Shown: piece by piece, positions 1 through 64,000 of the stretch | How positions within the stretch are numbered: position 1 is the stretch's first letter | Layout: every line of letters starts with the position of its first letter | Source of the DNA: Escherichia coli | GTDB taxonomy: Bacteria; Pseudomonadota; Gammaproteobacteria; Enterobacterales; Enterobacteriaceae | Direction: 5' to 3' (one strand) | DNA: 64,000 bases | NCBI RefSeq assembly: GCF_050920415.1 | Contig: NZ_CP169309.1 | Notes under the pieces: model-generated | What the model saw: the letters and a program-made list of their open reading frames with translations, nothing else | Databases searched by the model: none | What the model was told of the DNA's origin: nothing | Position numbers and translations under genes: made by a program

Positions 1-71
1 GTCCTGACTCTACTGGCTATGTGCCGGGTAGCATGAAATAATTAGCGCCAACAATTTAGCAGGAGTTAACA

Positions 72-251
72 ATGTTTGCAGGTTTACCTTCACTCACCCA
101 TGAACAGCAGCAAAAAGCCGTCGAGCGGATCCAGGAACTGATGGCACAAGGGATGAGCAGCGGCCAGGCAATCGCGTTGGTGGCAGAAGAGCTGCGTGCC
201 AACCATTCCGGCGAGCGAATCGTGGCGCGTTTTGAGGATGAAGACGAGTAA
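72..251 (+). CDS. yoaH: Small protein YoaH (UPF0181 family), 59 aa
   Basis: ATG at 72, TAA at 249-251; translation [59 protein letters not shown]; below the ORF-track length cutoff; position next to yoaC matches K-12 order. Confidence 0.8.
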
Positions 252-370
252 CACACTAATCCGTATCGCTTTCGTTATAGAAGCCGATGGTTATTTGATT
301 GTGAGAAAAAGGACGCTTTTCATATGTGATTAAAAGCGTCCTGACCCATTTATGCTGATGTAAATTTAAC

Positions 371-670
371 TTAGACCAGTGCTTTTAGTTCTTCCTGCAT
401 ATATGTTGAAAAGTATTCAGGATTTTTAATCACAATGCGTTCACCAGACTCCATTTTTTTTGCCCATCCAACCATTTTTTCCGTGAACCCCGGGTTCCAG
501 CCTTCCTGGTCAGCTCGCGCCGTAATATCAGCGGCACTCGCGGGTACTCCCAGTTCTTTCAAATATTTAAAGATTCCCTTCGCCGTGCTTTCATTCATCG
601 AACTTGGTGTTGGCGCTGATACATCCATGGCACCAATGAAATCCAGGGCTTTATCTATTACAGCAGGCAT
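371..670 (-). CDS. yoaC: DUF1889-family protein YoaC (about 99 aa; ORF extends to 730 with an upstream Met)
   Basis: ORF track 371..730 (-); internal Met MPAVIDKALDF gives the length I recall for YoaC; start uncertain. Confidence 0.7.
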   Translation of the reverse strand: MPAVIDKALDFIGAMDVSAPTPSSMNESTAKGIFKYLKELGVPASAADITARADQEGWNPGFTEKMVGWAKKMESGERIVIKNPEYFSTYMQEELKALV

Positions 671-1091
671 ATTCTTATCCTTAAAATTAACCATGTTATC
701 GATAAGGCTATATATGACCTTAATTTGCATCTAATATCAAAGGGATTATAACGATATGGCACGAGTTAACCTGTTGACATTCAGGTGTTTTAAAGGTAGC
801 AGCTCATGGTGTGTTATCCAGTAAGAGGGAGAAAATTAACGGTCAGTTCTCACGCTATAACCAGATTGTTCAGCTAAGAAAGAAAACCAGAGATGCTAAT
901 CGAAGGGCGAACACAACGGCATTGTTATGTTTATTTATATAGTTAGTTTTATAGCTAAAATTGAAATTATAAAAATAAATAATGAATTAGCAGGAGCATC
1001 AACAGTAATATCTTAATCTCTGGTCGATTTATGTAAAACCGACCAGTATTATCGATAAATTATCGTCTGACTTATTTTGCTTCGATAAAGC

Positions 1092-1436
1092 TTACACCGC
1101 AGCCACAATCTTAATTTCAACTTTATACTTCGGGTTCATCAAACCCGCTTGTACCGTGCAGCGCACCGGCGCATGACCCGCGACAACCCAGGCATCCCAC
1201 GCTTTATTCATCGCCGCGAAGTCGTTTTTATCAGCCAGGAAAATGGTGGCATCCAGAATGCTCGATTTATTGCTGCCCTGTTTTTCCAGCACGGCGTCAA
1301 TCTGCGCCAGCGTGTTGGCGGTTTGCTCAAAGGCATTGGCGTCAAGGTTTTCCGGCACACCCGTATAGTAGAGAGTGTTGTTGTGGATCACGACATCAGA
1401 CCAGCGGGCTTCGGCGTCGATACGAACGATAGTCAT
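1092..1436 (-). CDS. yoaB: RidA/YjgF-family protein YoaB (114 aa)
   Basis: ORF track 1092..1484 (-); start trimmed to MTIVRIDAEARW; RidA-like sequence. Confidence 0.8.
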   Translation of the reverse strand: MTIVRIDAEARWSDVVIHNNTLYYTGVPENLDANAFEQTANTLAQIDAVLEKQGSNKSSILDATIFLADKNDFAAMNKAWDAWVVAGHAPVRCTVQAGLMNPKYKVEIKIVAAV

Positions 1437-1543
1437 CATTTTGTCCTCATTATACTTCCATTTTCGTGCTGCAAAGACTGCCACAATGTGAGGTCGCCGT
1501 CACCACTTCAACTGGCGAAAGCGCCCTCATCCTGACATAATCC

Positions 1544-1559
1544 CTGTTCAAATCAACAG
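1544..1559. promoter_or_regulatory. LexA-box-like palindrome CTGTTCAAATCAACAG (CTGT-N8-ACAG) immediately upstream of yoaA GTG start
   Basis: Exact CTGT-N8-ACAG core in the yoaB-yoaA divergent region, 9 nt upstream of yoaA start. Confidence 0.5.
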
Positions 1560-1567
1560 GGGGTAGT

Positions 1568-3478
1568 GTGACGGACGATTTTGCACCAGATGGTCAGCTG
1601 GCGAAAGCAATACCAGGCTTTAAGCCGCGAGAACCACAGCGACAGATGGCGGTAGCCGTCACCCAGGCGATAGAAAAAAGCCAGCCGCTGGTGGTGGAAG
1701 CCGGAACCGGTACGGGCAAAACCTACGCTTACCTGGCCCCTGCGCTGCGGGCGAAAAAGAAAGTCATTATCTCGACCGGCTCAAAAGCGTTGCAGGATCA
1801 GCTCTACAGCCGCGATTTGCCAACGGTCTCAAAGGCGTTGAAATACACGGGCAACGTGGCGTTGCTGAAAGGGCGCTCAAACTATCTCTGCCTCGAACGA
1901 CTGGAACAGCAGGCGCTGGCGGGCGGCGATTTGCCGGTACAAATCTTAAGCGATGTGATCCTGCTGCGCTCCTGGTCCAATCAGACGGTAGATGGCGATA
2001 TCAGCACCTGCGTCAGCGTGGCGGAAGATTCGCAGGCGTGGCCGTTGGTCACCAGCACCAACGACAACTGTCTTGGCAGCGATTGCCCGATGTATAAAGA
2101 TTGCTTTGTGGTTAAAGCACGCAAAAAAGCGATGGACGCCGATGTGGTGGTGGTAAACCATCATCTGTTTCTGGCGGATATGGTGGTGAAAGAGAGTGGA
2201 TTTGGCGAACTGATCCCGGAAGCTGACGTGATGATCTTCGACGAAGCCCACCAACTGCCTGACATTGCCAGCCAGTATTTTGGTCAGTCATTCTCCAGTC
2301 GACAACTGCTCGACCTGGCAAAAGACATCACCATCGCCTACCGCACCGAATTAAAAGACACCCAGCAGTTACAAAAGTGCGCCGACCGCCTTGCCCAGAG
2401 CGCGCAGGATTTTCGCCTTCAATTAGGTGAGCCAGGTTATCGTGGCAACCTGCGCGAACTGTTAGCTAATCCGCAAATTCAGCGAGCATTTTTACTGCTC
2501 GATGACACCCTGGAACTTTGTTATGACGTGGCGAAACTGTCGCTGGGGCGTTCCGCCTTGCTGGATGCGGCATTTGAGCGCGCCACGTTGTATCGTACGC
2601 GGCTGAAACGGCTAAAAGAGATCAATCAGCCGGGCTACAGCTACTGGTACGAATGCACTTCGCGCCATTTTACTCTGGCACTCACGCCGCTCAGCGTGGC
2701 GGATAAATTCAAAGAATTAATGGCGCTAAAACCAGGTAGCTGGATCTTTACCTCAGCAACGCTGTCGGTGAATGACGATCTGCATCATTTTACCTCGCGG
2801 CTTGGCATTGAACAGGCAGAGTCGTTGCTGTTACCCAGCCCGTTTGATTACAGCCGCCAGGCGTTACTCTGTGTGCCGCGCAACCTGCCGCAAACCAATC
2901 AACCGGGCTCCGCACGGCAACTGGCGGCAATGTTGCGACCGATCATCGAAGCTAACAACGGTCGTTGTTTTATGCTTTGTACCTCGCACGCCATGATGCG
3001 CGATCTGGCCGAGCAGTTCCGCGCTACCATGACGCTTCCCGTTTTGTTGCAGGGGGAAACCAGCAAAGGGCAACTGTTGCAGCAATTTGTCAGCGCCGGT
3101 AACGCGCTGCTTGTGGCAACCAGCAGCTTCTGGGAAGGGGTGGATGTGCGTGGCGATACATTGTCATTGGTGATTATCGACAAGTTGCCGTTTACCTCAC
3201 CGGATGATCCACTATTAAAAGCGCGCATGGAAGATTGCCGTTTGCGCGGAGGCGACCCGTTCGATGAAGTACAGCTGCCGGATGCGGTCATTACTCTCAA
3301 GCAGGGGGTAGGGCGACTGATTCGCGACGCCGACGATCGAGGGGTTTTGGTGATTTGCGACAATCGGCTGGTGATGCGCCCTTACGGCGCGACGTTTCTC
3401 GCCAGTCTGCCGCCAGCGCCGCGCACCCGTGACATTGCCCGTGCGGTTCGTTTCCTTGCGATACCATCCTCCAGGTAA
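1568..3478 (+). CDS. yoaA: DinG-family ATP-dependent DNA helicase YoaA (636 aa), GTG start
   Basis: ORF track; Walker A AGTGTGKT, DEAH box FDEAHQL, Cys cluster typical of Fe-S helicases. Confidence 0.9.
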   Translation: MTDDFAPDGQLAKAIPGFKPREPQRQMAVAVTQAIEKSQPLVVEAGTGTGKTYAYLAPALRAKKKVIISTGSKALQDQLYSRDLPTVSKALKYTGNVALLKGRSNYLCLERLEQQALAGGDLPVQILSDVILLRSWSNQTVDGDISTCVSVAEDSQAWPLVTSTNDNCLGSDCPMYKDCFVVKARKKAMDADVVVVNHHLFLADMVVKESGFGELIPEADVMIFDEAHQLPDIASQYFGQSFSSRQLLDLAKDITIAYRTELKDTQQLQKCADRLAQSAQDFRLQLGEPGYRGNLRELLANPQIQRAFLLLDDTLELCYDVAKLSLGRSALLDAAFERATLYRTRLKRLKEINQPGYSYWYECTSRHFTLALTPLSVADKFKELMALKPGSWIFTSATLSVNDDLHHFTSRLGIEQAESLLLPSPFDYSRQALLCVPRNLPQTNQPGSARQLAAMLRPIIEANNGRCFMLCTSHAMMRDLAEQFRATMTLPVLLQGETSKGQLLQQFVSAGNALLVATSSFWEGVDVRGDTLSLVIIDKLPFTSPDDPLLKARMEDCRLRGGDPFDEVQLPDAVITLKQGVGRLIRDADDRGVLVICDNRLVMRPYGATFLASLPPAPRTRDIARAVRFLAIPSSR

Positions 3479-3535
3479 TTTGTGATGGAGTATGGTATGA
3501 TGCGCGCCTTTTTATTGATCTAAGCACGAAGACCC

Positions 3536-4231
3536 ATGCGAATTCTGGCTATCGATACCGCGACAGAGGCCTGCTCTGTCGCCCTGTGGAACGACGGTAC
3601 TGTCAACGCTCATTTTGAGCTTTGCCCTCGTGAACATACTCAACGAATCTTACCGATGGTGCAGGATATCCTGACCACCAGCGGAACTTCCCTGACGGAC
3701 ATAAATGCTCTGGCTTACGGGCGCGGCCCCGGTAGCTTTACCGGCGTGCGCATTGGTATTGGCATTGCGCAAGGGCTGGCGCTTGGCGCGGAATTACCGA
3801 TGATTGGCGTCTCCACGCTAATGACGATGGCGCAAGGGGCGTGGCGCAAAAACGGCGCAACCCGCGTGCTGGCAGCCATTGACGCGCGAATGGGCGAAGT
3901 TTACTGGGCCGAATATCAGCGTGATGAAAATGGTATCTGGCACGGTGAAGAAACCGAAGCCGTACTCAAACCTGAACTCGTTCATGAACGGATGCAACAG
4001 CTTTCCGGCGAATGGGTGACGGTAGGGACGGGCTGGCAAGCCTGGCCGGATCTCGGTAAAGAGAACGGTTTGGCCCTGCGCGATGGCGAAGTGTTACTGC
4101 CCGCTGCAGAAGATATGCTGCCGATTGCTTGTCAGATGTTTGCCGAGGGTAAAACGGTGGCGGTGGAACATGCCGAACCGGTTTATTTACGTAACAACGT
4201 CGCATGGAAGAAACTTCCGGGCAAAGAATGA
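3536..4231 (+). CDS. tsaB: tRNA threonylcarbamoyladenosine biosynthesis protein TsaB (YeaZ)
   Basis: ORF track 231 aa; Kae1/YgjD-partner family; synteny. Confidence 0.9.
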
Positions 4232-4269
4232 ATCTTAAGAGTATGCCCTGAGAAAAAAGGAGTCGCATC

Positions 4270-4851
4270 ATGGCGGTTCAAAAGAATGTTATCAAAGGCA
4301 TACTGGCAGGTACGTTTGCGCTAATGCTGAGCGGTTGTGTTACTGTGCCGGATGCCATTAAAGGCAGCAGTCCCACGCCGCAACAAGATTTAGTTCGGGT
4401 GATGAGTGCGCCGCAGCTGTACGTTGGTCAGGAGGCACGCTTTGGCGGCAAAGTGGTTGCGGTACAAAACCAGCAAGGGAAAACCCGCCTGGAAATTGCT
4501 ACCGTACCGCTCGACAGCGGAGCCAGACCAACTTTGGGAGAACCTTCTCGCGGTCGCATTTATGCCGATGTGAACGGTTTTCTGGATCCGGTAGATTTTC
4601 GTGGACAATTGGTCACGGTAGTTGGACCAATCACCGGTGCGGTTGACGGCAAAATCGGCAACACGCCCTATAAATTTATGGTGATGCAGGTAACGGGTTA
4701 CAAACGTTGGCATTTAACCCAGCAGGTGATTATGCCGCCTCAGCCGATTGATCCATGGTTTTATGGCGGTCGTGGCTGGCCCTATGGCTACGGTGGATGG
4801 GGCTGGTATAATCCCGGCCCCGCGAGAGTACAAACTGTTGTAACTGAATAA
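4270..4851 (+). CDS. yeaY: Slp-family outer-membrane lipoprotein YeaY
   Basis: ORF track 193 aa; signal peptide with lipobox LSGC; synteny. Confidence 0.85.
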
Positions 4852-4873
4852 TTGCTTGTTTTTAAAGAAAAAG

Positions 4874-4900
4874 AAACAGCGGCTGGTCCGCTGTTTCTGC
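4874..4900 (+). terminator. Hairpin terminator downstream of yeaY
   Basis: AAACAGCGG-CTGGT-CCGCTGTTT stem-loop followed by T-rich tract. Confidence 0.55.
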
Positions 4901-4966
4901 ATTCTTACGGTAAAGATAAAAATAAATAGTGACGCGCTTCGCAACCTTTTCGTTGGGTAATCATCA

Positions 4967-4983
4967 AGCTGGTATGATGAGTT
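4967..4983. promoter_or_regulatory. FadR operator-like site AGCTGGTATGATGAGTT in fadD promoter
   Basis: Matches FadR consensus ANCTGGTCNGACNTGTT at most positions; about 70 nt upstream of fadD start. Confidence 0.6.
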
Positions 4984-5055
4984 AATATTATGTTAACGGC
5001 ATGTATATCATTTGGGGTTGCGATGACGACGAACACGCATTTTAGAGGTGAAGAA

Positions 5056-6741
5056 TTGAAGAAGGTTTGGCTTAACCGTTATCCCGCGGACGTTCCGACG
5101 GAGATCAACCCTGACCGTTATCAATCTCTGGTAGATATGTTTGAGCAGTCGGTCGCGCGCTACGCCGATCAACCCGCGTTTGTGAATATGGGGGAGGTGA
5201 TGACCTTCCGCAAACTGGAAGAACGCAGTCGCGCGTTTGCCGCTTATTTGCAACAAGGGTTGGGACTGAAGAAAGGCGATCGCGTTGCGTTGATGATGCC
5301 TAATTTATTGCAATATCCGGTGGCGCTGTTTGGCATTTTGCGTGCCGGGATGATTGTCGTAAACGTTAACCCGTTGTATACCCCGCGTGAACTTGAGCAT
5401 CAGCTTAACGATAGCGGCGCATCGGCGATTGTTATCGTGTCTAACTTTGCCCACACTCTGGAAAAAGTGGTTGATAAAACCGCCGTTCAGCACGTAATTC
5501 TGACCCGTATGGGCGATCAGCTATCTACGGCAAAAGGCACGGTAGTCAATTTCGTTGTTAAATACATCAAGCGTCTGGTGCCGAAATACCATCTGCCAGA
5601 TGCCATCTCATTTCGTAGCGCCCTGCACAACGGCTACCGGATGCAGTACGTCAAACCCGAACTGGTGCCGGAAGATTTAGCTTTCCTGCAATACACCGGC
5701 GGTACCACTGGTGTGGCGAAAGGCGCGATGCTGACTCACCGCAATATGCTGGCGAACCTGGAACAGGTTAACGCGACTTATGGGCCGCTGTTGCATCCGG
5801 GCAAAGAGCTGGTGGTGACGGCGCTGCCGCTGTATCACATTTTTGCACTGACCATTAACTGCCTGCTGTTTATTGAACTGGGTGGGCAGAACTTGCTTAT
5901 CACTAACCCGCGCGATATTCCGGGGTTGGTAAAAGAGTTAGCGAAATATCCGTTTACCGCGATAACCGGCGTTAACACCTTGTTCAATGCGTTGCTGAAC
6001 AATAAAGAGTTCCAGCAGCTGGATTTCTCCAGTCTGCATCTTTCTGCAGGCGGTGGTATGCCTGTTCAACAAGTGGTGGCTGAACGTTGGGTGAAACTGA
6101 CCGGACAGTATCTGCTGGAAGGTTATGGCCTGACCGAGTGTGCGCCGCTGGTCAGCGTTAACCCGTATGATATTGATTATCATAGTGGTAGCATCGGTTT
6201 GCCGGTGCCGTCGACGGAAGCCAAACTGGTGGATGATGATGATAACGAAGTACCACCGGGTCAACCGGGTGAGCTTTGTGTCAAAGGACCGCAGGTGATG
6301 CTGGGCTACTGGCAGCGTCCGGATGCCACTGATGAAATCATCAAAAACGGTTGGCTACACACTGGCGACATTGCCGTAATGGACGAAGAAGGTTTCTTAC
6401 GCATCGTTGATCGCAAAAAAGACATGATTCTGGTTTCCGGTTTTAACGTCTATCCCAACGAGATTGAAGATGTCGTCATGCAGCATCCTGGCGTACAGGA
6501 AGTCGCGGCTGTTGGCGTACCTTCCGGCTCAAGTGGTGAAGCGGTGAAAATCTTCGTTGTGAAAAAAGATCCATCGCTTACCGAAGAGTCACTGGTGACT
6601 TTTTGCCGCCGTCAGCTCACGGGCTACAAAGTACCGAAGCTGGTGGAGTTTCGTGATGAGTTACCGAAATCTAACGTCGGAAAAATTTTGCGACGAGAAT
6701 TACGTGACGAAGCGCGCGGCAAAGTGGACAATAAAGCCTGA
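5056..6741 (+). CDS. fadD: Long-chain-fatty-acid--CoA ligase FadD (561 aa), probable TTG start
   Basis: ORF track 4990..6741; mature N-terminus [10 protein letters not shown] corresponds to TTG at 5056; AMP-binding motif [12 protein letters not shown]. Confidence 0.9.
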
Positions 6742-6760
6742 GCGTTAAGTCAGTCGTCAG

Positions 6761-6787
6761 ACGCCGGTTAATCCGGCGTTTTTTTTG
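6761..6787 (+). terminator. Rho-independent terminator of fadD
   Basis: CGCCGG-TTAAT-CCGGCG stem-loop followed by TTTTTTTT. Confidence 0.75.
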
Positions 6788-6810
6788 ACGCCCACTAAAG
6801 AGAATACAAT

Positions 6811-7938
6811 TTGAATTACCAAATGATTACCACGGACGATGCGCTGGCTTCTTTGTGTGAAGCTGTCCGTGCCTTTCCGGCGATAGCCCTGGATACTGAA
6901 TTTGTTCGTACGCGCACCTATTACCCGCAGCTGGGTCTAATTCAACTTTTCGATGGCGAGCATCTGGCGCTAATTGATCCTCTCGTGATCACCGACTGGT
7001 CACCGCTGAAAGCGATCCTGCGCGATCCGTCCATCACAAAATTTCTCCATGCAGGCAGTGAAGATCTGGAAGTGTTCCTCAATGTCTTTGGCGAATTACC
7101 ACAACCCCTGATTGACACGCAAATCCTTGCTGCCTTCTGCGGACGCCCGATGTCATGGGGTTTTGCTTCCATGGTGGAAGAGTATTCCGGCGTTACGCTG
7201 GACAAGAGTGAATCGCGCACCGACTGGCTGGCCAGACCGCTGACTGAACGTCAGTGTGAATACGCAGCGGCGGATGTCTGGTATCTGTTACCGATCACCG
7301 CAAAGCTTATGGTAGAAACGGAGGCCTCCGGCTGGCTACCTGCGGCGCTGGATGAATGCCGCCTGATGCAAATGCGTCGTCAGGAAGTCGTTGCGCCGGA
7401 AGATGCCTGGCGTGATATCACCAATGCCTGGCAGTTACGCACACGCCAACTGGCCTGTCTGCAACTGTTAGCCGATTGGCGACTGCGTAAGGCGCGGGAG
7501 CGCGATCTGGCGGTGAACTTTGTCGTGCGTGAAGAGCATTTGTGGTCGGTAGCGCGTTATATGCCGGGAAGTTTAGGCGAACTGGACAGCCTGGGCTTAT
7601 CCGGTAGCGAAATCCGCTTTCACGGTAAAACGCTGCTGGCGCTGGTGGAAAAAGCGCAGACATTGCCGGAAGAGGCCTTACCGCAGCCGATGCTTAACCT
7701 GATGGACATGCCGGGTTATCGTAAAGCGTTTAAAGCGATTAAGTCGCTGATTACTGACGTGAGCGAAACACACAAGATCAGCGTCGAATTGCTGGCATCG
7801 CGTCGGCAAATCAACCAGCTGCTGAACTGGCACTGGAAACTGAAACCGCAGAACAATTTGCCGGAGCTGATTTCCGGCTGGCGTGGTGAGCTGATGGCGG
7901 AAGCATTACACAATTTATTGCAGGAATATCCACAGTAA
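6811..7938 (+). CDS. rnd: Ribonuclease D (375 aa), TTG start
   Basis: ORF track; DEDDy 3'-5' exonuclease plus HRDC-like C-terminus; begins at TTG codon. Confidence 0.9.
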   Translation: MNYQMITTDDALASLCEAVRAFPAIALDTEFVRTRTYYPQLGLIQLFDGEHLALIDPLVITDWSPLKAILRDPSITKFLHAGSEDLEVFLNVFGELPQPLIDTQILAAFCGRPMSWGFASMVEEYSGVTLDKSESRTDWLARPLTERQCEYAAADVWYLLPITAKLMVETEASGWLPAALDECRLMQMRRQEVVAPEDAWRDITNAWQLRTRQLACLQLLADWRLRKARERDLAVNFVVREEHLWSVARYMPGSLGELDSLGLSGSEIRFHGKTLLALVEKAQTLPEEALPQPMLNLMDMPGYRKAFKAIKSLITDVSETHKISVELLASRRQINQLLNWHWKLKPQNNLPELISGWRGELMAEALHNLLQEYPQ

Positions 7939-7991
7939 AATCTTCCGAAGCCGGACTGGGCGCGCTCAGCGCCACATCCGGCTTCGGCAAA

Positions 7992-8957
7992 CTACAAATC
8001 CAACACCAGGCGTTTACCCTTCGCGCGTGAACAACAGATCAACATACTTTGCTGGCTGGCACGCTCTTCATCGCTAAAATACTGATCCCGATGGTCAGCT
8101 TCACCTTCCAGTATTGCCGTTTCGCAGGTTCCGCATACCCCTTCACGACATAAACATTCCACTTTCGCTGCTTTATTATTTTCAATAACCTGCAAAATAG
8201 TCATCTCTTCCGGCACCACAAACTCTTTACCGGAACGGGCAAGCACCAGCGTAAATGCATCGCCGGTTTTGTCTTCGATAGCAAATTGCTCAAAGTGCAG
8301 CGTATCGGTGACGATGTCCAGACGCCCAGCTTCACTTCTTACCGCCTCATTTAGCGCCTCGGGGCCACAGGTATAAACATGTGTGCCAGGTTCGATATCC
8401 GCCAATAATCGCGCTAATTCCAGTCGTGTTCCGGTTGATGAATGATGCAAATGGACTTTCTCGGCCTGCGGATGCTGGACTAGCTCATCACGAAATGCGC
8501 AACTTTCTGGATTTCGCGAGCAGTAATGTAACTGCCAGTCGACGTCGCTGTATTGCAACTCTGCCATGTGCGACAGGAAAGGGGTGATACCAATACCGCC
8601 CGCGATAAACAGATGCTTTCTGGCCGAGGGAATTAGCGCAAACAGGTTATTCGGCGTTGAAATCGTTAACCGATCGCCAGCCTTCACTTTCTGATGTAAA
8701 AAACGCGAACCACCGCGCGAATTTTCTTCCAGTCGAACGGCAATCTGATAACGAGACGTATCGAGTGGCGAACTCAGCAGTGAGTACGCATTGCTGTACT
8801 GGTTATCACCATCGGCCATCTGCACAATGATGTGACTTCCGCCGTTGAACGCAGGCAGCGGTTTGCCCTCAGTTGCCACCAGCGTGAAGCGTTTCACCTG
8901 TTCGGTAAGCGGTTCAACCTGGCTCACCTGTACTTCAAACATTTGGTAGTTTGACAT
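7992..8957 (-). CDS. yeaX: Carnitine monooxygenase reductase subunit (FNR-type flavin reductase with plant-type 2Fe-2S domain)
   Basis: ORF track 321 aa; C-terminal CREGVCGTCE ferredoxin motif; synteny with yeaW. Confidence 0.85.
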   Translation of the reverse strand: MSNYQMFEVQVSQVEPLTEQVKRFTLVATEGKPLPAFNGGSHIIVQMADGDNQYSNAYSLLSSPLDTSRYQIAVRLEENSRGGSRFLHQKVKAGDRLTISTPNNLFALIPSARKHLFIAGGIGITPFLSHMAELQYSDVDWQLHYCSRNPESCAFRDELVQHPQAEKVHLHHSSTGTRLELARLLADIEPGTHVYTCGPEALNEAVRSEAGRLDIVTDTLHFEQFAIEDKTGDAFTLVLARSGKEFVVPEEMTILQVIENNKAAKVECLCREGVCGTCETAILEGEADHRDQYFSDEERASQQSMLICCSRAKGKRLVLDL

Positions 8958-9012
8958 TGCTGTACTCCATCAAAAATCAGCCCGGCGGCGGAAAATACCG
9001 CCGCCGATGTCA

Positions 9013-10137
9013 TTAGTCCTTAAACACCTGCGCCAGCAGATTATGGAAATGGGCGATACCGTGTTCGGAAATTCCGCTACCGCTACTGTCGGCCATGATG
9101 CGCCCCTGACCACGATAGCCACGCGATTTCAGCCCTTTCTGTACGCTTTCAACCAGACGTAAATCTTCCGGACGGAACACGTCGCGATACCACTCAATCA
9201 GTGATTTTTGCTCGTCGGTTAACTCTTCATTGGTGAAGTAAATATCGTAGTTTTGCAGGGTAGTTTCAGAATCCACCGGGAATTCATAAATGACCGTCAT
9301 CATCCCTTTGATAGGCGTAACGTTCAGCATTGTGCACGGCCACAGCCAGAAACCGTGGAATGCCGCATCCGTACCCTCTTCAAATTTGAAAGACTGTTCG
9401 GACGGTTTGGCGAAACCGTATTGCAGCGTCCAGTTACCGTGCATGGTGTGCCAGTAACGATCAACCTGAACGGAGTCGGAGAAACCTGGATGCACCGGAC
9501 CACAGTGATAGCACTCGAGATAGTTATCGACAATGTTCTTCCAGTTGGCAGGCGTGCGGGTGGTAAAACGGGCCGCCAGTTTCAGGTCATGGACTTCCGG
9601 GCAGGCTTCCAGCACTTTCTCTCCCAGACCGGGTAACTGATCTTCTACGCTGGTGGCGTTGGGGTCCATGTTGATGAAGACGAATCCGGCATATTCTTCC
9701 AGACGCACCGGAACCAGTTGCGCTTTGTCACTATCGAAATTGGCGACGTTTTCGCAGTTACGCGCATGGGCCAGGTTGCCATCGAGTTTGAATGCCCAGG
9801 CGTGATACGGACAGGTAATTACATTTTTCGCTTTCCCTTCGCCGCTCAATAACTGATGACCACGGTGTGGACAAACGTTATAGAACGCGCGCAAAACCTT
9901 ATCACGACCGCGTACCAGCACGATGCTTTCACCAATGATCTCACGGGTCACGTAATCATTGGCATTCGCCAGTTCGCTGCTGTGAGCGACACAAATCCAG
10001 CTTTTGGCGAAGACGTTCTCTTTTTCGTGTTCAAAGGCATTCTGATCAGTATAAAAACGGGCAGGAATGGTCCACGCCTCTTGCGGGTTAGCGCAAAAAT
10101 TTTCGGGTAGTACAAAGTCAGGGCTCAGATTGCTCAT
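9013..10137 (-). CDS. yeaW: Carnitine monooxygenase oxygenase subunit (Rieske non-heme iron oxygenase), about 374 aa
   Basis: ORF track 9013..10257; start trimmed to MSNLSPDFVL; Rieske motif CPHRGH...CPYHAW. Confidence 0.85.
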   Translation of the reverse strand: MSNLSPDFVLPENFCANPQEAWTIPARFYTDQNAFEHEKENVFAKSWICVAHSSELANANDYVTREIIGESIVLVRGRDKVLRAFYNVCPHRGHQLLSGEGKAKNVITCPYHAWAFKLDGNLAHARNCENVANFDSDKAQLVPVRLEEYAGFVFINMDPNATSVEDQLPGLGEKVLEACPEVHDLKLAARFTTRTPANWKNIVDNYLECYHCGPVHPGFSDSVQVDRYWHTMHGNWTLQYGFAKPSEQSFKFEEGTDAAFHGFWLWPCTMLNVTPIKGMMTVIYEFPVDSETTLQNYDIYFTNEELTDEQKSLIEWYRDVFRPEDLRLVESVQKGLKSRGYRGQGRIMADSSGSGISEHGIAHFHNLLAQVFKD

Positions 10138-10168
10138 AGGGATACCTTTATCGTTAGGATGATGGCGT

Positions 10169-11779
10169 TCAGTTGTCGCCTTTGAATACGGTTCCAGCAG
10201 GAAGCACTGGCGCTTTTCCCGGGGCTTCAACCGGTGTCTGCGGGAGATAATGTTCAACTTGATGAGCTGGAATGTCGGCGTAATCCTGTTTCAGCCAGCG
10301 AATAAATCCGCCGACTTTCACCAGTAAAATGGCGAGGAAGGGAAGGGCAGTGAGGACGACGGTAGTTTTCATTGTTTCCAGCGAAGCACCGGTAAACAAG
10401 ATGGAAAGCGGGATCAGAGTGATCACTACGCACCAGAACAGACGCAGCCCACGGTCAGGATCGTCACCTTCCTGGAGATTACGCGTGCTGGTCGCCGCCA
10501 TGGTGTAAGCCACCGCATCCATATGCGAGGCGAGGAAGATAATCATCACGCCCAGGTATGCGGCGAGGAACAATTTACCGGCTGGCAACGACATCAGAAC
10601 TTGCTGCACAGCTGTTTCGCCGCCCAGTGTTTCCAGCACCTGTGGGACGTTGATTACGCCATTGATAAACTGATGAATGGCATAGCTTTCCATTACACCG
10701 AAGAAGAACCAGCAACCGACAGTGCTGCCGAGGATCAGTCCCCAGATAACTTCTTTAATCTTTCGACCGCGCGAAACGCGGGTGACAAACATTGCTACGC
10801 CAGGGGTGTATGAGATCCACCACAGCCAGTAGAAAACGGTCCAGTTGCGGGTAAATGAACCATCGCCAAGCGGATCGGTGAATAAGCTCATTTGCAGGAA
10901 GTTTTGCGTGGTCAGGCCGATGGCATTGATGATGCTGTTGGTAATAAATTCGGTTGGACCGACAATCAGCACCAGTAATGGCAGCAGGAATGCGCCCCAG
11001 CCAACCATTTTGCTTAGACGTTGCAAACCGTTGTTGATACCAATCCACGAGCTTAGGCAAAAAATGCCGCCGGAAAGCAGGATCACAAATGCCTGTACGG
11101 TAAAGTTATCGGGTAAACCGGTCAGCGCGGAAAGCCCACGGGTAAAGGTTGCTGCGGTGACAACAAGGGAAATGGTCAGTGCGCCGACAGTGGCGATCAG
11201 GAACATCAAATCGACCAGTTTCCCCCACGGGCCTTGCGGGCGAACGCCGGTAATAGCAGCAATAATGCCGGAAAGGCTCAGCCCTTTATTTTTCCGCACA
11301 TGAAAGTGATAAGCCATGATTAATGAGGCCAGCGTATAAGTTGCCCAGGCGCTGATGCCCCAGTGGAAGAAGGAGTAGGGAACGCTAAATTCGAGTGCCT
11401 GTTGTGAACGCGGTGCGATATTTAATCCAGGCGTTTGATAATAATAGGCCCATTCAGCAACCCCCCAATAAAGCGTAGAAGAACCTAAACCTGCACAAAT
11501 AAACATAAACAGCCAGGAGAGCGTGCTGTATTCCGGTTTTCCTTCGCCAAGACGAATATTGCCGTATTTACTGGTGGCTAAATAAATCACCAGTCCCATT
11601 GCCAGCAAAACCAATACCTGTACGGCGGAACCTAACGTACGCGTGACAAAAGTGTATATAGCGTTTGCCGCGTCGGCCGATTGTTGTGGGAAAAGGCTTA
11701 ATGCAGCTGCGATGAAAAGAATGGCCACCAGGCTGATGCTTATCAACGGCACATCTTTTTTCTTAACATTGCTCATCAT
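10169..11779 (-). CDS. yeaV: BCCT-family transporter YeaV (probable carnitine/betaine-type transporter)
   Basis: ORF track 536 aa; multi-TM BCCT-like sequence; start uncertain (reference annotation may be shorter). Confidence 0.8.
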
Positions 11780-11982
11780 GAGTCATCTCCTGGGCATAAA
11801 AGCCCGCCTCTGGCTTTTGCCAGTTGTAATTATTTGCAGGGTATGAGTTGTATGTTGTGTTTAACAAATTGATTATTTACATGTTACATAAATTAAACAA
11901 TTAAGAATACGGAAAGCCATAAAACACGAAACGGAAACAATAAAAGGTGAAATGACGCAGGTTATTTACTGCAAAGAACGAA

Positions 11983-12008
11983 TAAAAAAACCGCGTCAGT
12001 GACGCGGT
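11983..12008 (-). terminator. Rho-independent terminator downstream of dmlA
   Basis: Stem CCGCGTC/GACGCGG with U-run on the minus-strand transcript (A7 on plus strand). Confidence 0.65.
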
Positions 12009-12028
12009 TCAAATAAACTGGTTTGACC

Positions 12029-13114
12029 TTAACGCAAAATAATTTTGCAAATCGCGTCGGCAACCTGTGGCGTGGTGGCATTGCCTTTCATATCAGGTGT
12101 TTTCGGCCCGTGAGCAATCACTTCTTCAATCGCGGCCAGAATACCGTTATGCGCTTGCTGGAAACGCTCATCGCCATTGCCGAGAAAATCGAGCATCATT
12201 GCACCGGCCCAAATCGTGGCGATAGGGTTAGCAATATTTTTCCCGTAGATATCCGGCGCGGAACCGTGGACTGGCTCGAAGAGCGACGGGAAAGTGCGTT
12301 CCGGATTCAGGTTGGCGGATGGGGCAATGCCAATGGTGCCGGTGCAGGCCGGGCCAAGATCGGAAAGGATATCGCCAAACAAATTGGACGCCACTACCAC
12401 ATCGAAGCGTTCCGGCTGCATCACAAAACGTGCGCAGAGAATGTCAATATGCTGCTTGTCCCAGCGGATCTCCGGGTAATTCTCAGCCATTGCTTCCACT
12501 CGCTCATCCCAATACGGCATGCTGATGGCTAAACCGTTCGATTTAGTGGCAGAAGTTAGCGTCTTACGTGGGCGGCTTTGCGCAAGTTCAAAGGCATAGC
12601 GCAAAATACGATCGACACCACGACGAGTAAATACCGATTCCTGAATGACGACTTCATGCTCTGTACCTTCATTCACTCTACCGCCGAGCGAGGAATATTC
12701 GCCTTCGGTGTTTTCCCTGACCACGTAAAAATCGATGTCGCCAGGCTGTTTTCCCGCCAGCGGGCAGGGAACGCCAGGAAAGAGACGAACCGGGCGCAGG
12801 TTGACGTACTGGTCGAACTCACGACGAAATTTCAGCAGCGAACCCCACAACGAAATATGGTCCGGAACGGTATCCGGCCAGCCGGCGGCACCAAAATAGA
12901 TGGCGTCGAAACGGCTAAGTTGCTCATGCCAGTCGTCCGGCATCATTTTACCGTGATGGCTGTAATACTCGCAGCTCGCCCACTCCATTTGCTCAAAACT
13001 CAAGGCGAAGCCCCAGCGCTCAGCGGCAGCCTGTAACACGCGAATCCCTTCAGGAAGGACTTCTTTGCCAATCCCGTCTCCCGGGATCGCAGCAATACGC
13101 ATCGTTTTCATCAT
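12029..13114 (-). CDS. dmlA: D-malate dehydrogenase (decarboxylating), isocitrate/isopropylmalate dehydrogenase family
   Basis: ORF track 361 aa; IDH/IPMDH family sequence; divergent from LysR gene. Confidence 0.9.
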   Translation of the reverse strand: MMKTMRIAAIPGDGIGKEVLPEGIRVLQAAAERWGFALSFEQMEWASCEYYSHHGKMMPDDWHEQLSRFDAIYFGAAGWPDTVPDHISLWGSLLKFRREFDQYVNLRPVRLFPGVPCPLAGKQPGDIDFYVVRENTEGEYSSLGGRVNEGTEHEVVIQESVFTRRGVDRILRYAFELAQSRPRKTLTSATKSNGLAISMPYWDERVEAMAENYPEIRWDKQHIDILCARFVMQPERFDVVVASNLFGDILSDLGPACTGTIGIAPSANLNPERTFPSLFEPVHGSAPDIYGKNIANPIATIWAGAMMLDFLGNGDERFQQAHNGILAAIEEVIAHGPKTPDMKGNATTPQVADAICKIILR

Positions 13115-13216
13115 TGGGTTCTCACTTCCTGACCATCAAAATTGACAACCTCACCATCCTATAATTGACTGAAAAGGAATTAATCCCCGCAACTGGTGAA
13201 ACATAAAACACGAATC

Positions 13217-14140
13217 ATGAATAATTTACCGCTGCTGAACGATTTGCGCGTCTTTATGCTGGTGGCTCGCCGGGCTGGTTTTGCCGCTGTGGCGGAAGAA
13301 TTGGGTGTTTCACCGGCTTTTGTCAGCAAACGCATTGCCTTGCTGGAACAAACGCTAAATGTGGTGTTGTTACACCGTACCACCCGCCGCGTCACCATTA
13401 CCGAAGAAGGAGAGCGGATTTATGAATGGGCGCAGCGGATTTTGCAGGATGTCGGCCAGATGATGGACGAACTTTCTGACGTGCGTCAGGTGCCGCAGGG
13501 GATGCTGCGTATTATCAGCAGCTTTGGTTTTGGACGACAGGTAGTGGCTCCGGCGTTATCAGCGCTGGCGAAAGCGTATCCGCAACTGGAATTACGTTTT
13601 GATGTGGAAGACCGGTTGGTCGATTTGGTCAATGAAGGTGTCGATCTCGACATTCGCATTGGCGATGACATCGCCCCTAATTTAATCGCCCGCAAACTGG
13701 CGACCAATTACCGTATTCTCTGCGCATCGCCGGAATTTATTGCGCAATATGGCACGCCGAAACATTTAACCGACCTTTCTGCATTGCCGTGCCTGGTCAT
13801 TAAAGAGCGCGATCATCCTTTTGGTATCTGGCAATTACGCAATAAAGAAGGCCACCATGCGATTAAAGTCACCGGCCCGCTGTCGTCTAATCATGGAGAA
13901 ATTGTTCATCAGTGGTGTCTTGATGGTCAGGGGATTGCGCTACGCTCCTGGTGGGATGTCAGCGAAAATATTGCCAGTGGTCATTTAGTGCAAGTGCTAC
14001 CGGAGTATTACCAGCCAGCAAATGTCTGGGCCGTTTATGTTTCAAGGCTGGCGACGTCAGCGAAAGTGCGGATAACGGTAGAATTTTTACGCCAGTATTT
14101 TGCCGAGCACTACCCGAATTTTTCACTGGAGCATGCCTGA
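13217..14140 (+). CDS. dmlR: LysR-type transcriptional regulator DmlR (about 307 aa)
   Basis: ORF track 13196..14140; start trimmed to MNNLPLLNDL; N-terminal HTH. Confidence 0.85.
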   Translation: MNNLPLLNDLRVFMLVARRAGFAAVAEELGVSPAFVSKRIALLEQTLNVVLLHRTTRRVTITEEGERIYEWAQRILQDVGQMMDELSDVRQVPQGMLRIISSFGFGRQVVAPALSALAKAYPQLELRFDVEDRLVDLVNEGVDLDIRIGDDIAPNLIARKLATNYRILCASPEFIAQYGTPKHLTDLSALPCLVIKERDHPFGIWQLRNKEGHHAIKVTGPLSSNHGEIVHQWCLDGQGIALRSWWDVSENIASGHLVQVLPEYYQPANVWAVYVSRLATSAKVRITVEFLRQYFAEHYPNFSLEHA

Positions 14141-14197
14141 TTAATGATTCAATTATCGGGTTGATATCGGGTTAAAACCTGATTTTCTCCTTTCTAA

Positions 14198-14905
<708 letters not shown>

Positions 14906-14988
14906 TGCTTTCAGCCCGCGTTATCGCGGGCTTCCTGCCTGTAATCTTTCCTTATTCATCGCTGATACGGTGCTAAAAAGTAACCAAT

Positions 14989-15011
14989 AAATGGTATTTA
15001 AAATGCAAATT
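14989..15011. promoter_or_regulatory. NsrR-type operator (AAATGGTATTT-A-AAATGCAAATT) upstream of yeaR-yoaG
   Basis: Two 11-bp half-sites resembling AAGATGCATTT / AAATGCATCTT around a 1-nt spacer, about 70 nt upstream of yeaR ATG. Confidence 0.5.
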
Positions 15012-15077
15012 ATCAGGCGTACCCTGAAACGGCTGAAATAAACTGTTTTCAGCACATTCATCGAAGGAGGGAAAAGG

Positions 15078-15437
15078 ATGCTGCAAATCCCACAGAATTA
15101 TATTCATACGCGCTCAACGCCTTTCTGGAATAAACAAACTGCGCCTGCCGGAATATTCGAACGTCATCTTGATAAAGGAACGCGCCCGGGGGTATACCCA
15201 CGCCTTTCCGTTATGCATGGGGCGGTCAAATATCTCGGCTACGCTGATGAACACAGTGCAGAACCTGATCAGGTGATCCTTATCGAAGCGGGGCAGTTTG
15301 CGGTGTTTCCGCCAGAAAAGTGGCACAACATTGAAACCATGACTGACGATACTTATTTCAACATTGACTTCTTCGTTGCTCCTGAAGTCCTGATGGAAGG
15401 CGCGCAACAACGGAAAGTCATTCATAACGGGAAATGA
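15078..15437 (+). CDS. yeaR: DUF1971 protein YeaR
   Basis: ORF track 119 aa; synteny; NsrR-like operator upstream. Confidence 0.8.
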   Translation: MLQIPQNYIHTRSTPFWNKQTAPAGIFERHLDKGTRPGVYPRLSVMHGAVKYLGYADEHSAEPDQVILIEAGQFAVFPPEKWHNIETMTDDTYFNIDFFVAPEVLMEGAQQRKVIHNGK

Positions 15438-15440
15438 ATC

Positions 15441-15623
15441 ATGGGCAAAGCAACGTATACCGTGACCGTTACCAATAACAGCAATGGTGTTTCTGTCGAT
15501 TATGAAACAGAGACGCCGATGACTTTGCTGGTGCCAGAAGTGGCGGCTGAAGTGATAAAAGATCTGGTGAATACCGTGCGTTCTTATGACACGGAAAACG
15601 AACATGATGTTTGTGGTTGGTAA
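15441..15623 (+). CDS. yoaG: Small protein YoaG (60 aa)
   Basis: ORF track; 3 nt downstream of yeaR, likely co-transcribed. Confidence 0.75.
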   Translation: MGKATYTVTVTNNSNGVSVDYETETPMTLLVPEVAAEVIKDLVNTVRSYDTENEHDVCGW

Positions 15624-15770
15624 TTATCACTGATCGTAGATGGCGCAATTTCTGCGCCATCGCAAAAAAATCCTCCGTGATGCTTGTCACAAATCTTGCC
15701 CTCCTGATGTTGTGCTATGCTTTTTATCAGCGACTAACCCGCTAATGCAAAACAGATAAGTGAGGAAACA

Positions 15771-16019
15771 ATGGGCATTCTGTCATGGATTATTTTTGGG
15801 CTTATTGCCGGTATTCTGGCGAAGTGGATCATGCCAGGTAAAGATGGTGGTGGATTCTTTATGACTATCCTGCTGGGAATAGTCGGTGCCGTAGTCGGCG
15901 GATGGATCAGCACGCTGTTTGGCTTTGGTAAAGTCGATGGCTTCAATTTTGGCAGCTTCGTGGTTGCCGTTATTGGTGCGATTGTCGTGCTGTTTATCTA
16001 CAGAAAGATCAAAAGTTAA
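15771..16019 (+). CDS. yeaQ: GlsB/YeaQ/YmgE-family small membrane protein
   Basis: ORF track 82 aa; Gly-rich double TM sequence. Confidence 0.8.
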   Translation: MGILSWIIFGLIAGILAKWIMPGKDGGGFFMTILLGIVGAVVGGWISTLFGFGKVDGFNFGSFVVAVIGAIVVLFIYRKIKS

Positions 16020-16077
16020 CGCGTAAATTGCACAAAGGCTGCACACAGGCAGCCTTTGCTATTTTTTAGATGTGACG

Positions 16078-16152
16078 TTACCACCATCCCAACTCAGTGC
16101 CGAGAACGACAATAATCGCTACGCCCATCATAATAATCGTTGTTTTTTTCAT
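16078..16152 (-). CDS. yoaJ: Small membrane protein YoaJ (24 aa)
   Basis: Reverse-strand ORF MKKTTIIMMGVAIIVVLGTELGWW, preceded by GGAGCA SD-like sequence; not in ORF track (too short). Confidence 0.6.
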   Translation of the reverse strand: MKKTTIIMMGVAIIVVLGTELGWW

Positions 16153-16154
16153 CT

Positions 16155-16253
16155 TTATGCTCCCGGGGCAGCATAGCCGCCAATAAAAAACCATGCTAAA
16201 AATACGACCGCTGTAATAAAGATTACAACCGGAAAAATAATACCGATTCGCAT
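16155..16253 (-). CDS. yoaK: Small membrane protein YoaK (32 aa)
   Basis: Reverse-strand ORF MRIGIIFPVVIFITAVVFLAWFFIGGYAAPGA; stop 3 nt before yoaJ ATG. Confidence 0.6.
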   Translation of the reverse strand: MRIGIIFPVVIFITAVVFLAWFFIGGYAAPGA

Positions 16254-16285
16254 GTTATCACCAATCAAAAGGATGTGAATACGCC

Positions 16286-17311
16286 TCAGGAATGTAGCAC
16301 TGAATGCGCGACAAAAGGTGTTTTCTGTTTGTGTTTTTTCTCCTGATACATCGCGATATCGGCAGCATGCAGGGCGCTGTCTGCATCGGTCGTTTCAGGA
16401 TCGACTTCTACTATGCCAAGACTGGCACCAGGATAATACAAATCAACATCACCTAAGTGATATTCTCCGCGTATTTGCTGTTGAATACGTTCTCGCAGCG
16501 ATGGAATATCCGCATTCTCATTGTTCAGTGAAACAACCAAAAACTCATCACCGCCGAGACGACCAATAACTTCGCCATTTTGCTGGAGCGTATTAAGGCG
16601 CTCGCCAACCTGAATAAGAAACAGATCGCCACTATTATGACCAAAACGATCATTGATTAATTTGAAGTTATCCAGATCGATAAATGCGATCATTATCTTA
16701 TGGTTAAGATGCCGGGCGAGGGAAAACAGCGTCGTCAGATTTTCAAAAATCGCCCGCCGATTTGGTAACCCGGTTAACGAGTCGGTATACGATTGCGCAA
16801 TCAGCGCGGCATTGGCTTCGCGCAGCTGTTCTACCAGCGCCTCTTTTTGAATATATTGTGCAATCAGTCCGGCGAATAACTGCAAAACCTGTTCCGCGCG
16901 TTCACTCCACTGGCGCTTCTCACTGCTGGCGGCGCAAAGCGTGCCATAGAATGATCCATCCGGTAAGTGAATTGGCGTGCTCAGAAATGTGGTGATGCCA
17001 AGATTGCGTGCCGCAATACAGTCGCCCCAACGGTCGGGGACTTCATCGCTGAAAAAGCAGTTTTCATCAATGGCGCGTTTGCATAACGAGTAATCCCACG
17101 AGACGGTAAAATTCTCCGGGATGTGCATTTTCTGGCTGTTACGGGCAAACATTATATGCTGCAGGCGCGCTTCGACATCCACTTTGGTCAGGTAGGTTGA
17201 TTCCATATCAGTGACCATTTCCAGCATCTCCAGAAGCTGTCGGACCAGACTTTCCAGTGACTGTTCTTTGGCAAGGGATTGCGAGACGCGGGCGATAATC
17301 TGATCTGACAC
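16286..17311 (-). CDS. yeaP: Diguanylate cyclase with GAF domain (about 341 aa), probable GTG start
   Basis: ORF track 16286..17440; intact GGDEF motif (RLGGDEF); start trimmed by expected length. Confidence 0.8.
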   Translation of the reverse strand: MSDQIIARVSQSLAKEQSLESLVRQLLEMLEMVTDMESTYLTKVDVEARLQHIMFARNSQKMHIPENFTVSWDYSLCKRAIDENCFFSDEVPDRWGDCIAARNLGITTFLSTPIHLPDGSFYGTLCAASSEKRQWSERAEQVLQLFAGLIAQYIQKEALVEQLREANAALIAQSYTDSLTGLPNRRAIFENLTTLFSLARHLNHKIMIAFIDLDNFKLINDRFGHNSGDLFLIQVGERLNTLQQNGEVIGRLGGDEFLVVSLNNENADIPSLRERIQQQIRGEYHLGDVDLYYPGASLGIVEVDPETTDADSALHAADIAMYQEKKHKQKTPFVAHSVLHS

Positions 17312-17493
17312 GAAACAACTCCAGGATACGGCGGGTAAATGCTGATTATTTAATCTTTGCAGGCATGATAAAACATCATCAACAAAGATGAAACAAGGCG
17401 TAATATGATTTGAGTGAATGTAATAAAAATAGTGCTGCAAAACAAAACGATACCGCGATACTCTAAGCCTGGATAAATATGTGAGATCAATAA

Positions 17494-17748
17494 ATGAAAA
17501 TTATCAGTTTTGTTCTGCCTTGCTTGCTGGTCCTGGCTGGTTGTTCAACCCCTTCTCAGCCAGAAGCACCTAAACCGCCGCAGATTGGTATGGCAAATCC
17601 GGCGTCGGTCTATTGCCAGCAGAAGGGCGGGACGCTCATTCCTGTGCAGACAGCGCAAGGGGTCAGCAACAATTGCAAATTACCGGGCGGTGAAACGATT
17701 GATGAATGGGCATTGTGGCGACGGGACCATCCGGCTGGTGAAAAATAA
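17494..17748 (+). CDS. yoaF: DUF333 lipoprotein YoaF
   Basis: ORF track 84 aa; lipobox LAGC. Confidence 0.8.
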   Translation: MKIISFVLPCLLVLAGCSTPSQPEAPKPPQIGMANPASVYCQQKGGTLIPVQTAQGVSNNCKLPGGETIDEWALWRRDHPAGEK

Positions 17749-17769
17749 CCGCCGGATGCTGCACTAAAA

Positions 17770-18117
17770 TCACAAGCTACGTAGCCAGTCGGCCAGCACC
17801 AGCGCATGGTTCTGCGTGGTGTTTTTTGCTGAGTAGAGCAGGGTCAGCGGCTGTTTTTTGGCGATGTCTGCCAGCCGCTTTCCTTCTTGCTCGTGTTGCG
17901 TCAGTTCTGCAAGATATTGCTCGCGAAAGGTTGCAAAATCGACGACTTCGCCGTGAAAGGCTTTGCGCAGTTCCGTTGACGGCGTGATTTCTTTATCCCA
18001 CTCATCAAGGGCTAAATCGGTTTTTTTGATACCGCGTGGCCAGAGGCGGTCGACCAGTACGCGATAACCATCGCTCTGTTCAGCCGGATCATAAACGCGT
18101 TTGCACTGAATATTCAT
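17770..18117 (-). CDS. yeaO: DUF488 protein YeaO (about 115 aa)
   Basis: ORF track 17770..18138; start trimmed to MNIQCKRVYDP. Confidence 0.8.
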   Translation of the reverse strand: MNIQCKRVYDPAEQSDGYRVLVDRLWPRGIKKTDLALDEWDKEITPSTELRKAFHGEVVDFATFREQYLAELTQHEQEGKRLADIAKKQPLTLLYSAKNTTQNHALVLADWLRSL

Positions 18118-18171
18118 CGTATTTGTTCTCCCTTTCACGCATGATTTGTCACGTCACTATAGCACCGGATA

Positions 18172-19353
18172 TTAGCGAATTTCTTTGTCTCTCCCGGCGC
18201 AAAGTCCGAAAATCGCCATCAGTAGTGAAAGTATTGCAACACCCATCAGTGGTACGGACCAGTCACCGTTAGCATCGTGTATTTTACCCATCAGTGGCGG
18301 CCCACAGGCTGCCAGCAAATACCCGACGGATTGTGCCATCCCCGAGAGTGCCGCCGCCTGATGCGCAGAACTTGCCCGCAGACCAATGAACGTCAACCCC
18401 AGTATCATTGTTGCGCCGGAACCAAAACCGAAAAGCAGAGTCCAGGTGATCGCGTGTGCTGGCATAAAGCAGAGCCCAACCGCGCCCACTGCGCACATCA
18501 AGGCAACGAACGCTGCAATACCACGCTGATCTTTCACATGATGTAAGAAAAGTGGGATCAGCAAGCCGGGAGCTGCTGTGGCTAGTTGCAGCAAACCATG
18601 CAGTGAACCCGCCTGTGCTTCGCTATAGCCGTGACTGATGAGGATCGCCGGAAGCCAGCCAATAATCACGTAATAGACCAGTGAGTTGATCCCAAGAAAC
18701 AATGTCACCTGCCAGGCAAGCGGCGAACGCCAGATACCCCGAGTATGTAAGGCGCGTGAGGTACTCAAATTTGCATGTTGTTGACTTCGCCACTGTGGCA
18801 GCCATAAAAAAAGAGCCAGCAGAGGAAAACACATCAGCATGAGCAACGCGCCTTGCCAGCCAAAACCGTTCAAAGCCAGCGGCACTACCATAGCCGATCC
18901 CAGTGCCGCCGCAGCTCCCATTGTCAGGGAATATGCGCCGGTAAGTCTGGCGACGGAATGAGGGAAATCGCGTTTAATTAATCCTGGCAGTAAGACATTG
19001 CCTAATGCAATCCCACCGCCAATGACCGCTGTACCGCCAAATAATAAGTAAGGCGAAGGGAGAGAGCGAATTGCAATACCAGCACAGATCAAAAGTAACG
19101 CGGCAAACAGGCTACGTTCCATACCAAAACGTCGCGCCACCGGGGCGGCCAGCGGTGAGATTAGCGCAAAGGCTAATAATGGCAGGGTGGTCAATAAGCC
19201 GGTTTGCGCCGTCGTTAGCGAGTAAGCGGAACGAATCGTATCCAGTAACGGTGCTGCGCCGGTAAAGGTGACGCGTAATGTTGTGGCAATCATCAGAATG
19301 CCAGCGATAAGGACAATCCTGTTTTTACCGCTTAATGAAGTTGAACAGGTCAT
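18172..19353 (-). CDS. yeaN: MFS transporter YeaN (NimT, reported 2-nitroimidazole exporter)
   Basis: ORF track 393 aa; 12-TM MFS sequence; divergent AraC regulator. Confidence 0.85.
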   Translation of the reverse strand: MTCSTSLSGKNRIVLIAGILMIATTLRVTFTGAAPLLDTIRSAYSLTTAQTGLLTTLPLLAFALISPLAAPVARRFGMERSLFAALLLICAGIAIRSLPSPYLLFGGTAVIGGGIALGNVLLPGLIKRDFPHSVARLTGAYSLTMGAAAALGSAMVVPLALNGFGWQGALLMLMCFPLLALFLWLPQWRSQQHANLSTSRALHTRGIWRSPLAWQVTLFLGINSLVYYVIIGWLPAILISHGYSEAQAGSLHGLLQLATAAPGLLIPLFLHHVKDQRGIAAFVALMCAVGAVGLCFMPAHAITWTLLFGFGSGATMILGLTFIGLRASSAHQAAALSGMAQSVGYLLAACGPPLMGKIHDANGDWSVPLMGVAILSLLMAIFGLCAGRDKEIR

Positions 19354-19449
19354 ATGCTTCTCATTGTCACAAACGAGGCTGTACCTTACCGTTTTTATTG
19401 TTATGTTGAATCAAGCTAAAATGACAAAATATCGCTAAATTCTGACAAA

Positions 19450-20271
19450 ATGATGCACAGGTTGAATCTCAATGGCTATGAACCCGACCGACACCATGAA
19501 GCCGCGGTCGCATTTTGTATTCACGCCGGAACGGATGAGTTAACCAGTCCTGTACATCAGCACCGCAAAGGGCAGCTGATACTGGCGCTACATGGTGCAA
19601 TTACCTGTACGGTGGAAAATGCGTTGTGGATGGTGCCGCCGCAATATGCGGTTTGGATACCGGGAGGGGTGGAACATAGCAATCAAGTGACAGCTAACGC
19701 TGAACTCTGTTTTTTGTTTATAGAGCCCAGCGCAGTGACAATGCCGACAACATGTTGCACATTGAAAATATCGCCCTTATGCCGGGAATTAATTTTAACC
19801 CTGGCAAACAGGACGACGACTCAGCGTGCTGAGCCGATGACCCGCAGATTAATTCAGGTCCTGTTTGATGAACTCCCTCAGCAGCCACAACAACAGCTGC
19901 ACCTGCCCGTTTCTTCTCATCCTAAAATCCGCACGATGGTGGAGATGATGGCGAAAGAGCCCGTTGAGTGGGGCTCATTGGGGCAATGGGCTGGCTTTTT
20001 TGCGATGAGTGAACGCAATCTTGCCCGGCTGATAGTGAAAGAGACGGGGTTGAGTTTTCGCCAGTGGCGTCAGCAGTTACAGCTGATTATGGCGCTTCAG
20101 GGATTAGTGAAAGGCGATACTGTACAGAAAGTTGCTCATACGCTGGGGTATGATTCAACAACGGCCTTTATTACTATGTTTAAGAAAGGCCTGGGGCAAA
20201 CGCCAGGCCGATATATTGCGGGATTAACTACTGTTTCCCCACAATCAGCGAAACCAGACCCGCGGCAATAA
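19450..20271 (+). CDS. yeaM: AraC-family transcriptional regulator YeaM (NimR)
   Basis: ORF track 273 aa; cupin N-terminus plus AraC HTH C-terminus. Confidence 0.85.
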
Positions 20272-20674
20272 GCGGGCCAACCGGTACGCCGCGAAACAGC
20301 GCCACGCCCAAAACAGTGCCCACCAGCAGCCCGGCGACCAGTTGCGGCTGGCTGCCCATTAACGTCACGCCGCGCCCACCTAGCCAGGAGACAATAACGC
20401 CTACTGCAATTGCCACCAGCGATTTCCAGTTCAGAAACGAGTGAATCAGGGTTGAGGGCGGTAGCGTCCCGCTGGCGATGGGGGCCATAACGCCAATCGT
20501 CAGAATGATTATCCCGATACTTAGCCCCTGTTTTTCAATCCACGGGAAAAAGGTGCTTAACGGTGTGACGCGGACAATGATTAACACCAGAATTGAAACG
20601 GCCACAGTGGTGTTATGACTGATAAAGCCCAGCGCAGCTAACCCGAGCAGGATCAGCAAAGTGACATCAAACAT
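20228..20674 (-). CDS. yeaL: DUF441 inner-membrane protein YeaL
   Basis: ORF track 148 aa; all-TM sequence; 3' end overlaps yeaM 3' end. Confidence 0.8.
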
Positions 20675-20842
20675 CGTGGTTTCCTTGCCAAAAAATAATA
20701 AGCCTGCTTACTTTACGCTTGCTGCAGGAAGGAAGTAGAAAATCTTTACGTTTTTTGCATAAAAAATCAGGCGAACTGTCATCAAACTGCCATTTGTACA
20801 CGCTATCAATAACGTGAAAACAGTTATCTCCCGGGGCATACC

Positions 20843-20947
20843 ATGAACGATCAAATGTTCGTTGAGACACTGATTATCACGTCATCGTTTTTTGTTATTG
20901 CTGTTGTGCTGGTTTTGTCCGTTCTGCTTATTGAACGGACAGGCTAG
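20843..20947 (+). CDS. yoaI: Small membrane protein YoaI (34 aa)
   Basis: [37 protein letters not shown] read from sequence; not in ORF track. Confidence 0.6.
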
Positions 20948-21451
20948 TTACGCAGTGCGGCGGAAATTGACCAGTTCTGGTTGCGCAATGCGCAAATAAT
21001 CCGCAGTTTTCAAAATAACGGATTTATTCAGCATGCCTGCATTAAAGGCGATTTCATCGAATCGCTCGAAGAGCAATGGGTCGGCGACCAGTTTGAGTTT
21101 TGGATGGAAGCTGAAAGGGGGGATCGCGCCGAAGACACAGCCTGTGAGTTCATCGACTTCCGCCGGGCTGGCCAACGAAGCGCGTAATCCGCCTATATGG
21201 CTGGCGAGTTGGCTCAGATCGGCCTGTTGATCGGCCGCGAGGATCGCCAGAACATGTTGATTTACACCATTGCCTTTGACTTTACATACCAGTGCCTTAG
21301 CCCCCTGGCCTAAAGCGGTGCCACGAATTTCTGACACCGCTTCACATTTACCTACCGCTTCATGGGTAACGACGCGGAAGTCAGCACCTTCTTGTGATAA
21401 TAAAGCGATTAACCGCTGATGCGTCACGCTTCCTTTAGCCATTTCAGTCAT
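20948..21451 (-). CDS. yeaK: YbaK/ProX-like aminoacyl-tRNA deacylase YeaK
   Basis: ORF track 167 aa. Confidence 0.85.
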   Translation of the reverse strand: MTEMAKGSVTHQRLIALLSQEGADFRVVTHEAVGKCEAVSEIRGTALGQGAKALVCKVKGNGVNQHVLAILAADQQADLSQLASHIGGLRASLASPAEVDELTGCVFGAIPPFSFHPKLKLVADPLLFERFDEIAFNAGMLNKSVILKTADYLRIAQPELVNFRRTA

Positions 21452-21493
21452 TTCATGCTCCTGAGATTACAAGCAAACAACCACAGAAGGTTA

Positions 21494-22984
21494 TCATGAA
21501 CGGCTGTTTTTGTTCTGCTTATTGACATATAAACGCTCATCGGAAGCTTTATATGCATCATGTAACGTATCGTTTTCTTTCATCGCGTAAATACCGGAAG
21601 AGAAGCCGATCTCTTTCTGAGGCGCGATATGTTGCAGACGTTTTTCGATACGTTCAGGCAGTTGTGCTGCAATTTGCGGCGTCGAATCGACAAGAATGAT
21701 GCAGAATTCATCGCCACCGAGTCGGATGGCATAATCACTTTTACGAATCGACTGTTTAATCGCCTGAGCTAATAACGTAATCGCTAAATCCCCCTCCTGA
21801 TGACCGAGGGTGTCATTTATTTGCTTTAACTTGTCCATGTCAATTGCAATAAACATCACCGAAGAACCGGATTGCACCAGTTTCTGCAACCGCTGCTCCA
21901 GTTCAGGGGTTAAAATTTTGCGATTATACAGTCCAGTCATCGCATCACTAATATTTTCTCGCGACACGTTTTGGTATAAACGGAAGTGCATCCGGACCAT
22001 ATTCAGCAAAATTAACGCCGTCAAAATCCAGAACAGAACGCTTTTCCACGAAGACGTGATAAAGTAAAGAATATCAATGGATAACGAGACACGAATACCG
22101 CCCGGTAAGTCATGGACGTAACTGACATACTGGAACAGATTATCTTCGCTCTGGTTGATGATAATGTCGCGCCCTGAATCTGTATCAGTTAGCGTGACAT
22201 TGAGAAAACGCCAGAGGAGAGGGCGGTCATGAGTGTAAAAGATATTCCGCAGATTGTTTTTGTTAATATCCAGCAGCACAATCCCTTTTAGCTGCCCTGC
22301 GACATATACCGGCGTCAGCAAACTCATCACGTTCTGTTTAGTACGCTGATCCTGGTAAATGCTCGATAATACGGTACGCCCGGTAAATACCTTTTCAATA
22401 TCTTTGCGATCGATGCCAATACTTCCTGACTGCAGGAAGGACCAGTTATTCATCGCAAAGTACTCAACATTAACCGGCTCATAAAAATAGACATAGCGGT
22501 CATTGAGATCGAGATAATAGTGAAATTTCTCTTCGGCCATTCCAAGACCTGAACCGTAATCATCCTGGTGGCGGTTGCCTTCCACTGCCTGATCAAAAGC
22601 GGGTAATAGTGCTGCAGCTTCCACAATTGTGTCGCAGTCAGTGGATGCGGTTTGTAGTGTGCCGCGTAAGCCCGGGTATTTATGGGCAGTCAGGTTTAAG
22701 CCATGGGTATTATTGGCAGACTCAAAAGCCTCGCAGATGGCGCGCCGCTGTTCTGGCGACACTTCCGACTGCTCAGCAGCGAGAGCGCGCATCACATGCG
22801 CGGCAATACTCTGATTCTGATACTTATCATAAAGAAAGGAGGAATCTGCTCTCTGCACGATATAGCGCAGATAGGCACTCATTGCTCTGTCGCTGGCGAC
22901 AAGTTCAAAAATAAGGAAGGAAGATGTCAGCACAATGACACTTGCGGCGATAAAATGCCGGAGCATTCTATGGTGCAATTTCAT
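21494..22984 (-). CDS. yeaJ: Membrane-anchored diguanylate cyclase (about 496 aa)
   Basis: ORF track 21494..23164; intact GGDEF (RLGGDEF); start trimmed to MKLHHRMLRHF. Confidence 0.85.
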   Translation of the reverse strand: MKLHHRMLRHFIAASVIVLTSSFLIFELVASDRAMSAYLRYIVQRADSSFLYDKYQNQSIAAHVMRALAAEQSEVSPEQRRAICEAFESANNTHGLNLTAHKYPGLRGTLQTASTDCDTIVEAAALLPAFDQAVEGNRHQDDYGSGLGMAEEKFHYYLDLNDRYVYFYEPVNVEYFAMNNWSFLQSGSIGIDRKDIEKVFTGRTVLSSIYQDQRTKQNVMSLLTPVYVAGQLKGIVLLDINKNNLRNIFYTHDRPLLWRFLNVTLTDTDSGRDIIINQSEDNLFQYVSYVHDLPGGIRVSLSIDILYFITSSWKSVLFWILTALILLNMVRMHFRLYQNVSRENISDAMTGLYNRKILTPELEQRLQKLVQSGSSVMFIAIDMDKLKQINDTLGHQEGDLAITLLAQAIKQSIRKSDYAIRLGGDEFCIILVDSTPQIAAQLPERIEKRLQHIAPQKEIGFSSGIYAMKENDTLHDAYKASDERLYVNKQNKNSRS

Positions 22985-23164
22985 GATAAATGGCACTCCT
23001 TCGGTTAGTGAAACGAGAAAACCAGATAAAGTTCGATTGCGGCCTGGCACAGGGGCGCTAATTATACTCATCTCTGCGCCGCTGGGGAGGGGAAATTTAG
23101 GGGTAATAGTAATAAATTGTATGCAAAAGCCACGCAAAAAGCATGGCTCTGAATATTTTTGCAC

Positions 23165-24640
23165 TTAAATATGATGAATAATCACTTTGTTGCCCCCCTC
23201 GCTTTTCGCTTCGCGTAAGGCTTTATCTGCTTCCGTCATGACAAGCGAGATATTACGCGTGTCACCCGTTGAAAAAACCGTGCCAATACTGATGGTCATT
23301 TGTTCAGGAACATCATATCTGTTACTAAAACCGGTCAGGAGTTCGACATTTTTACGCATACGTTCCGCAATGATTTTTGCCTGGGCACTATTGAGTTCGG
23401 TAAATAGCAAGCCAAACACCTCACCCTCCAGTCGCGCTAAAATATCATCGGGGCGGATGCTTTGCTGGATAATATCGACAATTGAAACCAGCACTTTATC
23501 ACCCACACGATGTCCCCATTGGGCATTGATGCGCTTGAACTGATTAATATCAACCAGCATGACACAAAAGTCCTTAACAACAGGTCGCGACAATAATGAC
23601 TCTACGCTGTTGAAAAAGTAGCGCCGATTATAAATATTGGTCAGTACATCATGAACTGCCAGTTTGCTGGAGAGTTGCAGTTCCTGAAAAATGTTATAAA
23701 TCAGAAAAGACACAACAAACAGTTTACTGGAAACTTCAATCCCGCGACTGATATACCAGATGGTGTAATTATACTCATCCAGAGTCAGTAGAAGTAAGTT
23801 GCAGCATAGCGATGCCAGACATAATAATGCTATTAACGGCCATAGTTCGCTGGCTAATCGTGTACGCATGATAATAAAGAACAGTAAAAATGCCCACAGA
23901 CAAACCAATATTTTTGTATAGTTGATTCCCCAGGTCGCAGTATGGTTGTCCGGACAGTAATCGACGACATACAAAGAATAGTCAGCGTTATAACTGCTCA
24001 GATTGTGTGCCAGAAGGGGAAAAAATAAAAAAGGAATCAGCGCCAGCAACAGAATGCCAGTTTTTTTCTTATTGTTGTCAAGGATGTTGTCTTTCCCATA
24101 ACAAAAGAGCGCCAGCGAGGTTAAACAAATGAAACTGAGTTGGCGGAAAATATAGAAAATAGAAACATCATTCGACTTTGTCTGGATCAGTGTACTGCCG
24201 TTGATTGGTTTATGGATAATTACAATGGTTTCAACTAAATAGATAAGGCCACTTAAAAATGCAAGGCTTAAAATGAGTGTTGGTAAAATTTGTTTGTTAG
24301 TGAAATACTTCATTAACATGAAAAGAAAAATGACGGCGTTAAGGAAAAACAAAGCCACAACAACCATCAGGTAATTCATCTGTGGGATGAGTTTTACATT
24401 CGTGTTTTCGTTATATAAGGTAGTAATGCAAAATAAAATTAACGTCAGCAATAAGCTGAAAATAAAAAAGCCTTGAGCTTTTAATTTTTGTGTACCCATA
24501 GAAGCCATAAAAAGGAGAGCAATGTGAGTGCTGGATTTTATTGATGGCAGAGATATATGGTTTTGACCAGGATCAATTTTCGTTGACGATAAAAAATAAT
24601 TAAAGAATAACCCCAGGGAAATACGTGTTGACCGAATCAT
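23165..24640 (-). CDS. yeaI: Multi-TM degenerate GGDEF-domain protein (motif EGEVF), likely catalytically inactive c-di-GMP effector
   Basis: ORF track 491 aa; GGDEF position reads RLEGEVFGLLF. Confidence 0.85.
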   Translation of the reverse strand: MIRSTRISLGLFFNYFLSSTKIDPGQNHISLPSIKSSTHIALLFMASMGTQKLKAQGFFIFSLLLTLILFCITTLYNENTNVKLIPQMNYLMVVVALFFLNAVIFLFMLMKYFTNKQILPTLILSLAFLSGLIYLVETIVIIHKPINGSTLIQTKSNDVSIFYIFRQLSFICLTSLALFCYGKDNILDNNKKKTGILLLALIPFLFFPLLAHNLSSYNADYSLYVVDYCPDNHTATWGINYTKILVCLWAFLLFFIIMRTRLASELWPLIALLCLASLCCNLLLLTLDEYNYTIWYISRGIEVSSKLFVVSFLIYNIFQELQLSSKLAVHDVLTNIYNRRYFFNSVESLLSRPVVKDFCVMLVDINQFKRINAQWGHRVGDKVLVSIVDIIQQSIRPDDILARLEGEVFGLLFTELNSAQAKIIAERMRKNVELLTGFSNRYDVPEQMTISIGTVFSTGDTRNISLVMTEADKALREAKSEGGNKVIIHHI

Positions 24641-24748
24641 TTTTCCGAATGATTGTTTTCTGAAACTAAATTGTGTAAAGGTTATGCTGTCATATTTAAA
24701 GCGATTGTAAGCTAATGTATGTAATAAATGAGATAATTTACAGTGAGC

Positions 24749-24781
24749 TAAAAATCAGCCAGGCGATAATGACCCGGCTGA
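24749..24781 (-). terminator. Rho-independent terminator downstream of yeaH
   Basis: GC-rich hairpin CAGCCGGGTCATTATCGCCTGGCTG followed by U-run on minus strand, immediately after yeaH stop. Confidence 0.65.
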
Positions 24782-24786
24782 CAGTT

Positions 24787-26082
<1,296 letters not shown>

Positions 26083-26182
26083 CTACATTTGCCAACTGTT
26101 TGCTACGCCTGTGTTGCCGCTTCTCTGGCCCACGGTTCGCTGTCGTTGTAGGCCCGGTAGCATGCGTACCGGGCCATGGTTG

Positions 26183-28117
26183 TTAAGACGATTTACGTAC
26201 GCGCAAATACCATTCGCACAGTAAACGCACCTGTTTACGGGTGTAGCCTTTTTCCATCATACGGTCGACAAAATCGTCGTGTTTCTTCTGCTCGTCGGTT
26301 GACGTTTTGGCGTTAAACGAAATAACTGGCAACAGCTCCTCGGTATTAGAGAACATTTTCTTCTCAATAACCGTGCGCAGTTTTTCATAGCTGGTCCAGT
26401 TCGGATTGCGTCCGCTGTTATTCGCTCTGGCGCGCAGTACGAAGTTGACAATCTCGTTGCGGAAATCTTTTGGATTACTGATCCCCGCCGGTTTCTCAAT
26501 TTTCTCCAGCTCAGCGTTGAGAGATTCGCGGTCAAATAGCTGCCCGGTATCCGGGTCGCGATACTCCTGATCCTGAATCCAGAAATCTGCATACGTGACA
26601 TAACGGTCAAAAATGTTTTGTCCATATTCAGAATAGGATTCAAGATACGCAGTCTGAATCTCTTTACCGATAAACTCAGCATATTTCGGAATCAAGTAAC
26701 CTTTCAGGAACTCGAGATAACGCTCAGCCTGCTCCTGAGGGAACTGCTCGCGCTCGATCTGCTGTTCCAGGACGTAGAACAGATGGACCGGGTTTGCCGC
26801 CACTTCTACATGATCGAAGTTGAACACGCGAGAGAGGATCTTAAACGCAAAACGCGTGGACAGACCGTTCATCCCTTCATCAACGCCTGCGTAGTCACGA
26901 TATTCCTGATACGACTTGGCTTTCGGATCGGTGTCTTTCAGACTTTCGCCATCATAAACCCGCATCTTCGAATAAATGCTGGAGTTTTCCGGCTCTTTCA
27001 GACGCGAAAGAATGGAAAAACGAGACAGCGTTTCCAGCGTGCCAGGTGCGCAGGGGGCGTGAGTCAGTTCACTGTGATTAAGCAATTTCTCGTAGATTTT
27101 GATCTCTTCGGAAATACGCAAGCAATATGGCACCTTCACGATATAAACACGATCGAGGAAGGCTTCGTTGTTCTTGTTATTACGGAAAGTGACCCATTCG
27201 GATTCGTTCGAATGGGCGAGAATAATCCCGTTAAACGGCAAGGCGGAGATACCTTCCGTCCCGTTGTAGTTACCTTCCTGAGTGGCGGTTAACAGGGGAT
27301 GCAGCACTTTAATCGGTGCTTTAAACATCTCGACAAACTCCATGATCCCCTGGTTGGCGCGGCATAGTGCACCGGAATATCCGTAGGCGTCTGGATCGTT
27401 CTGCGCGTAGTGTTCGAGTTTACGGATATCGACTTTCCCTACCAGCGCTGAGATGTCCTGGTTGTTCTCATCGCCAGGTTCCGTTTTGGCGATAGCAATT
27501 TGTTGCAGAATTGACGGCCAGACCTTTACCACCCGGAACTTAGTAATATCGCCACCAAATTCATGCAGGCGTTTTGCTGCCCACGGCGACATGATGGTGC
27601 CAAGATAGCGTCGAGGAATGCCATACTCTTTTTCCAGAATCTGCGCATCTTCTTGCGGATTGAAAAGACAGAACGGATGATCGTTGACCGGGCTCCGCTC
27701 ACCGTTAGCGCTTAATACATAGATCGGCACGAGCTGCATTAATGATTTCAGTCGCTCAGCAAGCGATGATTTACCCCCACCCACAGGCCCCAGCAGATAC
27801 AGGATTTGTTTCTTCTCCTCCAGCCCCTGAGCCGCGTGTTTCAGATAAGAGACAATCTGTTCAATCGCGTCTTCCATGCCGTAAAACTCTTCAAAGGCCG
27901 GGTAACGTGCAATGACCCGGTTAGAAAAGAGTCGAGAAAGTCTGGGTTCCTGGGCTGTATCGACCATGACAGGCTCACCGATAGCCATCAATAGCCGCTC
28001 AGCCGCGTTGGCATAAGCACTGCGATCTTGCCGACAAGTGGTAAGAAACTCCTGCAGTGTGAACTCTTCGTCCTTGGCAGCTTCATATCGCTGGCGATAG
28101 TGATCGAATATATTCAT
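26183..28117 (-). CDS. yeaG: PrkA-family serine protein kinase YeaG
   Basis: ORF track 644 aa; Walker A GPVGGGKSS; sigma54-type promoter upstream. Confidence 0.9.
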   Translation of the reverse strand: MNIFDHYRQRYEAAKDEEFTLQEFLTTCRQDRSAYANAAERLLMAIGEPVMVDTAQEPRLSRLFSNRVIARYPAFEEFYGMEDAIEQIVSYLKHAAQGLEEKKQILYLLGPVGGGKSSLAERLKSLMQLVPIYVLSANGERSPVNDHPFCLFNPQEDAQILEKEYGIPRRYLGTIMSPWAAKRLHEFGGDITKFRVVKVWPSILQQIAIAKTEPGDENNQDISALVGKVDIRKLEHYAQNDPDAYGYSGALCRANQGIMEFVEMFKAPIKVLHPLLTATQEGNYNGTEGISALPFNGIILAHSNESEWVTFRNNKNNEAFLDRVYIVKVPYCLRISEEIKIYEKLLNHSELTHAPCAPGTLETLSRFSILSRLKEPENSSIYSKMRVYDGESLKDTDPKAKSYQEYRDYAGVDEGMNGLSTRFAFKILSRVFNFDHVEVAANPVHLFYVLEQQIEREQFPQEQAERYLEFLKGYLIPKYAEFIGKEIQTAYLESYSEYGQNIFDRYVTYADFWIQDQEYRDPDTGQLFDRESLNAELEKIEKPAGISNPKDFRNEIVNFVLRARANNSGRNPNWTSYEKLRTVIEKKMFSNTEELLPVISFNAKTSTDEQKKHDDFVDRMMEKGYTRKQVRLLCEWYLRVRKSS

Positions 28118-28220
28118 GGTATGCCGTCCTTTCGTTTTTTAGCACAGGTTAAGAGCCGTTCATATGAATAGTAGAGGCTCCCGGAAGAGGTAAACTGAAC
28201 GACGTCTCTTGCTAAAACAC

Positions 28221-28236
28221 AGCAACTCTCATGCCA
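28221..28236 (-). promoter_or_regulatory. sigma54 (-24/-12) promoter TGGCATG-N4-TTGCT reading toward yeaG
   Basis: Reverse strand reads TGGCATGAGAGTTGCT, matching TGGCACG-N4-TTGCW; about 100 nt upstream of yeaG start. Confidence 0.55.
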
Positions 28237-28552
28237 TTTTATCGACGATGAGAACAACGTGCCCGGTGATACACCTTCAAAATTAAGCGTAGATGGCAAA
28301 TGGAAAACTTGCCTGCACGGCTTTCTTAATTTCAATGGCATATCAACAACTCATCCATAAAATTTGCATAATTAATGTAAAGACCAGGGTCGCCAGTAAC
28401 GCGTAATTCATTTGGCTGTAAGCGTGGTGTCATCTGCGTCAGGAAAATTAAACAGTTACTTTAAAAAATGAAAACGTAAAAAGGTTGGGTTTCGATGTAT
28501 TGACGGGTAAACTTTGTCGCCCGCTAAACATTTGTTTAAGGAATGATTAATT

Positions 28553-29299
28553 GTGACCAAACTCAAACTTCTGGCACTTGGAGTGCTTATCGCAACGTCT
28601 GCAGGCGTAGCGCACGCTGAAGGTAAATTTTCCCTGGGCGCAGGCGTAGGTGTCGTTGAACACCCATATAAAGATTACGATACCGATGTTTACCCAGTAC
28701 CGGTAATCAACTATGAAGGCGATAACTTCTGGTTCCGTGGCTTAGGTGGTGGTTACTACCTGTGGAATGACGCAACGGATAAACTTTCAATTACCGCTTA
28801 CTGGTCGCCGCTTTACTTCAAAGCTAAAGACAGTGGCGATCACCAAATGCGTCACCTGGATGACCGTAAGAGCACCATGATGGCTGGTCTGTCTTATGCT
28901 CACTTTACCCAGTACGGTTACCTGCGTACCACCCTGGCTGGCGATACCCTGGATAACAGCAACGGCATCGTCTGGGATATGGCCTGGTTGTATCGTTACA
29001 CCAACGGTGGCCTGACCGTGACTCCGGGTATTGGTGTGCAGTGGAACAGCGAAAACCAGAACGAATACTATTATGGCGTATCGCGCAAAGAGTCTGCGCG
29101 CAGCGGTCTGCGTGGCTATAACCCGAACGACAGCTGGAGCCCTTACCTGGAGCTAAGTGCCAGCTACAACTTCCTCGGTGACTGGAGTGTTTACGGTACC
29201 GCGCGCTACACCCGTCTGTCTGATGAAGTTACTGACAGCCCAATGGTGGATAAATCCTGGACTGGCCTGATTTCTACCGGGATCACCTACAAATTCTGA
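28553..29299 (+). CDS. mipA: MltA-interacting outer-membrane protein MipA, GTG start
   Basis: ORF track 248 aa; signal peptide, beta-barrel-like sequence ending in aromatic residue. Confidence 0.9.
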   Translation: MTKLKLLALGVLIATSAGVAHAEGKFSLGAGVGVVEHPYKDYDTDVYPVPVINYEGDNFWFRGLGGGYYLWNDATDKLSITAYWSPLYFKAKDSGDHQMRHLDDRKSTMMAGLSYAHFTQYGYLRTTLAGDTLDNSNGIVWDMAWLYRYTNGGLTVTPGIGVQWNSENQNEYYYGVSRKESARSGLRGYNPNDSWSPYLELSASYNFLGDWSVYGTARYTRLSDEVTDSPMVDKSWTGLISTGITYKF

Positions 29300-29330
29300 T
29301 AATGCATCTTTCCAGGGCATTTTGTGCATA

Positions 29331-29358
29331 AAAACAGGGCGTAACGCCCTGTTTTGCA
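29331..29358 (+). terminator. Rho-independent terminator of mipA
   Basis: ACAGGGCG-TAA-CGCCCTGT stem-loop followed by TTTTG. Confidence 0.75.
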
Positions 29359-29388
29359 TTACGGTGGTGCAATACCTGGGAGGAAACA

Positions 29389-30243
29389 ATGCAACAAAAA
29401 ATGATTCAATTTAGTGGCGATGTCGCACTGCCAGCCATAGGGCAGGGAACATGGTATATGGGCGAAGATGCCAGTCAGCGTAAAACAGAAGTTGCTGCAC
29501 TACGCGCGGGCATTGAACTCGGTTTAACCCTCATTGATACCGCCGAAATGTATGCCGATGGCGGTGCCGAAAAAGTGGTTGGGGAAGCATTAATCGGTCT
29601 GCGTGAGAACGTCTTTCTCGTCTCTAAAGTCTATCCGTGGAATGCTGGCGGGCAAAAAGCGATAAATGCATGCGAAGCCAGTTTACGCCGTCTCAATACT
29701 GATTATCTCGATCTCTACTTATTACACTGGTCTGGCAGTTTCGCTCTCGAAGAGACTGTCGCAGCGATGGAAAAATTGATCGCCCAGGGAAAAATCCGCC
29801 GCTGGGGCGTTTCTAACCTTGATTATGTCGATATGCAGGAACTCTGGCAGCTGCCGGGGGGAAATCAGTGTGCCACTAATCAGGTGCTTTACCATCTCGG
29901 TTCACGAGGGATTGAGTACGATTTACTTCCCTGGTGCCAGAAACAGCAGATGCCGGTGATGGCTTACAGTCCATTAGCCCAGGCCGGGCGGTTGCGCAAT
30001 GGACTGTTAAAAAATGCGGTAGTCAACGAAATTGCACATGCTCACAATATCAGTGCGGCACAAGTATTGTTGGCGTGGGTAATCAGCCATCAGGGTGTGA
30101 TGGCGATTCCAAAAGCGGCAACTGTCGCACATGTCCAACAAAATGCGGCTGTGCTTGAGGTTGAACTTTCGTCAGCGGAATTAGTTATGCTGGATAAAGC
30201 GTATCCGGCACCAAAAGGAAAAACTGCGCTGGATATGGTGTGA
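29389..30243 (+). CDS. yeaE: Aldo-keto reductase YeaE
   Basis: ORF track 284 aa; AKR family. Confidence 0.9.
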   Translation: MQQKMIQFSGDVALPAIGQGTWYMGEDASQRKTEVAALRAGIELGLTLIDTAEMYADGGAEKVVGEALIGLRENVFLVSKVYPWNAGGQKAINACEASLRRLNTDYLDLYLLHWSGSFALEETVAAMEKLIAQGKIRRWGVSNLDYVDMQELWQLPGGNQCATNQVLYHLGSRGIEYDLLPWCQKQQMPVMAYSPLAQAGRLRNGLLKNAVVNEIAHAHNISAAQVLLAWVISHQGVMAIPKAATVAHVQQNAAVLEVELSSAELVMLDKAYPAPKGKTALDMV

Positions 30244-30293
30244 TGTTGATACGTGCCGGATGCATCGCACCCGGCACACAATATTAACGCAAA

Positions 30294-31178
30294 TTAACGT
30301 TTCGCAACGCGAATGGATTGCGCCAGATGTGCAGGTTTCTCTTTGGTGACTTTTTGCGTTTCTGAAGCGTATGCCGTTTCTACACAAACAAAGGTCTTGT
30401 AGCCATCATCCGGCATATCGCCCATGCTAACTGAAAGCGCCGGTCCTGGGTTCCAGCCTACAACGTTCAGATGATGCTGGTGGCCTACGGCGATAATACG
30501 ATTCAGCGCTTCGTCATTAATTACGCTGCAATCTTGCGGATTCAGATACACGCGATCGGTACGGTCAGGGAAGGTCTGAATACCGTCGGTCAGTACATCT
30601 TCTTTCGCGTCATTTACTTTATCAATGAAGCGATCGCCTAGTCCACTGACGCTTACCTTAGCGATATCACCCACGTTAAAGTAGGTATGCAGAGCAGAGG
30701 TAGTTTCAAATTCGCCGTGTGCTTCAAGATCGATTTCACAGGTTTTACCCACGTGGAAATGCGCTAACAGCGTAAAGTCGTGCGGCCAGAATTTTTTCGT
30801 CTCTTCGCTTTGTGTCAATTCAAAAGTCAGCGCTACACCATCAGCATCTTCACGATGTGATTTCAGCGTCCACGGCAGGTTGCGGGCAAAACCGTGCGCA
30901 GGCAGACCTTGTTGTGCAGCCGGACCAAACCACGGCCAGCAAACCGGTATGCCACCGCGAATGGCGACGCCATTTTTGAACGGTGTGTTGTTACTCAACC
31001 ACAGAACTTCTTCTTCACCCGCAGGTTTCCACGAGAGAAGGTGTGCGCCCTGTAATGCAAAAGAGGCTTTTACCTGGGGATGATCGACCACAATGAGGTC
31101 CAGTTCATCCAGTTTACGACGGGAGAGGACAGGGGAGATTTGTTCGATGACCGGAAGGGCAAAAATTTTCTTAATCAT
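30294..31178 (-). CDS. yeaD: Glucose-6-phosphate 1-epimerase YeaD (about 294 aa)
   Basis: ORF track 30294..31199; aldose-1-epimerase-like; start trimmed to MIKKIFALP. Confidence 0.85.
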   Translation of the reverse strand: MIKKIFALPVIEQISPVLSRRKLDELDLIVVDHPQVKASFALQGAHLLSWKPAGEEEVLWLSNNTPFKNGVAIRGGIPVCWPWFGPAAQQGLPAHGFARNLPWTLKSHREDADGVALTFELTQSEETKKFWPHDFTLLAHFHVGKTCEIDLEAHGEFETTSALHTYFNVGDIAKVSVSGLGDRFIDKVNDAKEDVLTDGIQTFPDRTDRVYLNPQDCSVINDEALNRIIAVGHQHHLNVVGWNPGPALSVSMGDMPDDGYKTFVCVETAYASETQKVTKEKPAHLAQSIRVAKR

Positions 31179-31209
31179 GACGCAGTCCTTTAACTTCATT
31201 TTATCAGGT

Positions 31210-31240
31210 AAAAAAAAGAGCGACCGAAGTCGCTCTTTTT
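31210..31240 (-). terminator. Rho-independent (bidirectional) terminator downstream of gapA
   Basis: A-run, GAGCGAC-CGAA-GTCGCTC stem-loop, T-run. Confidence 0.8.
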
Positions 31241-31261
31241 AGATCACAGAGTCATCTCAAC

Positions 31262-32269
<1,008 letters not shown>

Positions 32270-32598
32270 CTATTTGTTAGTGAATAAAAGGTTGCCTGTA
32301 AAATTACAAAAACCTTACGCAGCGTCAAGCGGAATCGTGTCAATCATTGCGACAAATCAATCCTGTGCCTAAGCATTACGCGACTGACTCGCCTCACTCT
32401 TCCTTTGGGCTTGAGACCACATGGGGTCGGCGCCCCGAATTTTAAAGGGCAATTACGATAAAAATGTGATTTTCATCACGATTTAGGTGCAGCCATTTCG
32501 TCGAGATCAAGTTTAGGACAAAATTTTGCCAGTTGGTGTTAATGTTTTGTTAGAATCAGTCGCGTAATGTGAGCACGATTAAAGTGAGATGTGAGCAA

Positions 32599-33012
32599 AT
32601 GGCTAATAAACCTTCGGCAGAAGAACTGAAAAAAAATTTGTCCGAGATGCAGTTCTACGTGACGCAGAATCATGGGACAGAGCCGCCATTTACGGGTCGT
32701 TTACTGCATAACAAGCGTGACGGCGTATATCACTGTTTGATCTGCGATGCCCCGCTGTTTCATTCCCAAACCAAGTATGATTCCGGCTGTGGCTGGCCCA
32801 GTTTCTACGAACCGGTGAGTGAAGAATCCATTCGTTATATCAAAGACTTGTCACATGGAATGCAGCGCATAGAAATTCGTTGCGGTAACTGTGATGCCCA
32901 TCTGGGGCATGTCTTCCCCGACGGGCCGCAGCCAACGGGTGAACGTTATTGTGTTAACTCAGCCTCTTTACGCTTTACCGATGGCGAAAACGGCGAAGAA
33001 ATCAACGGTTGA
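32599..33012 (+). CDS. msrB: Peptide methionine sulfoxide reductase MsrB (137 aa)
   Basis: ORF track 32569..33012; start trimmed to [10 protein letters not shown]; zinc CxxC pairs and catalytic Cys. Confidence 0.9.
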
Positions 33013-33053
33013 AAAAACGATTCAGCAACTTATTCCACAGGAGCGGAAAAATT

Positions 33054-33326
33054 ATGAATCTTGATGACATTATCAACAGCATGACGCCTGAGGTATACCA
33101 GCGTTTGTCGACTGCTGTTGAACTGGGAAAATGGCCCGATGGCGTTGCGCTGACCGAGGAACAAAAAGAGAACTGCCTACAGCTGGTGATGCTGTGGCAA
33201 GCCCGCCATAATACCGAAGCTCAGCATATGACAATTGACACACATGGTCAGATGGTCATGAAGAGCAAACAGCAGTTAAAAGAAGATTTTGGTATCTCAG
33301 CAAAGCCTATTGCCATGTTTAAGTAA
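33054..33326 (+). CDS. yeaC: DUF1315 protein YeaC (about 90 aa)
   Basis: ORF track 33009..33326; start trimmed to MNLDDIINSM. Confidence 0.8.
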   Translation: MNLDDIINSMTPEVYQRLSTAVELGKWPDGVALTEEQKENCLQLVMLWQARHNTEAQHMTIDTHGQMVMKSKQQLKEDFGISAKPIAMFK

Positions 33327-33626
33327 GTGGTTTGTCCCCTTTTTGCCGCGGTTATAAAGGGGATAGCCAACAATAACCCCACGACTCATCTCAATTATCT
33401 CGCCCCGACCTGGCTAAGTCCCAGCCCGGTCTCTTGCAGTCGCGTTCACGCCTGAATGACTTCTCCTGAACTTAAGTCTCAGACCTATTTGGCCGGTAAT
33501 CCCTCTCAAATTTGCTCATTTTGCGTTCCACCTTCCATCACCCTGTAACAGACCCAGCCATTTTCTGCGTAATTGTGATCTGAGTTGTAAAACGCAGATC
33601 ATTATCTGTGTTTTAAAGATTTAATG

Positions 33627-33658
33627 TTGACCTCAAAAATCATGTGGGTAAGTATGAT
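33627..33658 (+). promoter_or_regulatory. Candidate sigma70 promoter for ydjL operon (TTGACC, about 17-nt spacer, AAGTAT/TATGAT)
   Basis: -35-like TTGACC at 33627-33632 and -10-like hexamers at 33650-33658; 40 nt upstream of ydjL ATG with GAGGA SD. Confidence 0.4.
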
Positions 33659-33695
33659 GGCCATCTAAGCAAAACAAAACACAGAGGATGACGCA

Positions 33696-34772
33696 ATGAA
33701 AGCACTGGCTCGGTTTGGCAAAGCCTTTGGCGGCTACAAGATGATCGATGTCCCACAACCCATTTGTGGCCCGGAAGATGTGGTGATTGAAATTAAAGCT
33801 GCGGCAATCTGCGGCGCAGACATGAAGCACTACAATGTCGATAGCGGTTCTGATGAGTTTAACTCTATCCGCGGCCATGAGTTCGCAGGTTGTATTGCGC
33901 AGGTTGGTGAAAAAGTCAAAGACTGGAAAGTGGGGCAACGCGTCGTGTCGGATAACAGCGGTCACGTTTGCGGCGTTTGTCCGGCCTGTGAACAAGGTGA
34001 TTTTCTGTGTTGTACAGAAAAAGTAAACCTTGGTCTGGATAACAATACGTGGGGCGGTGGTTTTTCCAAATATTGTCTGGTTCCTGGTGAAATTCTCAAA
34101 ATTCATCGTCATGCGTTGTGGGAAATCCCTGATGGTGTTGATTATGAGGACGCAGCCGTACTTGACCCTATCTGCAATGCCTACAAATCCATCGCGCAGC
34201 AATCGAAATTCCTCCCTGGTCAGGATGTAGTCGTCATCGGCACTGGCCCACTCGGGCTGTTCTCCGTACAAATGGCGCGGATTATGGGGGCGGTAAATAT
34301 CGTCGTCGTTGGTCTACAAGAAGATGTGGCGGTCCGCTTCCCGGTTGCAAAAGAACTGGGTGCGACGGCTGTAGTAAATGGTTCTACCGAAGATGTGGTG
34401 GCGCGCTGCCAGCAAATTTGTGGTAAAGACAATCTGGGACTGGTGATTGAATGCTCCGGTGCCAATATCGCACTTAAACAAGCCATCGAAATGCTCCGTC
34501 CGAACGGGGAAGTGGTACGCGTTGGAATGGGCTTCAAGCCTCTTGATTTCTCGATTAATGACATTACCGCCTGGAACAAAAGAATCATTGGGCATATGGC
34601 CTATGACTCCACCTCATGGCGTAACGCTCTCCGGCTATTAGCCAGCGGCGCTATCAAAGTCAAACCGATGATCACGCATCGTATCGGCCTGTCGCAATGG
34701 CGCGAAGGGTTTGATGCGATGGTCGATAAAACCGCAATCAAAGTGATCATGACTTACGACTTTGATGAATAA
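33696..34772 (+). CDS. ydjL: Zn-dependent medium-chain dehydrogenase YdjL
   Basis: ORF track 358 aa; GHEFAGCI zinc motif, GxGxxG. Confidence 0.85.
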   Translation: MKALARFGKAFGGYKMIDVPQPICGPEDVVIEIKAAAICGADMKHYNVDSGSDEFNSIRGHEFAGCIAQVGEKVKDWKVGQRVVSDNSGHVCGVCPACEQGDFLCCTEKVNLGLDNNTWGGGFSKYCLVPGEILKIHRHALWEIPDGVDYEDAAVLDPICNAYKSIAQQSKFLPGQDVVVIGTGPLGLFSVQMARIMGAVNIVVVGLQEDVAVRFPVAKELGATAVVNGSTEDVVARCQQICGKDNLGLVIECSGANIALKQAIEMLRPNGEVVRVGMGFKPLDFSINDITAWNKRIIGHMAYDSTSWRNALRLLASGAIKVKPMITHRIGLSQWREGFDAMVDKTAIKVIMTYDFDE

Positions 34773-34798
34773 CTACTCTCCTGAAGGAACGTTATCGC

Positions 34799-36178
34799 AT
34801 GGAACAGATAACAAAACCGCATTGTGGTGCACGGCTGGATCGCTTACCGGATTGCCGCTGGCATTCGTCAATGTTTGCTATCGTCGCGTTTGGCTTGCTT
34901 GTCTGCTGGAGTAATGCCGTTGGTGGCTTGATCCTCGCGCAGCTGAAAGAGTTGGGCTGGACAGATAATTCCACCACTGCCACATTCTCAGCAATCACGA
35001 CCGCCGGGATGTTTCTCGGTGCGCTGGTTGGCGGCATCATCGGTGACAAAACCGGTCGCAGAAATGCGTTCATCCTCTATGAGGCCATTCATATTGCCTC
35101 GATGGTTGTCGGTGCTTTTTCACCGAATATGGATTTCCTTATTGCCTGCCGTTTTGTGATGGGCGTTGGGCTGGGAGCTTTACTGGTGACGCTGTTTGCT
35201 GGTTTCACCGAATATATGCCCGGTAGAAATCGCGGAACATGGTCCAGTCGGGTTTCCTTTATTGGCAACTGGTCATATCCGCTCTGTTCATTGATTGCGA
35301 TGGGACTCACGCCGCTGATTAGTGCAGAGTGGAACTGGCGAGTACAACTGCTTATCCCTGCAATATTGTCGCTTATCGCTACGGCGCTGGCCTGGCGCTA
35401 CTTTCCTGAATCCCCGCGCTGGCTGGAATCGCGCGGACGGTATCAGGAAGCCGAGAAAGTCATGCGGAGTATAGAAGAAGACGTCATACGCCAGACGGGT
35501 AAACCTTTGCCGCCCGTGGTTATTGCTGATGACGGTAAAGCGCCACAAGCGGTGCCGTATTCAGCCTTACTGACAGGAGTATTACTGAACCGCGTGATAT
35601 TAGGTTCTTGTGTGCTGATTGCCATGAACGTTGTGCAGTACACACTAATTAACTGGTTGCCAACGATATTCATGACCCAGGGGATTAATTTAAAAGACTC
35701 GATTGTTTTAAATACCATGAGTATGTTTGGCGCGCCATTTGGTATTTTTATTGCCATGCTGGTGATGGATAAAATTCCGCGTAAAACAATGGGTGTGGGG
35801 CTATTAATCCTGATTGCGGTGCTCGGATATATCTATTCACTGCAAACCAGTATGTTGCTCATAACGCTGATTGGTTTCTTCCTGATTACTTTCGTCTATA
35901 TGTACGTTTGCTATGCCTCGGCAGTGTATGTCCCTGAGATCTGGCCGACAGAGGCCAAATTACGTGGCTCCGGTCTGGCGAATGCAGTAGGGCGAATCAG
36001 TGGTATTGCCGCACCTTATGCCGTTGCAGTGCTGCTCAGTAGTTATGGCGTAACGGGAGTCTTTATTCTTCTGGGGGCGGTTTCAATTATTGTCGCAATT
36101 GCTATCGCCACCATTGGAATTGAAACCAAAGGTGTCTCCGTTGAAAGTTTAAGTATTGATGCAGTAGTCAATAAATAA
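34799..36178 (+). CDS. ydjK: MFS sugar/metabolite transporter YdjK
   Basis: ORF track 459 aa; 12-TM MFS. Confidence 0.85.
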   Translation: MEQITKPHCGARLDRLPDCRWHSSMFAIVAFGLLVCWSNAVGGLILAQLKELGWTDNSTTATFSAITTAGMFLGALVGGIIGDKTGRRNAFILYEAIHIASMVVGAFSPNMDFLIACRFVMGVGLGALLVTLFAGFTEYMPGRNRGTWSSRVSFIGNWSYPLCSLIAMGLTPLISAEWNWRVQLLIPAILSLIATALAWRYFPESPRWLESRGRYQEAEKVMRSIEEDVIRQTGKPLPPVVIADDGKAPQAVPYSALLTGVLLNRVILGSCVLIAMNVVQYTLINWLPTIFMTQGINLKDSIVLNTMSMFGAPFGIFIAMLVMDKIPRKTMGVGLLILIAVLGYIYSLQTSMLLITLIGFFLITFVYMYVCYASAVYVPEIWPTEAKLRGSGLANAVGRISGIAAPYAVAVLLSSYGVTGVFILLGAVSIIVAIAIATIGIETKGVSVESLSIDAVVNK

Positions 36179-36194
36179 TACTGGTGGATTCAAA

Positions 36195-37238
36195 ATGAAA
36201 AATTCAAAAGCAATATTGCAGGTGCCGGGCACAATGAAAATTATTTCAGCAGAAATACCTGTGCCTAAAGAAGATGAAGTTTTGATTAAAGTAGAATATG
36301 TCGGTATTTGTGGTTCAGATGTACATGGTTTTGAATCAGGCCCGTTTATTCCGCCTAAAGACCCAAATCAAGAAATTGGCCTGGGTCATGAATGCGCCGG
36401 GACGGTTGTGGCTGTGGGAAGCCGTGTGCGCAAATTTAAAGCGGGGGATCGGGTAAATATCGAACCTGGCGTTCCTTGCGGTCACTGTCGTTACTGTCTG
36501 GAAGGCAAATATAACATCTGTCCGGACGTTGATTTTATGGCGACACAACCCAACTACCGCGGCGCATTAACGCACTATCTGTGTCATCCGGAGAGCTTTA
36601 CTTACAAACTGCCCGACAATATGGACACGATGGAAGGGGCGCTGGTGGAGCCTGCTGCAGTCGGTATGCATGCCGCGATGCTGGCAGATGTTAAACCGGG
36701 TAAGAAGATAATTATTCTGGGAGCGGGTTGTATTGGTTTGATGACGTTGCAAGCATGCAAATGCCTGGGAGCTACGGATATTGCCGTCGTTGATGTACTG
36801 GAAAAACGTCTGACAATGGCGGAACAGCTCGGCGCGACAGTGGTTATTAACGGCGCAAAAGAAGACACTATTGCACGTTGTCAGCAATTTACCGAAGAAA
36901 TGGGCGCAGATATTGTTTTCGAAACAGCGGGTTCTGCGGTCACCGTTAAACAGGCACCTTATCTGGTAATGCGCGGCGGTAAAATTATGATTGTTGGTAC
37001 TGTACCGGGCGATTCGGCAATCAATTTCCTCAAAATCAATCGCGAAGTCACTATCCAGACAGTATTCCGCTATGCCAATCGTTATCCGGTCACGATTGAA
37101 GCTATTTCCTCAGGGCGATTCGATGTGAAATCGATGGTGACACATATTTACGATTATCAGGATGTACAACAGGCATTTGAAGAGTCGGTTAACAACAAAC
37201 GCGACATTATTAAAGGCGTTATTAAAATTAGCGATTAA
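36195..37238 (+). CDS. ydjJ: Zn-dependent medium-chain dehydrogenase YdjJ
   Basis: ORF track 347 aa; GHECAGTV zinc motif. Confidence 0.85.
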   Translation: MKNSKAILQVPGTMKIISAEIPVPKEDEVLIKVEYVGICGSDVHGFESGPFIPPKDPNQEIGLGHECAGTVVAVGSRVRKFKAGDRVNIEPGVPCGHCRYCLEGKYNICPDVDFMATQPNYRGALTHYLCHPESFTYKLPDNMDTMEGALVEPAAVGMHAAMLADVKPGKKIIILGAGCIGLMTLQACKCLGATDIAVVDVLEKRLTMAEQLGATVVINGAKEDTIARCQQFTEEMGADIVFETAGSAVTVKQAPYLVMRGGKIMIVGTVPGDSAINFLKINREVTIQTVFRYANRYPVTIEAISSGRFDVKSMVTHIYDYQDVQQAFEESVNNKRDIIKGVIKISD

Positions 37239-37258
37239 TTAATACGGGAGAACAGAAT

Positions 37259-38095
37259 ATGCTCGCAGATATCAGATATTGGGAAAACGATGCCACAAAT
37301 AAACATTATGCAATTGCCCATTTTAATGTATGGAATGCAGAAATGTTGATGGGCGTTATCGACGCAGCCGAAGAAGCGAAATCACCGGTTATTATTTCTT
37401 TTGGTACAGGTTTTGTCGGGAACACCTCATTTGAAGATTTCTCTCACATGATGGTATCAATGGCAAAAAAAGCAACGGTGCCGGTAATAACTCATTGGGA
37501 TCATGGTCGGAGTATGGAAATTATTCATAACGCCTGGACTCATGGTATGAATTCATTAATGCGTGATGCTTCCGCATTTGATTTCGAAGAAAATATTCGT
37601 TTAACCAAAGAGGCTGTTGATTTCTTCCATCCGCTGGGTATTCCGGTAGAGGCAGAATTAGGGCATGTCGGTAATGAAACCGTTTATGAAGAAGCGCTGG
37701 CGGGCTATCACTATACCGATCCTGACCAGGCGGCTGAATTTGTTGAACGTACGGGCTGTGACTCATTGGCTGTCGCCATCGGCAACCAGCATGGGGTTTA
37801 TACGTCAGAGCCACAATTGAACTTTGAGGTCGTCAAACGCGTACGCGATGCCGTTTCTGTTCCGCTGGTTTTGCACGGCGCATCGGGGATCAGTGATGCC
37901 GACATTAAAACTGCAATTTCGTTGGGTATCGCGAAAATCAACATTCATACGGAGCTCTGTCAGGCCGCAATGGTAGCAGTGAAAGAAAACCAGGATCAGC
38001 CTTTCCTGCATTTAGAACGTGAAGTACGTAAAGCTGTAAAAGAACGGGCATTGGAAAAAATTAAACTGTTCGGTTCTGATGGCAAAGCGGAATAA
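37259..38095 (+). CDS. ydjI: Class II (metal-dependent) aldolase YdjI
   Basis: ORF track 278 aa; FBA/tagatose-bisphosphate aldolase class II-like. Confidence 0.85.
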   Translation: MLADIRYWENDATNKHYAIAHFNVWNAEMLMGVIDAAEEAKSPVIISFGTGFVGNTSFEDFSHMMVSMAKKATVPVITHWDHGRSMEIIHNAWTHGMNSLMRDASAFDFEENIRLTKEAVDFFHPLGIPVEAELGHVGNETVYEEALAGYHYTDPDQAAEFVERTGCDSLAVAIGNQHGVYTSEPQLNFEVVKRVRDAVSVPLVLHGASGISDADIKTAISLGIAKINIHTELCQAAMVAVKENQDQPFLHLEREVRKAVKERALEKIKLFGSDGKAE

Positions 38096-38099
38096 TGAT

Positions 38100-39047
38100 A
38101 TGGATAATCTCGACGTTATTTGTATAGGTGCCGCTATTGTTGATATTCCATTGCAACCGGTCAGTAAAAATATCTTTGATGTGGATTCTTATCCTCTTGA
38201 AAGAATCGCAATGACCACCGGGGGTGATGCAATAAATGAAGCAACAATTATTTCTCGCCTGGGCCATCGCACAGCATTAATGAGTCGTATTGGTAAAGAT
38301 GCCGCCGGGCAATTTATTCTCGACCATTGTCGCAAAGAGAATATTGATATTCAAAGCCTGAAGCAGGACGTCAGCATAGATACCTCTATTAACGTTGGAC
38401 TGGTGACGGAGGATGGCGAGCGGACGTTTGTCACAAACCGTAACGGCAGTCTGTGGAAATTGAATATTGACGATGTTGATTTTTCGCGGTTTTCTCAGGC
38501 GAAATTATTATCTCTGGCCAGTATTTTCAACAGTCCTCTATTGGATGGTAAAGCGCTAACAGAAATTTTTACGCAAGCTAAAGCCCGGCAGATGATTATC
38601 TGTGCCGATATGATCAAACCGCGGTTGAATGAAACGCTGGATGATATTTGCGAAGCATTGAGTTATGTCGATTATCTGTTTCCTAATTTTGCCGAGGCAA
38701 AATTACTCACTGGGAAAGAGACACTGGATGAAATTGCTGACTGCTTTCTTGCGTGCGGCGTAAAAACGGTGGTGATTAAAACGGGTAAAGACGGCTGCTT
38801 TATCAAGCGTGGTGACATGACGATGAAGGTGCCGGCGGTCGCAGGAATAACCGCCATCGACACTATTGGCGCAGGCGATAACTTTGCTTCTGGCTTTATA
38901 GCGGCTCTGTTAGAAGACAAAAATCTGCGTGAATGCGCACGCTTTGCCAATGCAACGGCGGCTATCTCGGTTCTAAGCGTCGGTGCCACCACCGGTGTAA
39001 AAAACAGAAAGCTGGTCGAACAATTGCTGGAAGAATACGAAGGATAA
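38100..39047 (+). CDS. ydjH: PfkB-family sugar kinase YdjH (about 315 aa)
   Basis: ORF track 38079..39047; GAGD motif (DTIGAGDNFASG); start trimmed to MDNLDVICIG. Confidence 0.85.
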   Translation: MDNLDVICIGAAIVDIPLQPVSKNIFDVDSYPLERIAMTTGGDAINEATIISRLGHRTALMSRIGKDAAGQFILDHCRKENIDIQSLKQDVSIDTSINVGLVTEDGERTFVTNRNGSLWKLNIDDVDFSRFSQAKLLSLASIFNSPLLDGKALTEIFTQAKARQMIICADMIKPRLNETLDDICEALSYVDYLFPNFAEAKLLTGKETLDEIADCFLACGVKTVVIKTGKDGCFIKRGDMTMKVPAVAGITAIDTIGAGDNFASGFIAALLEDKNLRECARFANATAAISVLSVGATTGVKNRKLVEQLLEEYEG

Positions 39048-39056
39048 TGAAGGCAA

Positions 39057-40037
39057 ATGAAAAAGATACCTTTAGGCACAACGGATATAACGCTTTCGCG
39101 AATGGGGTTGGGGACATGGGCCATTGGCGGCGGTCCTGCATGGAATGGCGATCTCGATCGGCAAATATGTATTGATACGATTCTTGAAGCCCATCGTTGC
39201 GGCATTAACCTGATTGATACTGCGCCAGGATATAACTTTGGCAATAGTGAGGTTATCGTCGGTCAGGCGTTAAAAAAACTGCCCCGTGAACAGGTTGTAG
39301 TAGAAACCAAATGCGGCATTGTCTGGGAACGAAAAGGGAGTTTATTCAACAAAGTTGGCGATCGGCAGTTGTATAAAAACCTTTCCCCGGAATCTATCCG
39401 CGAAGAGGTAGAAGCCAGCTTGCAACGTCTGGGTATTGATTACATCGATATCTACATGACGCACTGGCAGTCGGTGCCGCCATTTTTTACGCCGATAGCT
39501 GAAACTGTCGCAGTGCTCAATGAGTTAAAGGCCGAAGGGAAAATTCGCGCTATAGGCGCTGCTAACGTCGATGCTGACCATATCCGCGAGTATCTGCAAT
39601 ATGGTGAACTGGATATTATTCAGGCGAAATACAGTATCCTCGACCGGGCAATGGAAAGCGAACTGCTGCCGCTATGTCGTGATAATGGCATTGTGTTACA
39701 GGTTTATTCCCCGCTAGAGCAGGGATTGTTGACCGGTACCATCACTCGTGATTATGTTCCGGGCGGCGCTCGGGCAAATAAAGTCTGGTTCCAGCGTGAA
39801 AACATGCTGAAAGTGATTGATATGCTTGAACAGTGGCAGCCACTCTGTGCTCGTTATCAGTGCACAATTCCCACTCTGGCACTGGCGTGGATATTAAAAC
39901 AGAGTGATTTAATCTCCATTCTTAGTGGGGCTACTGCGCCGGAACAGGTACGTGAAAATGTCGCGGCACTGAATATCAACTTATCGGATGCAGACGCAAC
40001 ATTGATGAGGGAAATGGCAGAGGCTCTGGAGCGTTAA
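39057..40037 (+). CDS. ydjG: Aldo-keto reductase YdjG
   Basis: ORF track 326 aa. Confidence 0.85.
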   Translation: MKKIPLGTTDITLSRMGLGTWAIGGGPAWNGDLDRQICIDTILEAHRCGINLIDTAPGYNFGNSEVIVGQALKKLPREQVVVETKCGIVWERKGSLFNKVGDRQLYKNLSPESIREEVEASLQRLGIDYIDIYMTHWQSVPPFFTPIAETVAVLNELKAEGKIRAIGAANVDADHIREYLQYGELDIIQAKYSILDRAMESELLPLCRDNGIVLQVYSPLEQGLLTGTITRDYVPGGARANKVWFQRENMLKVIDMLEQWQPLCARYQCTIPTLALAWILKQSDLISILSGATAPEQVRENVAALNINLSDADATLMREMAEALER

Positions 40038-40173
40038 ATACTCAACACGATTCACCTCTGTTTCTGTGAAAACTGTGATGAAAATCTGTGATTCAAACAG
40101 GTTATTTTGAAAGTAAACATCGGTTATGCGATAATCGCGCTAATGTGATGTAAAAAGATACAGGGGTGTAATC

Positions 40174-40932
40174 GTGGCGGCAAAAGACAGGATTCAGGCA
40201 ATTAAGCAAATGGTTGCCAACGATAAAAAGGTGACAGTCTCAAATTTGAGTGGGATTTTTCAGGTAACCGAAGAAACCATTCGCCGCGATCTTGAGAAGC
40301 TGGAAGATGAAGGCTTTTTGACCAGAACCTATGGTGGTGCTGTTTTAAATACAGCGATGTTGACGGAGAATATCCATTTTTATAAGCGCGCTTCATCGTT
40401 TTATGAAGAGAAGCAGCTTATTGCACGCAAGGCACTACCCTTTATCGACAATAAAACCACTATGGCAGCCGATTCCAGTAGTACCGTTATGGAATTGCTC
40501 AAATTGTTGCAGGACCGTAGTGACCTGACGTTGCTAACTAACTCGGCGGAAGCGATTCATGTTCTGGCTCAATCAGAAATTAAAGTCGTTTCAACGGGGG
40601 GGGAACTAAACAAAAATACACTTTCCCTGCAAGGAAGAATTACTAAAGAGATCATCAGCCGCTACCATGTCGATATCATGGTAATGAGTTGTAAAGGTCT
40701 TGATATTAACAGCGGCGCGCTGGACTCTAACGAAGCGGAAGCTGAAATCAAAAAGACAATGATCCGTCAGGCGACAGAAGTTGCGTTATTGGTTGATCAC
40801 TCTAAGTTTGATCGCAAAGCTTTTGTCCAGTTAGCTGACTTTAGTCATATTAATTACATAATAACTGATAAATCACCGGGTGCAGAGTGGATAGCATTTT
40901 GCAAAGACAATAATATCCAGCTGGTGTGGTAA
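40174..40932 (+). CDS. ydjF: DeoR-family transcriptional regulator YdjF, GTG start
   Basis: ORF track 252 aa; N-terminal HTH, DeoR C-terminal sugar-phosphate-binding domain. Confidence 0.85.
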   Translation: MAAKDRIQAIKQMVANDKKVTVSNLSGIFQVTEETIRRDLEKLEDEGFLTRTYGGAVLNTAMLTENIHFYKRASSFYEEKQLIARKALPFIDNKTTMAADSSSTVMELLKLLQDRSDLTLLTNSAEAIHVLAQSEIKVVSTGGELNKNTLSLQGRITKEIISRYHVDIMVMSCKGLDINSGALDSNEAEAEIKKTMIRQATEVALLVDHSKFDRKAFVQLADFSHINYIITDKSPGAEWIAFCKDNNIQLVW

Positions 40933-41049
40933 TTTAAGCACACGTTGTCAATATTATTTGTTCCTGCGCCTGGAAAATAAAATGATGATAAAGATGCGGC
41001 AAGTGAATTTGCCGCAATTGCTACCTTTTTAGCAAATCCGAGGCACCTA

Positions 41050-42408
41050 ATGGAACAATATGATCAAATTGGCGCAAGACTGGACCGCTTGCCTTTGGCC
41101 CGGTTTCATTATCGTATATTTGGTATTATAAGCTTTAGTCTGTTATTAACGGGTTTTTTGAGTTATTCAGGCAATGTTGTTTTAGCAAAGCTGGTAAGCA
41201 ATGGATGGTCAAATAATTTCCTCAATGCCGCCTTTACCTCGGCATTAATGTTTGGTTATTTCATCGGCTCTCTTACCGGTGGGTTCATCGGTGATTATTT
41301 TGGGCGGCGCAGGGCTTTTCGCATAAATCTTCTCATCGTCGGTATTGCGGCAACAGGGGCCGCTTTTGTCCCTGATATGTACTGGCTCATTTTCTTTCGC
41401 TTCCTGATGGGCACAGGAATGGGGGCGCTGATTATGGTTGGCTATGCTTCGTTTACGGAGTTTATCCCCGCGACGGTGCGTGGAAAATGGTCCGCGCGGC
41501 TGTCATTTGTCGGTAACTGGTCGCCCATGCTGTCTGCGGCGATAGGCGTGGTGGTTATCGCTTTTTTTAGTTGGCGGATAATGTTTCTGCTGGGTGGTAT
41601 TGGCATACTGTTAGCCTGGTTTCTCTCAGGTAAATACTTTATTGAGTCGCCTCGATGGTTGGCGGGGAAAGGACAAATCGCAGGTGCAGAAAGCCAACTT
41701 CGTGAAGTAGAGCAGCAAATTGAAAGAGAGAAGAGTGTTCGTTTACCCCCGCTTACTTTGAATCAGAGCAACAGCAAGGCTAACGTAATCAATGGTACTT
41801 TCTGGCTGCTGTTTAAAGGGGAAATGTTACGACGTACATTAGTTGCGATTACTGTTTTAATTGCAATGAACATTTCACTTTATACCATCACCGTATGGAT
41901 ACCGACCATATTTGTTAACTCCGGTATTGATGTTGATAAATCAATATTAATGACTGCTGTTATTATGATTGGCGCTCCGGTAGGTATATTTATTGCGGCA
42001 TTAATTATTGATCATTTTCCTCGTCGATTATTTGGCTCCGCCTTGCTTATTATTATTGCCATGTTAGGCTATATCTATTCAATTCAGACTACAGAGTGGG
42101 CGATTTTAATCTATGGCCTGGTGATGATCTTCTTTTTATACATGTATGTTTGCTTCGCGTCGGCGGTTTATATCCCGGAGCTTTGGCCAACGCATTTACG
42201 CCTGCGCGGTTCGGGTTTCGTTAATGCCGTCGGACGGATCGTCGCGGTCTTCACGCCTTATGGCGTTGCGGCACTATTAACGCATTATGGGTCAATCACG
42301 GTGTTTATGGTGCTTGGCGTGATGTTAGTGCTCTGTGCGCTGGTTCTCTCCATTTTTGGCATCGAAACGCGGAAGGTGTCGCTGGAAGAGATTTCTGAGG
42401 TGAATTAA
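41050..42408 (+). CDS. ydjE: MFS transporter YdjE
   Basis: ORF track 452 aa; paralogous to ydjK. Confidence 0.85.
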   Translation: MEQYDQIGARLDRLPLARFHYRIFGIISFSLLLTGFLSYSGNVVLAKLVSNGWSNNFLNAAFTSALMFGYFIGSLTGGFIGDYFGRRRAFRINLLIVGIAATGAAFVPDMYWLIFFRFLMGTGMGALIMVGYASFTEFIPATVRGKWSARLSFVGNWSPMLSAAIGVVVIAFFSWRIMFLLGGIGILLAWFLSGKYFIESPRWLAGKGQIAGAESQLREVEQQIEREKSVRLPPLTLNQSNSKANVINGTFWLLFKGEMLRRTLVAITVLIAMNISLYTITVWIPTIFVNSGIDVDKSILMTAVIMIGAPVGIFIAALIIDHFPRRLFGSALLIIIAMLGYIYSIQTTEWAILIYGLVMIFFLYMYVCFASAVYIPELWPTHLRLRGSGFVNAVGRIVAVFTPYGVAALLTHYGSITVFMVLGVMLVLCALVLSIFGIETRKVSLEEISEVN

Positions 42409-42430
42409 ATCTTTCGTTGATGGCGTCAAT

Positions 42431-42496
42431 TGCCAGATGTACCACTGACGTGTTTTATCTGGCCTACAATGGCAGTACAGAATTGTAGGCCAGCAT
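42431..42496. repeat. REP-type palindromic element(s) between ydjE and pncA
   Basis: TGCCAGATG...TTATCTGGCCTAC followed by inverted ATTGTAGGCCAGCAT; resembles E. coli REP consensus ending CTTATCNGGCCTAC. Confidence 0.55.
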
Positions 42497-42500
42497 AAAA

Positions 42501-43142
42501 TTACTCCTGCGTCTCTTCCCAGTCTGCCAGCGTATATAGCGTTGCCCCAGCTGCTGACATCTCCATAAACGCGTGCGCACTGTCCTGTGGCTGGATATTC
42601 ACGCCACGACAACCATCGGTAATCACATTAACCTTATAACCTAACTGTAACGCGTCCAGCACGGTAAACTTCACGCAATAGTCAGTAGCCAGGCCCATAA
42701 TGATCAATTCATCGATTTCATGATCGCGTAACCAGTCATCGAGCGTGGTTTTCTGCCGACGGCCGTTATCAAAAAAGGCACTGTAACTGTCAACTAAAGG
42801 ATTTTCGCCTTTATGGAACACCGCTGCGATCGCTTTTTGGTTCAGTAACGGATGTAATTGTGCGCCTTCACTGTTCTGCACACAGTGATCTGGCCAGAAG
42901 GTTTGTGGCAAACCGTCGAGTTGGCCTGGCGTATAAGGCTCTACACCGTGCTGACTGGCAAAACTGCCGTGATTCGCCGGGTGCCAGTCTTGACTGGCGA
43001 TAACCGCTTCACCGCGCGACTGGCACCAGTCAATCAGGCGGTTAGCGACATCCACCGTACTGTCACCTTCCGGCACGGCGAGCGCGCCACCAGCACAGAA
43101 ATCATTTTGTAAATCGACCAGTAACAGGGCGCGAGGGGGCAT
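42501..43142 (-). CDS. pncA: Nicotinamidase/pyrazinamidase PncA (about 213 aa)
   Basis: ORF track 42501..43160; isochorismatase-fold; start trimmed to MPPRALLLVD. Confidence 0.9.
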   Translation of the reverse strand: MPPRALLLVDLQNDFCAGGALAVPEGDSTVDVANRLIDWCQSRGEAVIASQDWHPANHGSFASQHGVEPYTPGQLDGLPQTFWPDHCVQNSEGAQLHPLLNQKAIAAVFHKGENPLVDSYSAFFDNGRRQKTTLDDWLRDHEIDELIIMGLATDYCVKFTVLDALQLGYKVNVITDGCRGVNIQPQDSAHAFMEMSAAGATLYTLADWEETQE

Positions 43143-43152
43143 TGCAGTCTCC

Positions 43153-44169
43153 TTAATCATCCGGCGTCAGTTCGCCGCGCAGGTTTTGGCTCATGGCCTT
43201 GCGAATGGTTTCAGTATCCAGTTCCTGGCTAAGCAGGTAATGCAGTTTTGTTAGCGTAGCTTCTACTGTCATATCAGCTCCACCAATGACGCCGGCATGG
43301 GCGAGGGCGTTACCGGTGGCATAACCCCCCATGTTCACTTTACCGGACATACATTGTGTCAGGTTGACTACCACAATTCCGCGATCGCTGGCTTCTTGTA
43401 ATTCTTGCAGGAAGGCTTTGTTTTGTGGCGCATTACCCACGCCATATGAGCGCAGAATCAATGCTTTCACCGGTTGGCGCAGAAAATTGCGCACGACGTC
43501 AGCAGAAATCCCCGGATAAATCGTCACTACGCCAATTGGTTGTGGGGTGATTGGATGAACGATCAATTCCCCTTCACCGTGCGGGGCGGGGGGCGTATTC
43601 AAACGACGAATATGGATACCTGCTTCCAGTAACGGAGGAAGGTTTGGAGAGGCAAACGCATCAAAACCATCGGCATGGGCTTTGGTGGTACGGTTGCCAC
43701 GATAAAGTCGATTATTAAAAAAGAGAGTTACTTCGTTGATAGGATAATTCGCCGCAACGTACAACGCATTCAGCAGATTAATTTGTCCGTCAGAGCGTAA
43801 CTCAGCCAGCGGGATTTGTGACCCTGTCACAATGACCGGTTTACCGAGATTCTCGAGCATGAACGACAGCGCAGAGGCGGTATACGCCATCGTGTCGGTG
43901 CCGTGCAGAATGACAAAACCATCATAGTCGTCATAATGCGCTTTAATATCTTCAGCAATATGCTGCCAGTCTTCTGGCGTCATATCTGAAGAGTCCATCA
44001 GCGGCGTATATTCATGAATGGTGAAATCTGGCATCTCCGGGCGATGGAATTCCGGCATCAGCGCCAGTTGGCGTTGTAGATGACCTGACACCGGAATATA
44101 ACCCTGCTCGGAACGCTGCATCCCGATGGTCCCGCCCGTGTAGGCGACGTAAATTGATTTCTTTTGCAT
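43153..44169 (-). CDS. ansA: Cytoplasmic L-asparaginase I
   Basis: ORF track 338 aa; asparaginase family. Confidence 0.9.
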   Translation of the reverse strand: MQKKSIYVAYTGGTIGMQRSEQGYIPVSGHLQRQLALMPEFHRPEMPDFTIHEYTPLMDSSDMTPEDWQHIAEDIKAHYDDYDGFVILHGTDTMAYTASALSFMLENLGKPVIVTGSQIPLAELRSDGQINLLNALYVAANYPINEVTLFFNNRLYRGNRTTKAHADGFDAFASPNLPPLLEAGIHIRRLNTPPAPHGEGELIVHPITPQPIGVVTIYPGISADVVRNFLRQPVKALILRSYGVGNAPQNKAFLQELQEASDRGIVVVNLTQCMSGKVNMGGYATGNALAHAGVIGGADMTVEATLTKLHYLLSQELDTETIRKAMSQNLRGELTPDD

Positions 44170-44300
44170 GATATTGATATGAATGATATCGAAAGAGCAA
44201 AAGTATATACGTGAGGGGCAGCGAGCGCACCTGGATACTCTGTGGATATGAGAAAAGTCCGGCAGAACGGAGGGATTAGTGTCCCGCCGGAGAAAAGTGG

Positions 44301-45023
44301 TTAATCCTGCAACGCATAGGTTACGGTGGTGACTACGCGTACCGTTTTATTAATCGCCGTAGGATCATCTTCATCACTGCCACTGGCGAAGATCTGGAAC
44401 ACGCCTTGTGAGGCATCGCTAATTGACCCCACCTGGCTACCTGAGTCCGTTGCAAATTGTAATGCTGCGTTGCGTGCATCTTTGGTGGCGGCGGCAATCA
44501 TCTCAGCGCGCAGTGCGCCAATACCATTAAAGCGATAGGCGACTTTGCTCTCAGCGATAGCGCCCTCCGTAGCGACTTGCAGTTCGTTTAATTTCGCGAC
44601 GACTTTTTCGACAGCAGCAACATTATGGGTTTTTATCGTCACTGACCCGTCTGCGTTATAGCGTGGCATTGTGGGATCATCTTTCAGATAAAAGGAATCA
44701 GTTCGCTTGCTTGTCCATTGGCCCAGGGTTATCTCTTTCTCGTTAATCCCCTGAGCATTGAGTTCGGCAACAATTTTTTTCTGCGCGTCTTCCAGTTTCG
44801 GGAACAGTTCGCCGGGTATATTACCCTTAAAGTTAATCGCAATTGTTAATTCTGCCGTATCTGCGCGAACTTCTTTTTCAGAAAGCCCACGCACATTTAC
44901 ATAACGGTTATTGGTTTTTAAATGTTTAACACCATCGCCAACAAAATAACCACAGGCGCTAATCCCCAGTCCGAGGACGATAGCGGCAATTAAAGAGGGG
45001 GCCTTATTCACTGATGACTCCAT
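44301..45023 (-). CDS. Hypothetical exported or membrane-anchored protein, SIMPL/DUF541-like (about 239 aa; ORF extends to 45113)
   Basis: ORF track 44301..45113 (-); N-terminal hydrophobic segment APSLIAAIVLGLGISACGYFV; resemblance to SIMPL proteins (BP26/YggE type) is by eye only; a gene here is not expected from K-12 order. Confidence 0.55.
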   Translation of the reverse strand: MESSVNKAPSLIAAIVLGLGISACGYFVGDGVKHLKTNNRYVNVRGLSEKEVRADTAELTIAINFKGNIPGELFPKLEDAQKKIVAELNAQGINEKEITLGQWTSKRTDSFYLKDDPTMPRYNADGSVTIKTHNVAAVEKVVAKLNELQVATEGAIAESKVAYRFNGIGALRAEMIAAATKDARNAALQFATDSGSQVGSISDASQGVFQIFASGSDEDDPTAINKTVRVVTTVTYALQD

Positions 45024-45126
45024 ATCAGATGCTAAATGAGCAAGGGAATGTAGTGGAGAGAGGGAGTGAAAGACAGTCCGATTCAGGAGTGTGGCCGACA
45101 GCATATCGGCCACATTTTTGCAGGAT

Positions 45127-46983
45127 TTAACGCACGTTGGCGCAGGTCAGGCAAAACGCATAACGGTTTTGTGGGTCGTTAAACGCTGCCAGCTTGTCGC
45201 TTTCACTTTTAACGGTAGAGGCTACCGAGGCCAGCGGTGCAGGTAACATGGCCTGGAACGCATCTGGCAACATTGCCCGGACAGAACCAGACATATTGTC
45301 CATCACTTTGTCGAAGAAGGTCGGTTCATCAACGTAGTATTCCAGATGCCACTGTTTCACTTTTGCCAGCTCTGCTGCTTTGGCAACCGCATCATCGAAA
45401 TCCCCGAGACTATCGACCAGCCCGTTAGCTTTTGCATCCTGACCGGTCCAGACGTGGCCCTGGGCGATTTTATCAATCTGCTCCGGCGTCGAATGACGCG
45501 CATCAGCAACCAGCGTGATAAAGCGTTTATAGCCATTCTCAATGCTTAACTGCATCATCTGCTGCGCTTCCGGCGGCAGTGCCTTGGTGATAGAAACATC
45601 CGCCAGCGGTGAAGTTGAGACGCCATCGGTATGAACACCAATCGAATCCAAACTATTTTCTACGGTAGTGACCACGCCGAAGATACCGATAGAACCGGTC
45701 AGGGTGCTGGGGTTAGCCACAATGTAATTAGCTGGCGTGGAAATCCAGTAACCACCAGATGCCGCCATGCCGCCCATCGATACAACCACAGGCTTACCCG
45801 CTGCCCTGGCAGCTGCCAGTTCAGCGCGAATCACTTCAGAGGCGGTAACGCTGCCGCCAGGGCTATTAACACGCAGAACAATCGCTTTCACTTTCGGGTC
45901 AAGGCGAGCGTCGCGGATTTGTGCCGCAGTGGTATCACCGCCAACATTCCCCTGAGTTTCCTCGCCATCCATAATTGCGCCATTCGCGAAGACGACACCG
46001 ATGCTGTCACCGGTATCTGCCGGCGTTTTCAATGCGTAATCGTAATAACTGATGGCGCGATAATTTTTATCAGTCTTACTCCAGCCGAACTCTTTGGTCA
46101 GAGCTTTTTCGATTTCGGCACTTGATGCCAGTGCATCGACCAGCTTGTTTTCCAGCGCATATTTCGCGGTATCGCCACCGGTTTTGGTTAAACCCTCAAG
46201 CAACCCTTGCGCACCAGGGAATACCTGCTGAGCAGGGATCTGCCGGTTAGCGGCAACAGTATTCAGATAGTTTTGCCACAGCTCACCGATCCAGCGGCTG
46301 TCAGCTTCGCGGGCTGCCGGTGACATATCATCACGAATAAACGGTTCAACGGCAGATTTATACGTACCCACGCGGAACACATGGGTGGAAACTTTCAGCT
46401 TATCCAGTAACGATTTGTAGTACAGACCGTTGGTAGCAAAACCGTGCAGATCCACCACGCCTTGTGGAGATAGCCAAATTTTGTTGGCGAAACTGGCGAG
46501 ATAATATTGCCCCTGGCTGTAGTTCTCGCCTATGGCATAAACTGGTTTCCCGCTGTCACGAAACTCTTTCAGGGCTTTGCCGATGTACTGCATAGACGGC
46601 TGGTCGCCGCCTGCGAAGTTTTTCAGATCCATCACGATACCGGTGATATTGCGGTCATCCTTCGCCTGGCGAATGGTGTTGACGATATCAAACAGTGAGT
46701 TTTCCTGCAGACGATCGGAACTGGCACCAAGGAGCTGGCGGCTTAGCTTACTAAACCGCTGAGAACTGTCGGGTTTATCGACGATTACACCAGATATGTC
46801 CAGCAGCAGCGCGCCACGACTGGCCGTTTCTTTCGAATCACCACCACTGACCTGCATCCAGATCCCCACACCAACCAGTACGAGAAAAATAAAGAACAGG
46901 TTAAGTACCATTTCACGGACGAAATTCAGCAGACGCCACGTCCATTTAAAAAATCCGGCAATAAATCGCCAAAGGGTTCGCAT
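45127..46983 (-). CDS. sppA: Signal peptide peptidase SppA (protease IV), 618 aa
   Basis: ORF track 45127..47127; start trimmed to [12 protein letters not shown]; tandem S49 peptidase domains. Confidence 0.9.
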
Positions 46984-47143
46984 GTATTCTCCCAAATTAA
47001 GGTCACACCTGTCACAGGCGCAATAGATGTGGTTATCGTAATGACCCAACCGGCACTTGTCAGCAGGAATTGCGGACTGTGCTGTAACAAAATCCACTCT
47101 CGTGTTAATTTTGTGAATAAATATCATGACAGGAGTTAATCAA

Positions 47144-47695
47144 ATGGATGCACTCGAACTATTGATCAATCGCCGTAGCGCCTCCCGCCTGGCTGAACCT
47201 GCGCCAACGGGTGAACAACTGCAAAACATCCTGCGTGCGGGTATGCGTGCCCCGGACCATAAGTCCATGCAACCGTGGCATTTTTTTGTGATTGAAGGGG
47301 AAGGACGCGAGCGTTTCAGCGCATTATTGGAACAGGGGGCGATTGCTGCCGGTAGTGATGACAAAGCTATCGACAAAGCGCGTAATGCGCCGTTCCGCGC
47401 ACCGCTCATCATAACGGTGGTGGCAAAATGCGAAGAAAATCATAAAGTCCCGCGCTGGGAACAGGAAATGTCTGCGGGATGTGCGGTCATGGCGATGCAA
47501 ATGGCAGCAGTTGCCCAGGGGTTTGGCGGCATCTGGCGCAGTGGCGCATTAACTGAAAGTCCGGTAGTGCGTGAAGCATTCGGTTGCCGTGAGCAGGATA
47601 AAATTGTCGGTTTTCTCTACCTTGGTACGCCGCAGTTGAAAGCATCTACATCGATAAACGTTCCGGACCCGACGCCGTTTGTGACTTATTTCTGA
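47144..47695 (+). CDS. ydjA: Nitroreductase-family protein YdjA (183 aa)
   Basis: ORF track 47126..47695; start trimmed to [12 protein letters not shown]. Confidence 0.85.
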
Positions 47696-47811
47696 TAATT
47701 GTCGCGAAACTGTCTGGATTGTGAGCAAAGGCGCAGGAATTCAGACACTCTCACTTATCACTTCATGGAATGAGGGTTACCATACCCGGATTGCATTGAC
47801 AGGAGATGTCC

Positions 47812-48855
47812 ATGAGCGAGAACTCGATTCGTTTGACCCAATACAGCCACGGTGCAGGTTGCGGCTGTAAAATTTCCCCAAAAGTGTTGGAAACCATCCT
47901 GCACAGTGAGCAGGCGAAGTTTGTTGATCCGAATTTGCTTGTGGGTAATGAAACCCGCGACGATGCGGCGGTGTACGATCTGGGCAATGGCACCAGCGTT
48001 ATCAGTACCACCGACTTCTTTATGCCGATCGTTGATAATCCTTTCGATTTTGGCCGCATTGCGGCGACTAACGCCATCAGCGATATCTTCGCGATGGGTG
48101 GCAAACCGATTATGGCGATTGCGATCCTCGGCTGGCCTATTAACAAACTTTCCCCTGAAATTGCCCGCGAAGTAACCGAAGGTGGACGCTATGCATGCCG
48201 TCAGGCGGGTATTGCGCTGGCTGGCGGTCACTCCATCGATGCGCCGGAGCCGATTTTTGGTCTGGCGGTAACGGGGATCGTACCGACCGAGCGGGTGAAG
48301 AAAAACAGTACTGCACAAGCCGGATGCAAACTGTTCCTGACGAAACCGCTGGGAATTGGCGTTCTTACTACGGCTGAGAAAAAATCACTGCTGAAACCAG
48401 AACATCAGGGACTAGCGACGGAAGTGATGTGCCGGATGAACATCGCAGGCGCGTCCTTTGCCAACATCGAAGGCGTAAAAGCGATGACTGACGTGACTGG
48501 TTTTGGTCTGCTGGGGCATTTGAGCGAAATGTGTCAGGGTGCTGGTGTGCAGGCGCGAGTCGACTATGAAGCGATCCCGAAACTGCCAGGGGTTGAAGAG
48601 TACATTAAGTTGGGCGCAGTGCCTGGCGGCACCGAACGTAACTTTGCCAGCTATGGGCATCTGATGGGTGAAATGCCGCGTGAAGTGCGCGATCTGCTGT
48701 GCGATCCGCAAACTTCTGGCGGTCTGCTGCTGGCGGTCATGCCGGAAGCAGAAAATGAGGTCAAAGCTACAGCCGCCGAGTTTGGCATTGAACTGACGGC
48801 GATTGGCGAACTGGTGCCAGCGCGCGGCGGTCGTGCCATGGTTGAGATTCGTTAA
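47812..48855 (+). CDS. selD: Selenide, water dikinase (selenophosphate synthetase) SelD
   Basis: ORF track 47806..48855; N-terminal HGAGCGCK with catalytic Cys. Confidence 0.9.
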
Positions 48856-48859
48856 GTCG

Positions 48860-50815
48860 ATGCGGTTGTTTATTGCCGAAAAACCGAGTCTGGCGCGCGC
48901 CATTGCTGATGTCCTGCCCAAACCGCACCGGAAAGGCGATGGCTTTATCGAGTGCGGTAATGGCCAGGTGGTGACCTGGTGTATCGGTCACCTGCTTGAG
49001 CAGGCGCAGCCAGACGCCTACGACAGTCGCTATGCGCGCTGGAACCTGGCCGATCTCCCCATTGTCCCGGAAAAGTGGCAATTACAGCCCCGACCCTCCG
49101 TGACTAAACAACTTAATGTCATCAAACGCTTTCTGCATGAAGCCAGCGAAATCGTTCACGCCGGTGACCCGGACCGTGAAGGGCAATTACTGGTAGATGA
49201 AGTGCTGGACTACCTGCAACTGGCACCGGAAAAGCGCCAGCAGGTGCAGCGTTGCTTGATCAACGACCTGAACCCGCAGGCGGTTGAACGGGCGATCGAT
49301 CGTCTTCGTTCCAATAGCGAGTTTGTACCGCTGTGCGTTTCCGCGCTGGCGCGAGCGCGTGCCGACTGGCTGTACGGCATCAATATGACCCGCGCGTACA
49401 CCATTCTCGGTCGTAATGCGGGTTATCAGGGCGTGCTTTCCGTGGGACGCGTGCAGACGCCCGTGCTCGGGCTGGTGGTGCGCCGCGATGAAGAGATTGA
49501 AAACTTCGTGGCGAAAGACTTCTTTGAAGTCAAAGCGCATATCGTGACACCTGCCGATGAGCGGTTTACCGCTATCTGGCAACCGAGCGAAGCGTGTGAA
49601 CCGTACCAGGATGAAGAAGGGCGCTTGTTACATCGTCCGCTGGCGGAGCATGTAGTTAACCGCATCAGCGGCCAACCGGCTATTGTCACCAGCTATAACG
49701 ATAAACGGGAATCAGAATCCGCACCGCTGCCGTTTTCGCTTTCGGCGTTGCAGATTGAAGCGGCTAAACGCTTTGGTCTGAGTGCGCAGAACGTGCTTGA
49801 TATCTGCCAGAAGTTGTACGAAACGCACAAGCTAATCACTTATCCGCGTTCCGATTGTCGCTATCTGCCAGAAGAGCATTTTGCCGGACGCCACGCAGTG
49901 ATGAATGCCATCAGCGTTCATGCACCGGGCTTGTTACCGCAGCCAGTGGTCGATCCAGATATACGCAACCGCTGCTGGGATGACAAAAAGGTCGATGCAC
50001 ACCACGCCATCATCCCGACCGCGAGGAGTTCTGCCATCAACCTGACGGAAAACGAGGCGAAGGTCTATAACCTGATTGCTCGTCAGTATTTGATGCAGTT
50101 CTGTCCGGACGCGGTGTTCCGCAAGTGTGTTATCGAACTGGACATTGCCAAAGGCAAATTTGTCGCTAAAGCCCGTTTTCTTGCTGAAGCAGGCTGGCGC
50201 ACACTGTTAGGCAGCAAAGAGCGCGATGAAGAAAACGACGGCACGCCGCTGCCTGTGGTGGCGAAAGGCGATGAGTTGCTGTGTGAAAAAGGTGAAGTGG
50301 TAGAGCGGCAAACCCAGCCGCCGCGCCATTTTACCGATGCAACACTGCTTTCGGCGATGACCGGGATCGCGCGCTTTGTTCAGGACAAAGATCTGAAAAA
50401 GATCCTTCGTGCCACCGATGGTCTGGGGACAGAAGCAACCCGTGCCGGGATTATTGAACTGTTGTTCAAGCGTGGCTTTCTGACCAAAAAAGGGCGCTAT
50501 ATCCACTCCACCGACGCCGGAAAAGCGTTATTCCATTCGCTGCCAGAAATGGCTACGCGACCGGACATGACCGCGCACTGGGAATCGGTGCTGACGCAAA
50601 TCAGCGAAAAGCAGTGTCGCTATCAGGACTTTATGCAACCGTTGGTGGGGACGCTGTATAAGTTGATTGATCAGGCCAAACGTACGCCGGTGCGGCAGTT
50701 TCGCGGCATAGTGGCTCCAGATGGAGGAGAAGGAAATAAAAAGACTTCACCCCGTAAGCGAGCAGCGAAAAAAAGCCCGCCAGCAGCAGAGGCGGGCAGT
50801 GGAGTGATAATGTAA
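48860..50815 (+). CDS. topB: DNA topoisomerase III
   Basis: ORF track 48803..50815; start trimmed to [12 protein letters not shown] (Toprim N-terminus). Confidence 0.9.
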
Positions 50816-50837
50816 TGCTCTGATGCAGTCAGTTTTC

Positions 50838-50872
50838 GTAGGCCAGATAAGGCGTTCACGCCGCATCTGGCA
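50838..50872. repeat. REP element in topB-gdhA convergent spacer
   Basis: GTAGGCCAGATAAGGCGTTCACGCCGCATCTGGCA, close to canonical REP sequence. Confidence 0.7.
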
Positions 50873-50898
50873 TAAACGCCTGAAACGGCGCTAATGAC

Positions 50899-52242
50899 TT
50901 AAATCACACCCTGCGCCAGCATCGCATCGGCAACCTTCACAAAACCGGCAATGTTCGCGCCCTGCACGTAGTTGGTTTGCTCACCTTCACCACCATGCTC
51001 AACACAGGCATGGTGGATATCCAGCATGATGTGATGCAAACGTGCGTCAACTTTCTCGGCTTTCCAGCCCAGGCGCGCAGCGTTTTGCGCCATTTCCAGG
51101 CCGGATGTAGCTACGCCACCAGCATTAGCCGCTTTACCCGGTGCAAACAGTACGCCTGCCTGCTGGAACAGTTCAGTCGCTTCGATGGTGGTCGGCATAT
51201 TTGCCCCTTCGGCGACGGCTTTAACGCCATTGGCGATAAGCTGATGCGCGGCGTCTACATCCAGTTCGTTCTGGGTGGCGCAAGGCAGGGCGATATCAAC
51301 CGGTACAGACCACGGCTGTTGGCCTTCGAGATAGACCAGGCCAAATTTTTTGGCGTAATCTGCCACTCGACCATCGCGGCTGGCTTTGATTTCGATAAGA
51401 CGTGCCAGTTTCTCTTTAGTGAATCCGCTTTCATCAACGACAGTGCCACTGGAGTCTGACGCAGTAATCACACGGGCACCAAATTCCATCGCTTTTTCGA
51501 TAGCGTACTGAGCGACGTTGCCGGAGCCAGAAACGGAAACGCGCATCCCTTCAAAACCCATACCGTGGCGTTTTAGCATTGCCTCGGTGAAATAAACCAG
51601 ACCGTAGCCGGTTGCTTCCGGGCGAATAAGACTGCCGCCAAAAGAAAGCCCCTTACCGGTGAAGACGCAGGCGGTATTGTTGGAGAGCTTTTTCATCATC
51701 CCCGCCATAAAGCCGACTTCACGACCACCAACGCCGATATCACCTGCCGGAACGTCGGTATCTGCGCCCAGGTGGCGATACAGTTCAGTCATTAGCGCCT
51801 GGCAGAACCGCATCACTTCGCCTTCGCTTTTCCCTTTCGGGTCGAAATCGCTGCCGCCTTTACCACCGCCCATCGGCAGAGTTGTCAGGGCATTTTTGAA
51901 GGTTTGTTCAAAGCCGAGGAATTTGAGAATGGAGAGATTTACCGATGGATGGAAGCGCATACCACCTTTGTACGGGCCGATGGCGGAGCTGAACTGCACG
52001 CGCCATGCACGGTTGACCTGTACCTGGTTGCGATCGTCAACCCATACCACGCGAAACTGGATCACGCGCTCCGGTTCAACCAGACGCTCCAGTAATGACA
52101 TCTGACGATATTTTGGATTTTGTTCAAGAAAAGGCCAGAGTGTGGTCATTACTTCACGAACGGCTTGCGCGAACTCGGTTTGATTCGGGTCGCGCTTTTG
52201 GACATGGTTGAGGAATGACTCCAGAGAATATGTCTGATCCAT
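50899..52242 (-). CDS. gdhA: NADP-specific glutamate dehydrogenase
   Basis: ORF track 447 aa; GGGKGG motif. Confidence 0.95.
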   Translation of the reverse strand: MDQTYSLESFLNHVQKRDPNQTEFAQAVREVMTTLWPFLEQNPKYRQMSLLERLVEPERVIQFRVVWVDDRNQVQVNRAWRVQFSSAIGPYKGGMRFHPSVNLSILKFLGFEQTFKNALTTLPMGGGKGGSDFDPKGKSEGEVMRFCQALMTELYRHLGADTDVPAGDIGVGGREVGFMAGMMKKLSNNTACVFTGKGLSFGGSLIRPEATGYGLVYFTEAMLKRHGMGFEGMRVSVSGSGNVAQYAIEKAMEFGARVITASDSSGTVVDESGFTKEKLARLIEIKASRDGRVADYAKKFGLVYLEGQQPWSVPVDIALPCATQNELDVDAAHQLIANGVKAVAEGANMPTTIEATELFQQAGVLFAPGKAANAGGVATSGLEMAQNAARLGWKAEKVDARLHHIMLDIHHACVEHGGEGEQTNYVQGANIAGFVKVADAMLAQGVI

Positions 52243-52477
52243 AGATATAAAACCCTTATATATTAATACGATTATGCTTATGTTGTTTATGTCATGTGCT
52301 TTTGCAGTTTTCGACTATACCATCAAGAATGTGACGGTAAGCAAGAAAAAAATGACTCACGAAAGCAAATTAATAACGGGAGAAATCTCATAACCAAAAG
52401 CGATAACTCAGACGCTAAAGTTTTGCCGCCAGGCTACCGTTATCAGTAGCAGAGACAAAAACGTTAAGGAGTTCCCT

Positions 52478-52750
52478 GTGAGTCGAGCATTGTTCGCCCT
52501 AGCATTGGCATTTCCATTCATTGCACTGGCTAACCCGCATTATCGTCCGGACGTGGAGGTAAACGTACCGCCTGAAGTATTCAGTTCAGGCGGGCAGTCA
52601 GCGCAGCCCTGTACTCAGTGCTGCGTCTATCAGGATCAAAACTATTCTGAAGGGGCGGTAATTAAAGCCGAAGGAATACTGCTGCAATGCCAGCGGGATG
52701 ACAAAACTCTTAGCACTAATCCGCTGGTCTGGCGGCGCGTAAAGCCATAA
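52478..52750 (+). CDS. ynjH: Secreted small protein YnjH (DUF1496), GTG start
   Basis: ORF track 90 aa; signal peptide; 3' end overlaps nudG 3' end. Confidence 0.7.
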   Translation: MSRALFALALAFPFIALANPHYRPDVEVNVPPEVFSSGGQSAQPCTQCCVYQDQNYSEGAVIKAEGILLQCQRDDKTLSTNPLVWRRVKP

Positions 52751-53123
52751 ACGCCTCTAATAGTGGAATGTCAGCAGGGGCCAGCGGATATTGCAGCGCC
52801 TCTTCAGGTGAGCACCAGACCAGCGCCTGATGTTCATGTGCCTGTAACGTCCCGTGGAAGTCGGGTACGTGCCAGGCATGAAGATGGATAATCCGCCCCG
52901 ACACTTCTCGCTGATGGCTGGCAACATACTCACCCACAGTTGCTTCGATGCCCAATTCTTCGCGTAACTCACGCACCAGCGCCTGCCGCTGGCTTTCATC
53001 CGGCTCGACTTTACCACCGGCAAACTCCCATAATCCCGCCTGATCGCTATGGGCGGGGCGTTGAGCGAGTAAAATTTTGCCATCACGTTCGATGATGGCG
53101 GCAACAACTTCAATCATATTCAT
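52716..53123 (-). CDS. nudG: Nudix hydrolase NudG (CTP/5-methyl-dCTP pyrophosphohydrolase)
   Basis: ORF track 135 aa; Nudix box GGKVEPDESQRQALVRELREELGI. Confidence 0.85.
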   Translation of the reverse strand: MNMIEVVAAIIERDGKILLAQRPAHSDQAGLWEFAGGKVEPDESQRQALVRELREELGIEATVGEYVASHQREVSGRIIHLHAWHVPDFHGTLQAHEHQALVWCSPEEALQYPLAPADIPLLEAFMALRAARPAD

Positions 53124-53209
53124 AAATTACACACGGGCAGATAAGCGAAAAATGCCATAATATCCGCACTGTTGCTCAATCAGAAAGGCTTTATATTTAA
53201 GGAGTGCCT

Positions 53210-53830
53210 GTGTTAGACCGCCATCTTCATCCCCGAATTAAACCTTTGTTGCATCAGTGTGTGAAGGTTCTGGATAAACCTGGTATCACGCCAGATGGTT
53301 TAACGTTAGTGGGGTTTGCTATCGGCGTGTTGGCATTGCCGTTTCTGGCACTGAGCTGGTATCTGGCGGCGCTGATTGCCATTTTACTAAACAGATTGCT
53401 TGATGGTCTGGACGGCGCGCTGGCACGGCGTCGAGGCCTCACCGACGCAGGCGGCTTTCTCGATATCTCGTTGGATTTCCTTTTTTACGCGCTGGTGCCT
53501 TTTGGGTTTATCCTCGCCGCACCGGAGCAAAACGCGCTGGCAGGCGGCTGGCTGCTGTTTGCGTTTATCGGCACGGGCAGCAGTTTTCTCGCTTTTGCTG
53601 CGCTGGCGGCGAAACATCAGATTGATAATCCCGGTTATGCGCATAAATCGTTTTATTATCTGGGCGGGTTAACCGAAGGCAGCGAGACGATTTTGCTGTT
53701 TGTTCTGAGTTGTCTCTTGCCGGCTTATTTTCCGTGGTTTGCGTGGATATTTGGCGCGCTGTGCTGGATGACGACCTTTACGCGGGTGTGGAGTGGATAT
53801 CTGACGCTGAAGTCGCTCCAGCGTCAGTAG
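53210..53830 (+). CDS. ynjF: CDP-alcohol phosphatidyltransferase-family membrane protein YnjF, GTG start
   Basis: ORF track 53204..53830; AGGAG SD 5 nt before GTG at 53210; DGxxAR motif. Confidence 0.8.
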   Translation: MLDRHLHPRIKPLLHQCVKVLDKPGITPDGLTLVGFAIGVLALPFLALSWYLAALIAILLNRLLDGLDGALARRRGLTDAGGFLDISLDFLFYALVPFGFILAAPEQNALAGGWLLFAFIGTGSSFLAFAALAAKHQIDNPGYAHKSFYYLGGLTEGSETILLFVLSCLLPAYFPWFAWIFGALCWMTTFTRVWSGYLTLKSLQRQ

Positions 53831-53838
53831 TTGCAATG

Positions 53839-55146
53839 TTATTTGCTGCTGTCCGGGCCGCGCTCACCGGTTGCTACGGGATTTTTCGGATCGCTGCTCC
53901 ATTCGTACCAGCCGCCGTCGTAAACGGAGACGTTATTCCAGCCCATTGCTCGTGCGTACATAAAGGTTTCGGACGCGCGCCAGCCGGTGCCGCAGTAGAA
54001 TGAAACTTGCTGATCTGGTTTGATATTCCATGCTTTCCACATAGCGGCAATATCATCGGCGCTACGCATGGTGCCATCCGGGTTATGGAAATCCTCCATA
54101 TGCGTCGAGTCGCTACCAGCGTGTCCCCAACGGGCTCCGGCTATTTCACCTTTTGGCTTAATATAGCTGTAACCACTGGTCGTACCGATAAATTCTGGCC
54201 ACGAACGAATGCTCACCAGCGATGCATCCTGGCGATGCAGCAGCCCACGGGCCTGTTCCATATCAAGCATCAACTGCGGTTGCGCCGGGATCTTCACGCC
54301 GAAATCCGGTTCAGCTTTCACTTTCGGTGGCGTTCCGCGCTCAACAGGCAGTCCCGCGTCGGACCAGGTTTGCCAGCCGCCGTCCAGCAGGCGCACATCT
54401 TTCACCCCTGCATAGAGCATAATCTGTGCTACACGCGCTGCTGCGTATACATCACGACCATATAGAATCACCGTGGTGTCATGACGAATGCCATGTTTTG
54501 CCAGCATCGCTTTCAGTTGTTCATCAGAGACTTTATTCCACAGCGGTTCGCTTTCCACTTCATTGGTATCGATGTAATCCGCGCCGGGAATATGGCTGAT
54601 AAGGTAAAGCTTAGGAGCGCCCCAGGCCGCTTCAATGACTTTCCAGTCACCGGCAGGTTTCGCTGTAACGTCTTTTCCTTGTTGCAGGTCATGCAGCCAT
54701 TGCGGATAAACCAGCTGCTCAAAGTGCGGCAGTTTTTGCAGACGGGAAGGTTCGCTTAGCGCGTCACTCAAAATGGAGATATGCGTAAAACCTGCTTTTT
54801 GCAGTCGCGTTTTGACGGCGTCGACATCTTTGTCATTACCGTACAGCGCCACCGGAGCGTCGGTTTTCAGGTTATGTTGCTTGATCCACGCGTTGAGCTG
54901 TTCGGTGCTCATTTTGTCGAGCCAGCTAGCAGAGAGGTTTAAGGCGGCAGGTTCATGACCAGAAGGGCCATTTAAGGTTTGTGGCCAGCCGTTATAAAAC
55001 GCGCTGGGGCGAGTATCTATCGCTTTGCCATTTTGTTGTTGAAGCTGGTCAAGTGTAAGAGGCTTCGCCAGTTCAGCGGCCCACGAAGAAGCGCAAGCCA
55101 GCCCTAAAGCCATTGCCAGCGCGGTCATTTGAGAAACACGTTTCAT
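53839..55146 (-). CDS. ynjE: Periplasmic multi-domain rhodanese (thiosulfate sulfurtransferase) YnjE
   Basis: ORF track 53839..55161; signal peptide; rhodanese active-site Cys (YCGTGWRAS). Confidence 0.85.
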   Translation of the reverse strand: MKRVSQMTALAMALGLACASSWAAELAKPLTLDQLQQQNGKAIDTRPSAFYNGWPQTLNGPSGHEPAALNLSASWLDKMSTEQLNAWIKQHNLKTDAPVALYGNDKDVDAVKTRLQKAGFTHISILSDALSEPSRLQKLPHFEQLVYPQWLHDLQQGKDVTAKPAGDWKVIEAAWGAPKLYLISHIPGADYIDTNEVESEPLWNKVSDEQLKAMLAKHGIRHDTTVILYGRDVYAAARVAQIMLYAGVKDVRLLDGGWQTWSDAGLPVERGTPPKVKAEPDFGVKIPAQPQLMLDMEQARGLLHRQDASLVSIRSWPEFIGTTSGYSYIKPKGEIAGARWGHAGSDSTHMEDFHNPDGTMRSADDIAAMWKAWNIKPDQQVSFYCGTGWRASETFMYARAMGWNNVSVYDGGWYEWSSDPKNPVATGERGPDSSK

Positions 55147-55212
55147 CGAAAATCCCGACATTGTAGTTTTGAGTGCGCCATTCTGAACTGACGCATTGGG
55201 AAAAACTTTGCG

Positions 55213-55866
55213 TTATCGCAGTTTGTTGTAATTTTCTGACCACTGCGCCATATCCAGAACAGAACTATCAGCAGGAACATCCTGGATATCGTGCGTTACC
55301 TGAACGACGGGGATCGCCATGGCGCGAATTTCGCTGAACACCCACTGGCGAAAATTATCGCGCAGAGCCACATCAAGACGGCTGAACGGCTCATCCAGGA
55401 GTAACGCTCTTGGCTGGGCGAGAAGGGCGCGTAGCAGAGCAACGCGCGCTCGCTGACCGCCAGACAAAGTGGCAGGATCCTGATGGAAAGCTCCGTCAAG
55501 GCCTGAACGCTCAAGTGCATCATTCACGGCATTACGTCGGGCATTCCCCTTAAGTGTCTCCGGTAGCGCCAGCAGTAAATTTTGCCCGACGCTGAACTGG
55601 TCAAATAACAGTGCATCCTGGAAAAGAATGCCAATCTGACGCTGTGCGGTGGGTTGCATGTCAATCCGTTGCTCATTGAGCCATAGCTCACCTGCACAAG
55701 AAAACTGTCCGGCCAGCGCACCAATCATCCATGAAAACAGTGTAGATTTTCCACAGCCAGACGGCCCCATTAACGTGACAATGTCACCTTTATCCACCGT
55801 AAAGTTAACGTTTGTCAGCAAGCGGCTTTCTGGTAAACGTAGCGAAACATTTTTCACGCAGAGCAT
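55213..55866 (-). CDS. ynjD: ABC transporter ATP-binding protein YnjD
   Basis: ORF track 55213..55953; Walker A GPSGCGKST, signature LSGGQRARV; start overlaps ynjC stop. Confidence 0.85.
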   Translation of the reverse strand: MLCVKNVSLRLPESRLLTNVNFTVDKGDIVTLMGPSGCGKSTLFSWMIGALAGQFSCAGELWLNEQRIDMQPTAQRQIGILFQDALLFDQFSVGQNLLLALPETLKGNARRNAVNDALERSGLDGAFHQDPATLSGGQRARVALLRALLAQPRALLLDEPFSRLDVALRDNFRQWVFSEIRAMAIPVVQVTHDIQDVPADSSVLDMAQWSENYNKLR

Positions 55867-57401
55867 TAGCGGAGTCCTTGTCTGACATAACCTACCCATT
55901 TTGCGACTAACGCGGTCAGGGCAAAAATAATAAGCGGCAACAGTAGTTGCCATAAAGCCTGGGCGGCGAGAATGCCGTTGCTGCCGCCGCTGCTTAATGC
56001 CACCGCTTCAGTGGTGAGCGTCGGAAAACGCCCCGCGCCCAGCCACAGAGTCGGCATATACTGCGCAATACTGACTGAAAATCCTACCGCGAAGGCAATC
56101 AGCGCAGGGCGCAACATGAGTGGGCATTTCACGTAAAAGAAGATTTTGGCCCGCGACCAGCCCAGTGTTTGCGCAATCAAAATTAACCGTGAATCAATGC
56201 GCTGCCAGGCGGGTTGCAGGATAAACAGCATCCACGGCATTACCCACAGCAGATGCCCCCAGACCACCGCTGTCCAGCTCCCATCTATGTTCAGCCATAG
56301 CGCCAGCATGTACTGGCCCGCCACCAGCGGCAGAGCGGGTAATAAAATGGGCAACCAGAGCCACAACTGGCGACGCTTTGCCCCCCATTCCAGCCACAGC
56401 AGTAACAGGACCAAAGCGATAAACGTCGCCACCAGCCCCATTGTCAGGCTGTTGATGAGCGCTTCACTATTGATCGTCGACTGATCCGCGAGGATCGCCA
56501 GCAGAACCACACACAGCACACCGGTTAAGGGTAAAAAACTCGCCAGTGTATTGCCGGGTAATAAAGGCGTGGCGGGCTTACGAACGCCATCTACGCGGGG
56601 AATGGTGCACTGCCAGGCGCGCCAAAGTAAATAGCCCAGCAAAACGTAGACGGCGAGTAACAGCATCAGCAGCAGGCTGGCGAGTGCGCCTTTCATCTGT
56701 TGATCGGCGTCGCCTTGGGTTAACCACTGCCAGCTAATTACCGCCAGCGTCGGTGGATTACCCGGCCCGAGAATAATTGCCACATCCACGACCGACAACG
56801 ACCATGCCACAATAGCCAGCATCGCCATTGCCAGTGCAGGCGCGACGGAGGGCAACAACAACCAGTTCAGACATTGCCAGCGGCTGTAGCCCAGCGAATC
56901 CAGTACAATAACCTGCTGCAACAGCCGTTTCTCGCTCAATACTGCCGCTAAGATCCACAGCAGAAATGCGCTTTCTTTCACCGCCAGGGTAAGGCCCAGC
57001 CCAATACCCAATTTATCCATCGGCGGAGTGAGAAAAGGAAAAACCTGATAAACCAGGCCACCTTCAGCAAACAGCAACAGGGCGCTGGTGGCAAAAGCCA
57101 CATGGGGAATGGCGAGCAGCCACGGCAGACGGGCGCACATACGCTGCCATTTCGGCCCAGGCCACAGCGCCATAATTACCAGCAGGGCAATCGTCAATGC
57201 GCCGAGCGCCGCGATGGTTGTTGACACCAGTGTTGCCAGTAAGGCCTGCGGTAGCTGCGGATCGGCAAATAACGCCTGCCAGTGTGCCAACGACAAAGCA
57301 GGCGATATCAGCGTGAGAGCTGCCGGGATCAGCGGTGCATAAATCACCGCCACCATCGCCCACAGCAACAAGATTAATGCGTACCGTAACGGTGTAGCCA
57401 T
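55866..57401 (-). CDS. ynjC: ABC transporter permease YnjC (fused double permease)
   Basis: ORF track 55866..57425; multi-TM. Confidence 0.85.
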   Translation of the reverse strand: MATPLRYALILLLWAMVAVIYAPLIPAALTLISPALSLAHWQALFADPQLPQALLATLVSTTIAALGALTIALLVIMALWPGPKWQRMCARLPWLLAIPHVAFATSALLLFAEGGLVYQVFPFLTPPMDKLGIGLGLTLAVKESAFLLWILAAVLSEKRLLQQVIVLDSLGYSRWQCLNWLLLPSVAPALAMAMLAIVAWSLSVVDVAIILGPGNPPTLAVISWQWLTQGDADQQMKGALASLLLMLLLAVYVLLGYLLWRAWQCTIPRVDGVRKPATPLLPGNTLASFLPLTGVLCVVLLAILADQSTINSEALINSLTMGLVATFIALVLLLLWLEWGAKRRQLWLWLPILLPALPLVAGQYMLALWLNIDGSWTAVVWGHLLWVMPWMLFILQPAWQRIDSRLILIAQTLGWSRAKIFFYVKCPLMLRPALIAFAVGFSVSIAQYMPTLWLGAGRFPTLTTEAVALSSGGSNGILAAQALWQLLLPLIIFALTALVAKWVGYVRQGLR

Positions 57402-58540
57402 TCTTGTTCCAGCGCATTTACCCAACCTGCGTGCGGTTCAGCCAGTACCGGCGGCAGATCCTGCGGCATTCTTGATTGCAATATTTCATGCTGCCCGTCA
57501 GGCAGTTTTTGCGGATCGAGAACCGATGGATCGCCCCAGACAGCAGGGTCTGCTTTACGTAGCTGTGCATCAGGTGAGAGCAGGAAATTGGCAACCACCT
57601 TCGCCGCAGCACTGGCATTCGCGTTAGCAGGAATGGTGACAAAATGCACGTTGCCAATCATCCCCTCGTTAAAACCAAAACTGTAACTGCTTGCCGGCAA
57701 ATCGCCACTGGCGATTTTTTGCTGGGCATGTGCAGGATTAAAGGTCAGCGACAGGCGCAATGTGCCAGCTTTCAGCAGAGCATCCATCCGCGCGGGCGAA
57801 GGTGGGAAATCCTTTCCTTCGCGCCATAAATACGGATGCAGCGCATCAAGATATTGCCACAAGGGCGCAGTGATACGGGCGAAAGTCGCATCGTTCGGCG
57901 CTTCTTTTAATGCTGCGGGATCTGGCGTCAGCATAATCAGTAACTGTTCAAGAAATGCGGTGCCAGTAAAGTCTGGCGGGCGCGGATAGGTAACCGTGCC
58001 AGGATTGGCTGTAGCAAATTCCAGTAAGGCTTGCGGTGTTTGTGGTGGCTGTGGCGTAACATCGCGGCGGGCGATAAACGTCAGTTGAGCGCCGCCCCAC
58101 GGCGATTCTGCGCCTTCGACAGGTACAGAAAAATCTTCCCGTACCGGCAGTTGTGTATCGACATAACGCCAGTTTGGCAGAGTCTCAGCCCAGCCGGTTT
58201 GCAGTAAATTGGCCTCTTTTAAAGTGCGGAAGTTTTCGCCGTTCACCCAGAGCAGATCCACCGAACCGCCTGTCTCGCGCCCGGCTGCGGCTTCGGTCTG
58301 AATGCGCTTCACCGCGTCTGCGGCATCCGCCAGGCGGACAATCTTCAGGTTTATATCATAATGGGTTTTCATCTCGCCGCTAACCCAGTCGAGATAGCGG
58401 TTAATTGCGGTATCGCCGCCCCAGGCGTTAAACCAGACGGTTTGCCCTTTGGCCTCATTTTTAACTTCCTGCCAGTCACTGGCATGTGTTGCCAGAGAAA
58501 ACAGCGATAACAATCCCAGCAACCACCCACAATGGCGCAT
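57374..58540 (-). CDS. ynjB: ABC transporter periplasmic substrate-binding protein YnjB
   Basis: ORF track 57374..58543; signal peptide. Confidence 0.85.
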   Translation of the reverse strand: MRHCGWLLGLLSLFSLATHASDWQEVKNEAKGQTVWFNAWGGDTAINRYLDWVSGEMKTHYDINLKIVRLADAADAVKRIQTEAAAGRETGGSVDLLWVNGENFRTLKEANLLQTGWAETLPNWRYVDTQLPVREDFSVPVEGAESPWGGAQLTFIARRDVTPQPPQTPQALLEFATANPGTVTYPRPPDFTGTAFLEQLLIMLTPDPAALKEAPNDATFARITAPLWQYLDALHPYLWREGKDFPPSPARMDALLKAGTLRLSLTFNPAHAQQKIASGDLPASSYSFGFNEGMIGNVHFVTIPANANASAAAKVVANFLLSPDAQLRKADPAVWGDPSVLDPQKLPDGQHEILQSRMPQDLPPVLAEPHAGWVNALEQEWLHRYGTH

Positions 58541-58549
58541 CATCTCTCC

Positions 58550-59098
58550 TTAAGAACGTTTTTCAGGAATACGGCACAGCCCCTGAGCGGGAATGTCCAT
58601 GGCAGAATTAAAACGGGCTGACAGATTTTGCAGGCCGATCAATGCCGTCAGTTCGGTGAGCGCCTGGGCGTCAAAATGCGCAGCCAGTCGGGTACGCAGG
58701 GCATCATCGACCGTTGGCGGCGTTACGCTGGCGGCTTCGGCGTACTCCAGCGCCAGCCGTTCTTCATCGCTAAAGAGCGGGCTTTGCCGCCAGTCAGCCA
58801 CTGCCAGCAACTTATCGGTGCTGCCGGTACGCTCGGCGACTTTCATACTGGTGATATCCACGCAAAACTCACACAGGCACATTTGCGCAATGCGCGCGCT
58901 GACAAGCGATCGCACTACCGGATCGAGCGGTGAGCGTTTACGCTCCAGCCAACCGACAAACATCGACACCAGATAAAAGATAAACGGGATCCGTCCCCAC
59001 CAGCGAATTGGACTTAGCACCTCGCCGTAATGGCGACGATGCAGCCACGCCTGCGGACGTAAACTTAAAGGAATTTTGCTAAGCGGTGGTAAACCCAT
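58550..59098 (-). CDS. ynjA: Carboxymuconolactone decarboxylase (AhpD-like) family protein YnjA
   Basis: ORF track 182 aa; CxxC-containing AhpD-like sequence. Confidence 0.8.
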   Translation of the reverse strand: MGLPPLSKIPLSLRPQAWLHRRHYGEVLSPIRWWGRIPFIFYLVSMFVGWLERKRSPLDPVVRSLVSARIAQMCLCEFCVDITSMKVAERTGSTDKLLAVADWRQSPLFSDEERLALEYAEAASVTPPTVDDALRTRLAAHFDAQALTELTALIGLQNLSARFNSAMDIPAQGLCRIPEKRS

Positions 59099-59802
59099 CA
59101 GGCATTCCTCTTCTGGCGTTCAAGCCATATTTTTTTCGCCATAAAAATCACCACGGTCAGGGCAAACAGAATAAACAGTCCGGTGACAAACCAGAAGGTA
59201 CCGCCCGTTAACATACTGCCCGCCCAGGAATAAACAATAGTCGCCGGTAACTGACCAAGCCCGGTGGCGATAAAAAACGAGCGAAAACGTATTGACGTCA
59301 AACCGGCAGCATAGCTGATTGGATCGAAAGGGACAAAAGGCAATAACCGGCATACCAGGATAGTGTGTTTGCCGTAGCGAGTGAAAAAGCCGTCCATACT
59401 GTCAAGCATGGTTTTACCGGTTAATTTTTCCACCACTTCGCGGCCCATTACTCTGGCGATAAAAAAGCATAGCGCCGCGCCCGCCATAGAACTGGTCCAC
59501 GACAGCAAGCCGCCCCAGAACGCGCCAAACAGCGACGCATTGGCAAAGGTGATCAAAAATGCAGGCAGCGGTGCAGCAATGGCCTGTAAGATCATTAAAA
59601 AGAATGAGACCAGTGCAGCCTGCGTGCCGTAAGACGCAATAAAGCGTTCAATGCCTTGTTGATCCACGGCGGCAAAGGCTACAAGGCTGCTGTTAATAAA
59701 CTCATAAACGCCGGGAATCAGCGCCCATGCGAGCAGCGCAACAATTAACAAGATGATAATGACGCCACGCCAGAGCCACATTTTACGGTTTTTATCTCTC
59801 AT
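59098..59802 (-). CDS. ydjZ: DedA/TVP38-family inner-membrane protein (YdjZ-like)
   Basis: ORF track 234 aa; stop overlaps ynjA start by 1 nt. Confidence 0.8.
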   Translation of the reverse strand: MRDKNRKMWLWRGVIIILLIVALLAWALIPGVYEFINSSLVAFAAVDQQGIERFIASYGTQAALVSFFLMILQAIAAPLPAFLITFANASLFGAFWGGLLSWTSSMAGAALCFFIARVMGREVVEKLTGKTMLDSMDGFFTRYGKHTILVCRLLPFVPFDPISYAAGLTSIRFRSFFIATGLGQLPATIVYSWAGSMLTGGTFWFVTGLFILFALTVVIFMAKKIWLERQKRNA

Positions 59803-59805
59803 CTT

Positions 59806-60510
59806 TCATCTTTGTTGTTCGGTTAAAGAGGTTTTATCAGAAGTGGTCAGTGCCACTTGTTTGTAACGGGCGTAGCATTTAGCAAGCTGAATAAGAATAA
59901 ACAGTATTAGCCCTGCCAGACAAAGTTTGAAAATAAATGATAATGTTATGCCTTCAGTAACAAGGTCGCTGGCCATAAAAGTATAAATAAAGATCCCCGG
60001 CAGAGTCGTGAATGCCGAAATAAAGGTATATGGCCAAAAGGCAATGGCGGTTAATCCGTAGGCGTAATTTTGAATATTGTAAGGAAATAGCGGAATTAAG
60101 CGGGTAAGAATAAGAAAATCGATACCGTTACGTGCAATCCCTTTCTCAATAGACTGAAAGACGGTGGTATCCCCAACATATTTCAGCACCAGTTCTCGCC
60201 CCATCCAGCGAGCAATCAAAAAGGAAACCGACGAAGCGAGCGTTGCTGCAACTAACGAAAGCAGAGTCCCCAAGAATGGACCAAAAATAATGCCACTGCC
60301 AATGACCAGGACACTACCGGGCAGCAGCAGAAGAGTGGCAATAACAAATAACAGAATATAAAGGCTGTAACCGAAAATACCACTCTGGCGAATAAGTGCC
60401 TGCAAGTGAGGAAGATCGCTAATGAAATTGAATATGCCTGAAGCATAAACAAGATAAATTGCCAGAGCAAAAGTCAGACTACCAACAACGAACTTACACT
60501 CAGCTTTCAT
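59806..60510 (-). CDS. ydjX: DedA/TVP38-family inner-membrane protein (YdjX-like)
   Basis: ORF track 234 aa; paralog of adjacent gene; stop 3 nt before ydjZ start. Confidence 0.75.
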   Translation of the reverse strand: MKAECKFVVGSLTFALAIYLVYASGIFNFISDLPHLQALIRQSGIFGYSLYILLFVIATLLLLPGSVLVIGSGIIFGPFLGTLLSLVAATLASSVSFLIARWMGRELVLKYVGDTTVFQSIEKGIARNGIDFLILTRLIPLFPYNIQNYAYGLTAIAFWPYTFISAFTTLPGIFIYTFMASDLVTEGITLSFIFKLCLAGLILFILIQLAKCYARYKQVALTTSDKTSLTEQQR

Positions 60511-60666
60511 CGTGGAGATTTCCTATATCAAGCCTTGATAATAGAGAAGTGAAAAACGCGATGACGGTATAACAAACCTAAGCTGGTCACAAATCCTTAC
60601 TGCCAGTTTCTTGATTATCCTCAAGAATCGGCCTCCTGACCTGGAGGATGTCAGGAGGCTGCGTCA

Positions 60667-61473
60667 TTAGCGGCGGAAGGTCGCCCACACAGGCGCGTGA
60701 TCGGACGGTTTTTCCATGCTGCGGATTTCATAGTCGATGCCGGTTTCTACGCAACAGTCTGCCAGCGGTTGGCTGGCGAGCAGCAGGTCGATACGCAGAC
60801 CACGGTTATCGTCAAAACCTTTTGAGCGGTAATCAAACCATGAGAAACGATCTGCTGTTTCCGGATTCGCATGGCGGAAGGTATCCACCAGCCCCCAACT
60901 TATCAGCCTGTCCATCCATTCACGTTCTTCAGGCAGGAAAGAACATTTACCAGTACGCAGCCAGCGTTTGCGGTTCTCTTCGCCAATGCCGATATCCAGG
61001 TCGGTGGGGCTGATATTCATATCGCCCATAATCAGCACCGGATTTTCACGCTTGAGTTCGGTTTCCAAATAATTTTGCAGATTCTGATAAAACTGCGCCT
61101 TCGCCGGGAATTTTATCGGATGGTCGCGGCTTTCACCCTGCGGGAAGTAACCGTTGATCACGGTGACATTGCCCAGCGGCGAGGGGATTTCCGCCATAAT
61201 AATTCGCCGCTGCGCCTCTTCGCCGTCGTCAGGGAAGCCGCGACGCACGGCAATCGGCGTCTCTTTGGTCAGCAGCGCCACGCCATAATGGCCTTTCTGC
61301 CCGTGATAAAACACGTTGTAGCCGAGCTTCGCCACCTCTTCGAGCGGAAACATATCGTCATGAACTTTTGTCTCCTGCAGGCCAATCACATCCGGTTGGT
61401 GCTTTTCGACGATGGCTTCAAGCTGGTGAGGTCTGGCGCGCAGGCCGTTGATATTAAAAGAGACAAATTTCAT
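60667..61473 (-). CDS. xthA: Exodeoxyribonuclease III (268 aa)
   Basis: ORF track 60667..61485; start trimmed to [14 protein letters not shown]. Confidence 0.95.
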
Positions 61474-61830
61474 AGTCGCTGCCATTTATTCAGATAAAGA
61501 GTGCGTGGATGGTAGCAGAATTTCGCTTTGCTTACCGCCTGTTGTTAAGTGATTTGATCGATGGTTGTTAATGATGTCAACGATGGCGCAAAAAATGCCC
61601 GCTTTTGGTGCGCGCTGCGTCAGAATGGCGCAGTAATTTCCAGTAAATTTCGTCAATGATCACAATTCCAGAATTATATTTTACTTCTGCATAACATTGC
61701 GTTTTTTATTCTTTTTATTCACCTGCATCGCAAACGTATTCACTTTATATGCACTTTAAATGCATATGGTTTGGTTATAACTCCTTGATTTCCAGTTAGC
61801 CACCGCGGTTTATGCACTTTTATCACTGGC

Positions 61831-61846
61831 TGGCACGAACCCTGCA
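61831..61846 (+). promoter_or_regulatory. sigma54 promoter TGGCACG-N4-CTGCA upstream of astC
   Basis: TGGCACGAACCCTGCA about 70 nt upstream of astC ATG. Confidence 0.6.
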
Positions 61847-61882
61847 ATCTACATTTACAGCGCAAACATTACTTATTATTAA

Positions 61883-64000
<2,118 letters not shown>

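Follow-up and report, generated by a model that had tools for sequence, protein, structure and literature searches.

The palindrome upstream of yoaA in Escherichia coli is very probably a weak LexA operator whose core and position are kept across enterobacterial genera

The DNA analysed here, referred to as the window, is a 64,000-nucleotide stretch of an Escherichia coli genome that carries the divergent genes yoaB and yoaA (Table 1). In the region between them lies the palindrome CTGTTCAAATCAACAG, which, as read directly from the window sequence, occupies positions 1544–1559, exactly where the preliminary description of this DNA had placed a LexA-like CTGT-N8-ACAG motif. It has the invariant triplets of a LexA operator, CTG at 1544–1546 and CAG at 1557–1559, exactly 10 bp apart and related by dyad symmetry, and is the sole match to CTGT-N8-ACAG in the window. 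The motif had been described as lying 9 nt upstream of the GTG start of yoaA and as overlapping the translation start region. The figure of 9 stands as the difference between the coordinates; the bases between the end of the box and the GTG number eight, and the box starts 24 nt upstream of this codon. The overlap has to be corrected, as the start codon lies outside the box and it is the likely Shine–Dalgarno sequence AGGGGG that shares two bases with the 3΄ end of the operator. Positions 1000–2000 of the window are 100% identical to two complete E. coli genomes and 95–99% identical to 5,411 others, most genomes being about 97.5% identical, and K-12 MG1655 equals the window across 1430–1575, the entire intergenic region included. 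Thus, the experiments published with K-12 apply to the sequence of the window.

Table 1. Features of the yoaB–yoaA region, in window coordinates
Feature	Position	Strand	Basis or remark
yoaB CDS, RidA family, divergent neighbour	1092–1436	−	RefSeq annotation mapped from K-12; ORF list
yoaB–yoaA intergenic region	1437–1567		131 bp
Putative −35-like block of yoaA: CTGGC (1512–1516), hexamer TGGCGA (1513–1518)	1512–1518	+	matches TTGACA at 3/6 positions
Conserved block CTGACATAAT	1532–1541		
Putative extended −10 of yoaA, TGaCATAAT; hexamer CATAAT (1536–1541)	1533–1541	+	invariant in 80/80 sequences
Full operator 20-mer CCCTGTTCAAATCAACAGGG	1542–1561		
Probable LexA operator core, CTGT-N8-ACAG, equal to CTG-N10-CAG with N10 = TTCAAATCAA	1544–1559	.	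sequence read; same box mutated in PMC8378479
Likely Shine–Dalgarno sequence AGGGGG for the GTG start	1558–1563	+	sequence read; G-run kept in most orthologs
yoaA CDS, 636 aa, GTG start, DinG/XPD-family helicase, the regulated gene	1568–3478	+	ORF; RefSeq 'DNA repair helicase YoaA'

The LexA operator of yoaA has been described and experimentally tested before, and its finding here is not new. It was predicted by Courcelle et al. 2001, with a heterology index (HI) of about 13, and studied by Sutera et al. 2021 (J Bacteriol 203:e00228-21; PMC8378479), and the published box is the same CTG-TTCAAATCAA-CAG at the same position, with no difference from ours; the latter authors place it 24 nt upstream of the yoaA ORF, in agreement with the distance from 1544 to 1568. 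According to their report, a PyoaA::luxCDABE fusion carrying the upstream intergenic region was rapidly induced by azidothymidine (AZT), most of the induction was lost in a lexA3(Ind-) strain, the LexA of which is non-cleavable, and replacement of CTG(N)10CAG by CCC(N)10GGG, the N10 being that given above, resulted in a high constitutive expression that AZT did not raise any further. Published experiments thus establish that damage induces yoaA, that this depends on LexA cleavage and that mutation of the box brings about derepression. The box mutation also alters the bases right after the −10, so that a change in promoter strength could account for some of its effect; the lexA3 result is independent of that mutation. 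In an RNA-seq study, which counts yoaA among the classical SOS genes, AZT induced the gene 4.0-fold, with a lexA3 dependence of 1.6-fold only (PMC11228462, Table 1). Induction of yoaA by damage was likewise seen in microarrays, and a ciprofloxacin time course recorded a rapid but weak induction (~1.6-fold) of yoaA and none of yoaB (PMC11002266). A 2025 review includes yoaA in the LexA regulon. The parts of the yoaA and LexA literature consulted here contained no direct LexA binding experiment (EMSA, footprint or ChIP). A survey of the Salmonella SOS regulon does not list yoaA; a LexA box is nevertheless present upstream of the gene in S. enterica subsp. arizonae, and its absence from that list is therefore not evidence against the site. 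The SOS control of yoaA that the preliminary description had predicted is in this way borne out by the lexA3 reporter, the box mutant and the RNA-seq data, and by the conservation of the triplets described below, and the reporter fusion it had proposed as a check, with its loss of most AZT induction in lexA3(Ind-), was already in print.

One observation from the same reporter does not follow from LexA cleavage. A late induction with AZT that depends on the phase of growth persists in lexA3, amounting to about 30% of the wild type and to 6-fold over the untreated culture at 180 min (PMC8378479), and it could be that a second signal, independent of LexA cleavage, also makes use of the LexA operator or overrides it; this signal could come from a further protein or from an influence of nutrition on how far LexA occupies the site. 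In the box mutant this late phase does not show up as additional induction, Sutera et al. themselves suggest another way in which repression by LexA might be relieved (PMC8378479), and weak operators are the easiest to vacate. We nevertheless consider a second input unlikely: neither a second factor nor a second motif has come to light, −35 and −10 elements can account for the other conserved blocks of the intergenic region, the copy number of the plasmid or the physiology of lux late in growth could lie behind the late phase, and the RNA-seq data offer no independent support for it (PMC11228462). The reading that we prefer is that of a LexA operator under the control of LexA cleavage.

What can be said from the score of the site? 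By chance, 0.45 CTGT-N8-ACAG cores are expected per window, and one or more are present in 36 of 100 dinucleotide shuffles, so that the core match by itself is no better than chance. For the looser motif CTG-N10-CAG we counted 26 occurrences in the window versus 12.6 expected, a number reached in none of 100 dinucleotide shuffles; this excess is probably an effect of codon usage and not a surplus of operators, the probable cause being that CTG and CAG are common codons. Heterology indices were computed with a Berg–von Hippel/Lewis matrix derived from the 18 documented operators of E. coli given in PMC3009722, and as working cut-offs we took about 12.6 for shown binding and values under 15 for candidates. 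The 20-mer CCCTGTTCAAATCAACAGGG has an HI of 15.35 in the forward and 18.0 in the reverse orientation, which is weaker than all 18 reference operators (leave-one-out maximum 12.8, dinG), and ranks 19th of the 63,981 window positions by heterology-index/PSSM scoring. The published value of about 13, that of Courcelle 2001 as quoted in PMC11228462, makes yoaA tie with polB as the weakest of the classical SOS list given there. By score, then, the yoaA operator would be classed as weak or borderline (HI 13–15.4), and score-based scanning would not have singled out the site. The preliminary description was right to regard a single chance match as plausible in 64 kb and location as the main support, since score and core alone are unconvincing. 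It had also held that a poor index together with expression that does not respond to LexA would speak against the operator; the index, which it had advised to compute, is indeed weak or borderline, but expression does depend on LexA.

Two positions with better scores were examined as operators and rejected. The best of the window, at 925–944 (TTATGTTTATTTATATAGTT; HI 12.0), is without the CTG and CAG cores and corresponds to an AT-rich stretch between yoaB and a minus-strand ORF of 119 aa (371–730); that it scores best without both cores indicates that the index under-penalises the loss of the invariant triplets. The other, at 58007–58026 (GGCTGTAGCAAATTCCAGTA; HI 13.4), has an intact CTG-N10-CAG, lies inside a minus-strand ORF of 389 aa (57374–58543) and is probably a chance match. 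Neither of them is promoter-proximal with intact cores.

Compared with the consensus of the gammaproteobacterial LexA operators, TACTG(TA)5CAGTA, the yoaA box shares the CTG/CAG triplets, the 10-bp spacing, the A/T-rich centre and the dyad symmetry, and its 20-mer matches the consensus of the 18 operators, TACTGTATATATAAACAGTA, at 9 of 20 positions, the six CTG/CAG bases included. Its flanks are poor, with CC and GG in place of the outer TA and TA, and its spacer lacks the TA alternation; these two features make it the worst-scoring of the set with the 18-operator matrix. Similar weak or asymmetric SOS operators are found at polB (dinA) and at dinG, a paralog of yoaA, both of the CTG-N10-CAG type with a high HI (published values 13 and 8.6, respectively), and like that of yoaA they are placed near the beginning of a DNA-repair gene, the induction ratios being modest. 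The yoaA box has both tetramers, CTGT and ACAG, perfect, whereas the left half of the dinG operator reads TTGG.

The evidence that the present analysis adds comes from the orthologs. For the comparison we took a single yoaA locus from each species, 80 in all, from about 20 named enterobacterial genera; 79 of them had enough upstream sequence, and these together with the window make the 80 sequences (65 unique) in which the columns were counted. A CTG-N10-CAG is found 3΄ of the invariant CTGACATAAT in all 79 loci, the box following the block after 2 nt in 78 of the 80 sequences and after 3 nt in the other two. Both triplets are invariant (80/80 sequences, 65/65 unique), while the boxes comprise 21 distinct 16-mers and nine of the ten inner positions vary. 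Fixed triplets around a variable spacer are the pattern that would be expected of a LexA operator, in which recognition by the protein falls on the triplets and variation in the spacer is tolerated. The boxes nearer to the consensus (HI 9.3–12.3) are those of Enterobacter, Klebsiella, Raoultella, Kluyvera, Phytobacter and Atlantibacter, and the weakest (HI 14.5–16.5) those of Escherichia, Citrobacter and Salmonella. Within E. coli, a 36-mer that spans the −10 and the box is present with at least 99% identity in 5271 of 5426 complete genomes. A different layout of the locus was noted in E. coli strain SCPM-O-B-8794 (L005:730-1165), in which the yoaB–yoaA intergenic region measures about 470 bp versus 131 bp here and unrelated AT-rich sequence takes the place of all that would lie farther upstream than about −45 from yoaA; the LexA box, the CTGACATAAT block and the −35-like sequence, which reads TGGCAT, are kept intact.

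These data bear on the possibility that the palindrome is a chance one with no regulatory role and that the induction of yoaA by damage is indirect. The expected number of cores and the HI of 15.35, 19th in the window, would fit with it, and many LexA-dependent genes without a box are reported to be under indirect regulation (PMC11228462). A chance palindrome would not account for triplets that stay the same, and equally far from the −10, in 80 of 80 sequences with a changing spacer, nor for a box mutation that derepresses the promoter and abolishes induction (PMC8378479). Pure chance is accordingly rejected by the conservation pattern and the mutagenesis, and we give it hardly any credence. 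Taken together, we are highly confident that LexA (SOS) controls yoaA through this palindrome as its operator, a weak but genuine one that probably overlaps the transcription start; on our side this rests on the identity to K-12 and on the conservation of the core and of its position.

How would LexA repress at this site? We infer the yoaA promoter from the sequence match, from the invariance of the −10 block and from the promoter activity of the cloned fragment, in which the putative −10 falls (PMC8378479). The hexamer TGGCGA sits 17 bp upstream of CATAAT, and in the ortholog alignment the −35-like columns are 86–98% conserved and the spacer between them and the −10 is variable, at 34–62%. 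A scan of positions 1000–1800 for the sigma-70 consensus returned no plus-strand promoter, because the rule demands four of six matches in the −35. The box adjoins the putative extended −10, as an operator should adjoin its promoter. Upstream of the −35-like block, the segment 1476–1511 (GACTGCCACAATGTGAGG...GTCACCACTTCAA) shows good conservation from E. coli to Salmonella; judged by its sequence, it may hold the divergent yoaB promoter, with the minus-strand TTGAAG as a −35-like element.

In the mechanism we propose, a LexA dimer would bind the two triplets of the operator, which starts 2 nt past the −10 and would cover the probable transcription start, at about 1547–1550. Bound LexA may then occlude RNA polymerase, both the promoter occlusion and the direct contact of LexA being inferred. 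DNA damage or replication gaps would lead to active RecA and to LexA self-cleavage, and yoaA would be derepressed. With an operator as weak as this one (HI 13–15), repression and induction would be expected to be modest, as is the case with the about 4-fold response to AZT and the about 1.6-fold response to ciprofloxacin.

The palindrome could alternatively act at the RNA level, as a hairpin in the yoaA 5΄ leader (UCCCUGUU-N6-AACAGGGG) that masks the G-run of the Shine–Dalgarno sequence or affects mRNA stability, with no part for LexA. The window RNA does allow an 8-bp stem of −10.2 kcal/mol with the 3΄ arm entering the ribosome-binding G-run, but this fold is no better than those of shuffled sequences (z = −1.14; 30 of 200 shuffles at least as stable), the leader had no Rfam match at E ≤ 1, and the stem pairs beyond CTG/CAG are not kept, pair −1/16 being present in 28% and pair 4/11 in 32% of the unique types and pair 3/12 showing uncompensated T-C and G-A combinations in the orthologs. 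In addition, the operator-dead mutant, as given by its primer (GTCCCTTCAAATCAAGGGAC; GTCCCTT...AAGGGAC), retains an equally stable hairpin (−10.4 kcal/mol) and is yet fully derepressed in a transcriptional lux fusion (PMC8378479), and with the −10 where we place it, at 1536–1541, transcription would begin within the box, so that the 5΄ arm would be absent from the mRNA. The hairpin reading is thus rejected, and there is very little chance that it is correct.

What are the implications of a LexA operator at yoaA? [quoted passage not shown] SOS control through the operator explains why YoaA rises only when replication is in trouble, a point already present in the literature. It is conceivable, and in our opinion doubtful, that the weak half-sites of Escherichia, Citrobacter and Salmonella let LexA be displaced or out-competed near stationary phase, which would explain the late induction in lexA3; in that case the dosage of YoaA would have been tuned in this lineage to the nutritional state as well as to DNA damage. 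To the published LexA operator of yoaA the present analysis adds the likely extended −10, the setting aside of the hairpin, the failure of score-based scanning to single out the site, and the conservation footprint. New in the latter is that about 20 enterobacterial genera have kept both the operator and the precise place it takes after the putative extended −10.

Follow-up and report, generated by a model that had tools for sequence, protein, structure and literature searches.

The fadD and rnd genes of Escherichia coli, neighbors in the 64,000-nucleotide stretch of DNA analyzed here (the window), both initiate translation at UUG codons, and we infer that their adjacency is a coincidence. The region is the well-characterized yeaY-fadD-rnd locus, and the UUG starts of both genes are already known, having been textbook matter for ≈30 years. 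We are highly confident in the explanation of the locus as a whole, which comprises a regulated fadD promoter, the two UUG starts, a terminator shared with the small RNA sroD, a translational enhancer upstream of rnd, and an adjacency that carries no meaning of its own. Experimental support for this account (the FadD N terminus, the fadD transcription start, and the UUG start and enhancer of rnd) comes from the literature rather than from the present sequence analysis. Because both starts are established for two long-studied genes, the observation itself is of little consequence. The comparative data do, however, cleanly resolve an error in the annotated start of rnd, and they bring out a conserved element in the fadD leader for which the best explanation does not account. 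The window is 100% identical to NZ_CP169399.1 and ≈97% identical to most other E. coli. A 1-nt indel close to a frameshifted mipA distinguishes it from NZ_CP169399.1. The features discussed below are collected in Table 1.

Table 1 Features of the yeaY-fadD-rnd locus, in window coordinates
Feature	Position	Strand	Remarks
yeaY terminator-like palindrome, AGAAACAGCGG-CTGGT-CCGCTGTTTCT	4872–4898	+	Terminator scan
Distal FadR operator (site 2), GGCTGGTCCGCTGTTTC	4882–4898		Inside the yeaY palindrome; matches the site-2 oligo of Feng and Cronan 2012
fadD promoter CRP site, AGTGACGCGCTTCGCA	4928–4943	+	Center lies ≈60 nt before the inferred transcription start
Proximal FadR operator (site 1), AGCTGGTATGATGAGTT	4967–4983	+	Conserved in the alignment
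ATG opening the longest ORF	4990–4992	+	−22 codons; −10/transcription-start region
Conserved island, GGGGYTGYG-ATG-ACGAC	5014–5033	+	fadD 5′ leader; holds in-frame ATG 5023 (−11 codons)
fadD Shine-Dalgarno (SD) sequence, AGAGGTGA	5044–5051	+	Ends ≈5 nt before TTG 5056
fadD CDS	5056–6741	+	Long-chain acyl-CoA synthetase, 561 aa; UUG initiation at 5056–5058
sroD small RNA (Rfam RF00370)	6700–6785	+	Last 42 nt of fadD, terminator hairpin, and U-tract
GC hairpin CGCCGG-TTAAT-CCGGCG with U8	6762–6786	+	fadD/sroD intrinsic terminator; terminator scan and fold
Weak rnd SD-like sequence, AAAGAGA	6797–6803	+	7–8 nt before TTG 6811
rnd CDS	6811–7938	+	RNase D, 375 aa; UUG initiation at 6811–6813
Internal ATG (Met5 of RNase D)	6823–6825	+	RefSeq automatic rnd start, 371 aa

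The placement of the fadD start at TTG 5056, proposed earlier from the sequence-only reading, agrees with curated annotation, published work, and our comparative analysis. The codon is followed by AAG AAG GTT TGG (KKVW) and coincides with the RefSeq start, and the curated K-12 gene is 1686 nt long, that is, the TTG form. Black et al. are reported to have described E. coli K-12 fadD in 1992 as an acyl-CoA synthetase gene with a UUG start and to have determined the FadD N terminus by Edman sequencing. Across 77 enterobacterial loci, fadD opens with TTG in 59 and with GTG in 17, with one further GTG after correction of the frame, and with ATG in none. Outside this main set, TTG is used in Yersinia and in a Serratia-like genome and GTG in the more distant locus L088; in Haemophilus, the aligned position is an ATG with a stop two codons upstream. 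The distant loci that we fetched through truncated database proteins turned out to be frameshift-ridden assemblies in which fadD is fragmented, and we therefore give no weight to a 1-nt frame difference in L087. From +1, the coding periodicity of fadD is 0.13/0.03/0.81. The SD sequence pairs at −11.7 kcal/mol, an energy of −10 kcal/mol or stronger being attained at only 2.9% of the window's NTG triplets, and its AGA GGT is invariant across 65 unique sequences. The leader is also unusually unstructured, the E. coli sequence folding worse than its shuffled counterpart (z = +2.7). Translation of fadD begins at UUG 5056, ≈5 nt past a very strong SD sequence, in a leader free of structure. N-terminal data, which the sequence-only reading had named as the appropriate check, are available for FadD: the EcoGene N-terminally verified set includes the gene with its N terminus at the TTG position, and the false site chosen by start predictors lies 11 codons upstream of the true start.

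The region upstream of this start has the layout of the published fadD promoter. The stem of the yeaY palindrome is conserved across genera in the alignment, with A/G-T/C compensatory variants, and the two FadR operators are separated by 68 bp, equal to the published spacing. The CRP block is nearly invariant (73 unique sequences from 77 loci), and the published oligo for the fadD CRP site matches window positions 4910–4957 (PMC3460868). The published transcription start, at ≈4996, precedes the start codon by 60 bp; a consensus promoter scan near fadD returned a single 9-of-12 match (4982–5011), at odds with that start. The promoter is activated by CRP and repressed by FadR, giving a transcript with its 5′ end near 4996, and the ATG at 4990 belongs to the promoter rather than to the fadD mRNA.

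The rnd gene begins at TTG 6811, again in line with the earlier proposal, with curated K-12 annotation, and with published work. The codon is followed by AAT TAC CAA ATG (NYQM); curated K-12 rnd is 1128 nt long, which is the TTG form, and the crystallized RNase D (1yt3) is the 375-aa form that opens with MNYQ. Of 81 enterobacterial loci, 77 begin rnd with TTG and the other four with GTG, with no ATG. The substitution pattern points to the TTG as well. Codons 2–4 vary at synonymous third positions only (AAT/AAC, TAC/TAT, CAG/CAA), entropies for codons +1 to +3 being 0–0.41 at positions 1 and 2 and 0.87–1.00 at position 3, whereas codons upstream of the TTG vary at all positions and lack periodicity. 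In most loci, there is no in-frame NTG between the TTG and the first upstream stop. According to work attributed to Zhang and Deutscher in 1988/1989, Edman sequencing is said to have placed the N terminus of RNase D at the UUG.

Two alternative start assignments have to be weighed against these placements, and neither holds up. An ATG is a commoner start codon than TTG, and ATG 6823 is the rnd start in all three automatically annotated E. coli genomes sampled, which would yield an RNase D beginning MITTDD instead of MNYQMITTDDALASLCEAVR and would leave the TTG as upstream non-coding sequence. We consider this very improbable. Synonymous-only variation sets in right after the TTG, so the RefSeq start is four codons short; moreover, ATG 6823 has no SD sequence (−0.9 kcal/mol) and is replaced by ATT in one species (L051). 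The automatic RefSeq annotation of the sampled E. coli genomes thus trims four residues from RNase D, a small and correctable error. For fadD, the corresponding alternative is a 583-aa product translated from ATG 4990. The longest ORF (4990–6741) opens with this ATG, and the extension appears in some database entries (P0071). The codon is not a start: it precedes the published transcription start by 6 nt and falls within the −10/transcription-start region. The frame is open from it in only 37 of 76 loci, indels and stops at −15 to −23 breaking it in the remainder; its SD pairing (−3.7 kcal/mol) is at background level; and the verified N terminus of FadD lies elsewhere. The 583-aa FadD is effectively refuted, with next to no probability left to it, and the earlier remark that the ORF track over-extends fadD by 22 codons is borne out.

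Between the two genes lies the hairpin with its U8 tract, which is at once the terminator of fadD and, for rnd, the GC hairpin and U-rich element that precede the SD sequence. All 64 unique sequences keep its six core pairs, among which CG-to-UA and GC-to-AU changes are compensatory. Transcription of fadD would end here, at what would also be the 3′ end of sroD. The sroD annotation is a by-product of our analysis that lies outside the earlier reading: the RNA overlaps the hairpin and U-tract that immediately precede rnd, and cmscan matches it over model positions 1–86 of 86 at 115.2 bits, where the gathering score is 50. Downstream of the hairpin, the SD-like sequence of rnd pairs at only −2.9 kcal/mol, and the AGA at codon −4 is present in 72 of 73 unique sequences. 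For rnd, the scan for consensus promoters gave no convincing match. The literature names rnd as a gene with a UUG start that needs a U-rich translational enhancer. Removal of the U-tract reportedly abolishes rnd translation, and changing the UUG to AUG is said to raise expression, both observations being credited to Zhang and Deutscher. Translation of rnd starts at UUG 6811, behind a weak SD sequence; on the basis of the published work, it depends on the upstream U-rich tract, and the UUG holds RNase D at a low level.

The suggestion that the weak start codons down-tune both genes therefore fares differently for the two. For rnd, it is documented, by the U-rich enhancer citation and by the title of a 1989 paper by Zhang and Deutscher, which reads "Evidence for translational regulation"; the rnd SD sequence is weak as well. 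For fadD, we infer from the alignment that the UUG may have been selected to limit expression: the start is TTG or GTG and never ATG in 76 loci, which fits selection for a weak codon. That codon, however, stands behind an invariant and very strong SD sequence (top ≈3% of NTG triplets in the window) in an unusually unstructured leader, so that initiation on balance may be weak or strong.

It remains to consider whether the pairing of two UUG genes has any significance. The sequence-only reading was right that both genes start with UUG and that they are consecutive; a meaning behind this finds no support, as a terminator separates them and chance suffices. Among the 64 intact annotated genes of the window, 56 start with ATG, seven with GTG, and one (fadD) with TTG, and correction of the rnd start brings the TTG genes to two. 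Because TTG starts make up 1.9% of an N-terminally verified E. coli set, two in 64 is the ordinary rate. Given two such genes among 64, the probability that they are adjacent is ≈0.03 (63 of 2016 pairs), and a 4300-gene genome is expected to hold about 1.5–4 adjacent TTG-TTG pairs by chance (p = 0.019–0.03). The adjacency is thus mildly unusual locally, yet expected somewhere in any genome (1.5–3.9 pairs genome-wide). A functional link between the two starts, for example co-regulation in which UUG initiation at both genes responds to the condition of the translation machinery, could draw on the fact that fadD and rnd are the only TTG genes of the window and that both starts are conserved as non-ATG. 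Several observations stand in its way beyond the chance expectation. The terminator between the genes is conserved, the initiation contexts are opposite (a strong SD sequence for fadD and a weak one for rnd), the functions of the two proteins are unrelated, and toggling of the start to GTG has occurred independently for the two genes, in different genera. We regard such a link as highly improbable and retain the reading of a coincidental adjacency.

A second in-frame ATG in the fadD leader, at 5023, was overlooked by the earlier note. It is present in all 76 enterobacterial loci, always 11 codons before the start, in an open frame, and with GGGG 5 nt upstream, and it sits in a discrete conserved block whose flanks are variable. 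A Serratia-like genome retains the element as GAGG-N5-ATG at −11; the island is absent from Yersinia, Haemophilus, and one more distant gammaproteobacterium. The ATG might truly initiate translation, either yielding a minor 572-aa FadD proteoform or tuning how often the UUG is used, as a site where ribosomes load or compete. In addition to its conservation and its fixed distance, it lies within the mRNA if transcription starts at ≈4996; the third position is in excess across codons −10 to −5 (0.35/0.32/0.81), with a permutation p of 0.035 for one frame, in a test that spans six codons only and has little force when all three frames are counted; and a predictor published in 2007 scored ATG 5023 at 0.66 and the true start at 0.013, fadD being listed as a candidate multi-start gene. 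Against these points, the verified FadD N terminus is at the TTG position, SD pairing at ATG 5023 is −5.9 kcal/mol and hence weaker than that at the TTG, and the four-fold-degenerate third positions of ACG ACG are nearly invariant, which points to constraint on the nucleotides rather than on the protein. Yersinia lacks the ATG altogether, and in-frame stops lie just before the fadD start in Yersinia, Haemophilus, and L088. On balance, initiation at ATG 5023 seems to us unlikely, if worth keeping in view, and we are a shade more doubtful still that the GGGG-N5-AUG at 5014–5025 would represent a second, conserved initiation site. Two other readings of the island were tried and rejected. An RNA structure is not indicated: alifold gives −3.4 kcal/mol and supports no helix, and an Rfam scan matched no family at the island. 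An out-of-frame, 14-codon upstream ORF from ATG 5001 would have its stop hit by the variable leader positions, which are non-synonymous in that frame. The text of a Ribo-RET preprint mentions neither fadD nor rnd, and the TRAINSPOTTER and Salmonella riboproteogenomics supplements contain no entries for either gene. The fadD leader carries a sharply conserved SD-like element and AUG.

Compared with known systems, the locus differs little from its K-12 counterpart. The fadD gene of the window is the same gene as K-12 fadD (b1805; EcoGene EG11530, with a verified start), sharing its 561-codon frame, the 68-bp spacing of the FadR sites, the CRP site, and the 60-nt leader measured from the published transcription start; no functional difference separates the two, in DNA that is ≈97% identical to that of most E. 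coli. Some literature matches for RNase D and UUG in fact concern pcnB, which we keep solely as an analogy. It parallels rnd in encoding an enzyme of RNA metabolism that is harmful in excess and kept scarce by a UUG and a weak ribosome-binding site; it is, however, a separate gene elsewhere in the genome, and the text consulted mentions no U-rich enhancer for it. The rnd gene itself is that of Zhang and Deutscher (1989, 1992; b1804), with the same UUG and weak SD sequence and, ahead of the latter, the same GC hairpin followed by eight U residues, and the E. coli leader shows no difference from their system. In most other genera, the U8 tract is interrupted (TTTTTTAT) and the hairpin is retained. 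The sroD match (RF00370; Vogel et al. 2003, as cited in PMC5874903) is full length and consists of the fadD 3′ end and the terminator, so that the small RNA and the rnd leader element have the hairpin and U-tract in common.

Both UUG starts, that of the acyl-CoA synthetase gene fadD and that of the RNase D gene rnd, are real and conserved. For fadD, the sequence-only reading placed initiation at TTG 5056, and this coordinate proves exact. RefSeq annotates the same start in every genome examined, in agreement with the curated 1686-nt gene of K-12 MG1655. The comparison set comprised 80 orthologous fadD-rnd loci of Enterobacteriaceae, drawn from other species and genera, with rnd 75 to 99% identical. 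At the aligned codon, 59 loci have TTG and 17 have GTG, with a further GTG once an alignment offset was corrected; neither ATG nor a non-start codon occupies this position in any aligned Enterobacteriaceae locus. The preceding Shine-Dalgarno sequence has a pairing energy of -11.7 kcal/mol with the 16S 3' end; only 2.9% of the ATG, GTG, and TTG triplets in the window reach -10. Downstream of the TTG, the mean column entropy of 0.13, 0.03, and 0.81 at codon positions 1, 2, and 3 is a coding signature. Black et al. (1992) reportedly gave both the FadD Edman sequence and the TTG initiator.

Features of the fadD-rnd region in window coordinates
Feature	Position	Sequence	Remarks
FadR sites of fadD	4882-4898 (site 2, distal) and 4967-4983		exactly 68 bp apart
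Leader block	5014-5033	GGGGYTGYG-ATG-ACGAC	fadD 5' leader; conserved, with sharp boundaries
fadD Shine-Dalgarno	before TTG 5056	AGAGGTGA	invariant across aligned loci
fadD start	5056-5058	TTG, then AAG AAG GTT TGG	K K V W after the initiator
sroD small RNA (RF00370)	6700-6785		115 bits; overlaps last 42 nt of fadD
Hairpin and T-tract	6762-6786	CGCCGG-TTAAT-CCGGCG, eight T residues	between fadD and rnd
rnd start	6811-6813	TTG, then AAT TAC CAA ATG	N Y Q M after the initiator

Distant orthologs agree on the FadD N terminus; these loci come from frameshift-prone assemblies, and only their substitutions were relied upon. The start is TTG after AGGAG in Yersinia (stop 17 codons upstream), TTG in a Serratia-like genome, GTG after AGGAG in a more distant gammaproteobacterium (stop 4 codons upstream), and ATG at the aligned position in Haemophilus (stop 2 codons upstream). 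At one distant enterobacterial locus (L087, 1460-1510), an upstream ATG opens an 11-codon ORF, out of frame with fadD, whose TGA stop overlaps the TTG initiator (TTGA). This overlap is suggestive of coupling, but the assembly is riddled with frameshifts, and a sequencing error may account for the 1-nt difference.

The longest ORF across fadD opens at ATG 4990, 66 nt upstream of TTG 5056, and the earlier suspicion that it over-extends the gene by 22 codons is borne out. Given the spacing of the FadR sites and a match of the published CRP-site oligo to positions 4910-4957, the published promoter map transfers to the window, with transcription starting near 4996. ATG 4990 lies six bases upstream of this point and thus outside the transcript. 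It also lacks a Shine-Dalgarno sequence (-3.7 kcal/mol) and is open and in frame in only 37 of 76 loci, being shifted elsewhere by indels, with stops 15 to 23 codons upstream. The 583-residue frame is therefore an ORF-calling artefact. The distal FadR site lies inside a palindrome (4872-4898) that resembles the yeaY intrinsic terminator. Its stem covaries across genera while the loop, with part of the FadR half-site, varies, so that conservation here may come from the terminator rather than from FadR binding. A 2022 review describes the position of the distal site near -100 as odd for a repressor and untested in vivo.

Every one of 76 loci keeps a nearer in-frame ATG, at 5023 in the leader block, at a distance of exactly 11 codons ahead of the TTG or GTG start, and the Serratia-like genome has GAGG-N5-ATG at the same distance. 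We found neither a conserved RNA structure nor an Rfam match at this block. That it serves as a functional initiation or ribosome-loading site seems unlikely: variation across codons -10 to -5 leans mildly towards the third position (0.35/0.32/0.81; p = 0.035 for one frame) and the block resembles a ribosome binding site, but its pairing is weak (-5.9 kcal/mol), the four-fold-degenerate sites of the following ACG ACG are near-invariant, and the block is missing from Yersinia, Haemophilus, and more distant taxa. A main role in translation is also disfavoured by the verified FadD N terminus. The Hon-yaku paper, which describes its EcoGene dataset as 862 proteins with N termini confirmed by sequencing, includes fadD (EG11530) in a list of genes for which the predictor chose a start other than that of EcoGene. 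The false site there is "+11" codons, so that an ATG stands 11 codons upstream of the verified start; the offset identifies this ATG as 5023 and the verified start as TTG 5056.

The rnd start at TTG 6811 is likewise supported. The curated K-12 gene (1128 nt, 375 residues) has the TTG form, and the crystallised enzyme (PDB 1yt3) is the 375-residue MNYQM... form. All three automatically annotated E. coli genomes sampled begin rnd at the ATG equivalent to 6823 (1116 nt, 371 residues), four codons short. That ATG lacks a Shine-Dalgarno sequence (-0.9 kcal/mol) and is ATT in one species. The codon at 6811 is TTG in 77 and GTG in 4 of 81 readable loci and ATG in none of them. Codons 2 to 4 vary only synonymously (AAT/AAC, TAC/TAT, CAG/CAA), save an N-to-T change in one clade, and variation in the ten preceding codons touches every position; in most loci, no in-frame NTG occurs back to the first upstream stop. 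The synonymous-only codons, the TTG/GTG conservation, and the poor context of ATG 6823 together place the start at TTG 6811, and the automatic RefSeq start looks like a systematic four-codon truncation.

The plus-strand order is yoaA, tsaB, yeaY, fadD, and rnd, followed by yeaX and yeaW on the minus strand. Across bases 4850-6950, the window matches strain MFDS1022581 (NZ_CP169399.1) at 100% identity and nearly all of the 5,425 other complete E. coli genomes at ~97%. Identity is at least 99% to only 4 of the 5,425 matching genomes and 95 to 99% to 5,418 others, which indicates a relatively divergent lineage. In the otherwise identical strain, mipA (window ~28580-29300) is annotated as a frameshifted pseudogene; the window and that strain's record differ around there by a 1-nt indel, since annotated coordinates downstream are offset by one base.

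Both starts stand, but there is no sign that their being consecutive matters. After the rnd correction, 2 of 64 window genes start with TTG, the usual rate, and 1.5 to 3.9 adjacent TTG pairs are expected per genome by chance. The two genes are transcribed as separate units, their functions are unrelated, and one has a strong and the other a weak Shine-Dalgarno sequence. The adjacency is probably a coincidence, and both UUG starts were already known.

The hairpin between the genes is the fadD terminator. Its six core pairs are unbroken in 64 unique sequences; at two pairs both bases change in compensation (CG to UA, GC to AU), and at two a single base changes in a wobble-compatible way. The rnd literature counts this hairpin and U-tract within the rnd leader and translational enhancer, and the sroD 3' end coincides with it. 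The small RNA may be either a 3' fragment of fadD or an rnd leader that was terminated there.

The proposed translational down-tuning is documented for rnd and only inferred for fadD. The complete lack of ATG at either start in about 80 loci fits selection that disfavours strong start codons, because TTG or GTG becomes ATG by a single mutation. The fadD picture is mixed: its UUG is paired with a Shine-Dalgarno sequence stronger than the optimum of Vimberg et al. (roughly -7.7 kcal/mol) and with a leader that is less stably folded than its shuffled counterparts (z = +2.7). For rnd, down-tuning is the accepted explanation, given its weak Shine-Dalgarno sequence (AAAGAGA, -2.9 kcal/mol), its UUG, and published experiments. 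In a reporter system, AUG and GUG exceed UUG six- to eight-fold in strength. The literature consulted cites rnd as a UUG-initiated mRNA with a U-rich translational enhancer.

Follow-up and report, generated by a model that had tools for sequence, protein, structure and literature searches.

Positions 7992-14140 of the stretch of DNA analysed (64,000 nucleotides; hereafter the window) are the chromosomal Escherichia coli yeaX-yeaW-yeaV/dmlA/dmlR locus, which is very probably the CntAB carnitine-degradation cluster in its enterobacterial form, without the aldehyde-dehydrogenase gene. The locus and its carnitine-cleaving, trimethylamine (TMA)-releasing role are ordinary biology published before, and an earlier note on this DNA was right to label it known biology, as the E. 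coli YeaW/YeaX carnitine monooxygenase has already been described. The stretch matched an E. coli chromosome at 100% identity, with all five genes named there, and gene calls were made from the ORF list and from the annotation that RefSeq gives for an identical record, NZ_CP169399.1. Four genes lie on the minus strand, namely yeaX (cntB; 7992..8957, 321 aa) and yeaW (cntA; 9013..10137, 374 aa) for the reductase and Rieske-type oxygenase subunits of carnitine monooxygenase, yeaV (10169..11779, 536 aa) for a full-length BCCT-family transporter and dmlA (yeaU; 12029..13114, 361 aa) for the decarboxylating D-malate/3-isopropylmalate/tartrate dehydrogenase. The divergent dmlR (yeaT; 13217..14140, plus strand) encodes the LysR-type activator of dmlA; its outer limit of 14140 agrees with that given previously, and a GTG at 13196 is the start of the maximal ORF. 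The mechanical ORF of yeaW extends to a TTG at 10257, and the ATG at 10137 is backed by RefSeq and the CntA alignment. Pfam, NCBIfam and RefSeq bore out the claim that transporter, oxygenase and reductase are co-directional, with dmlA on the same strand too. The stretch has at least a partial match in 5,425 of 5,426 complete E. coli genomes, and the five genes are therefore real and conserved rather than chance ORFs. In E. coli K-12 (b1799-b1803) the flanks rnd and leuE, the gene order and the orientation are all as in the window. The locus is not an island in the sense of a mobile element, as GC content is normal, neither IS nor tRNA was found in 7992-14140 and the region is collinear in a relative at ~80% DNA identity.

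YeaW carries the Pfam domains Rieske and Ring_hydroxyl_A and matched the Acinetobacter baumannii CntA (PDB 6y8j) with E=5e-197 and an identity of 72.8%; its identity to the CntA of the A. baumannii carnitine operon is 73.8%. The Rieske ligands C89/H91/C109/H112, the mononuclear iron ligands H211/H216/D325 with the bridging E208, the Cys pair C209/C212 and all pocket residues (Y206, Y228, F260, N272, Y297, Y317 and F321) were kept; every ligand is thus conserved at the two iron sites where low identity had been envisaged as evidence against a CntA. The catalytic and pocket residues, taken from PMC7948474 and PMC10952381, are conserved in YeaW and 114 homologues. YeaW was 99.5% identical to its K-12 counterpart, with two differences, E173 and V215 (Ala at both in K-12); Val215 occurs in eight of 115 aligned sequences including the window's own, that is in 7 of the 114 orthologues, including Achromobacter. 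The glycine betaine monooxygenase GbcA/BmoA and the stachydrine demethylase Stc2, group V Rieske oxygenases for quaternary amines, share with YeaW the Rieske and catalytic domains, a bridging Glu and two paired Cys residues close to the iron (PMC7948474, PMC10952381). However, YeaW scored only 153 bits against the GbcA equivalog cutoff of 670, and Stc2-type structures matched at ~1e-30, far more weakly than CntA, and it is therefore a CntA rather than a GbcA or Stc2. E. coli YeaW/YeaX acts biochemically as a carnitine monooxygenase in vitro, where it is highly active and interchangeable with CntA/CntB (PMC9508527), and carnitine and gamma-butyrobetaine are about equal substrates for CntA/YeaW orthologues (PMC9508527; PMC5433236).

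Judging from its sequence, YeaX is a reductase of the phthalate-dioxygenase-reductase type, with FMN, NADH and a plant-type [2Fe-2S] cluster. It contains the Pfam domains Fer2, NAD_binding_1, FAD_binding_6 and DmmA-like_N, and in the PDB it best matches the reductase domains found in self-sufficient cytochrome P450 monooxygenases (6kbh, 3.6e-62; 6laa, 2.1e-59), with phthalate dioxygenase reductase next (2pia, 6.9e-58). YeaX has the cluster motif C270-x4-C-x2-C...C, the sequence GGIGITP at 120 and the docking residues R271, K313 and D320, whose function was tested in PMC9508527; its identity is 95.7% to K-12 YeaX and 50.8% to A. baumannii CntB. The comparison with characterized CntA and CntB that had been proposed as a check therefore upholds the equivalence to CntAB, through the identities of YeaW (72.8% to 6y8j) and YeaX, the YeaX motifs and docking residues, and the biochemistry of PMC9508527. 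The 55 bp spacer between yeaW and yeaX holds a GC-rich hairpin (8982..9007, minus strand) with a 10 bp stem of 9 G-C pairs followed by GCUGAUUUUU, which is a terminator-like match (spacer MFE -28.4 kcal/mol, z=-5.0, 0 of 200 shuffles equally stable). It is found in K-12 also, and in Klebsiella a comparable hairpin lies in the msadh-cntB spacer, with the tail GATTTTTGATGGAGT.CAGC common to the E. coli spacer. This hairpin is possibly a partial terminator or an mRNA-stability element, and would tune the ratio of reductase to oxygenase.

YeaV is covered by PF02028 over residues 14-499 and matched the equivalog NF007412 over 1-536 of 536 positions (1028 bits against a cutoff of 647). Its nearest structures are DddT and CaiT, and as their alignment begins at residue 16, TM1 (residues 11-30 by hydropathy, with TM2 at 49-69) is part of the BCCT fold. 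Sharing 54.5% identity with the carnitine transporter characterised in A. baumannii, 86.7% with the Klebsiella and 77.6% with the Serratia protein, YeaV is presumed to be a carnitine/gamma-butyrobetaine importer and, being intact in the window strain, would import the quaternary amine. An AT-rich region upstream of yeaV (11780..11975, minus strand) holds blocks conserved across genera, such as AACCTGCG..ATTCACCTTTTATTGTTTCCGTTTCGTGTTTTAT and CAATTGTTTAATT.ATGTAA in the alignment of E. coli, L008, Klebsiella and Serratia, and an RBS (AGGAGA) lies 7 nt ahead of the ATG. A canonical sigma-70 match was sought in this region and none was found, which fits an activator-dependent promoter. The region is presumably the regulated promoter of yeaVWX, from which the three genes would be transcribed downstream of the dmlA terminator. 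In the intact-allele strain O157:H7 Sakai, yeaV rises ~2-fold from log to late log phase and yeaW ~2-fold from late log to early stationary phase (PMC2241611).

Among the 5,426 complete E. coli genomes surveyed, the locus takes three forms: intact, as in the window (2,930; 54%), with a 224-bp deletion (1,438; 26.5%) and almost completely deleted (1,044; 19%). The 224-bp segment (11652..11875, minus strand) is absent from K-12, as seen in an alignment with that strain, and from BL21. It takes in 96 bp of DNA 5' of yeaV with the RBS, plus the ATG and 42 full codons at the start of the gene (128 coding bases), and was found in 2,930 genomes. The K-12-type deletion junction was present in 1,438, including K-12 and BL21 (1,410 at at least 99% identity), and dmlA and dmlR are intact in these genomes. 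In K-12 the upstream DNA, RBS, ATG and TM1 of the gene are gone, and the annotation gives a 481-aa ORF from a TTG inside TM2, whereas the window gene encodes the full 536 aa; the two proteins are 99.2% identical across the common 481 residues. In BL21, yeaV is annotated as a pseudogene with its N-terminus missing. The B2-type deletion takes out dmlA/dmlR and yeaVWX together, and single strains carry IS insertions or a dmlA::yeaW fusion. As ~46% of the genomes carry a damaged or deleted locus, it is dispensable. The dN/dS values against K-12 were 0.014-0.10 for the five genes, like those of flanking housekeeping genes; the relative at ~80% DNA identity has the same five-gene cluster without msadh, with proteins 77-92% identical, and across genus-level divergence the five proteins are conserved at the level of Rnd.

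The adjoining D-malate dehydrogenase and LysR regulator reported earlier were confirmed. DmlA contains PF00180 (Iso_dh), scored 562 bits against the TIGR02089 cutoff of 470, matched tartrate dehydrogenase (PDB 3flk) at 3.7e-194 and is 99.7% identical to K-12 DmlA and 71.6% to the A. baumannii MDH, which turns D-malate into pyruvate (PMC11353897). DmlR, named from RefSeq annotation, has HTH_1 and LysR_substrate domains and is 98.4% identical to K-12 DmlR and 45.8% to A. baumannii CarR, likewise divergently placed. By sequence comparison the two are orthologous to the D-malate dehydrogenase and the LysR regulator that the carnitine operon of Acinetobacter encodes. In the divergent dmlR-dmlA promoter region, the conserved box GTCAATTATAGGAT (13156..13169, minus strand) lies in a TAATT-N11-AATTA dyad of the LysR T-N11-A type; it is invariant in E. 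coli, L008, Klebsiella and Serratia, partly retained in A. baumannii in the alignment, and a candidate DmlR binding site. The CntA match, the conserved residues, the in vitro activity of YeaW/YeaX and the orthology of DmlA and DmlR support the earlier reading, which was already published.

The A. baumannii operon (carR, mdh, bcct/aci01347, hyd, cntA, msadh, cntB) shares with E. coli five core genes, their relative order, the divergent LysR regulator and the catalytic residues, but E. coli is without hyd (acylcarnitine hydrolase) and msadh (malic semialdehyde dehydrogenase). The order LysR/Iso_dh, BCCT, CntA, (Aldedh), CntB is common to Acinetobacter, Klebsiella and Serratia, in all of which msadh lies between cntA and cntB. 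None of the 5,426 E. coli genomes was found to have msadh; gabD came closest (68% DNA identity), and this succinate-semialdehyde dehydrogenase gene is the nearest E. coli paralogue. In the proposed pathway, YeaW uses its Rieske cluster and mononuclear iron for O2 activation and hydroxylates L-carnitine or gamma-butyrobetaine at the position adjacent to the nitrogen, after which the C-N bond breaks to yield trimethylamine and malic semialdehyde (succinic semialdehyde from gamma-butyrobetaine). The aldehyde may be oxidised to D-malate by an enzyme encoded elsewhere, GabD or Sad for example; DmlA, with dmlA activated by DmlR, converts D-malate to pyruvate by oxidative decarboxylation. The YeaW, DmlA and DmlR steps have been shown, or are established for near-identical proteins. 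The link to dmlA/dmlR through malate semialdehyde and malate suggested in the earlier note agrees with the A. baumannii pathway, reconstituted from L-carnitine through malic semialdehyde and D-malate to pyruvate and CO2 (PMC11353897), but the msadh step has no gene here. A. baumannii grows on carnitine, whereas K-12, B and BL21 reportedly do not (PMC11353897), and carnitine catabolism in E. coli cells is therefore only putative. No carnitine monooxygenase activity could be detected in extract of BL21, nor did expression data point to substantial transcription of cntA (PMC11353897). Of the non-growing strains, K-12 and BL21 bear the broken yeaV allele.

It is possible, though not probable, that the locus comprises two separate modules, with dmlR-dmlA serving D-malate (tartrate, isopropylmalate) and yeaVWX, an independent operon, trimming intracellular quaternary-amine pools for osmolyte homeostasis or detoxification and passing no carbon to DmlA; on this view the two modules lie side by side as a leftover of an ancestral operon. 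An intrinsic terminator immediately 3' of dmlA (11988..12010, minus strand; 10-bp stem, then U7; MFE -16.9 kcal/mol, z=-3.85), kept in K-12 and L008, is strong, so that dmlA and yeaVWX need not be co-expressed. The absence of msadh, the failure of laboratory strains to grow on carnitine, the suggestion that clusters without msadh/mdh adjust carnitine levels (PMC11353897) and the 1,438 genomes with a broken yeaV beside intact dmlA and dmlR point the same way. However, the LysR-Iso_dh-BCCT-CntA-CntB linkage is kept across genera and in the msadh-less relative, both parts are lost together in the B2-type deletion, and the carnitine route leads stereospecifically to D-malate, on which DmlA acts. 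We consider it unlikely that the physiological substrate is not carnitine but gamma-butyrobetaine, the end product of the anaerobic Cai pathway of E. coli, whose cleavage to TMA and succinic semialdehyde, the native substrate of GabD/Sad, would make msadh unnecessary and explain its loss. The near-equal use of both substrates by CntA/YeaW orthologues (PMC9508527, PMC5433236), the kinship of msadh with gabD and an old msadh loss with the remaining genes still under purifying selection favour this reading, but it leaves the continued dmlA/dmlR linkage unexplained, and the YeaW pocket residues are the same as in carnitine-using CntA, so no specificity shift is visible in the sequence. A decaying relic without current function in E. 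coli, to which the missing msadh and hydrolase genes, the 5' deletion of yeaV in 26.5% and near-total deletion in 19% of genomes, the IS insertions and dmlA::yeaW fusion and the lack of substantial cntA transcription in published data would point, is very unlikely given dN/dS values on par with housekeeping neighbours, intact reading frames in 54% of genomes, Rnd-like conservation of the five proteins and a highly active enzyme in vitro (PMC9508527).

For the CntAB-type carnitine cluster of E. coli, the closest complete versions are those of Klebsiella and Serratia, in which the CntA proteins are 90% and 80% identical to YeaW and the BCCT transporters have 535 and 536 aa. Both keep the blocks upstream of yeaV and a hairpin and GATTTTTGATGGAGT spacer ahead of cntB, and encode a 482-aa aldehyde dehydrogenase 62-63% identical to the A. 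baumannii MSA-DH. Their chromosomal sites differ from that in E. coli, the Klebsiella cluster adjoining puu genes and the Serratia cluster the glyceraldehyde-3-phosphate dehydrogenase (Gp_dh), pgk and fba genes.

The locus at 7992-14140 of the window comprises yeaX (7992-8957), yeaW (9013-10137), yeaV (10169-11779) and dmlA (12029-13114) on the minus strand and dmlR (13217-14140) on the plus strand, and the RefSeq annotation places it between rnd and leuE. Gene limits were taken from the ORF list together with the RefSeq annotation, which agree. In the mechanical ORF list yeaW extends as far as the TTG at 10257, with an overlap into yeaV; the true start is the ATG at 10137, on the basis of RefSeq and the alignment with CntA. 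Pfam and NCBIfam assigned the products to a BCCT transporter, a Rieske/Ring_hydroxyl_A oxygenase, an FMN/NADH/[2Fe-2S] reductase, an isocitrate/isopropylmalate-family dehydrogenase and a LysR regulator. The ORFs, RefSeq and these domains thereby confirm, with coordinates to the base, the co-directional transporter, oxygenase and reductase genes recognized in the earlier note, and likewise its adjoining D-malate dehydrogenase gene dmlA and LysR regulator gene dmlR. DmlA matched the tartrate-dehydrogenase equivalog TIGR02089 (561.9 bits, above the cutoff of 470.4) and PDB 3flk (3.7e-194), and is 99.7% identical to K-12 DmlA.

The window belongs to the ordinary core chromosome of E. coli. Some or all of the 7992-14140 stretch was matched in 5,425 of the 5,426 complete E. 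coli genomes, and the whole of it is 100% identical in E. coli MFDS1022581 (NZ_CP169399.1). The term island used in the earlier note holds for a linked gene set and fails for a mobile island, which was rejected on account of a GC content of 0.46-0.53 like that of the flanks, the lack of annotated mobility genes and collinearity with L008, the locus of an enterobacterial relative. Across the locus, identity of ≥99% was reached by only 2 of the 5,426 genomes, and the strain therefore comes from a sparsely sampled E. coli lineage. For the same reason an unusually divergent locus was also considered; it was rejected, since the flanking genes are equally far from K-12 (dS 0.08-0.16), which points to a lineage effect rather than a locus-specific one. 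Divergence of the window from K-12 is uniformly about 3-4% at the DNA level over 13 genes, with dS values of 0.08-0.20 except for yeaO (0.026). Elsewhere in the window, GC dips to 0.42-0.43 over yoaH, yoaC and yoaB (1-1500), and mipA (about 28583-29298) is annotated as a frameshifted pseudogene in this strain.

As the earlier note equated YeaW and YeaX with the carnitine monooxygenase CntAB and proposed a comparison with characterized sequences, the two proteins were aligned with CntA and CntB. YeaW is 72.8% identical to the crystal sequence of Acinetobacter baumannii CntA (PDB 6y8j, E=5e-197). The CntA Rieske ligands, iron triad, Cys206/Cys209 pair and pocket residues have been defined previously (PMC7948474, PMC10952381), and the Rieske and iron ligands proved to be conserved rather than of low identity. 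The Rieske motif C-x-H-x17-C-x2-H is formed by C89, H91, C109 and H112 (C86, H88, C106 and H109 in CntA), and the iron triad by H211, H216 and D325 (H208, H213 and D323) with the bridging E208 (E205), a glutamate in place of the usual aspartate that is a described signature (PMC5433236). None of these varied among the 115 aligned sequences, the window YeaW and 114 homologues. The pocket residues Y206, Y228, F260, N272, Y297, Y317 and F321 (Y203, Y225, F258, N270, Y295, Y315 and F319 in CntA) and the C209/C212 pair are likewise kept, and overall the catalytic and pocket residues are invariant or nearly so across the 114 homologues. YeaW of the window is thus identified by its sequence as the oxygenase subunit of carnitine monooxygenase. 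It differs from K-12 YeaW at two positions only, one of them V215, which adjoins the iron ligand H216. We rejected inactivation by V215, which is unlikely to matter because valine occurs naturally at this site in 7 of 114 aligned orthologues, Achromobacter included.

YeaX, encoded 55 bp downstream of yeaW on the same strand as the syntenic cntB-type reductase gene, is a class IA reductase of the phthalate-dioxygenase-reductase type, 50.8% identical to CntB and aligned over residues 9-321 with PDB 2pia (6.9e-58). Its flavin and NADH domains (Pfam) precede a plant-type [2Fe-2S] domain at the C-terminus, with C-x4-C-x2-C...C at 270, and it has a GGIGITP nucleotide-binding motif at 120. R271, K313 and D320, which are important by mutagenesis (PMC9508527), are all there. 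Purified YeaW and YeaX of E. coli KO11FL act as a carnitine monooxygenase, with TMA formed in dependence on carnitine or gamma-butyrobetaine, and are interchangeable with CntA and CntB (PMC9508527), in keeping with the equivalence proposed in the earlier note. The rate of evolution is clearly higher for yeaX than for its partners, with 14 amino acid differences from K-12 and a dN/dS of 0.10 against 0.014 for yeaW, and Klebsiella YeaX is 71% identical as compared with 90% for YeaW.

In A. baumannii, L-carnitine is cleaved to TMA and malic semialdehyde, which is converted to D-malate by malic semialdehyde dehydrogenase (MSA-DH, gene msadh) and then to pyruvate and CO2 by a decarboxylating malate dehydrogenase (MDH), the pathway being controlled by a LysR regulator (PMC11353897). 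This route through malic semialdehyde and D-malate agrees with the link between dmlA/dmlR and carnitine breakdown drawn in the earlier note. DmlA is 71.6% identical to the A. baumannii MDH and DmlR 45.8% to the regulator, near the figures of PMC11353897 itself. Of carnitine breakdown as a whole, only the first step has been demonstrated in E. coli. The A. baumannii locus (L005) is ordered LysR / Iso_dh, BCCT, hydrolase, CntA, Aldedh, CntB, and those of Klebsiella (L006) and Serratia (L007) are ordered LysR / Iso_dh, BCCT (535 and 536 aa), CntA, Aldedh (482 aa), CntB. The LysR regulator, D-malate dehydrogenase, BCCT transporter, cntA and cntB are all linked in the window too, and since their order recurs in all three genera, the adjacency of dmlA/dmlR is no coincidence but a linkage that is ancestral and shared across genera.

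Unlike these clusters, that of E. coli has no msadh between cntA and cntB. The 55-bp yeaW-yeaX spacer contains a 10-bp GC hairpin with the tail GATTTTTGATGGAGTACAGCA; its homologue in Klebsiella is the spacer between msadh and cntB, where a hairpin is followed by GATTTTTTGATGGAGTTCAGCG, and therefore the aldehyde-dehydrogenase gene has been cleanly removed. A Klebsiella msadh query detected no orthologue in the 5,426 E. coli genomes, the sole match being gabD at 68% DNA identity. The loss is old: L008, whose collinearity with the window extends from dmlR to yoaH (78-81% DNA identity), has the same msadh-less five-gene cluster; its cluster proteins are 77-92% identical to those of the window, with 89% for Rnd in comparison. 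Against K-12, the dN/dS values of the cluster (yeaW 0.014, dmlA 0.015, yeaV 0.036, dmlR 0.046, yeaX 0.10) resemble those of neighbouring housekeeping genes. Selection has maintained the shortened cluster, which speaks against its being a mere relic and implies one of two explanations. The aldehyde released by YeaW may be handled by another enzyme, GabD or Sad; alternatively, gamma-butyrobetaine would be an important substrate, with succinic semialdehyde as the product.

Gene names, enzyme function, pathway logic and the absence of msadh and hyd have all been published, which bears out the view of the earlier note that the biology is known rather than novel. The locus is of textbook level and in itself offers no novelty; only the three-allele structure, with a broken transporter/promoter allele in K-12 and BL21 as against the intact allele of the window, is mildly new, and this difference is a practical by-product. 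Compared with K-12 MG1655, the window has 224 extra bases at 11652-11875 (junction at 7151/7152 of the MG1655 locus L002), which comprise 96 bp 5' of yeaV, its ribosome-binding site and ATG, and 128 bases at the start of the coding region (42 full codons). K-12 YeaV, a 'putative transporter' of 481 aa in the curated annotation, is annotated from a TTG inside TM2 and lacks TM1, and BL21 yeaV is flagged by PGAP as a pseudogene without its N-terminus. In the window, YeaV scores 1028 bits against the equivalog NF007412 (cutoff 647) over profile positions 1-536 of 536, has hydrophobic segments at residues 11-30 and 49-69 (TM1 and TM2), and aligns from residue 16 to the DddT and CaiT structures and over its whole length to the Klebsiella and Serratia orthologues. 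The full model length, the full-length relatives and the structural match from residue 16 therefore indicate that the 536-aa form is ancestral and complete. By analogy with the A. baumannii carnitine transporter, to which it is 54.5% identical (PMC6562126), YeaV is presumed to transport carnitine/gamma-butyrobetaine. In a metabolomics study of knockout and overexpression mutants, yeaV overexpression caused mild carnitine depletion (PMC10971958). No mention of the truncation was found in the literature searched. The allele overexpressed in that study was presumably the truncated K-12 form.

The 224-bp segment is present in 2,930 (54%) of the 5,426 complete E. coli genomes, the window, O157:H7 and 042 among them. 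Another 1,438, including K-12 MG1655, DH1, JM109 and BL21, have the K-12 deletion junction, and as 1,410 of these junctions are ≥99% identical they represent one deletion event. An LF82-type junction was found in 1,044 genomes, LF82 and the type strain ATCC 11775 among them. These lack nearly the entire cluster, and the remnant between rnd and leuE (5950-6323 of the LF82 locus L003) retains no more of yeaX than about 20 bp, with 156 bp of dmlA and 168 bp of dmlR. Absence of the cluster, seen in about 19% of E. coli genomes, thus reflects deletions that leave gene fragments behind. In single strains, IS3-family or IS5/ISKpn26 elements have inserted into the cluster (H13, H67). An E. coli protein of 472 aa (P0014) combines Iso_dh, Rieske and Ring_hydroxyl_A domains, and YeaW is 99% identical over 80% of it; it looks like a dmlA::yeaW fusion arising through another deletion that removed yeaV in some E. 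coli.

The deletion in K-12 probably also takes out the promoter core of yeaVWX. Between dmlA and yeaV lie 249 bp of AT-rich DNA with an AGGAGA ribosome-binding site, and its upstream blocks are conserved in alignment from E. coli to Klebsiella and partly in Serratia. Scanning with the sigma-70 consensus revealed no promoter ahead of yeaV or dmlA, and matches overall were fewer than in shuffles. On conservation alone we infer a separate, putatively activator-dependent yeaVWX promoter. A CRP SELEX list includes yeaV, and a search by eye for a CRP site gave no convincing match. An Rfam scan of 7800-14400 at E≤0.1 returned no RNA family, and therefore no riboswitch or known sRNA accounts for the conserved upstream DNA. 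In O157:H7 Sakai, which has the intact allele, yeaV and yeaW rise about 2-fold at growth-phase transitions, yeaV from log to late log and yeaW from late log to early stationary phase (PMC2241611).

The K-12, B and BL21 strains did not grow on carnitine, BL21 was without detectable activity and there was no sign of substantial cntA transcription (PMC11353897). K-12 and BL21, the two of these three strains that were checked, both carry the 224-bp yeaV deletion, and the negative evidence on carnitine therefore loses its force. A listing of E. coli K12 as carnitine-positive (PMC6200775) was set aside, as it goes back, for Rath 2017, to K12 DNA serving as a qPCR standard and does not represent a physiological test. 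It is conceivable, if rather unlikely, that the E. coli negatives partly reflect one lineage lesion, and that intact strains import carnitine/gamma-butyrobetaine and release TMA aerobically with GabD/Sad replacing msadh. An intact yeaV is no proof of carnitine catabolism, since msadh is missing all the same. Among the cntA amplicon sequences from human stool, 98.1% lay closest to those of E. coli (PMC5433236). If intact strains do behave in this way, gut-metagenome cntA counts would need to be split by yeaV allele. The TMA that gut bacteria form from carnitine gives rise to TMAO, a marker of cardiovascular risk. As K-12 and BL21 carry a damaged transporter/promoter allele, surveys of cntA gene presence, transporter studies with K-12 clones and the verdict that carnitine is unusable for E. 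coli need to be interpreted in the light of the allele.

The remaining transcription signals lie around dmlA and ahead of yeaX. The dmlR-dmlA spacer holds a TAATT-N11-AATTA dyad, a predicted site of typical LysR type, and the right half of the dyad, GTCAATTATAGGAT, does not vary among the enterobacteria compared and is recognizable in Acinetobacter. The 3' end of dmlA has a strong intrinsic terminator at 11988-12010, with a 10-bp stem and U7 (z=-3.85). The Klebsiella dmlA-bcct spacer (7903-8356 of L006) is about 200 bp longer than that of E. coli and has a GC-rich REP-like insert after dmlA. The spacer ahead of yeaX (8958-9012) folds into a hairpin of high stability (-28.4 kcal/mol, z=-5), which may be an internal attenuator or an mRNA-processing/stability element that sets the reductase:oxygenase ratio. 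Klebsiella has a structurally analogous hairpin with a U-run before cntB (12593-12649 of L006), and a hairpin is also present in Serratia.

Follow-up and report, generated by a model that had tools for sequence, protein, structure and literature searches.

The promoter of the yeaR-yoaG operon of Escherichia coli is a textbook case of joint control by nitrate, through NarL, and by nitric oxide, through NsrR. In PMC5320621, yeaR is described as 'known to be regulated by NsrR', and also by NarL, with Lin et al. 2007 cited; PMC4959519, which cites the same study, ascribes the nitrosative-stress response of yeaR-yoaG to NarL together with NsrR. As these two citing papers present it, repression of yeaR by NsrR was shown genetically. 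Transcripts of yeaR and yoaG were up 160–168-fold in anaerobic nitrate/NO RNA-seq (PMC5320621). On the side of activation, a NarL dimer was seen by cryo-EM on the yeaR promoter at TAACCAATAAATGGTA, centred at −43.5, and this promoter was the template of the first NarL activation-complex structure (PMC10853779). One NarL dimer at the −43.5 7-2-7 site, which is located just upstream of a weak −35, is enough for activation of yeaR (PMC10853779, PMC7419079); the −35 is termed an 'intrinsically weak −35 element' (PMC10853779). To judge by the title of Squire et al. 2009, cited in PMC7419079, Fis competes with NarL at the same promoter. The yeaR promoter also serves as a nitrate/inflammation biosensor in engineered probiotics.

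A sequence-only reading of the DNA described here had proposed NO/nitrate-responsive control of yeaR-yoaG, and the statements in PMC5320621 and PMC4959519 bear this out. The NsrR site of the yeaR promoter is already known and published, and our analysis brings nothing new on the regulation. The value of the re-analysis lies in a correction: the NarL site is upstream of the NsrR dyad and overlaps it, and the supposed NarL heptamer downstream is best read as the −10 hexamer.

The window, by which we mean the whole 64-kb stretch of DNA that was analysed, carries the gene order leuE-yeaR-yoaG-yeaQ, which is also the order in K-12. With leuE ending at 14905 and the yeaR ATG beginning at 15078, the interval 14906–15077 coincides with the intergenic region between these two genes. 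LeuE, encoded by the ORF upstream of yeaR, belongs to the LysE family. The genes of the operon and the elements near the two edges of the interval are as follows.

14913–14932, plus strand: GC-rich hairpin AGCCCGCG-TTAT-CGCGGGCT just past the leuE stop; a perfect 8-bp inverted repeat, its stem common to the window and K-12
15065–15070, plus strand: Shine-Dalgarno sequence AGGAGG, read from the sequence, with 7 nt between it and the yeaR ATG; in a stretch that the genera have in common
15078–15437, plus strand: yeaR, 119 aa, DUF1971 (Pfam PF09313, E 8e-23); annotated as yeaR in RefSeq genomes
15441–15623, plus strand: yoaG, gene 2 of the operon, 60 aa, DUF1869 (Pfam PF08956, E 5e-33); PDB 1nei, 'hypothetical protein yoaG'

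The earlier assignment of the two products as a DUF1971/DUF1869 pair was confirmed by these Pfam matches. YeaR also matched PDB 3bb6 ('Uncharacterized protein yeaR') with an E of 6e-81. The remark that the biochemical function of the pair is unclear still holds, the solved structures 3bb6 and 1nei being titled 'uncharacterized' and 'hypothetical'; the operator finding does not address the biochemical role of YeaR and YoaG.

The hairpin at 14913–14932 is the upstream edge of the intergenic region. It is probably the stem of the leuE terminator; no T-run follows it. At the other end of the operon, 3' of yoaG, the letters at 15633–15668 read as a hairpin, GATGGCGCA-ATTTC-TGCGCCATC, followed by the A-run GCAAAAAAA and by no T-run. 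If this hairpin ends the yeaR-yoaG transcript, it would not be a canonical plus-strand intrinsic terminator.

When a 1-kb query (14700–15700) was compared with complete E. coli genomes, matches were obtained in 5,419 of 5,426, with leuE, yeaR, and yoaG annotated. Identity over this segment reached at least 99% in only 6 of the 5,419 genomes, most lying between 95 and 99%, and was 100% to strain MFDS1022581. Since relatives at this level are so few, the lineage of the window appears to be uncommon, at least at the yeaR locus.

Within the intergenic region, the elements of the promoter were assigned as listed below.

14981–14996, plus strand: NarL 7-2-7 activator site TAACCAATAAATGGTA (TAACCAA-TA-AATGGTA), identical to the site bound in cryo-EM; centre 14988.5 (−43.5)
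14989–15011, no strand: 11-1-11 dyad AAATGGTATTT-A-AAATGCAAATT, assigned as the NsrR operator from a matrix match and an identical published 23-mer; centre 15000 (−32)
14997–15002, plus strand: −35 hexamer TTTAAA, 4/6 to TTGACA, entirely within the NsrR dyad, by the published numbering
15020–15025, plus strand: −10 hexamer TACCCT, 3/6 to TATAAT, at −12 to −7 by the published numbering
15032, plus strand: inferred transcription start, a G, computed from the published −43.5; it leaves a 46-nt 5' UTR

The dyad was present letter for letter as it had been written in the sequence-only reading, with the arms AAATGGTATTT (14989–14999) and AAATGCAAATT (15001–15011) on either side of a central A at 15000, making 23 bp. 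It had been put about 70 nt upstream of yeaR, and rightly so: the ATG is 66 nt away from its 3' end and 78 nt away from its centre. The 23-mer AAATGGTATTTAAAATGCAAATT, given as the predicted yeaR NsrR site in CFT073 (PMC5320621 Table 4), is identical to the dyad of the window.

For scoring the dyad, a symmetrised log-odds matrix was constructed from the 25 other 11-1-11 NsrR sites of PMC5320621 Table 4, the yeaR site being excluded. With this leave-one-out matrix the dyad scored 22.3 bits and ranked first among 63,978 positions of the window, the runner-up having 13.3 bits; a scan with an NsrR matrix had been the check suggested for it. The score exceeded that of 21 of the 25 training sites, and when the 64 kb were shuffled 300 times with dinucleotides preserved, a single shuffle came up to it. 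When the matrix was made from the 16 ChIP-positive sites only, the dyad scored 21.3 bits and was matched in none of 300 shuffles. Hence, the match of the dyad to the NsrR motif is beyond chance, and the NsrR-like operator noticed in front of yeaR-yoaG stands on both the matrix score and the published 23-mer.

As a plain inverted repeat, the dyad is at the level of chance. Its arms are complementary at 8 of 11 positions, and a direct count of symmetry gave 113 positions in the window that equal this. The NsrR dyad, which lacks an exact seed of 6 bp, was not reported by an inverted-repeat finder. It may be noted that many accepted NsrR sites are equally imperfect as palindromes (PMC5320621 Table 4).

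The second-best position for the NsrR matrix was 61746–61768 (TATATGCACTTTAAATGCATATG), in the divergent intergenic region between xthA and astC. It was rejected as an NsrR site, its 13.3 bits being at the level of the shuffle maxima (mean 14.1). These letters resemble a dyad of the form TGCAC-N5-..TGCA, which we take to be of the NtrC type.

The transcription start was placed by applying the published −43.5 numbering to the 7-2-7 centre at 14988.5. The centre of the dyad lies 11.5 bp downstream of that point and hence at −32, in agreement with the position that the 2007 abstract of Lin and colleagues is said to give for the NsrR operator. With its centre at −32 the dyad holds the whole of the −35, so that, as far as the inferred start is correct, the operator overlaps the core promoter. 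The spacer between the −35 and −10 hexamers is 17 bp, in the window as in all orthologues examined. A generic sigma-70 promoter scan of 14800–15800 found no promoter. This outcome, like the need for an activator, follows from the hexamers, in which only 7 of 12 positions agree with the consensus.

Compared with TACYYMT-NN-AKRRGTA, the NarL site at 14981–14996 has 10 of 14 matches, a level equalled by 209 sites in the window, so that it is not distinctive by sequence alone. By the published −43.5 centre, the site ends at 14996 and the −35 begins at 14997; the two abut, an arrangement suited to activation. The NarL site also overlaps the left half of the dyad by 8 bp (14989–14996), where its promoter-proximal heptamer AATGGTA is located. 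The sequence-only reading was right in giving the promoter a NarL input (PMC10853779) and wrong in placing the heptamer downstream of the dyad, the real site being upstream of it and overlapping.

The heptamer it had offered, TACCCTG, is found at 15020–15026, 8 nt past the dyad. It might be argued that nitrate acts through this heptamer, which would then be a functional NarL element on the downstream side of the NsrR dyad. With 2 mismatches to TACYYMT it equals each heptamer of the true site, and the sequence is kept as TA[A/C][C/T]CT across genera. The match is nevertheless at the level of chance: 5,627 heptamers in the window are as good or better, which makes TACCCTG no better a NarL heptamer than 4% of the window heptamers. 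Nor has it a convincing 7-2-7 partner, since a 7-2-7 built on it gives 9 of 14 matches (5 mismatches), a level met by 1,168 sites in the window. By the published numbering TACCCTG falls at −12 to −6, a place from which a bound protein would be expected to repress transcription, not to activate it. The literature assigns activation to the 7-2-7 at −43.5, where one dimer suffices (PMC10853779, PMC7419079), and the published mutational work points the other way. As for the conservation of the sequence, it occurs at a fixed 17 bp from the −35, which is what a −10 hexamer predicts. We therefore hold a NarL function of TACCCTG to be hardly tenable. TACCCT, lying where the published numbering puts it, is best read as the −10 hexamer, and TACCCTG as the −10 plus one base.

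The core of the promoter is well conserved within the species. Among 5,416 E. coli genomes, 4,526 have the 67 bp from 14969 to 15035 with 100% identity, and in the remainder identity is 95% or more; for the 67 bp adjoining this core on the upstream side, only 15 genomes gave a match. K-12 does not depart from the window anywhere within 14969–15035, against 12 differences between the leuE stop and the 7-2-7 and 4 in the 5' UTR.

Variants of the core were also seen. In all, 890 of the 5,416 genomes have at least one difference from the window within the 67 bp. E. coli O157:H7 F7386 has a T-to-A change at the equivalent of window position 15004, which turns AAATGC of the right NsrR half-site into AAAAGC; Citrobacter sp. 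Awk 4, whose dyad scores 18.8 bits, shares this change. In E. coli AMSCJX03 (NZ_CP058355.1) an IS1A lies directly upstream of the NarL 7-2-7, with its junction at about window position 14976. The insertion stands in place of the intergenic sequence nearest to leuE, and the NarL/NsrR/−35/−10 core remains intact.

Orthologues were collected by a scan with YeaR, one genome being taken per species, and 26 full loci were obtained from Escherichia, Citrobacter, Salmonella (subspecies arizonae and diarizonae), and Silvania. In all 26, the 400 bp upstream of yeaR gave their highest NsrR-matrix score at the same place, 73–84 nt before the ATG. The scores ranged from 18.8 to 23.5 bits, those of the two Salmonella subspecies being lower (14.9 and 10.7). 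In the alignment, the majority fraction was 0.79–0.87 for the columns of the 7-2-7, the dyad, the spacer, and the −10, the flanks having 0.51 (upstream) and 0.59 (5' UTR). The spacing from the dyad to the hexamers is fixed in Escherichia, Citrobacter, and Salmonella; across these three genera the −10 is kept as TA[A/C][C/T]CT behind the same 17-bp spacer. The NarL 7-2-7 is conserved in Escherichia, most Citrobacter, and Salmonella.

Two departures from this pattern concern the 7-2-7. In the Citrobacter sedlakii/amalonaticus group (L007, L015, L024) it is swapped for TGCCCCTTTTGGTGTA, which has 3 mismatches compared with 4 in E. coli, and these loci still carry an NsrR dyad of 20.5–20.8 bits. 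Silvania has no recognisable 7-2-7 (7 mismatches), and its dyad, AAGTCGCATTT-T-AAATGCATTTT, is the strongest of all at 23.5 bits, with a left half nearer to the NsrR consensus. This pattern of 7-2-7 and dyad in Citrobacter and Silvania suggests that the left half-site of E. coli may be a compromise between recognition by NarL and by NsrR.

The AT-rich dyad could also be looked upon as a sum of other elements, namely the right heptamer of NarL, the −35, and an AT tract for Fis or alpha-CTD, in which case its likeness to an NsrR site would be coincidental and the NO response indirect. Besides its chance-level palindrome and the competition between Fis and NarL that the title of Squire et al. 2009 announces, such a view can draw on the left half, AAATGGTATTT, which is under constraint from the NarL heptamer and makes a poor half-site for NsrR (7/11 to the ytfE-type consensus AAGATGCATTT). 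It can also draw on ChIP-seq of NsrR in CFT073, which gave no peak at yeaR, an absence read by its authors as a probable false negative; yeaR is missing as well from the 19 promoters common to the CFT073 ChIP-seq and the K-12 ChIP-chip (PMC5320621). Against it stands the leave-one-out score of 22 bits, seen in only 1 of 300 shuffles. The right half, AAATGCAAATT, lies outside the NarL site, and yet it matches the consensus at 9 of 11 positions and is conserved. In Silvania a better NsrR dyad is in place where the 7-2-7 is lacking. Finally, there is the genetic evidence of NsrR repression, as it is reported in PMC5320621 and PMC4959519. A coincidental dyad is, in our judgement, highly improbable. 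We conclude with high confidence that the dyad at 14989–15011 is the NsrR operator of the known dual-input (NarL/NsrR) promoter of yeaR-yoaG.

For this promoter, a scheme may be drawn up that takes its sequences, geometry, matrix match, and conservation across genera from our own analysis, and NarL binding and activation, NsrR repression, and the numbering from the literature. The promoter is intrinsically weak, with TTTAAA, a 17-bp spacer, TACCCT, and a start at about 15032. Nitrate or nitrite leads to phosphorylation of NarL, and phospho-NarL at −43.5, which this promoter needs, then recruits RNA polymerase, a step that has been shown in the literature. NsrR carrying its iron-sulfur cluster would bind the 23-bp dyad and thereby cover the −35, some of the spacer, and the one NarL heptamer that is proximal to the promoter. 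Since the dyad covers both the −35 and this heptamer, bound NsrR should repress by occluding sigma region 4, and probably also by competing with NarL. Judged from the geometry, NarL and NsrR probably exclude each other on the shared 8 bp. Nitric oxide would damage the cluster of NsrR, NsrR would leave the operator, and transcription would rise. All but one of the 5,426 complete E. coli genomes (5,425) have the nsrR gene, which the 64-kb window does not include.

The transcript that begins at the inferred start would carry a structure at its very end.

15032–15053, plus strand: stem-loop with which the inferred yeaR mRNA begins, GCUGAAA, an 8-nt loop, and UUUCAGC; 7-bp stem

Its folding energy is −9.2 kcal/mol, with z = −5.2 against shuffles. 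Escherichia species retain the stem, in which an A-to-G change leads to a G.U pair, and differ in the loop. When the sequences were folded one by one, hairpins were found at the same place of the 5' UTR in Citrobacter and Salmonella, with other arm sequences. RNAalifold, applied to a MAFFT alignment of the 5' UTRs, gave no consensus structure, the arms of the different genera being out of register. A scan of 14700–15900 against Rfam at E ≤ 1 gave no match, and the stem-loop is not described in the yeaR promoter literature cited here. A selected post-transcriptional element, for example a 5' hairpin guarding against 5'-end-dependent decay, is a possible reading of these letters, though we think it rather unlikely.

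The same letters belong to the inverted repeat 15025–15060 (TGAAACGGCTGAAA / TTTCAGCACATTCA), which was considered as an operator of the LacI family (Cra-like) and rejected. Its halves, GCTGAAA and TTTCAGC, are 8 bp apart, and in Cra-like operators of this family the half-sites are adjacent; moreover, the arm sequence is not conserved outside Escherichia.

The locus may finally be set beside the systems described before. The yeaR-yoaG promoter of K-12 (Lin, Bledsoe and Stewart 2007; Squire et al. 2009; PMC10853779) is the same locus with a core 100% identical, from which the window departs only by strain-level substitutions outside that core. The NsrR operators of ytfE, hcp, and hmp (AAGATGCATTT-N-AAATGCATCTT) share with the yeaR dyad the 23-bp 11-1-11 layout and the overlap with the core promoter. 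Unlike them, the yeaR operator has a left half, AAATGGTATTT, that deviates from the consensus at the letters serving also as the NarL heptamer AATGGTA, and it overlaps the site of an activator, so that repression of yeaR may be partly anti-activation. The ogt promoter resembles that of yeaR in being Fnr-independent and activated by NarL alone through a 7-2-7 abutting the −35, and repression by Fis has been reported (PMC10853779, PMC7419079). It differs from yeaR in that no NsrR operator is described for it in PMC10853779 or PMC7419079, and in the number of 7-2-7 sites required, which is two for ogt (−44.5 and −77.5) and one for yeaR (PMC10853779, PMC7419079).

Follow-up and report, generated by a model that had tools for sequence, protein, structure and literature searches.

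The small Escherichia coli genes yoaK and yoaJ were reportedly first described by Hemm et al. in 2008, and they now figure in the K-12 reference annotation, both counting as established small proteins in the literature covered here. In K-12 MG1655 they lie between dgcP (yeaP) and yeaQ, separated by 2 nt, with the start of yoaK at K-12 position 1878773 and that of yoaJ at 1878874, and RNA-seq data from K-12 have placed them in a three-gene yeaP-yoaK-yoaJ operon (PMC4620388). As to the products, YoaJ has been described as integrally membrane-associated (PMC4597795), and the passage of that paper which cites Fontaine et al. 2011 reports its type II topology to be experimentally confirmed, while tagging of the chromosomal yoaK gene gave a low-level signal in stationary phase for a protein that was called uncharacterised (bioRxiv 10.1101/511675). 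Furthermore, both peptides are cleaved in vitro by purified RseP, in vivo cleavage having been inconsistent, and the RseP screen in question counted YoaK among the small membrane proteins of type II (PMC10470546). A paper from 2022 lists both yoaK and yoaJ as genes of unknown function, and neither is mentioned in a review on small membrane proteins from 2025.

Among characterised small proteins, the nearest counterparts of YoaK and YoaJ are found in the MgrB-PhoQ and AcrZ-AcrB pairs, in which MgrB and AcrZ are comparable in size, in having a single transmembrane helix and in their enterobacterial distribution, but they are not homologous to YoaJ or YoaK, and the likeness is purely one of analogy. 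The same is true of YoaI, a single-helix protein of the inner membrane whose gene lies 4.7 kb from yoaK and yoaJ. YoaI has no sequence relation to either peptide and is described by a separate NCBIfam model. For YoaI, both the target and the regulation are known, since it binds and activates the sensor kinase EnvZ, the gene of which is not a neighbour of yoaI (PMC11429745), and it thus illustrates how a peptide of this kind is likely to act by way of a larger membrane protein.

Here we describe the yoaK-yoaJ locus in a 64,000-nucleotide stretch of the E. coli contig NZ_CP169309.1, which derives from a non-K-12 strain and is referred to as the window in the following. Its relevant features are collected in the table below.

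Features of the yoaK-yoaJ locus and the yoaI gene, with positions counted from the first letter of the window
Feature	Position	Strand	Description
yeaQ	15771..16019	+	convergent gene for a GlsB/YeaQ/YmgE-family membrane protein; neighbour, outside the operon
GC-rich hairpin, 10 pairs	16033..16058		common to the convergent yeaQ and yoaJ genes; from terminator scan and RNA fold
yoaJ	16078..16152	-	ATG...TAA; 24-aa single-helix membrane peptide; b4675 orthologue
Shine-Dalgarno sequence GGGAG for yoaJ	16160..16164	-	embedded in the Pro-Gly-Ala end of yoaK (codons 30-31), 7 nt ahead of the start codon of yoaJ
yoaK	16155..16253	-	ATG...TAA; 32-aa single-helix membrane peptide; b4676 orthologue
Shine-Dalgarno-like sequence GGTGAT for yoaK	16257..16262	-	in the dgcP-yoaK spacer, 4 nt ahead of the start codon of yoaK
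dgcP (yeaP)	16286..17311	-	soluble GAF-GGDEF diguanylate cyclase; first gene of the operon; from RefSeq and Pfam
yoaI	20843..20947	+	34-aa small membrane protein; from RefSeq and NCBIfam

The two tiny reverse-strand ORFs that an earlier note on this DNA had singled out are real and encode exactly the peptides given there, MRIGIIFPVVIFITAVVFLAWFFIGGYAAPGA for YoaK and MKKTTIIMMGVAIIVVLGTELGWW for YoaJ, and we can conclude, in line with what the note had proposed, that they are yoaK and yoaJ, two E. coli genes already known and annotated. This identification follows from their identity to K-12, from equivalog matches in NCBIfam and from the RefSeq names found at the same coordinates. Compared with K-12, neither YoaK (b4676) nor YoaJ (b4675) has a single amino-acid difference, and the one nucleotide difference in yoaK and the four in yoaJ are all synonymous. 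Of 5426 complete E. coli genomes, 5418 match a query of about 1 kb that covers the locus, and the best match, NZ_CP169399, is 100% identical over the 1001 bases of the query (window 15700-16700); the features annotated under this match are named dgcP, yoaK, yoaJ and yeaQ, and yoaJ, yoaK and yoaI are placed at exactly the coordinates which they occupy in the window. Against NCBIfam, YoaK scores 69.1 bits with the NF033821 model (equivalog cut-off 32), its residues 1-32 falling on model positions 1-32, and YoaJ scores 60.4 bits over the full 24-residue NF011343 model (equivalog cut-off 54). The latter model is narrow, since the Enterobacter-type YoaJ orthologues score 51.3 bits and hence end up just under its cut-off of 54. 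The 34-aa ORF that the earlier note had named yoaI is likewise present, on the forward strand and under that name, scoring 76.6 bits with NF041475 (cut-off 45) and differing from the K-12 protein in a single residue (V18 for A18).

In an alignment of 14 chromosomal and phage members of the YoaK family, the residues G4, F7, P8, A15, W21 and F22 are invariant and G26, Y27, A28 and P30 nearly so, and all of them are found in the window YoaK; precomputed matches for the relatives of YoaK cite Pfam PF28021. YoaJ, for its part, is characterised by an M-[KR]-K-T-T N-terminus and a G-W-W C-terminus that are kept in nearly all of 25 loci, apart from a Kosakonia locus (L023), which has KST, and Enterobacter wuhouensis (L011), which has G-C-W.

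Two details of the initial description of the locus need adjustment. The separation between the two ORFs had been given as 3 nt but is actually 2 nt (AG), since the last base of the yoaK stop codon is at 16155 and the first base of the yoaJ ATG at 16152, and the absence of both genes from the ORF track, although true, is solely the effect of a length threshold, as both appear when the minimum is lowered to 20 aa. The GGAGCA reported ahead of yoaJ is indeed found at 16158-16163 within CCGGGAGCATAAAGATG. In the ORF listing with a 20-aa minimum, both genes are extended to upstream TTG or ATG starts, but the longer forms (a 37-aa yoaK starting with TTG and a 38-aa yoaJ starting with ATG) can be discarded, since conservation of the added stretches does not reach beyond E. 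coli.

Hydrophobic mini-ORFs are common in this DNA, the window holding 16 ATG-ORFs of 20-40 aa with a GRAVY above 1.2, and an SD-like motif is located upstream of four of the 16, three of these four being yoaJ, yoaK and yoaI. That yoaK and yoaJ are more than chance ORFs is evident from their conservation across genera, which is of the coding type. Such conservation had been proposed as a check in the earlier note, and both genes display it clearly, in the form of third-position variation and a low pN/pS. The sample was drawn from collections with one genome per species and comprised 26 dgcP loci, in which DgcP identity runs from 99% down to 48%, and both ORFs are conserved in Escherichia, Citrobacter, Enterobacter, Lelliottia and Pseudenterobacter. 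yoaK is found in 23 of the 26 loci and has exactly 32 codons in all 24 sequences (the window and the 23 loci), and yoaJ is found in 25, starts with ATG or GTG and has 24 codons, or 25 in Kosakonia. Variable columns at codon positions 1, 2 and 3 number 11, 8 and 30 of 31 in yoaK and 13, 9 and 21 of 23 in yoaJ. In the annotated frames, which are free of in-frame stops, pN/pS is 0.12 for yoaK and 0.26 for yoaJ, as compared with 0.24 for dgcP across the same species, and since these values are pooled over non-independent pairs with synonymous sites near saturation, they should be read as indicative rather than precise, even though their direction is unambiguous. The other frames give pN/pS values of 0.9-3.5 and contain many stops, with the exception of the antisense frame that shares its wobble positions with the genes; the low antisense values (0.26 and 0.42) are the mirror effect expected from these shared positions and do not indicate an antisense gene. 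yoaK and yoaJ are in other words genuine coding genes under purifying selection.

The arrangement of the genes is that of a compact operon. A gap of 32 nt separates dgcP from yoaK, and along dgcP-yoaK-yoaJ a terminator scan revealed no terminator before the hairpin behind yoaJ. This hairpin folds with -18.6 kcal/mol (z = -3.2), none of 200 shuffled sequences being as stable, and because it has a T-run on the plus strand, serving yeaQ, and an A-run on the minus strand, it is probably a bidirectional terminator which closes the operon. A promoter scan found sigma-70-like sites to be no more frequent, and in fact fewer, than in shuffled sequence, and the sole candidate for an internal promoter upstream of yoaK was rejected, as it would start transcription inside the gene. 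yoaK and yoaJ are the two final cistrons of the dgcP-yoaK-yoaJ operon, whose transcript probably ends at the hairpin shared with yeaQ.

Within such a transcript yoaK would be translated from its own GGTGAT site, and in nearly all of the loci from other genera a motif of the GGTGA, GGTGG or GGGGA type is found at the corresponding position. Translation of yoaJ would start from the GGGAG in the end of yoaK, which is probably made accessible or used again by ribosomes that reach the yoaK stop codon. The block CCNGGRGCA followed by a stop codon and ATG or GTG is kept in 21 of the 22 listed loci with both genes, the exception being a Pseudenterobacter locus (L021) with CCTGGGGTA (Pro-Gly-Val). As to the distance from the yoaK stop to the yoaJ start, Escherichia and Citrobacter have +2 nt, in Enterobacter, Lelliottia and Pseudenterobacter the start follows the stop directly (0 nt), and in the locus L030 the two genes overlap by 4 nt (-4, ATGA). 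With the Shine-Dalgarno sequence embedded in the final codons of yoaK and a conserved near-zero spacing, this geometry suggests that translation of yoaJ is probably coupled to that of yoaK. Kosakonia and Enterobacter sp. EA-1 have a yoaJ with its own SD after dgcP and lack yoaK upstream, from which it follows that yoaJ translation does not need yoaK, and furthermore that the two genes are separable and that linkage to dgcP is more widespread for yoaJ than for yoaK.

The products themselves would each amount to little beyond one transmembrane helix with a positively charged N-terminus in the cytoplasm, i.e. a type II arrangement. R2 is the sole charged residue of YoaK and is followed by 30 uncharged residues, and YoaJ has K2 and K3, a 16-residue apolar stretch and then E20, so that for both peptides hydropathy and the positive-inside rule fit a single pass with the N-terminus in and the C-terminus out. 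YoaI appears to have the opposite orientation, given that its conserved Glu31 resides in a cytoplasmic C-terminal tail. With merely two residues of YoaK and about five of YoaJ reaching the cytoplasm, the site of action is most likely the inner membrane itself, where the peptides would engage a larger membrane protein. By analogy with other characterised small proteins, this most likely happens through intramembrane helix-helix binding. Taken as a whole, it seems highly probable that the known genes yoaK and yoaJ are distal cistrons of the dgcP operon which are probably translationally coupled and encode single-helix peptides acting within the membrane.

A further perspective on YoaK is offered by its relatives in phages and prophages. 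An exhaustive HMMER search with YoaK yielded 25 representatives, and three divergent ones among them belong to the immunity regions of prophages, where a CI/LexA-like repressor immediately precedes them and cro/cII-like genes lie opposite, whereas a fourth is found downstream of a GGDEF gene like its E. coli counterpart. By tblastn, a YoaK-like ORF for which no CDS is annotated was detected in the lambdoid phages HK106, mEp234 and mEp506, and in HK106 and mEp234 it is flanked by cI and hicA and forms part of the unit annotated from pRM to Timm; in a Klebsiella phage, a YoaK-like ORF has been mis-named 'CI transcriptional regulator'. Scanning viral contigs brought up 92 relatives of YoaK, 80 of which were kept, and since 26 of these 80 turned out to be the host dgcP-yoaK flanks at provirus edges they were left out, leaving 54 genuine phage or prophage loci. 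In 46 of the 54 a CI-type repressor gene lies directly upstream on the same strand, mostly at a distance of 15-60 nt, and encodes either a protein with HTH and Peptidase_S24 domains or an HTH protein of 131-137 aa. The phage yoaK genes comprise 34 distinct DNA sequences with 17, 11 and 28 variable columns of 29 at the three codon positions and a pN/pS of 0.27, their products pass the NF033821 cut-off with 54.9-67.8 bits, and the prophage copies are named 'YoaK family small membrane protein' by PGAP. YoaJ, on the other hand, has no match in the phage collection, and no yoaJ-like partner is found beside phage YoaK.

With cI immediately ahead of them and the immunity terminator behind, the phage YoaK-like ORFs take up the place which in lambda belongs to rexA-rexB, an example of genes co-transcribed with the prophage repressor. 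RexA and RexB are 144-279 aa long and have no sequence similarity to the 32-aa YoaK-like peptide, and an exclusion function for the YoaK-like peptides would be purely hypothetical. The position of the phage relatives nevertheless suggests a role that is expressed in the lysogen, and a tentative, rather improbable reading would be that YoaK has a phage function at root, as a membrane peptide co-transcribed with the repressor and made in the lysogen, which for instance blocks superinfection or alters a host membrane protein, and that the chromosomal yoaK is a copy which was domesticated and came to lie between dgcP and yoaJ. This is in agreement with the prevalence of CI-type repressor genes directly upstream, with the mEp234 and HK106 ORFs being part of the pRM-to-Timm unit, and with the phage copies being under purifying selection and scoring above the NCBIfam cut-off for YoaK, as well as with the occurrence of dgcP-yoaJ without yoaK in two lineages. 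It is in poorer agreement with PHROGs and PADLOC giving no significant match for either peptide, the phage YoaK copies included, and with conservation being stronger in the chromosomal yoaK, which is fixed in several genera, than in the phage copies, features which a host function fits equally well; among the searchable papers, none was found that connects YoaK with prophages. We consider it possible, if rather doubtful, that the YoaK family at large consists of membrane peptides of 31-34 aa in enterobacterial temperate phages, encoded directly 3' of CI-type repressor genes, probably co-transcribed with them and made in lysogens, where they may act on a conserved component of the host inner membrane (e.g. 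in superinfection exclusion), the chromosomal yoaK being a domesticated relative.

The notion, put forward in the earlier note, that these small proteins modulate a neighbouring membrane sensor finds no support in the locus. DgcP has GAF and GGDEF domains spanning residues 17-330 of its 341 residues (1e-40 for Pfam GGDEF) and is devoid of any transmembrane or hydrophobic segment, the maximum 19-aa Kyte-Doolittle value being 1.12, and yeaQ encodes a small stress membrane protein and not a sensor, so there is no membrane sensor beside yoaK and yoaJ. Reasoning from neighbourhood is moreover left unsupported by YoaI, which acts on an EnvZ encoded elsewhere, and by the relatives of YoaK in phages that have no diguanylate cyclase. 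The nearest workable version of the idea is that YoaK and YoaJ are dedicated partners of DgcP which tether or regulate it at the membrane and thereby shape local c-di-GMP signalling, and a DgcP-related role would then concern mainly yoaJ. The linkage to dgcP is certainly both tight and old, given that yoaJ follows dgcP in all but one of the sampled loci down to the lowest DgcP identity and yoaK in all but three, that the gene order is the same in L030 and 26 probable Klebsiella loci, and that the three genes are co-transcribed in K-12. Even so we regard such a partnership as unlikely, since DgcP has no segment of its own to place it in the membrane, just 2-5 residues of the peptides are exposed on the cytoplasmic side, the location of DgcP, and the 54 phage loci carry YoaK-family genes without any GGDEF gene, and since YoaI demonstrates that the gene for the target of a small protein need not adjoin it. 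The occurrence of YoaK-family genes in phages that have neither DgcP nor YoaJ indeed argues that YoaK is independent of DgcP.

Finally, YoaK and YoaJ are small, very hydrophobic and of type II and in this respect resemble Hok or Ibs toxins as well as signal peptides, RseP cleaves both in at least some assays and both were put in class II (PMC10470546), and phage YoaK copies adjoin HicAB or HipA-like toxin-antitoxin genes, but that they should be type I-like membrane-damaging toxins, or signal-peptide-like debris cleared by RseP without a regulatory role, is very improbable in view of the facts that Rfam finds no RNA family, and hence no antisense RNA, in the interval (although novel antisense RNAs would escape it), that chromosomally encoded RseP cleaved neither HA-MBP fusion (PMC10470546), that the two genes are distal cistrons of a housekeeping-type operon and not isolated cassettes, and that purifying selection in YoaK is directed at specific residues (the ten invariant or nearly invariant positions given above), which favours a specific interaction over generic hydrophobicity.

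What is added here to the two established genes, then, is an explicit test of their coding status across genera and a description of the conserved geometry by which yoaJ is probably coupled to yoaK. There are furthermore two clues to function, namely that the linkage of yoaJ to dgcP is wider than that of yoaK, and that the YoaK family is common to temperate phages, where it belongs to the repressor operon. The latter relatives provide a modest but testable lead towards the function of YoaK, since a phage-borne relative expressed in the lysogen would suggest a phage-related phenotype for YoaK.

A CI-type repressor gene lies directly upstream of the YoaK-like ORF and on the same strand in 46 of 54 genuine phage/prophage loci (L036-L089, which are IMG/VR viral contigs; see also L028, L029 and L031). 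The encoded peptides are 31-34 aa long and under purifying selection, and a yoaJ-like partner was found in none of the 54 loci. In the lambdoid phages HK106, mEp234 and mEp506 the family is represented by a 32-aa ORF flanked by cI and hicA within the annotated pRM-to-Timm immunity unit, and none of these three phage records has an annotated CDS at this position. In Klebsiella phage ST974-OXA48phi18.2 the YoaK-like ORF is itself labelled 'CI transcriptional regulator', and the real HTH repressor, found upstream of it, carries the label 'putative repressor Cro'; the locus is probably mis-annotated.

Features located in the phage records and in the window
Feature	Location	Strand	Remarks
YoaK-family ORF, HK106	NC_019768 30461-30559 (L032:2501-2599)	minus	32 aa, MRIGIVFPILVFIVAMGFMAWFIIDGYATPSG
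YoaK-family ORF, mEp234	L034:1562-1660		32 aa
YoaK-like ORF, ST974-OXA48phi18.2	L033:2480-2599		39 aa, GTG start
ORF antisense to yoaJ	window 16072-16176	+	34 aa, GTG start
sRNA family sroD (RF00370)	window 6700-6785	+	full-length Rfam match, 115 bits
yoaI	window 20843-20947	+	

A host-type dgcP-yoaK pair is furthermore present in 26 IMG/VR provirus contigs (L035, L090 and L091-L114), which probably derive from Klebsiella and whose DgcP is about 55% identical. In most of them the sequence breaks off precisely at the stop codon of yoaK, which looks like a provirus-boundary effect, perhaps arising because YoaK is counted as a virus-associated gene. It should also be mentioned that YoaK-family genes are carried by some plasmid records of Citrobacter, Klebsiella and Enterobacter (plasmid collection hits H41-H55); at least four 'plasmid' records with such matches, of 4.8-5.4 Mb, are probably chromosomes carrying a wrong label.

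Within the window, sroD is the sole Rfam match, and yoaI, with eight nucleotide differences from K-12 over 105 nt, is more divergent than yoaK or yoaJ and encodes Val18 versus Ala18 in K-12. One frame antisense to yoaJ is open in nine species with a pN/pS of 0.42; a gene on this strand was rejected, the open frame being read as a mirror effect of shared wobble positions.

As for the host loci, neither yoaK nor yoaJ is found at the dgcP locus of Symbiopectobacterium (L024). In Kosakonia cowanii (L023) and Enterobacter sp. EA-1 (L027) dgcP is followed after 100-200 nt by yoaJ with its own Shine-Dalgarno sequence, yoaK being absent, and since these two loci keep dgcP-yoaJ without yoaK, the linkage to dgcP is wider for yoaJ than for yoaK.

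Follow-up and report, generated by a model that had tools for sequence, protein, structure and literature searches.

CdgI as a probable non-catalytic c-di-GMP receptor among three neighbouring GGDEF genes of Escherichia coli

Background

Three genes within 8.4 kb of an Escherichia coli chromosome encode proteins with a GGDEF domain: two of them keep the motif GGDEF at the active site, and the third reads EGEVF. The locus raises a double question: do these neighbours share an origin or a task, and what would be the role of the protein whose active site is degenerate? We address it within a stretch of 64,000 nucleotides, here called the window, and by comparison with other E. coli genomes, with E. 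albertii and with two Citrobacter-like contigs.

Results

Three GGDEF genes of the core chromosome

The coordinates and names of the genes come from RefSeq, as annotated on a genome of 100% identity, and Table 1 collects them together with the features discussed below. All three genes lie on the minus strand within positions 16286 to 24640 and carry the GGDEF domain of Pfam (PF00990; E-values 1e-40, 3e-40 and 9e-45), with scores of 139.6 bits for DgcP, 137.9 for DgcJ and 152.7 for CdgI against a cut-off of 23.8, each over about 160 of the 161 profile positions. An earlier note on this DNA had announced three GGDEF proteins in 8.4 kb, one with a degenerate site; the domain search, the annotation and the motifs themselves (GGDEF, GGDEF and EGEVF) agree with it. 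Besides this set, the 64-kb window has no open reading frame of at least 150 amino acids that bears GG[DE]EF.

Table 1. Genes, motifs and signals of the three-gene region
Feature	Position	Strand	Basis or remark
dgcP (yeaP), cytoplasmic GAF-GGDEF diguanylate cyclase, 341 aa, GTG start	16286..17311	-	RefSeq, Pfam
DgcP A-site GGDEF, residues 253-257	16541..16555	-	sequence motif
dgcJ (yeaJ), TM - GAPES1 periplasmic sensor - TM - GGDEF diguanylate cyclase, 496 aa	21494..22984	-	RefSeq, Pfam, NCBIfam
DgcJ A-site GGDEF, residues 423-427	21704..21718	-	sequence motif
DgcJ I-site RKSD, residues 414-417, 5 residues before GGDEF	21734..21745	-	sequence motif
Shine-Dalgarno AAGGAG of dgcJ	22996..23001	-	11 nt before ATG 22984; invariant in four taxa
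Perfect TATAAT, candidate -10 box of a promoter of dgcJ's own	23061..23066	-	conserved block ATGaGTATAATT.GC
8-bp hairpin followed by UUUU	23128..23148	-	17 nt after cdgI stop; conserved pairing
cdgI (yeaI) as annotated, 491 aa, MASE4 8-TM + degenerate GGDEF	23165..24640	-	RefSeq, Pfam, AlphaFold2
CdgI degenerate A-site EGEVF, residues 405-409	23414..23428	-	sequence motif
CdgI I-site RPDD, residues 396-399, 5 residues before the A-site	23444..23455	-	sequence motif
Terminator-like hairpin with T-run	24754..24782	-	just 3' of yeaH, separates yeaGH from cdgI; consensus scan only

The 9-kb region has matches in 5424 of 5426 complete E. coli genomes: the window is core chromosome. E. coli K-12 has the same gene set, in the same order and with the same spacing (CdgI/YeaI, b1785; DgcJ/YeaJ, b1786; DgcP/YeaP, b1794), and the proteins show allelic differences only, with identities of 99.3% for CdgI over a core of 447 amino acids, 99.8% for DgcJ and 98.8% for DgcP. 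E. albertii and the two Citrobacter-like contigs share the order mipA-yeaG-yeaH-[MASE4-GGDEF]-[GAPES1-GGDEF]-yeaK-yeaL.

The proximity of the three genes is a mild signal, and one read after the fact: simulations that scatter 19 GGDEF genes randomly over 4.64 Mb bring three of them together in 8.4 kb in about 0.9% of cases.

DgcP and DgcJ

The longest open reading frame of dgcP reaches 17440, upstream of the annotated start. Its product has a GAF_2 domain at residues 17-155, a GGDEF domain at residues 175-330, and no hydrophobic segment in its hydropathy profile. Upstream of the A-site the protein reads QQNGEVIGRL-GGDEF, with QNGE in place of RxxD, so that the I-site is absent. To judge from these motifs, DgcP reads as an ordinary diguanylate cyclase whose A-site is intact and which lacks an I-site.

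DgcJ combines its GGDEF domain with the periplasmic sensor GAPES1 (E-value 7e-151), flanked by membrane segments that hydropathy places near residues 10-32 and 308-334. It scores 747 bits on the equivalog model NF040885 of NCBIfam (cut-off 500), over positions 1-492 of 493; CdgI and DgcP reach 66 and 83 bits, on the GGDEF part only, and neither is a member. With both its A-site and its I-site intact, DgcJ also reads as an ordinary cyclase as far as motifs can tell. The domains and motifs of both proteins are those given in the earlier note, which had described yeaP as a GAF-GGDEF protein and yeaJ as a membrane sensor joined to GGDEF.

The degenerate domain of CdgI

The N-terminal part of CdgI is a MASE4 domain (PF17158, 164.8 bits against a cut-off of 28.4). 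Hydropathy gives seven strong segments, and the AlphaFold2 model (pLDDT 83) places eight membrane helices before the GGDEF domain, in line with the eight or so announced for YeaI. The GGDEF fold is confident in this model and matches, in a fold search, solved GGDEF domains with bound c-di-GMP; beyond GGDEF domains, the search with the full model returns only a weak whole-length match to the membrane cyclase ImcA (8wcn; TM 0.33-0.38, rmsd 13.8), which is uninformative on MASE4.

The annotated start of cdgI is probably 44 to 47 codons too long, the conserved coding part beginning at M45 (24508) or M48 (24499). Five of the eight amino-acid changes between the CdgI of the window and that of K-12 fall in these doubtful 44 N-terminal codons.

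At the active-site position the protein does read EGEVF, as had been noted, and other catalytic signatures are altered with respect to active MASE4 cyclases: in the alignment DxD becomes DIN, and IND becomes INA. Annotation of the RxxD I-site, proposed as a check, finds it in CdgI and in DgcJ and shows its absence from DgcP. A further change, GRN to GGN near the C-terminus, is common to the whole CdgI clade; we considered it as proof of inactivity and dropped it, for DgcJ and DgcP, regarded as active, likewise have no GRN.

The same alignment to active homologues shows which substrate-site residues are kept in CdgI: the first Asp of DxD, the Asn of IND, the Asp of GD and the Glu at the third position of the motif. 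Given these residues, GTP binding, or some residual activity within a heterodimer, is conceivable.

Among orthologues of at least 64% identity, which form the CdgI clade, the A-site reads EGEVF, DGEVF, EGEEF, EGDVF, EGNVF or EGKRF, and thus drifts at positions 1, 3 and 4, while all 19 MASE4-GGDEF homologues compared have the R and D of RxxD. Residues R352 and D355 of this motif, together with R385 (numbered on the 447-residue form that starts at M45), do not vary in the orthologue series. All the more distant MASE4-GGDEF homologues read GGEEF.

Purifying selection acts on the degenerate domain. For CdgI, comparison within E. coli gives a dN/dS of 0.046, and comparison of E. coli with E. albertii one of 0.077-0.078, the transmembrane and GGDEF parts being alike; for the GGDEF domains in the latter comparison, the ratio is 0.077 in CdgI and 0.024 in DgcJ. 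Against the Citrobacter-like orthologues, dN is higher in the GGDEF domain of CdgI (0.34-0.36) than in its transmembrane domain (0.23-0.27), and the pattern is reversed in DgcJ.

The spacer between cdgI and dgcJ

The two genes had been described as lying 1 nt apart. The annotated ATG of dgcJ sits 180 nt past the cdgI stop; the shorter distance arose because the mechanically longest open reading frame, which begins at a GTG directly behind the TAA of cdgI, was taken as dgcJ. Comparison favours the annotated start: the ATG, the Shine-Dalgarno sequence and the first codons of dgcJ recur unchanged in E. albertii and the two Citrobacter-like genomes, in which the 60-codon extension is closed by stops or out of frame. 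The spacer, identical in the window and K-12, is open there and in phase with both genes; that of E. albertii is 179 nt long and contains stops. Translational coupling, or a read-through fusion of the two genes, is therefore ruled out as a conserved feature.

Two further elements of the spacer are conserved. In the hairpin behind cdgI, 100% of the cells of the four-taxon alignment are paired, against 20-48% in slid controls, and three pairs have changed on both sides; its minimum free energy is -19.4 kcal/mol (z -3.6). It is probably a terminator of cdgI or a stabiliser of its 3' end. The columns of the TATAAT are invariant in the same alignment. A two-hexamer promoter scan does not pick up this TATAAT and finds 7 matches in the region, against 8.8 in shuffles; statements about promoters therefore rest on conservation across species. 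From the conserved hairpin, TATAAT and Shine-Dalgarno sequence, we infer that cdgI and dgcJ would be separate transcription units.

Origin of CdgI

The earlier note also saw in yeaI and yeaJ a diverged tandem duplicate, and several observations agree with such an origin, possibly with translational coupling: the genes are neighbours on one strand and encode products of much the same size (491 and 496 amino acids), their adjacency is kept out to the Citrobacter-like genomes, both proteins have an I-site in similar contexts (SIRPDD in CdgI, SIRKSD in DgcJ), and in E. coli the spacer is open in phase with both. However, an open spacer of 60 codons has a chance of about 5%, and the open phase is absent from E. 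albertii and the Citrobacter-like loci. The alignment of the two N-terminal sensor domains, suggested as the check, compares eight membrane helices of MASE4 with the periplasmic GAPES1, two distinct Pfam families, and BLASTP yields nothing better than E = 2. The GGDEF domains are equidistant (28% identity between CdgI and DgcJ, 27% between CdgI and DgcP, 28% between DgcJ and DgcP), and the similarity of CdgI to the other two is confined to this domain; on the DgcJ equivalog model CdgI scores low. The idea of a duplication fails because the N-terminal domains are unrelated, which the earlier note had itself named as grounds for abandoning it; we give it hardly any credence.

The relatives of CdgI are found elsewhere. 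CdgI and DgcT/YcdT of K-12 align over their full length (37% identity over 445 amino acids, E-value 2e-99, BLASTP), and CdgI has been placed in a MASE4 family with DgcT and DgcX (PMC10459773). These two MASE4-GGDEF diguanylate cyclases of E. coli have the architecture of CdgI and an RxxD I-site, and the MASE4 motifs AFLS, ND..I.Y.FRQLSF, HNLSSYN and WYISR are invariant across the family. On these alignments, CdgI is a paralogue of DgcT and DgcX, not of DgcJ. DgcT keeps GGEEF, DID and IND, where CdgI has EGEVF, DIN and INA; it adjoins the pga operon, whereas CdgI lies between yeaH and dgcJ.

In the two Citrobacter-like contigs, this same slot between yeaH and dgcJ holds a positional orthologue of CdgI that keeps GGEEF. 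Most probably, CdgI arose in situ: its A-site would have been lost in the Escherichia lineage and have drifted since, with the remainder of the domain under purifying selection.

Discussion

The reading that we hold with considerable confidence is that of three independent genes, in which CdgI is a non-catalytic MASE4 receptor, paralogous to DgcT and DgcX, whose A-site was lost in place. CdgI has lost the catalytic signature (it now reads EGEVF, DIN and INA) and kept the RxxD I-site and the GGDEF fold; it would therefore be a membrane-anchored c-di-GMP receptor and not a synthase. In this it would resemble PopA of Caulobacter and PelD of P. aeruginosa, I-site receptors of c-di-GMP with a GGDEF fold in which the A-site is destroyed but RxxD is kept; they are presumably related to CdgI in the GGDEF domain only. 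Their outputs are different, and so are their N-terminal modules: PopA has receiver domains, and PelD a TM-GAF module within the Pel machinery.

That YeaI binds c-di-GMP rather than making it was proposed in the earlier note and is already published: in Sarenko et al. 2017 (PMC5635695), the purified GGDEF domain (His6-GGDEF) binds c-di-GMP (Fig. S4), and the product name in the K-12 RefSeq annotation reflects this binding. The EGEVF and RPDD motifs and the invariant RxxD point the same way. The same paper reports an intact I-site in CdgI and heteromeric contacts, described as strong, of its GGDEF domain with several others; it also describes CdgI as repressed by CsrA and toxic on overexpression. 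The step downstream of binding could thus be a modulation of other GGDEF enzymes through such contacts, dependent on c-di-GMP or on a signal sensed by MASE4. CsrD, a GGDEF-EAL protein of E. coli, is likewise a membrane protein with a degenerate GGDEF domain and heteromeric GGDEF contacts (PMC5635695); it is reported as enzymatically inactive and acting on the RNAs CsrB and CsrC (PMC5635695, PMC3484386). CdgI scores 52 bits on the NCBIfam model of CsrD, against a cut-off of 663.

Two other accounts of CdgI have to be weighed: that it is still an active cyclase, whose phenotypes come from c-di-GMP synthesis, or that it is a silent, functionless relic on its way to becoming a pseudogene. For the first, Spurbeck et al. 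2012 (PMC3484386) refer to Sanchez-Torres 2011 when they list YeaI among proteins with "verified diguanylate cyclase activity"; the biofilm defect of a yeaI mutant of CFT073 is complemented by the heterologous cyclase WspR in no-salt LB (PMC3484386); the substrate-site residues listed above are kept, and one orthologue reads EGEEF. However, WspR does not complement in glycerol minimal medium (PMC3484386), and complementation by a foreign cyclase is equally consistent with a receptor of c-di-GMP. CdgI has substitutions at the first Gly and at the fourth position of GG(D/E)EF, close orthologues show five variants of the motif, which is unexpected for a catalytic loop, and two later papers treat CdgI as catalytically inactive (PMC5635695, PMC10459773). 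We consider continued activity quite improbable. For the relic account, CdgI is reported as undetectable in K-12 under standard laboratory conditions (PMC5635695). Among database sequences, truncated alleles devoid of the GGDEF domain make up clusters of some size (639 members in P0013, 249 in P0019 and 934 in P0025, the full-length cluster having 10877), and deletions that fuse cdgI to dgcJ or yeaL are seen. But dN/dS is low in both parts of the protein, 5408 of the 5426 complete genomes have a match that covers at least 80% of cdgI, the I-site residues are invariant, and the literature reports deletion phenotypes (PMC3484386) and activation of cdgI by SrsR in stationary phase (PMC9181523); a mere relic seems to us very improbable indeed. 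Given the low detectability and the truncated clusters, the importance of CdgI may be conditional.

There is also the possibility that the cluster forms a functional c-di-GMP island, in which CdgI regulates its neighbour DgcJ. The simulated placements, the adjacency of cdgI and dgcJ conserved across genera, the presence of all three genes within 6.2 kb in E. albertii and the GGDEF contacts of CdgI speak for it. Against it, the intervening genes (yeaK, yoaI, yeaL, nimR, nimT, yeaO and yoaF) are unrelated and of mixed orientations, the clustering was assessed post hoc, and control differs, DgcP being described as vegetative and abundant, and CdgI as CsrA-repressed and undetectable (PMC5635695). 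We regard such an island as improbable. A less remote but still speculative reading, which we would not favour, makes CdgI an "anti-cyclase", gated by its signal and by c-di-GMP, that captures the GGDEF domains of active cyclases, possibly that of DgcJ, in unproductive heterodimers; catalysis would have been lost in situ in the Escherichia ancestor and the domain then retooled, a notion suggested by accelerated change followed by purifying selection. Under the preferred reading, the region would consist of three independent, separately transcribed core-genome genes of c-di-GMP signalling, each joining GGDEF to a different sensor domain.

The three genes, the degenerate EGEVF, the intact I-site and the binding of c-di-GMP are all published and present in the reference annotation. 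The present work corrects the 1-nt spacing and the tandem duplication of the first reading, and flags what is probably an over-extended cdgI start in a widely used annotation. It also brings new comparative support, in the drift of the A-site against an invariant I-site, the syntenic GGEEF orthologues and the low dN/dS: taken together, these indicate that CdgI descends, at its present locus, from an active MASE4 cyclase and has been maintained as a receptor without catalytic function.

The locus of the three GGDEF genes

Of 5426 complete E. coli genomes, 5424 match the 9 kb around the three GGDEF genes. The locus is ordinary, and already known. Strain MFDS1022581 is 100% identical here, and its RefSeq annotation can be carried over as it stands: adding 14499 to a locus coordinate gives the window coordinate. 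Between dgcP (yeaP), dgcJ (yeaJ) and cdgI (yeaI) lie yoaF, yeaO, nimT, nimR, yeaL, yoaI and yeaK. When 19 GGDEF genes are placed at random, about 0.9% of simulations put three of them within 8.4 kb, a mild and post hoc signal of clustering.

Features of the locus, in window coordinates
Feature	Position	Strand	Basis or context
dgcP (yeaP)	16286-17311	-	RefSeq annotation of identical genome
dgcJ (yeaJ)	21494-22984	-	RefSeq annotation of identical genome
cdgI (yeaI)	23165-24640	-	RefSeq annotation of identical genome
Annotated cdgI codons 1-44	24509-24640	-	Window versus K-12 differences, orthologue starts
8-bp hairpin, then UUUU	23128-23148	-	17 nt past cdgI stop
Perfect TATAAT	23061-23066	-	Conserved block upstream of dgcJ, Escherichia and Citrobacter-like genomes
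AAGGAG	22996-23001	-	Invariant, upstream of dgcJ ATG
cdgI-dgcJ spacer	22985-23164	-	60 open codons in E. coli

Across window positions 16000-25000, identity reaches at least 99% with only 2 of the 5424 genomes, most being at 95-99%, whereas cdgI alone is at least 99% identical in 1138; the combination of alleles in this strain is thus uncommon, possibly a recombination mosaic. In E. albertii (locus L004, 8834-9725, against window 18172-20271), nimR-nimT is absent between yeaL and yeaO, and the three GGDEF genes are thus within about 6.2 kb.

Domains, motifs and topology

Pfam assigns a full-length GGDEF domain to each protein, and a different sensor to each: GAF in DgcP, a periplasmic GAPES1 flanked by two transmembrane segments in DgcJ, and MASE4 in CdgI. 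The catalytic motifs (A-site) read as first noted: DgcP and DgcJ carry GGDEF, CdgI carries EGEVF. The allosteric c-di-GMP site RxxD (I-site) stands exactly five residues upstream of this motif in CdgI (RPDD) and DgcJ (RKSD); at that distance ahead of GGDEF, DgcP has none.

Hydropathy yields seven strong segments in CdgI; the AlphaFold2 model (19 homologues as input, pLDDT 83) has a confident GGDEF fold and eight membrane helices, in agreement with the initial estimate of about eight, and a short β-hairpin loop joins helices 5 and 6. The motif HNLSSYN, invariant in the MASE4 family, lies at the end of TM5, with the predicted loop after it (residues 165-195 of the 447-aa form counted from M45, window about 23920-24020, model m7ded61f78125). 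This loop is a candidate signal-sensing element. Past the GGDEF domain of CdgI a single solved structure aligns, that of the membrane cyclase ImcA (8wcn), and it does so weakly.

CdgI and DgcJ are not tandem duplicates

The earlier note was largely correct, the spacing of yeaI and yeaJ excepted, but its reading of the pair as a diverged tandem duplicate is refuted: the N-terminal halves are unrelated, and CdgI is closer to DgcT. With BLASTP, CdgI and DgcJ align in their GGDEF domains alone (28% over 153 aa), the N-terminal halves giving no alignment better than E = 2, and the GGDEF similarity is just as high for CdgI-DgcP (27%) and DgcJ-DgcP (28%). By comparison, K-12 DgcT (YcdT) matches CdgI from M48 to the C-terminal end, at 37% over 445 aa (E 2e-99), and this match along the length of CdgI, set against 28% in the GGDEF domain only, rules the duplication out. 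The NCBIfam DgcJ equivalog model, with a cut-off of 500 bits, scores DgcJ at 747 bits and CdgI at 66. CdgI has been grouped with DgcT and DgcX in the MASE4 family (PMC5635695; PMC10459773).

Spacing, transcription units and the start of cdgI

The two genes were said to be 1 nt apart; the annotated ATG of dgcJ, at 22984, is in fact 180 nt past the TAA of cdgI. An ORF lister opens the dgcJ frame at a GTG immediately behind that TAA. However, E. albertii and two Citrobacter-like genomes share the dgcJ ATG, the AAGGAG 11 nt 5' of it and the first codons without any change, whereas the 60 codons upstream are broken by stops or out of phase there. In E. coli, these codons are in phase with both genes, a lone TAA separating the frames, and the spacer is identical in the window and K-12. 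In E. albertii it measures 179 nt and contains stops; since the open phase is kept neither there nor in the Citrobacter-like loci, it is probably due to chance (about 5%).

Several features point to separate transcription of yeaGH, cdgI and dgcJ. Downstream of yeaH lies a terminator-like hairpin. The hairpin behind cdgI, probably its terminator, pairs completely in each of the four taxa, and three of its base pairs have changed in both partners (compensatory); slid controls pair at 20-48%, and its MFE is -19.4 kcal/mol (z = -3.6). The conserved sequences ahead of dgcJ suggest a promoter and ribosome binding site of its own; we infer the promoter function from conservation, and a consensus promoter scan of the region gave matches no more numerous than in shuffles.

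The annotated cdgI, at 491 aa, is probably 44-47 codons too long, the stretch being then part of the 5'-UTR. Its first 44 codons look non-coding: they differ from K-12 by 0 synonymous and 5 non-synonymous changes, versus 18 and 3 in the remaining codons (Fisher p = 0.00085). The annotated start of orthologues falls at the position of M45 (447 aa), or their alignment begins at M48, as it does for DgcT, and in E. albertii a stop codon lies in frame 11 codons upstream. No clear Shine-Dalgarno sequence precedes M45 or M48.

Loss of the catalytic site in place

A database search followed by alignment gave an orthologue series, with more distant homologues, of 19 sequences in all. In the clade at least 64% identical to the window CdgI, the A-site reads EGEVF, DGEVF, EGEEF, EGDVF, EGNVF or EGKRF, and the DxD and IND signatures have decayed too in the Escherichia proteins; all the more distant MASE4-GGDEF proteins, DgcT included, have GGEEF. 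In 19/19 sequences the arginine and aspartate of RxxD are invariant, as is a further arginine in the ER.R helix, known as the secondary I-site arginine in PleD. The proteins P0020 and P0023 (58-62% identity) carry GGEEF and occupy the same slot, mipA-yeaG-yeaH-[MASE4-GGDEF]-[GAPES1-GGDEF]-yeaK-yeaL-nimR-nimT. By this gene order they are positional orthologues of CdgI, and the Escherichia lineage thus lost its A-site in situ.

Receptor, enzyme or dead gene

Spurbeck et al. 2012 (PMC3484386) assert at second hand that CdgI keeps residual cyclase activity; in their work WspR complemented a biofilm defect of yeaI in one medium and failed to do so in a second. A receptor would account just as well for complementation by extra c-di-GMP, and the variation of the catalytic loop between close CdgI orthologues argues against an enzyme.

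The possibility of a dead gene has some support in truncated alleles without a GGDEF domain, P0013 (345 aa), P0019 (295 aa) and P0025 (281 aa), in the deletion hybrids P0026, P0035 and P0017, and in a laboratory ΔcdgI-dgcJ' deletion on record. However, cdgI is found in 5408 of 5426 genomes and its dN/dS is low. Against E. albertii, dN/dS is 0.077 for the GGDEF domain of CdgI and 0.024 for that of DgcJ, and the CdgI domain has zero amino-acid changes relative to K-12: by these measures, the degenerate domain is not decaying.

The truncated clusters hold 639 (P0013), 249 (P0019) and 934 (P0025) member sequences, compared with 10877 for the full-length one, and suggest recurrent loss of cdgI in some E. 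coli lineages. The hybrids, which occur once each and fuse the CdgI N-terminus to DgcJ or YeaL, imply deletions across the locus in some isolates. The laboratory strain with the cdgI-dgcJ' deletion is a published one, and K-12 BW30270 has an IS1 in dgcJ (PMC8117528).

The remaining reading, that CdgI binds c-di-GMP and is not a cyclase, was correctly proposed, and had already been published: its A-site is degenerate and its I-site intact (Sarenko et al. 2017, PMC5635695). According to the same study, the purified GGDEF domain binds c-di-GMP, and CdgI engages several further GGDEF domains in strong heteromeric contacts; the protein is undetectable under standard conditions, repressed by CsrA, and toxic when overexpressed. 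SrsR activates cdgI in stationary phase (PMC9181523).

Compared with Citrobacter-like orthologues, dN is higher in the GGDEF domain of CdgI (0.34-0.36) than in its own membrane domain (0.23-0.27), and DgcJ has the reverse pattern; the faster divergence fits a change of function along that branch. In the most likely mechanism, CdgI is a catalytically dead GGDEF domain on an eight-helix MASE4 sensor, binding c-di-GMP at the I-site, as the literature has shown, and this binding, or a signal received by MASE4, may alter its contacts with other GGDEF proteins.
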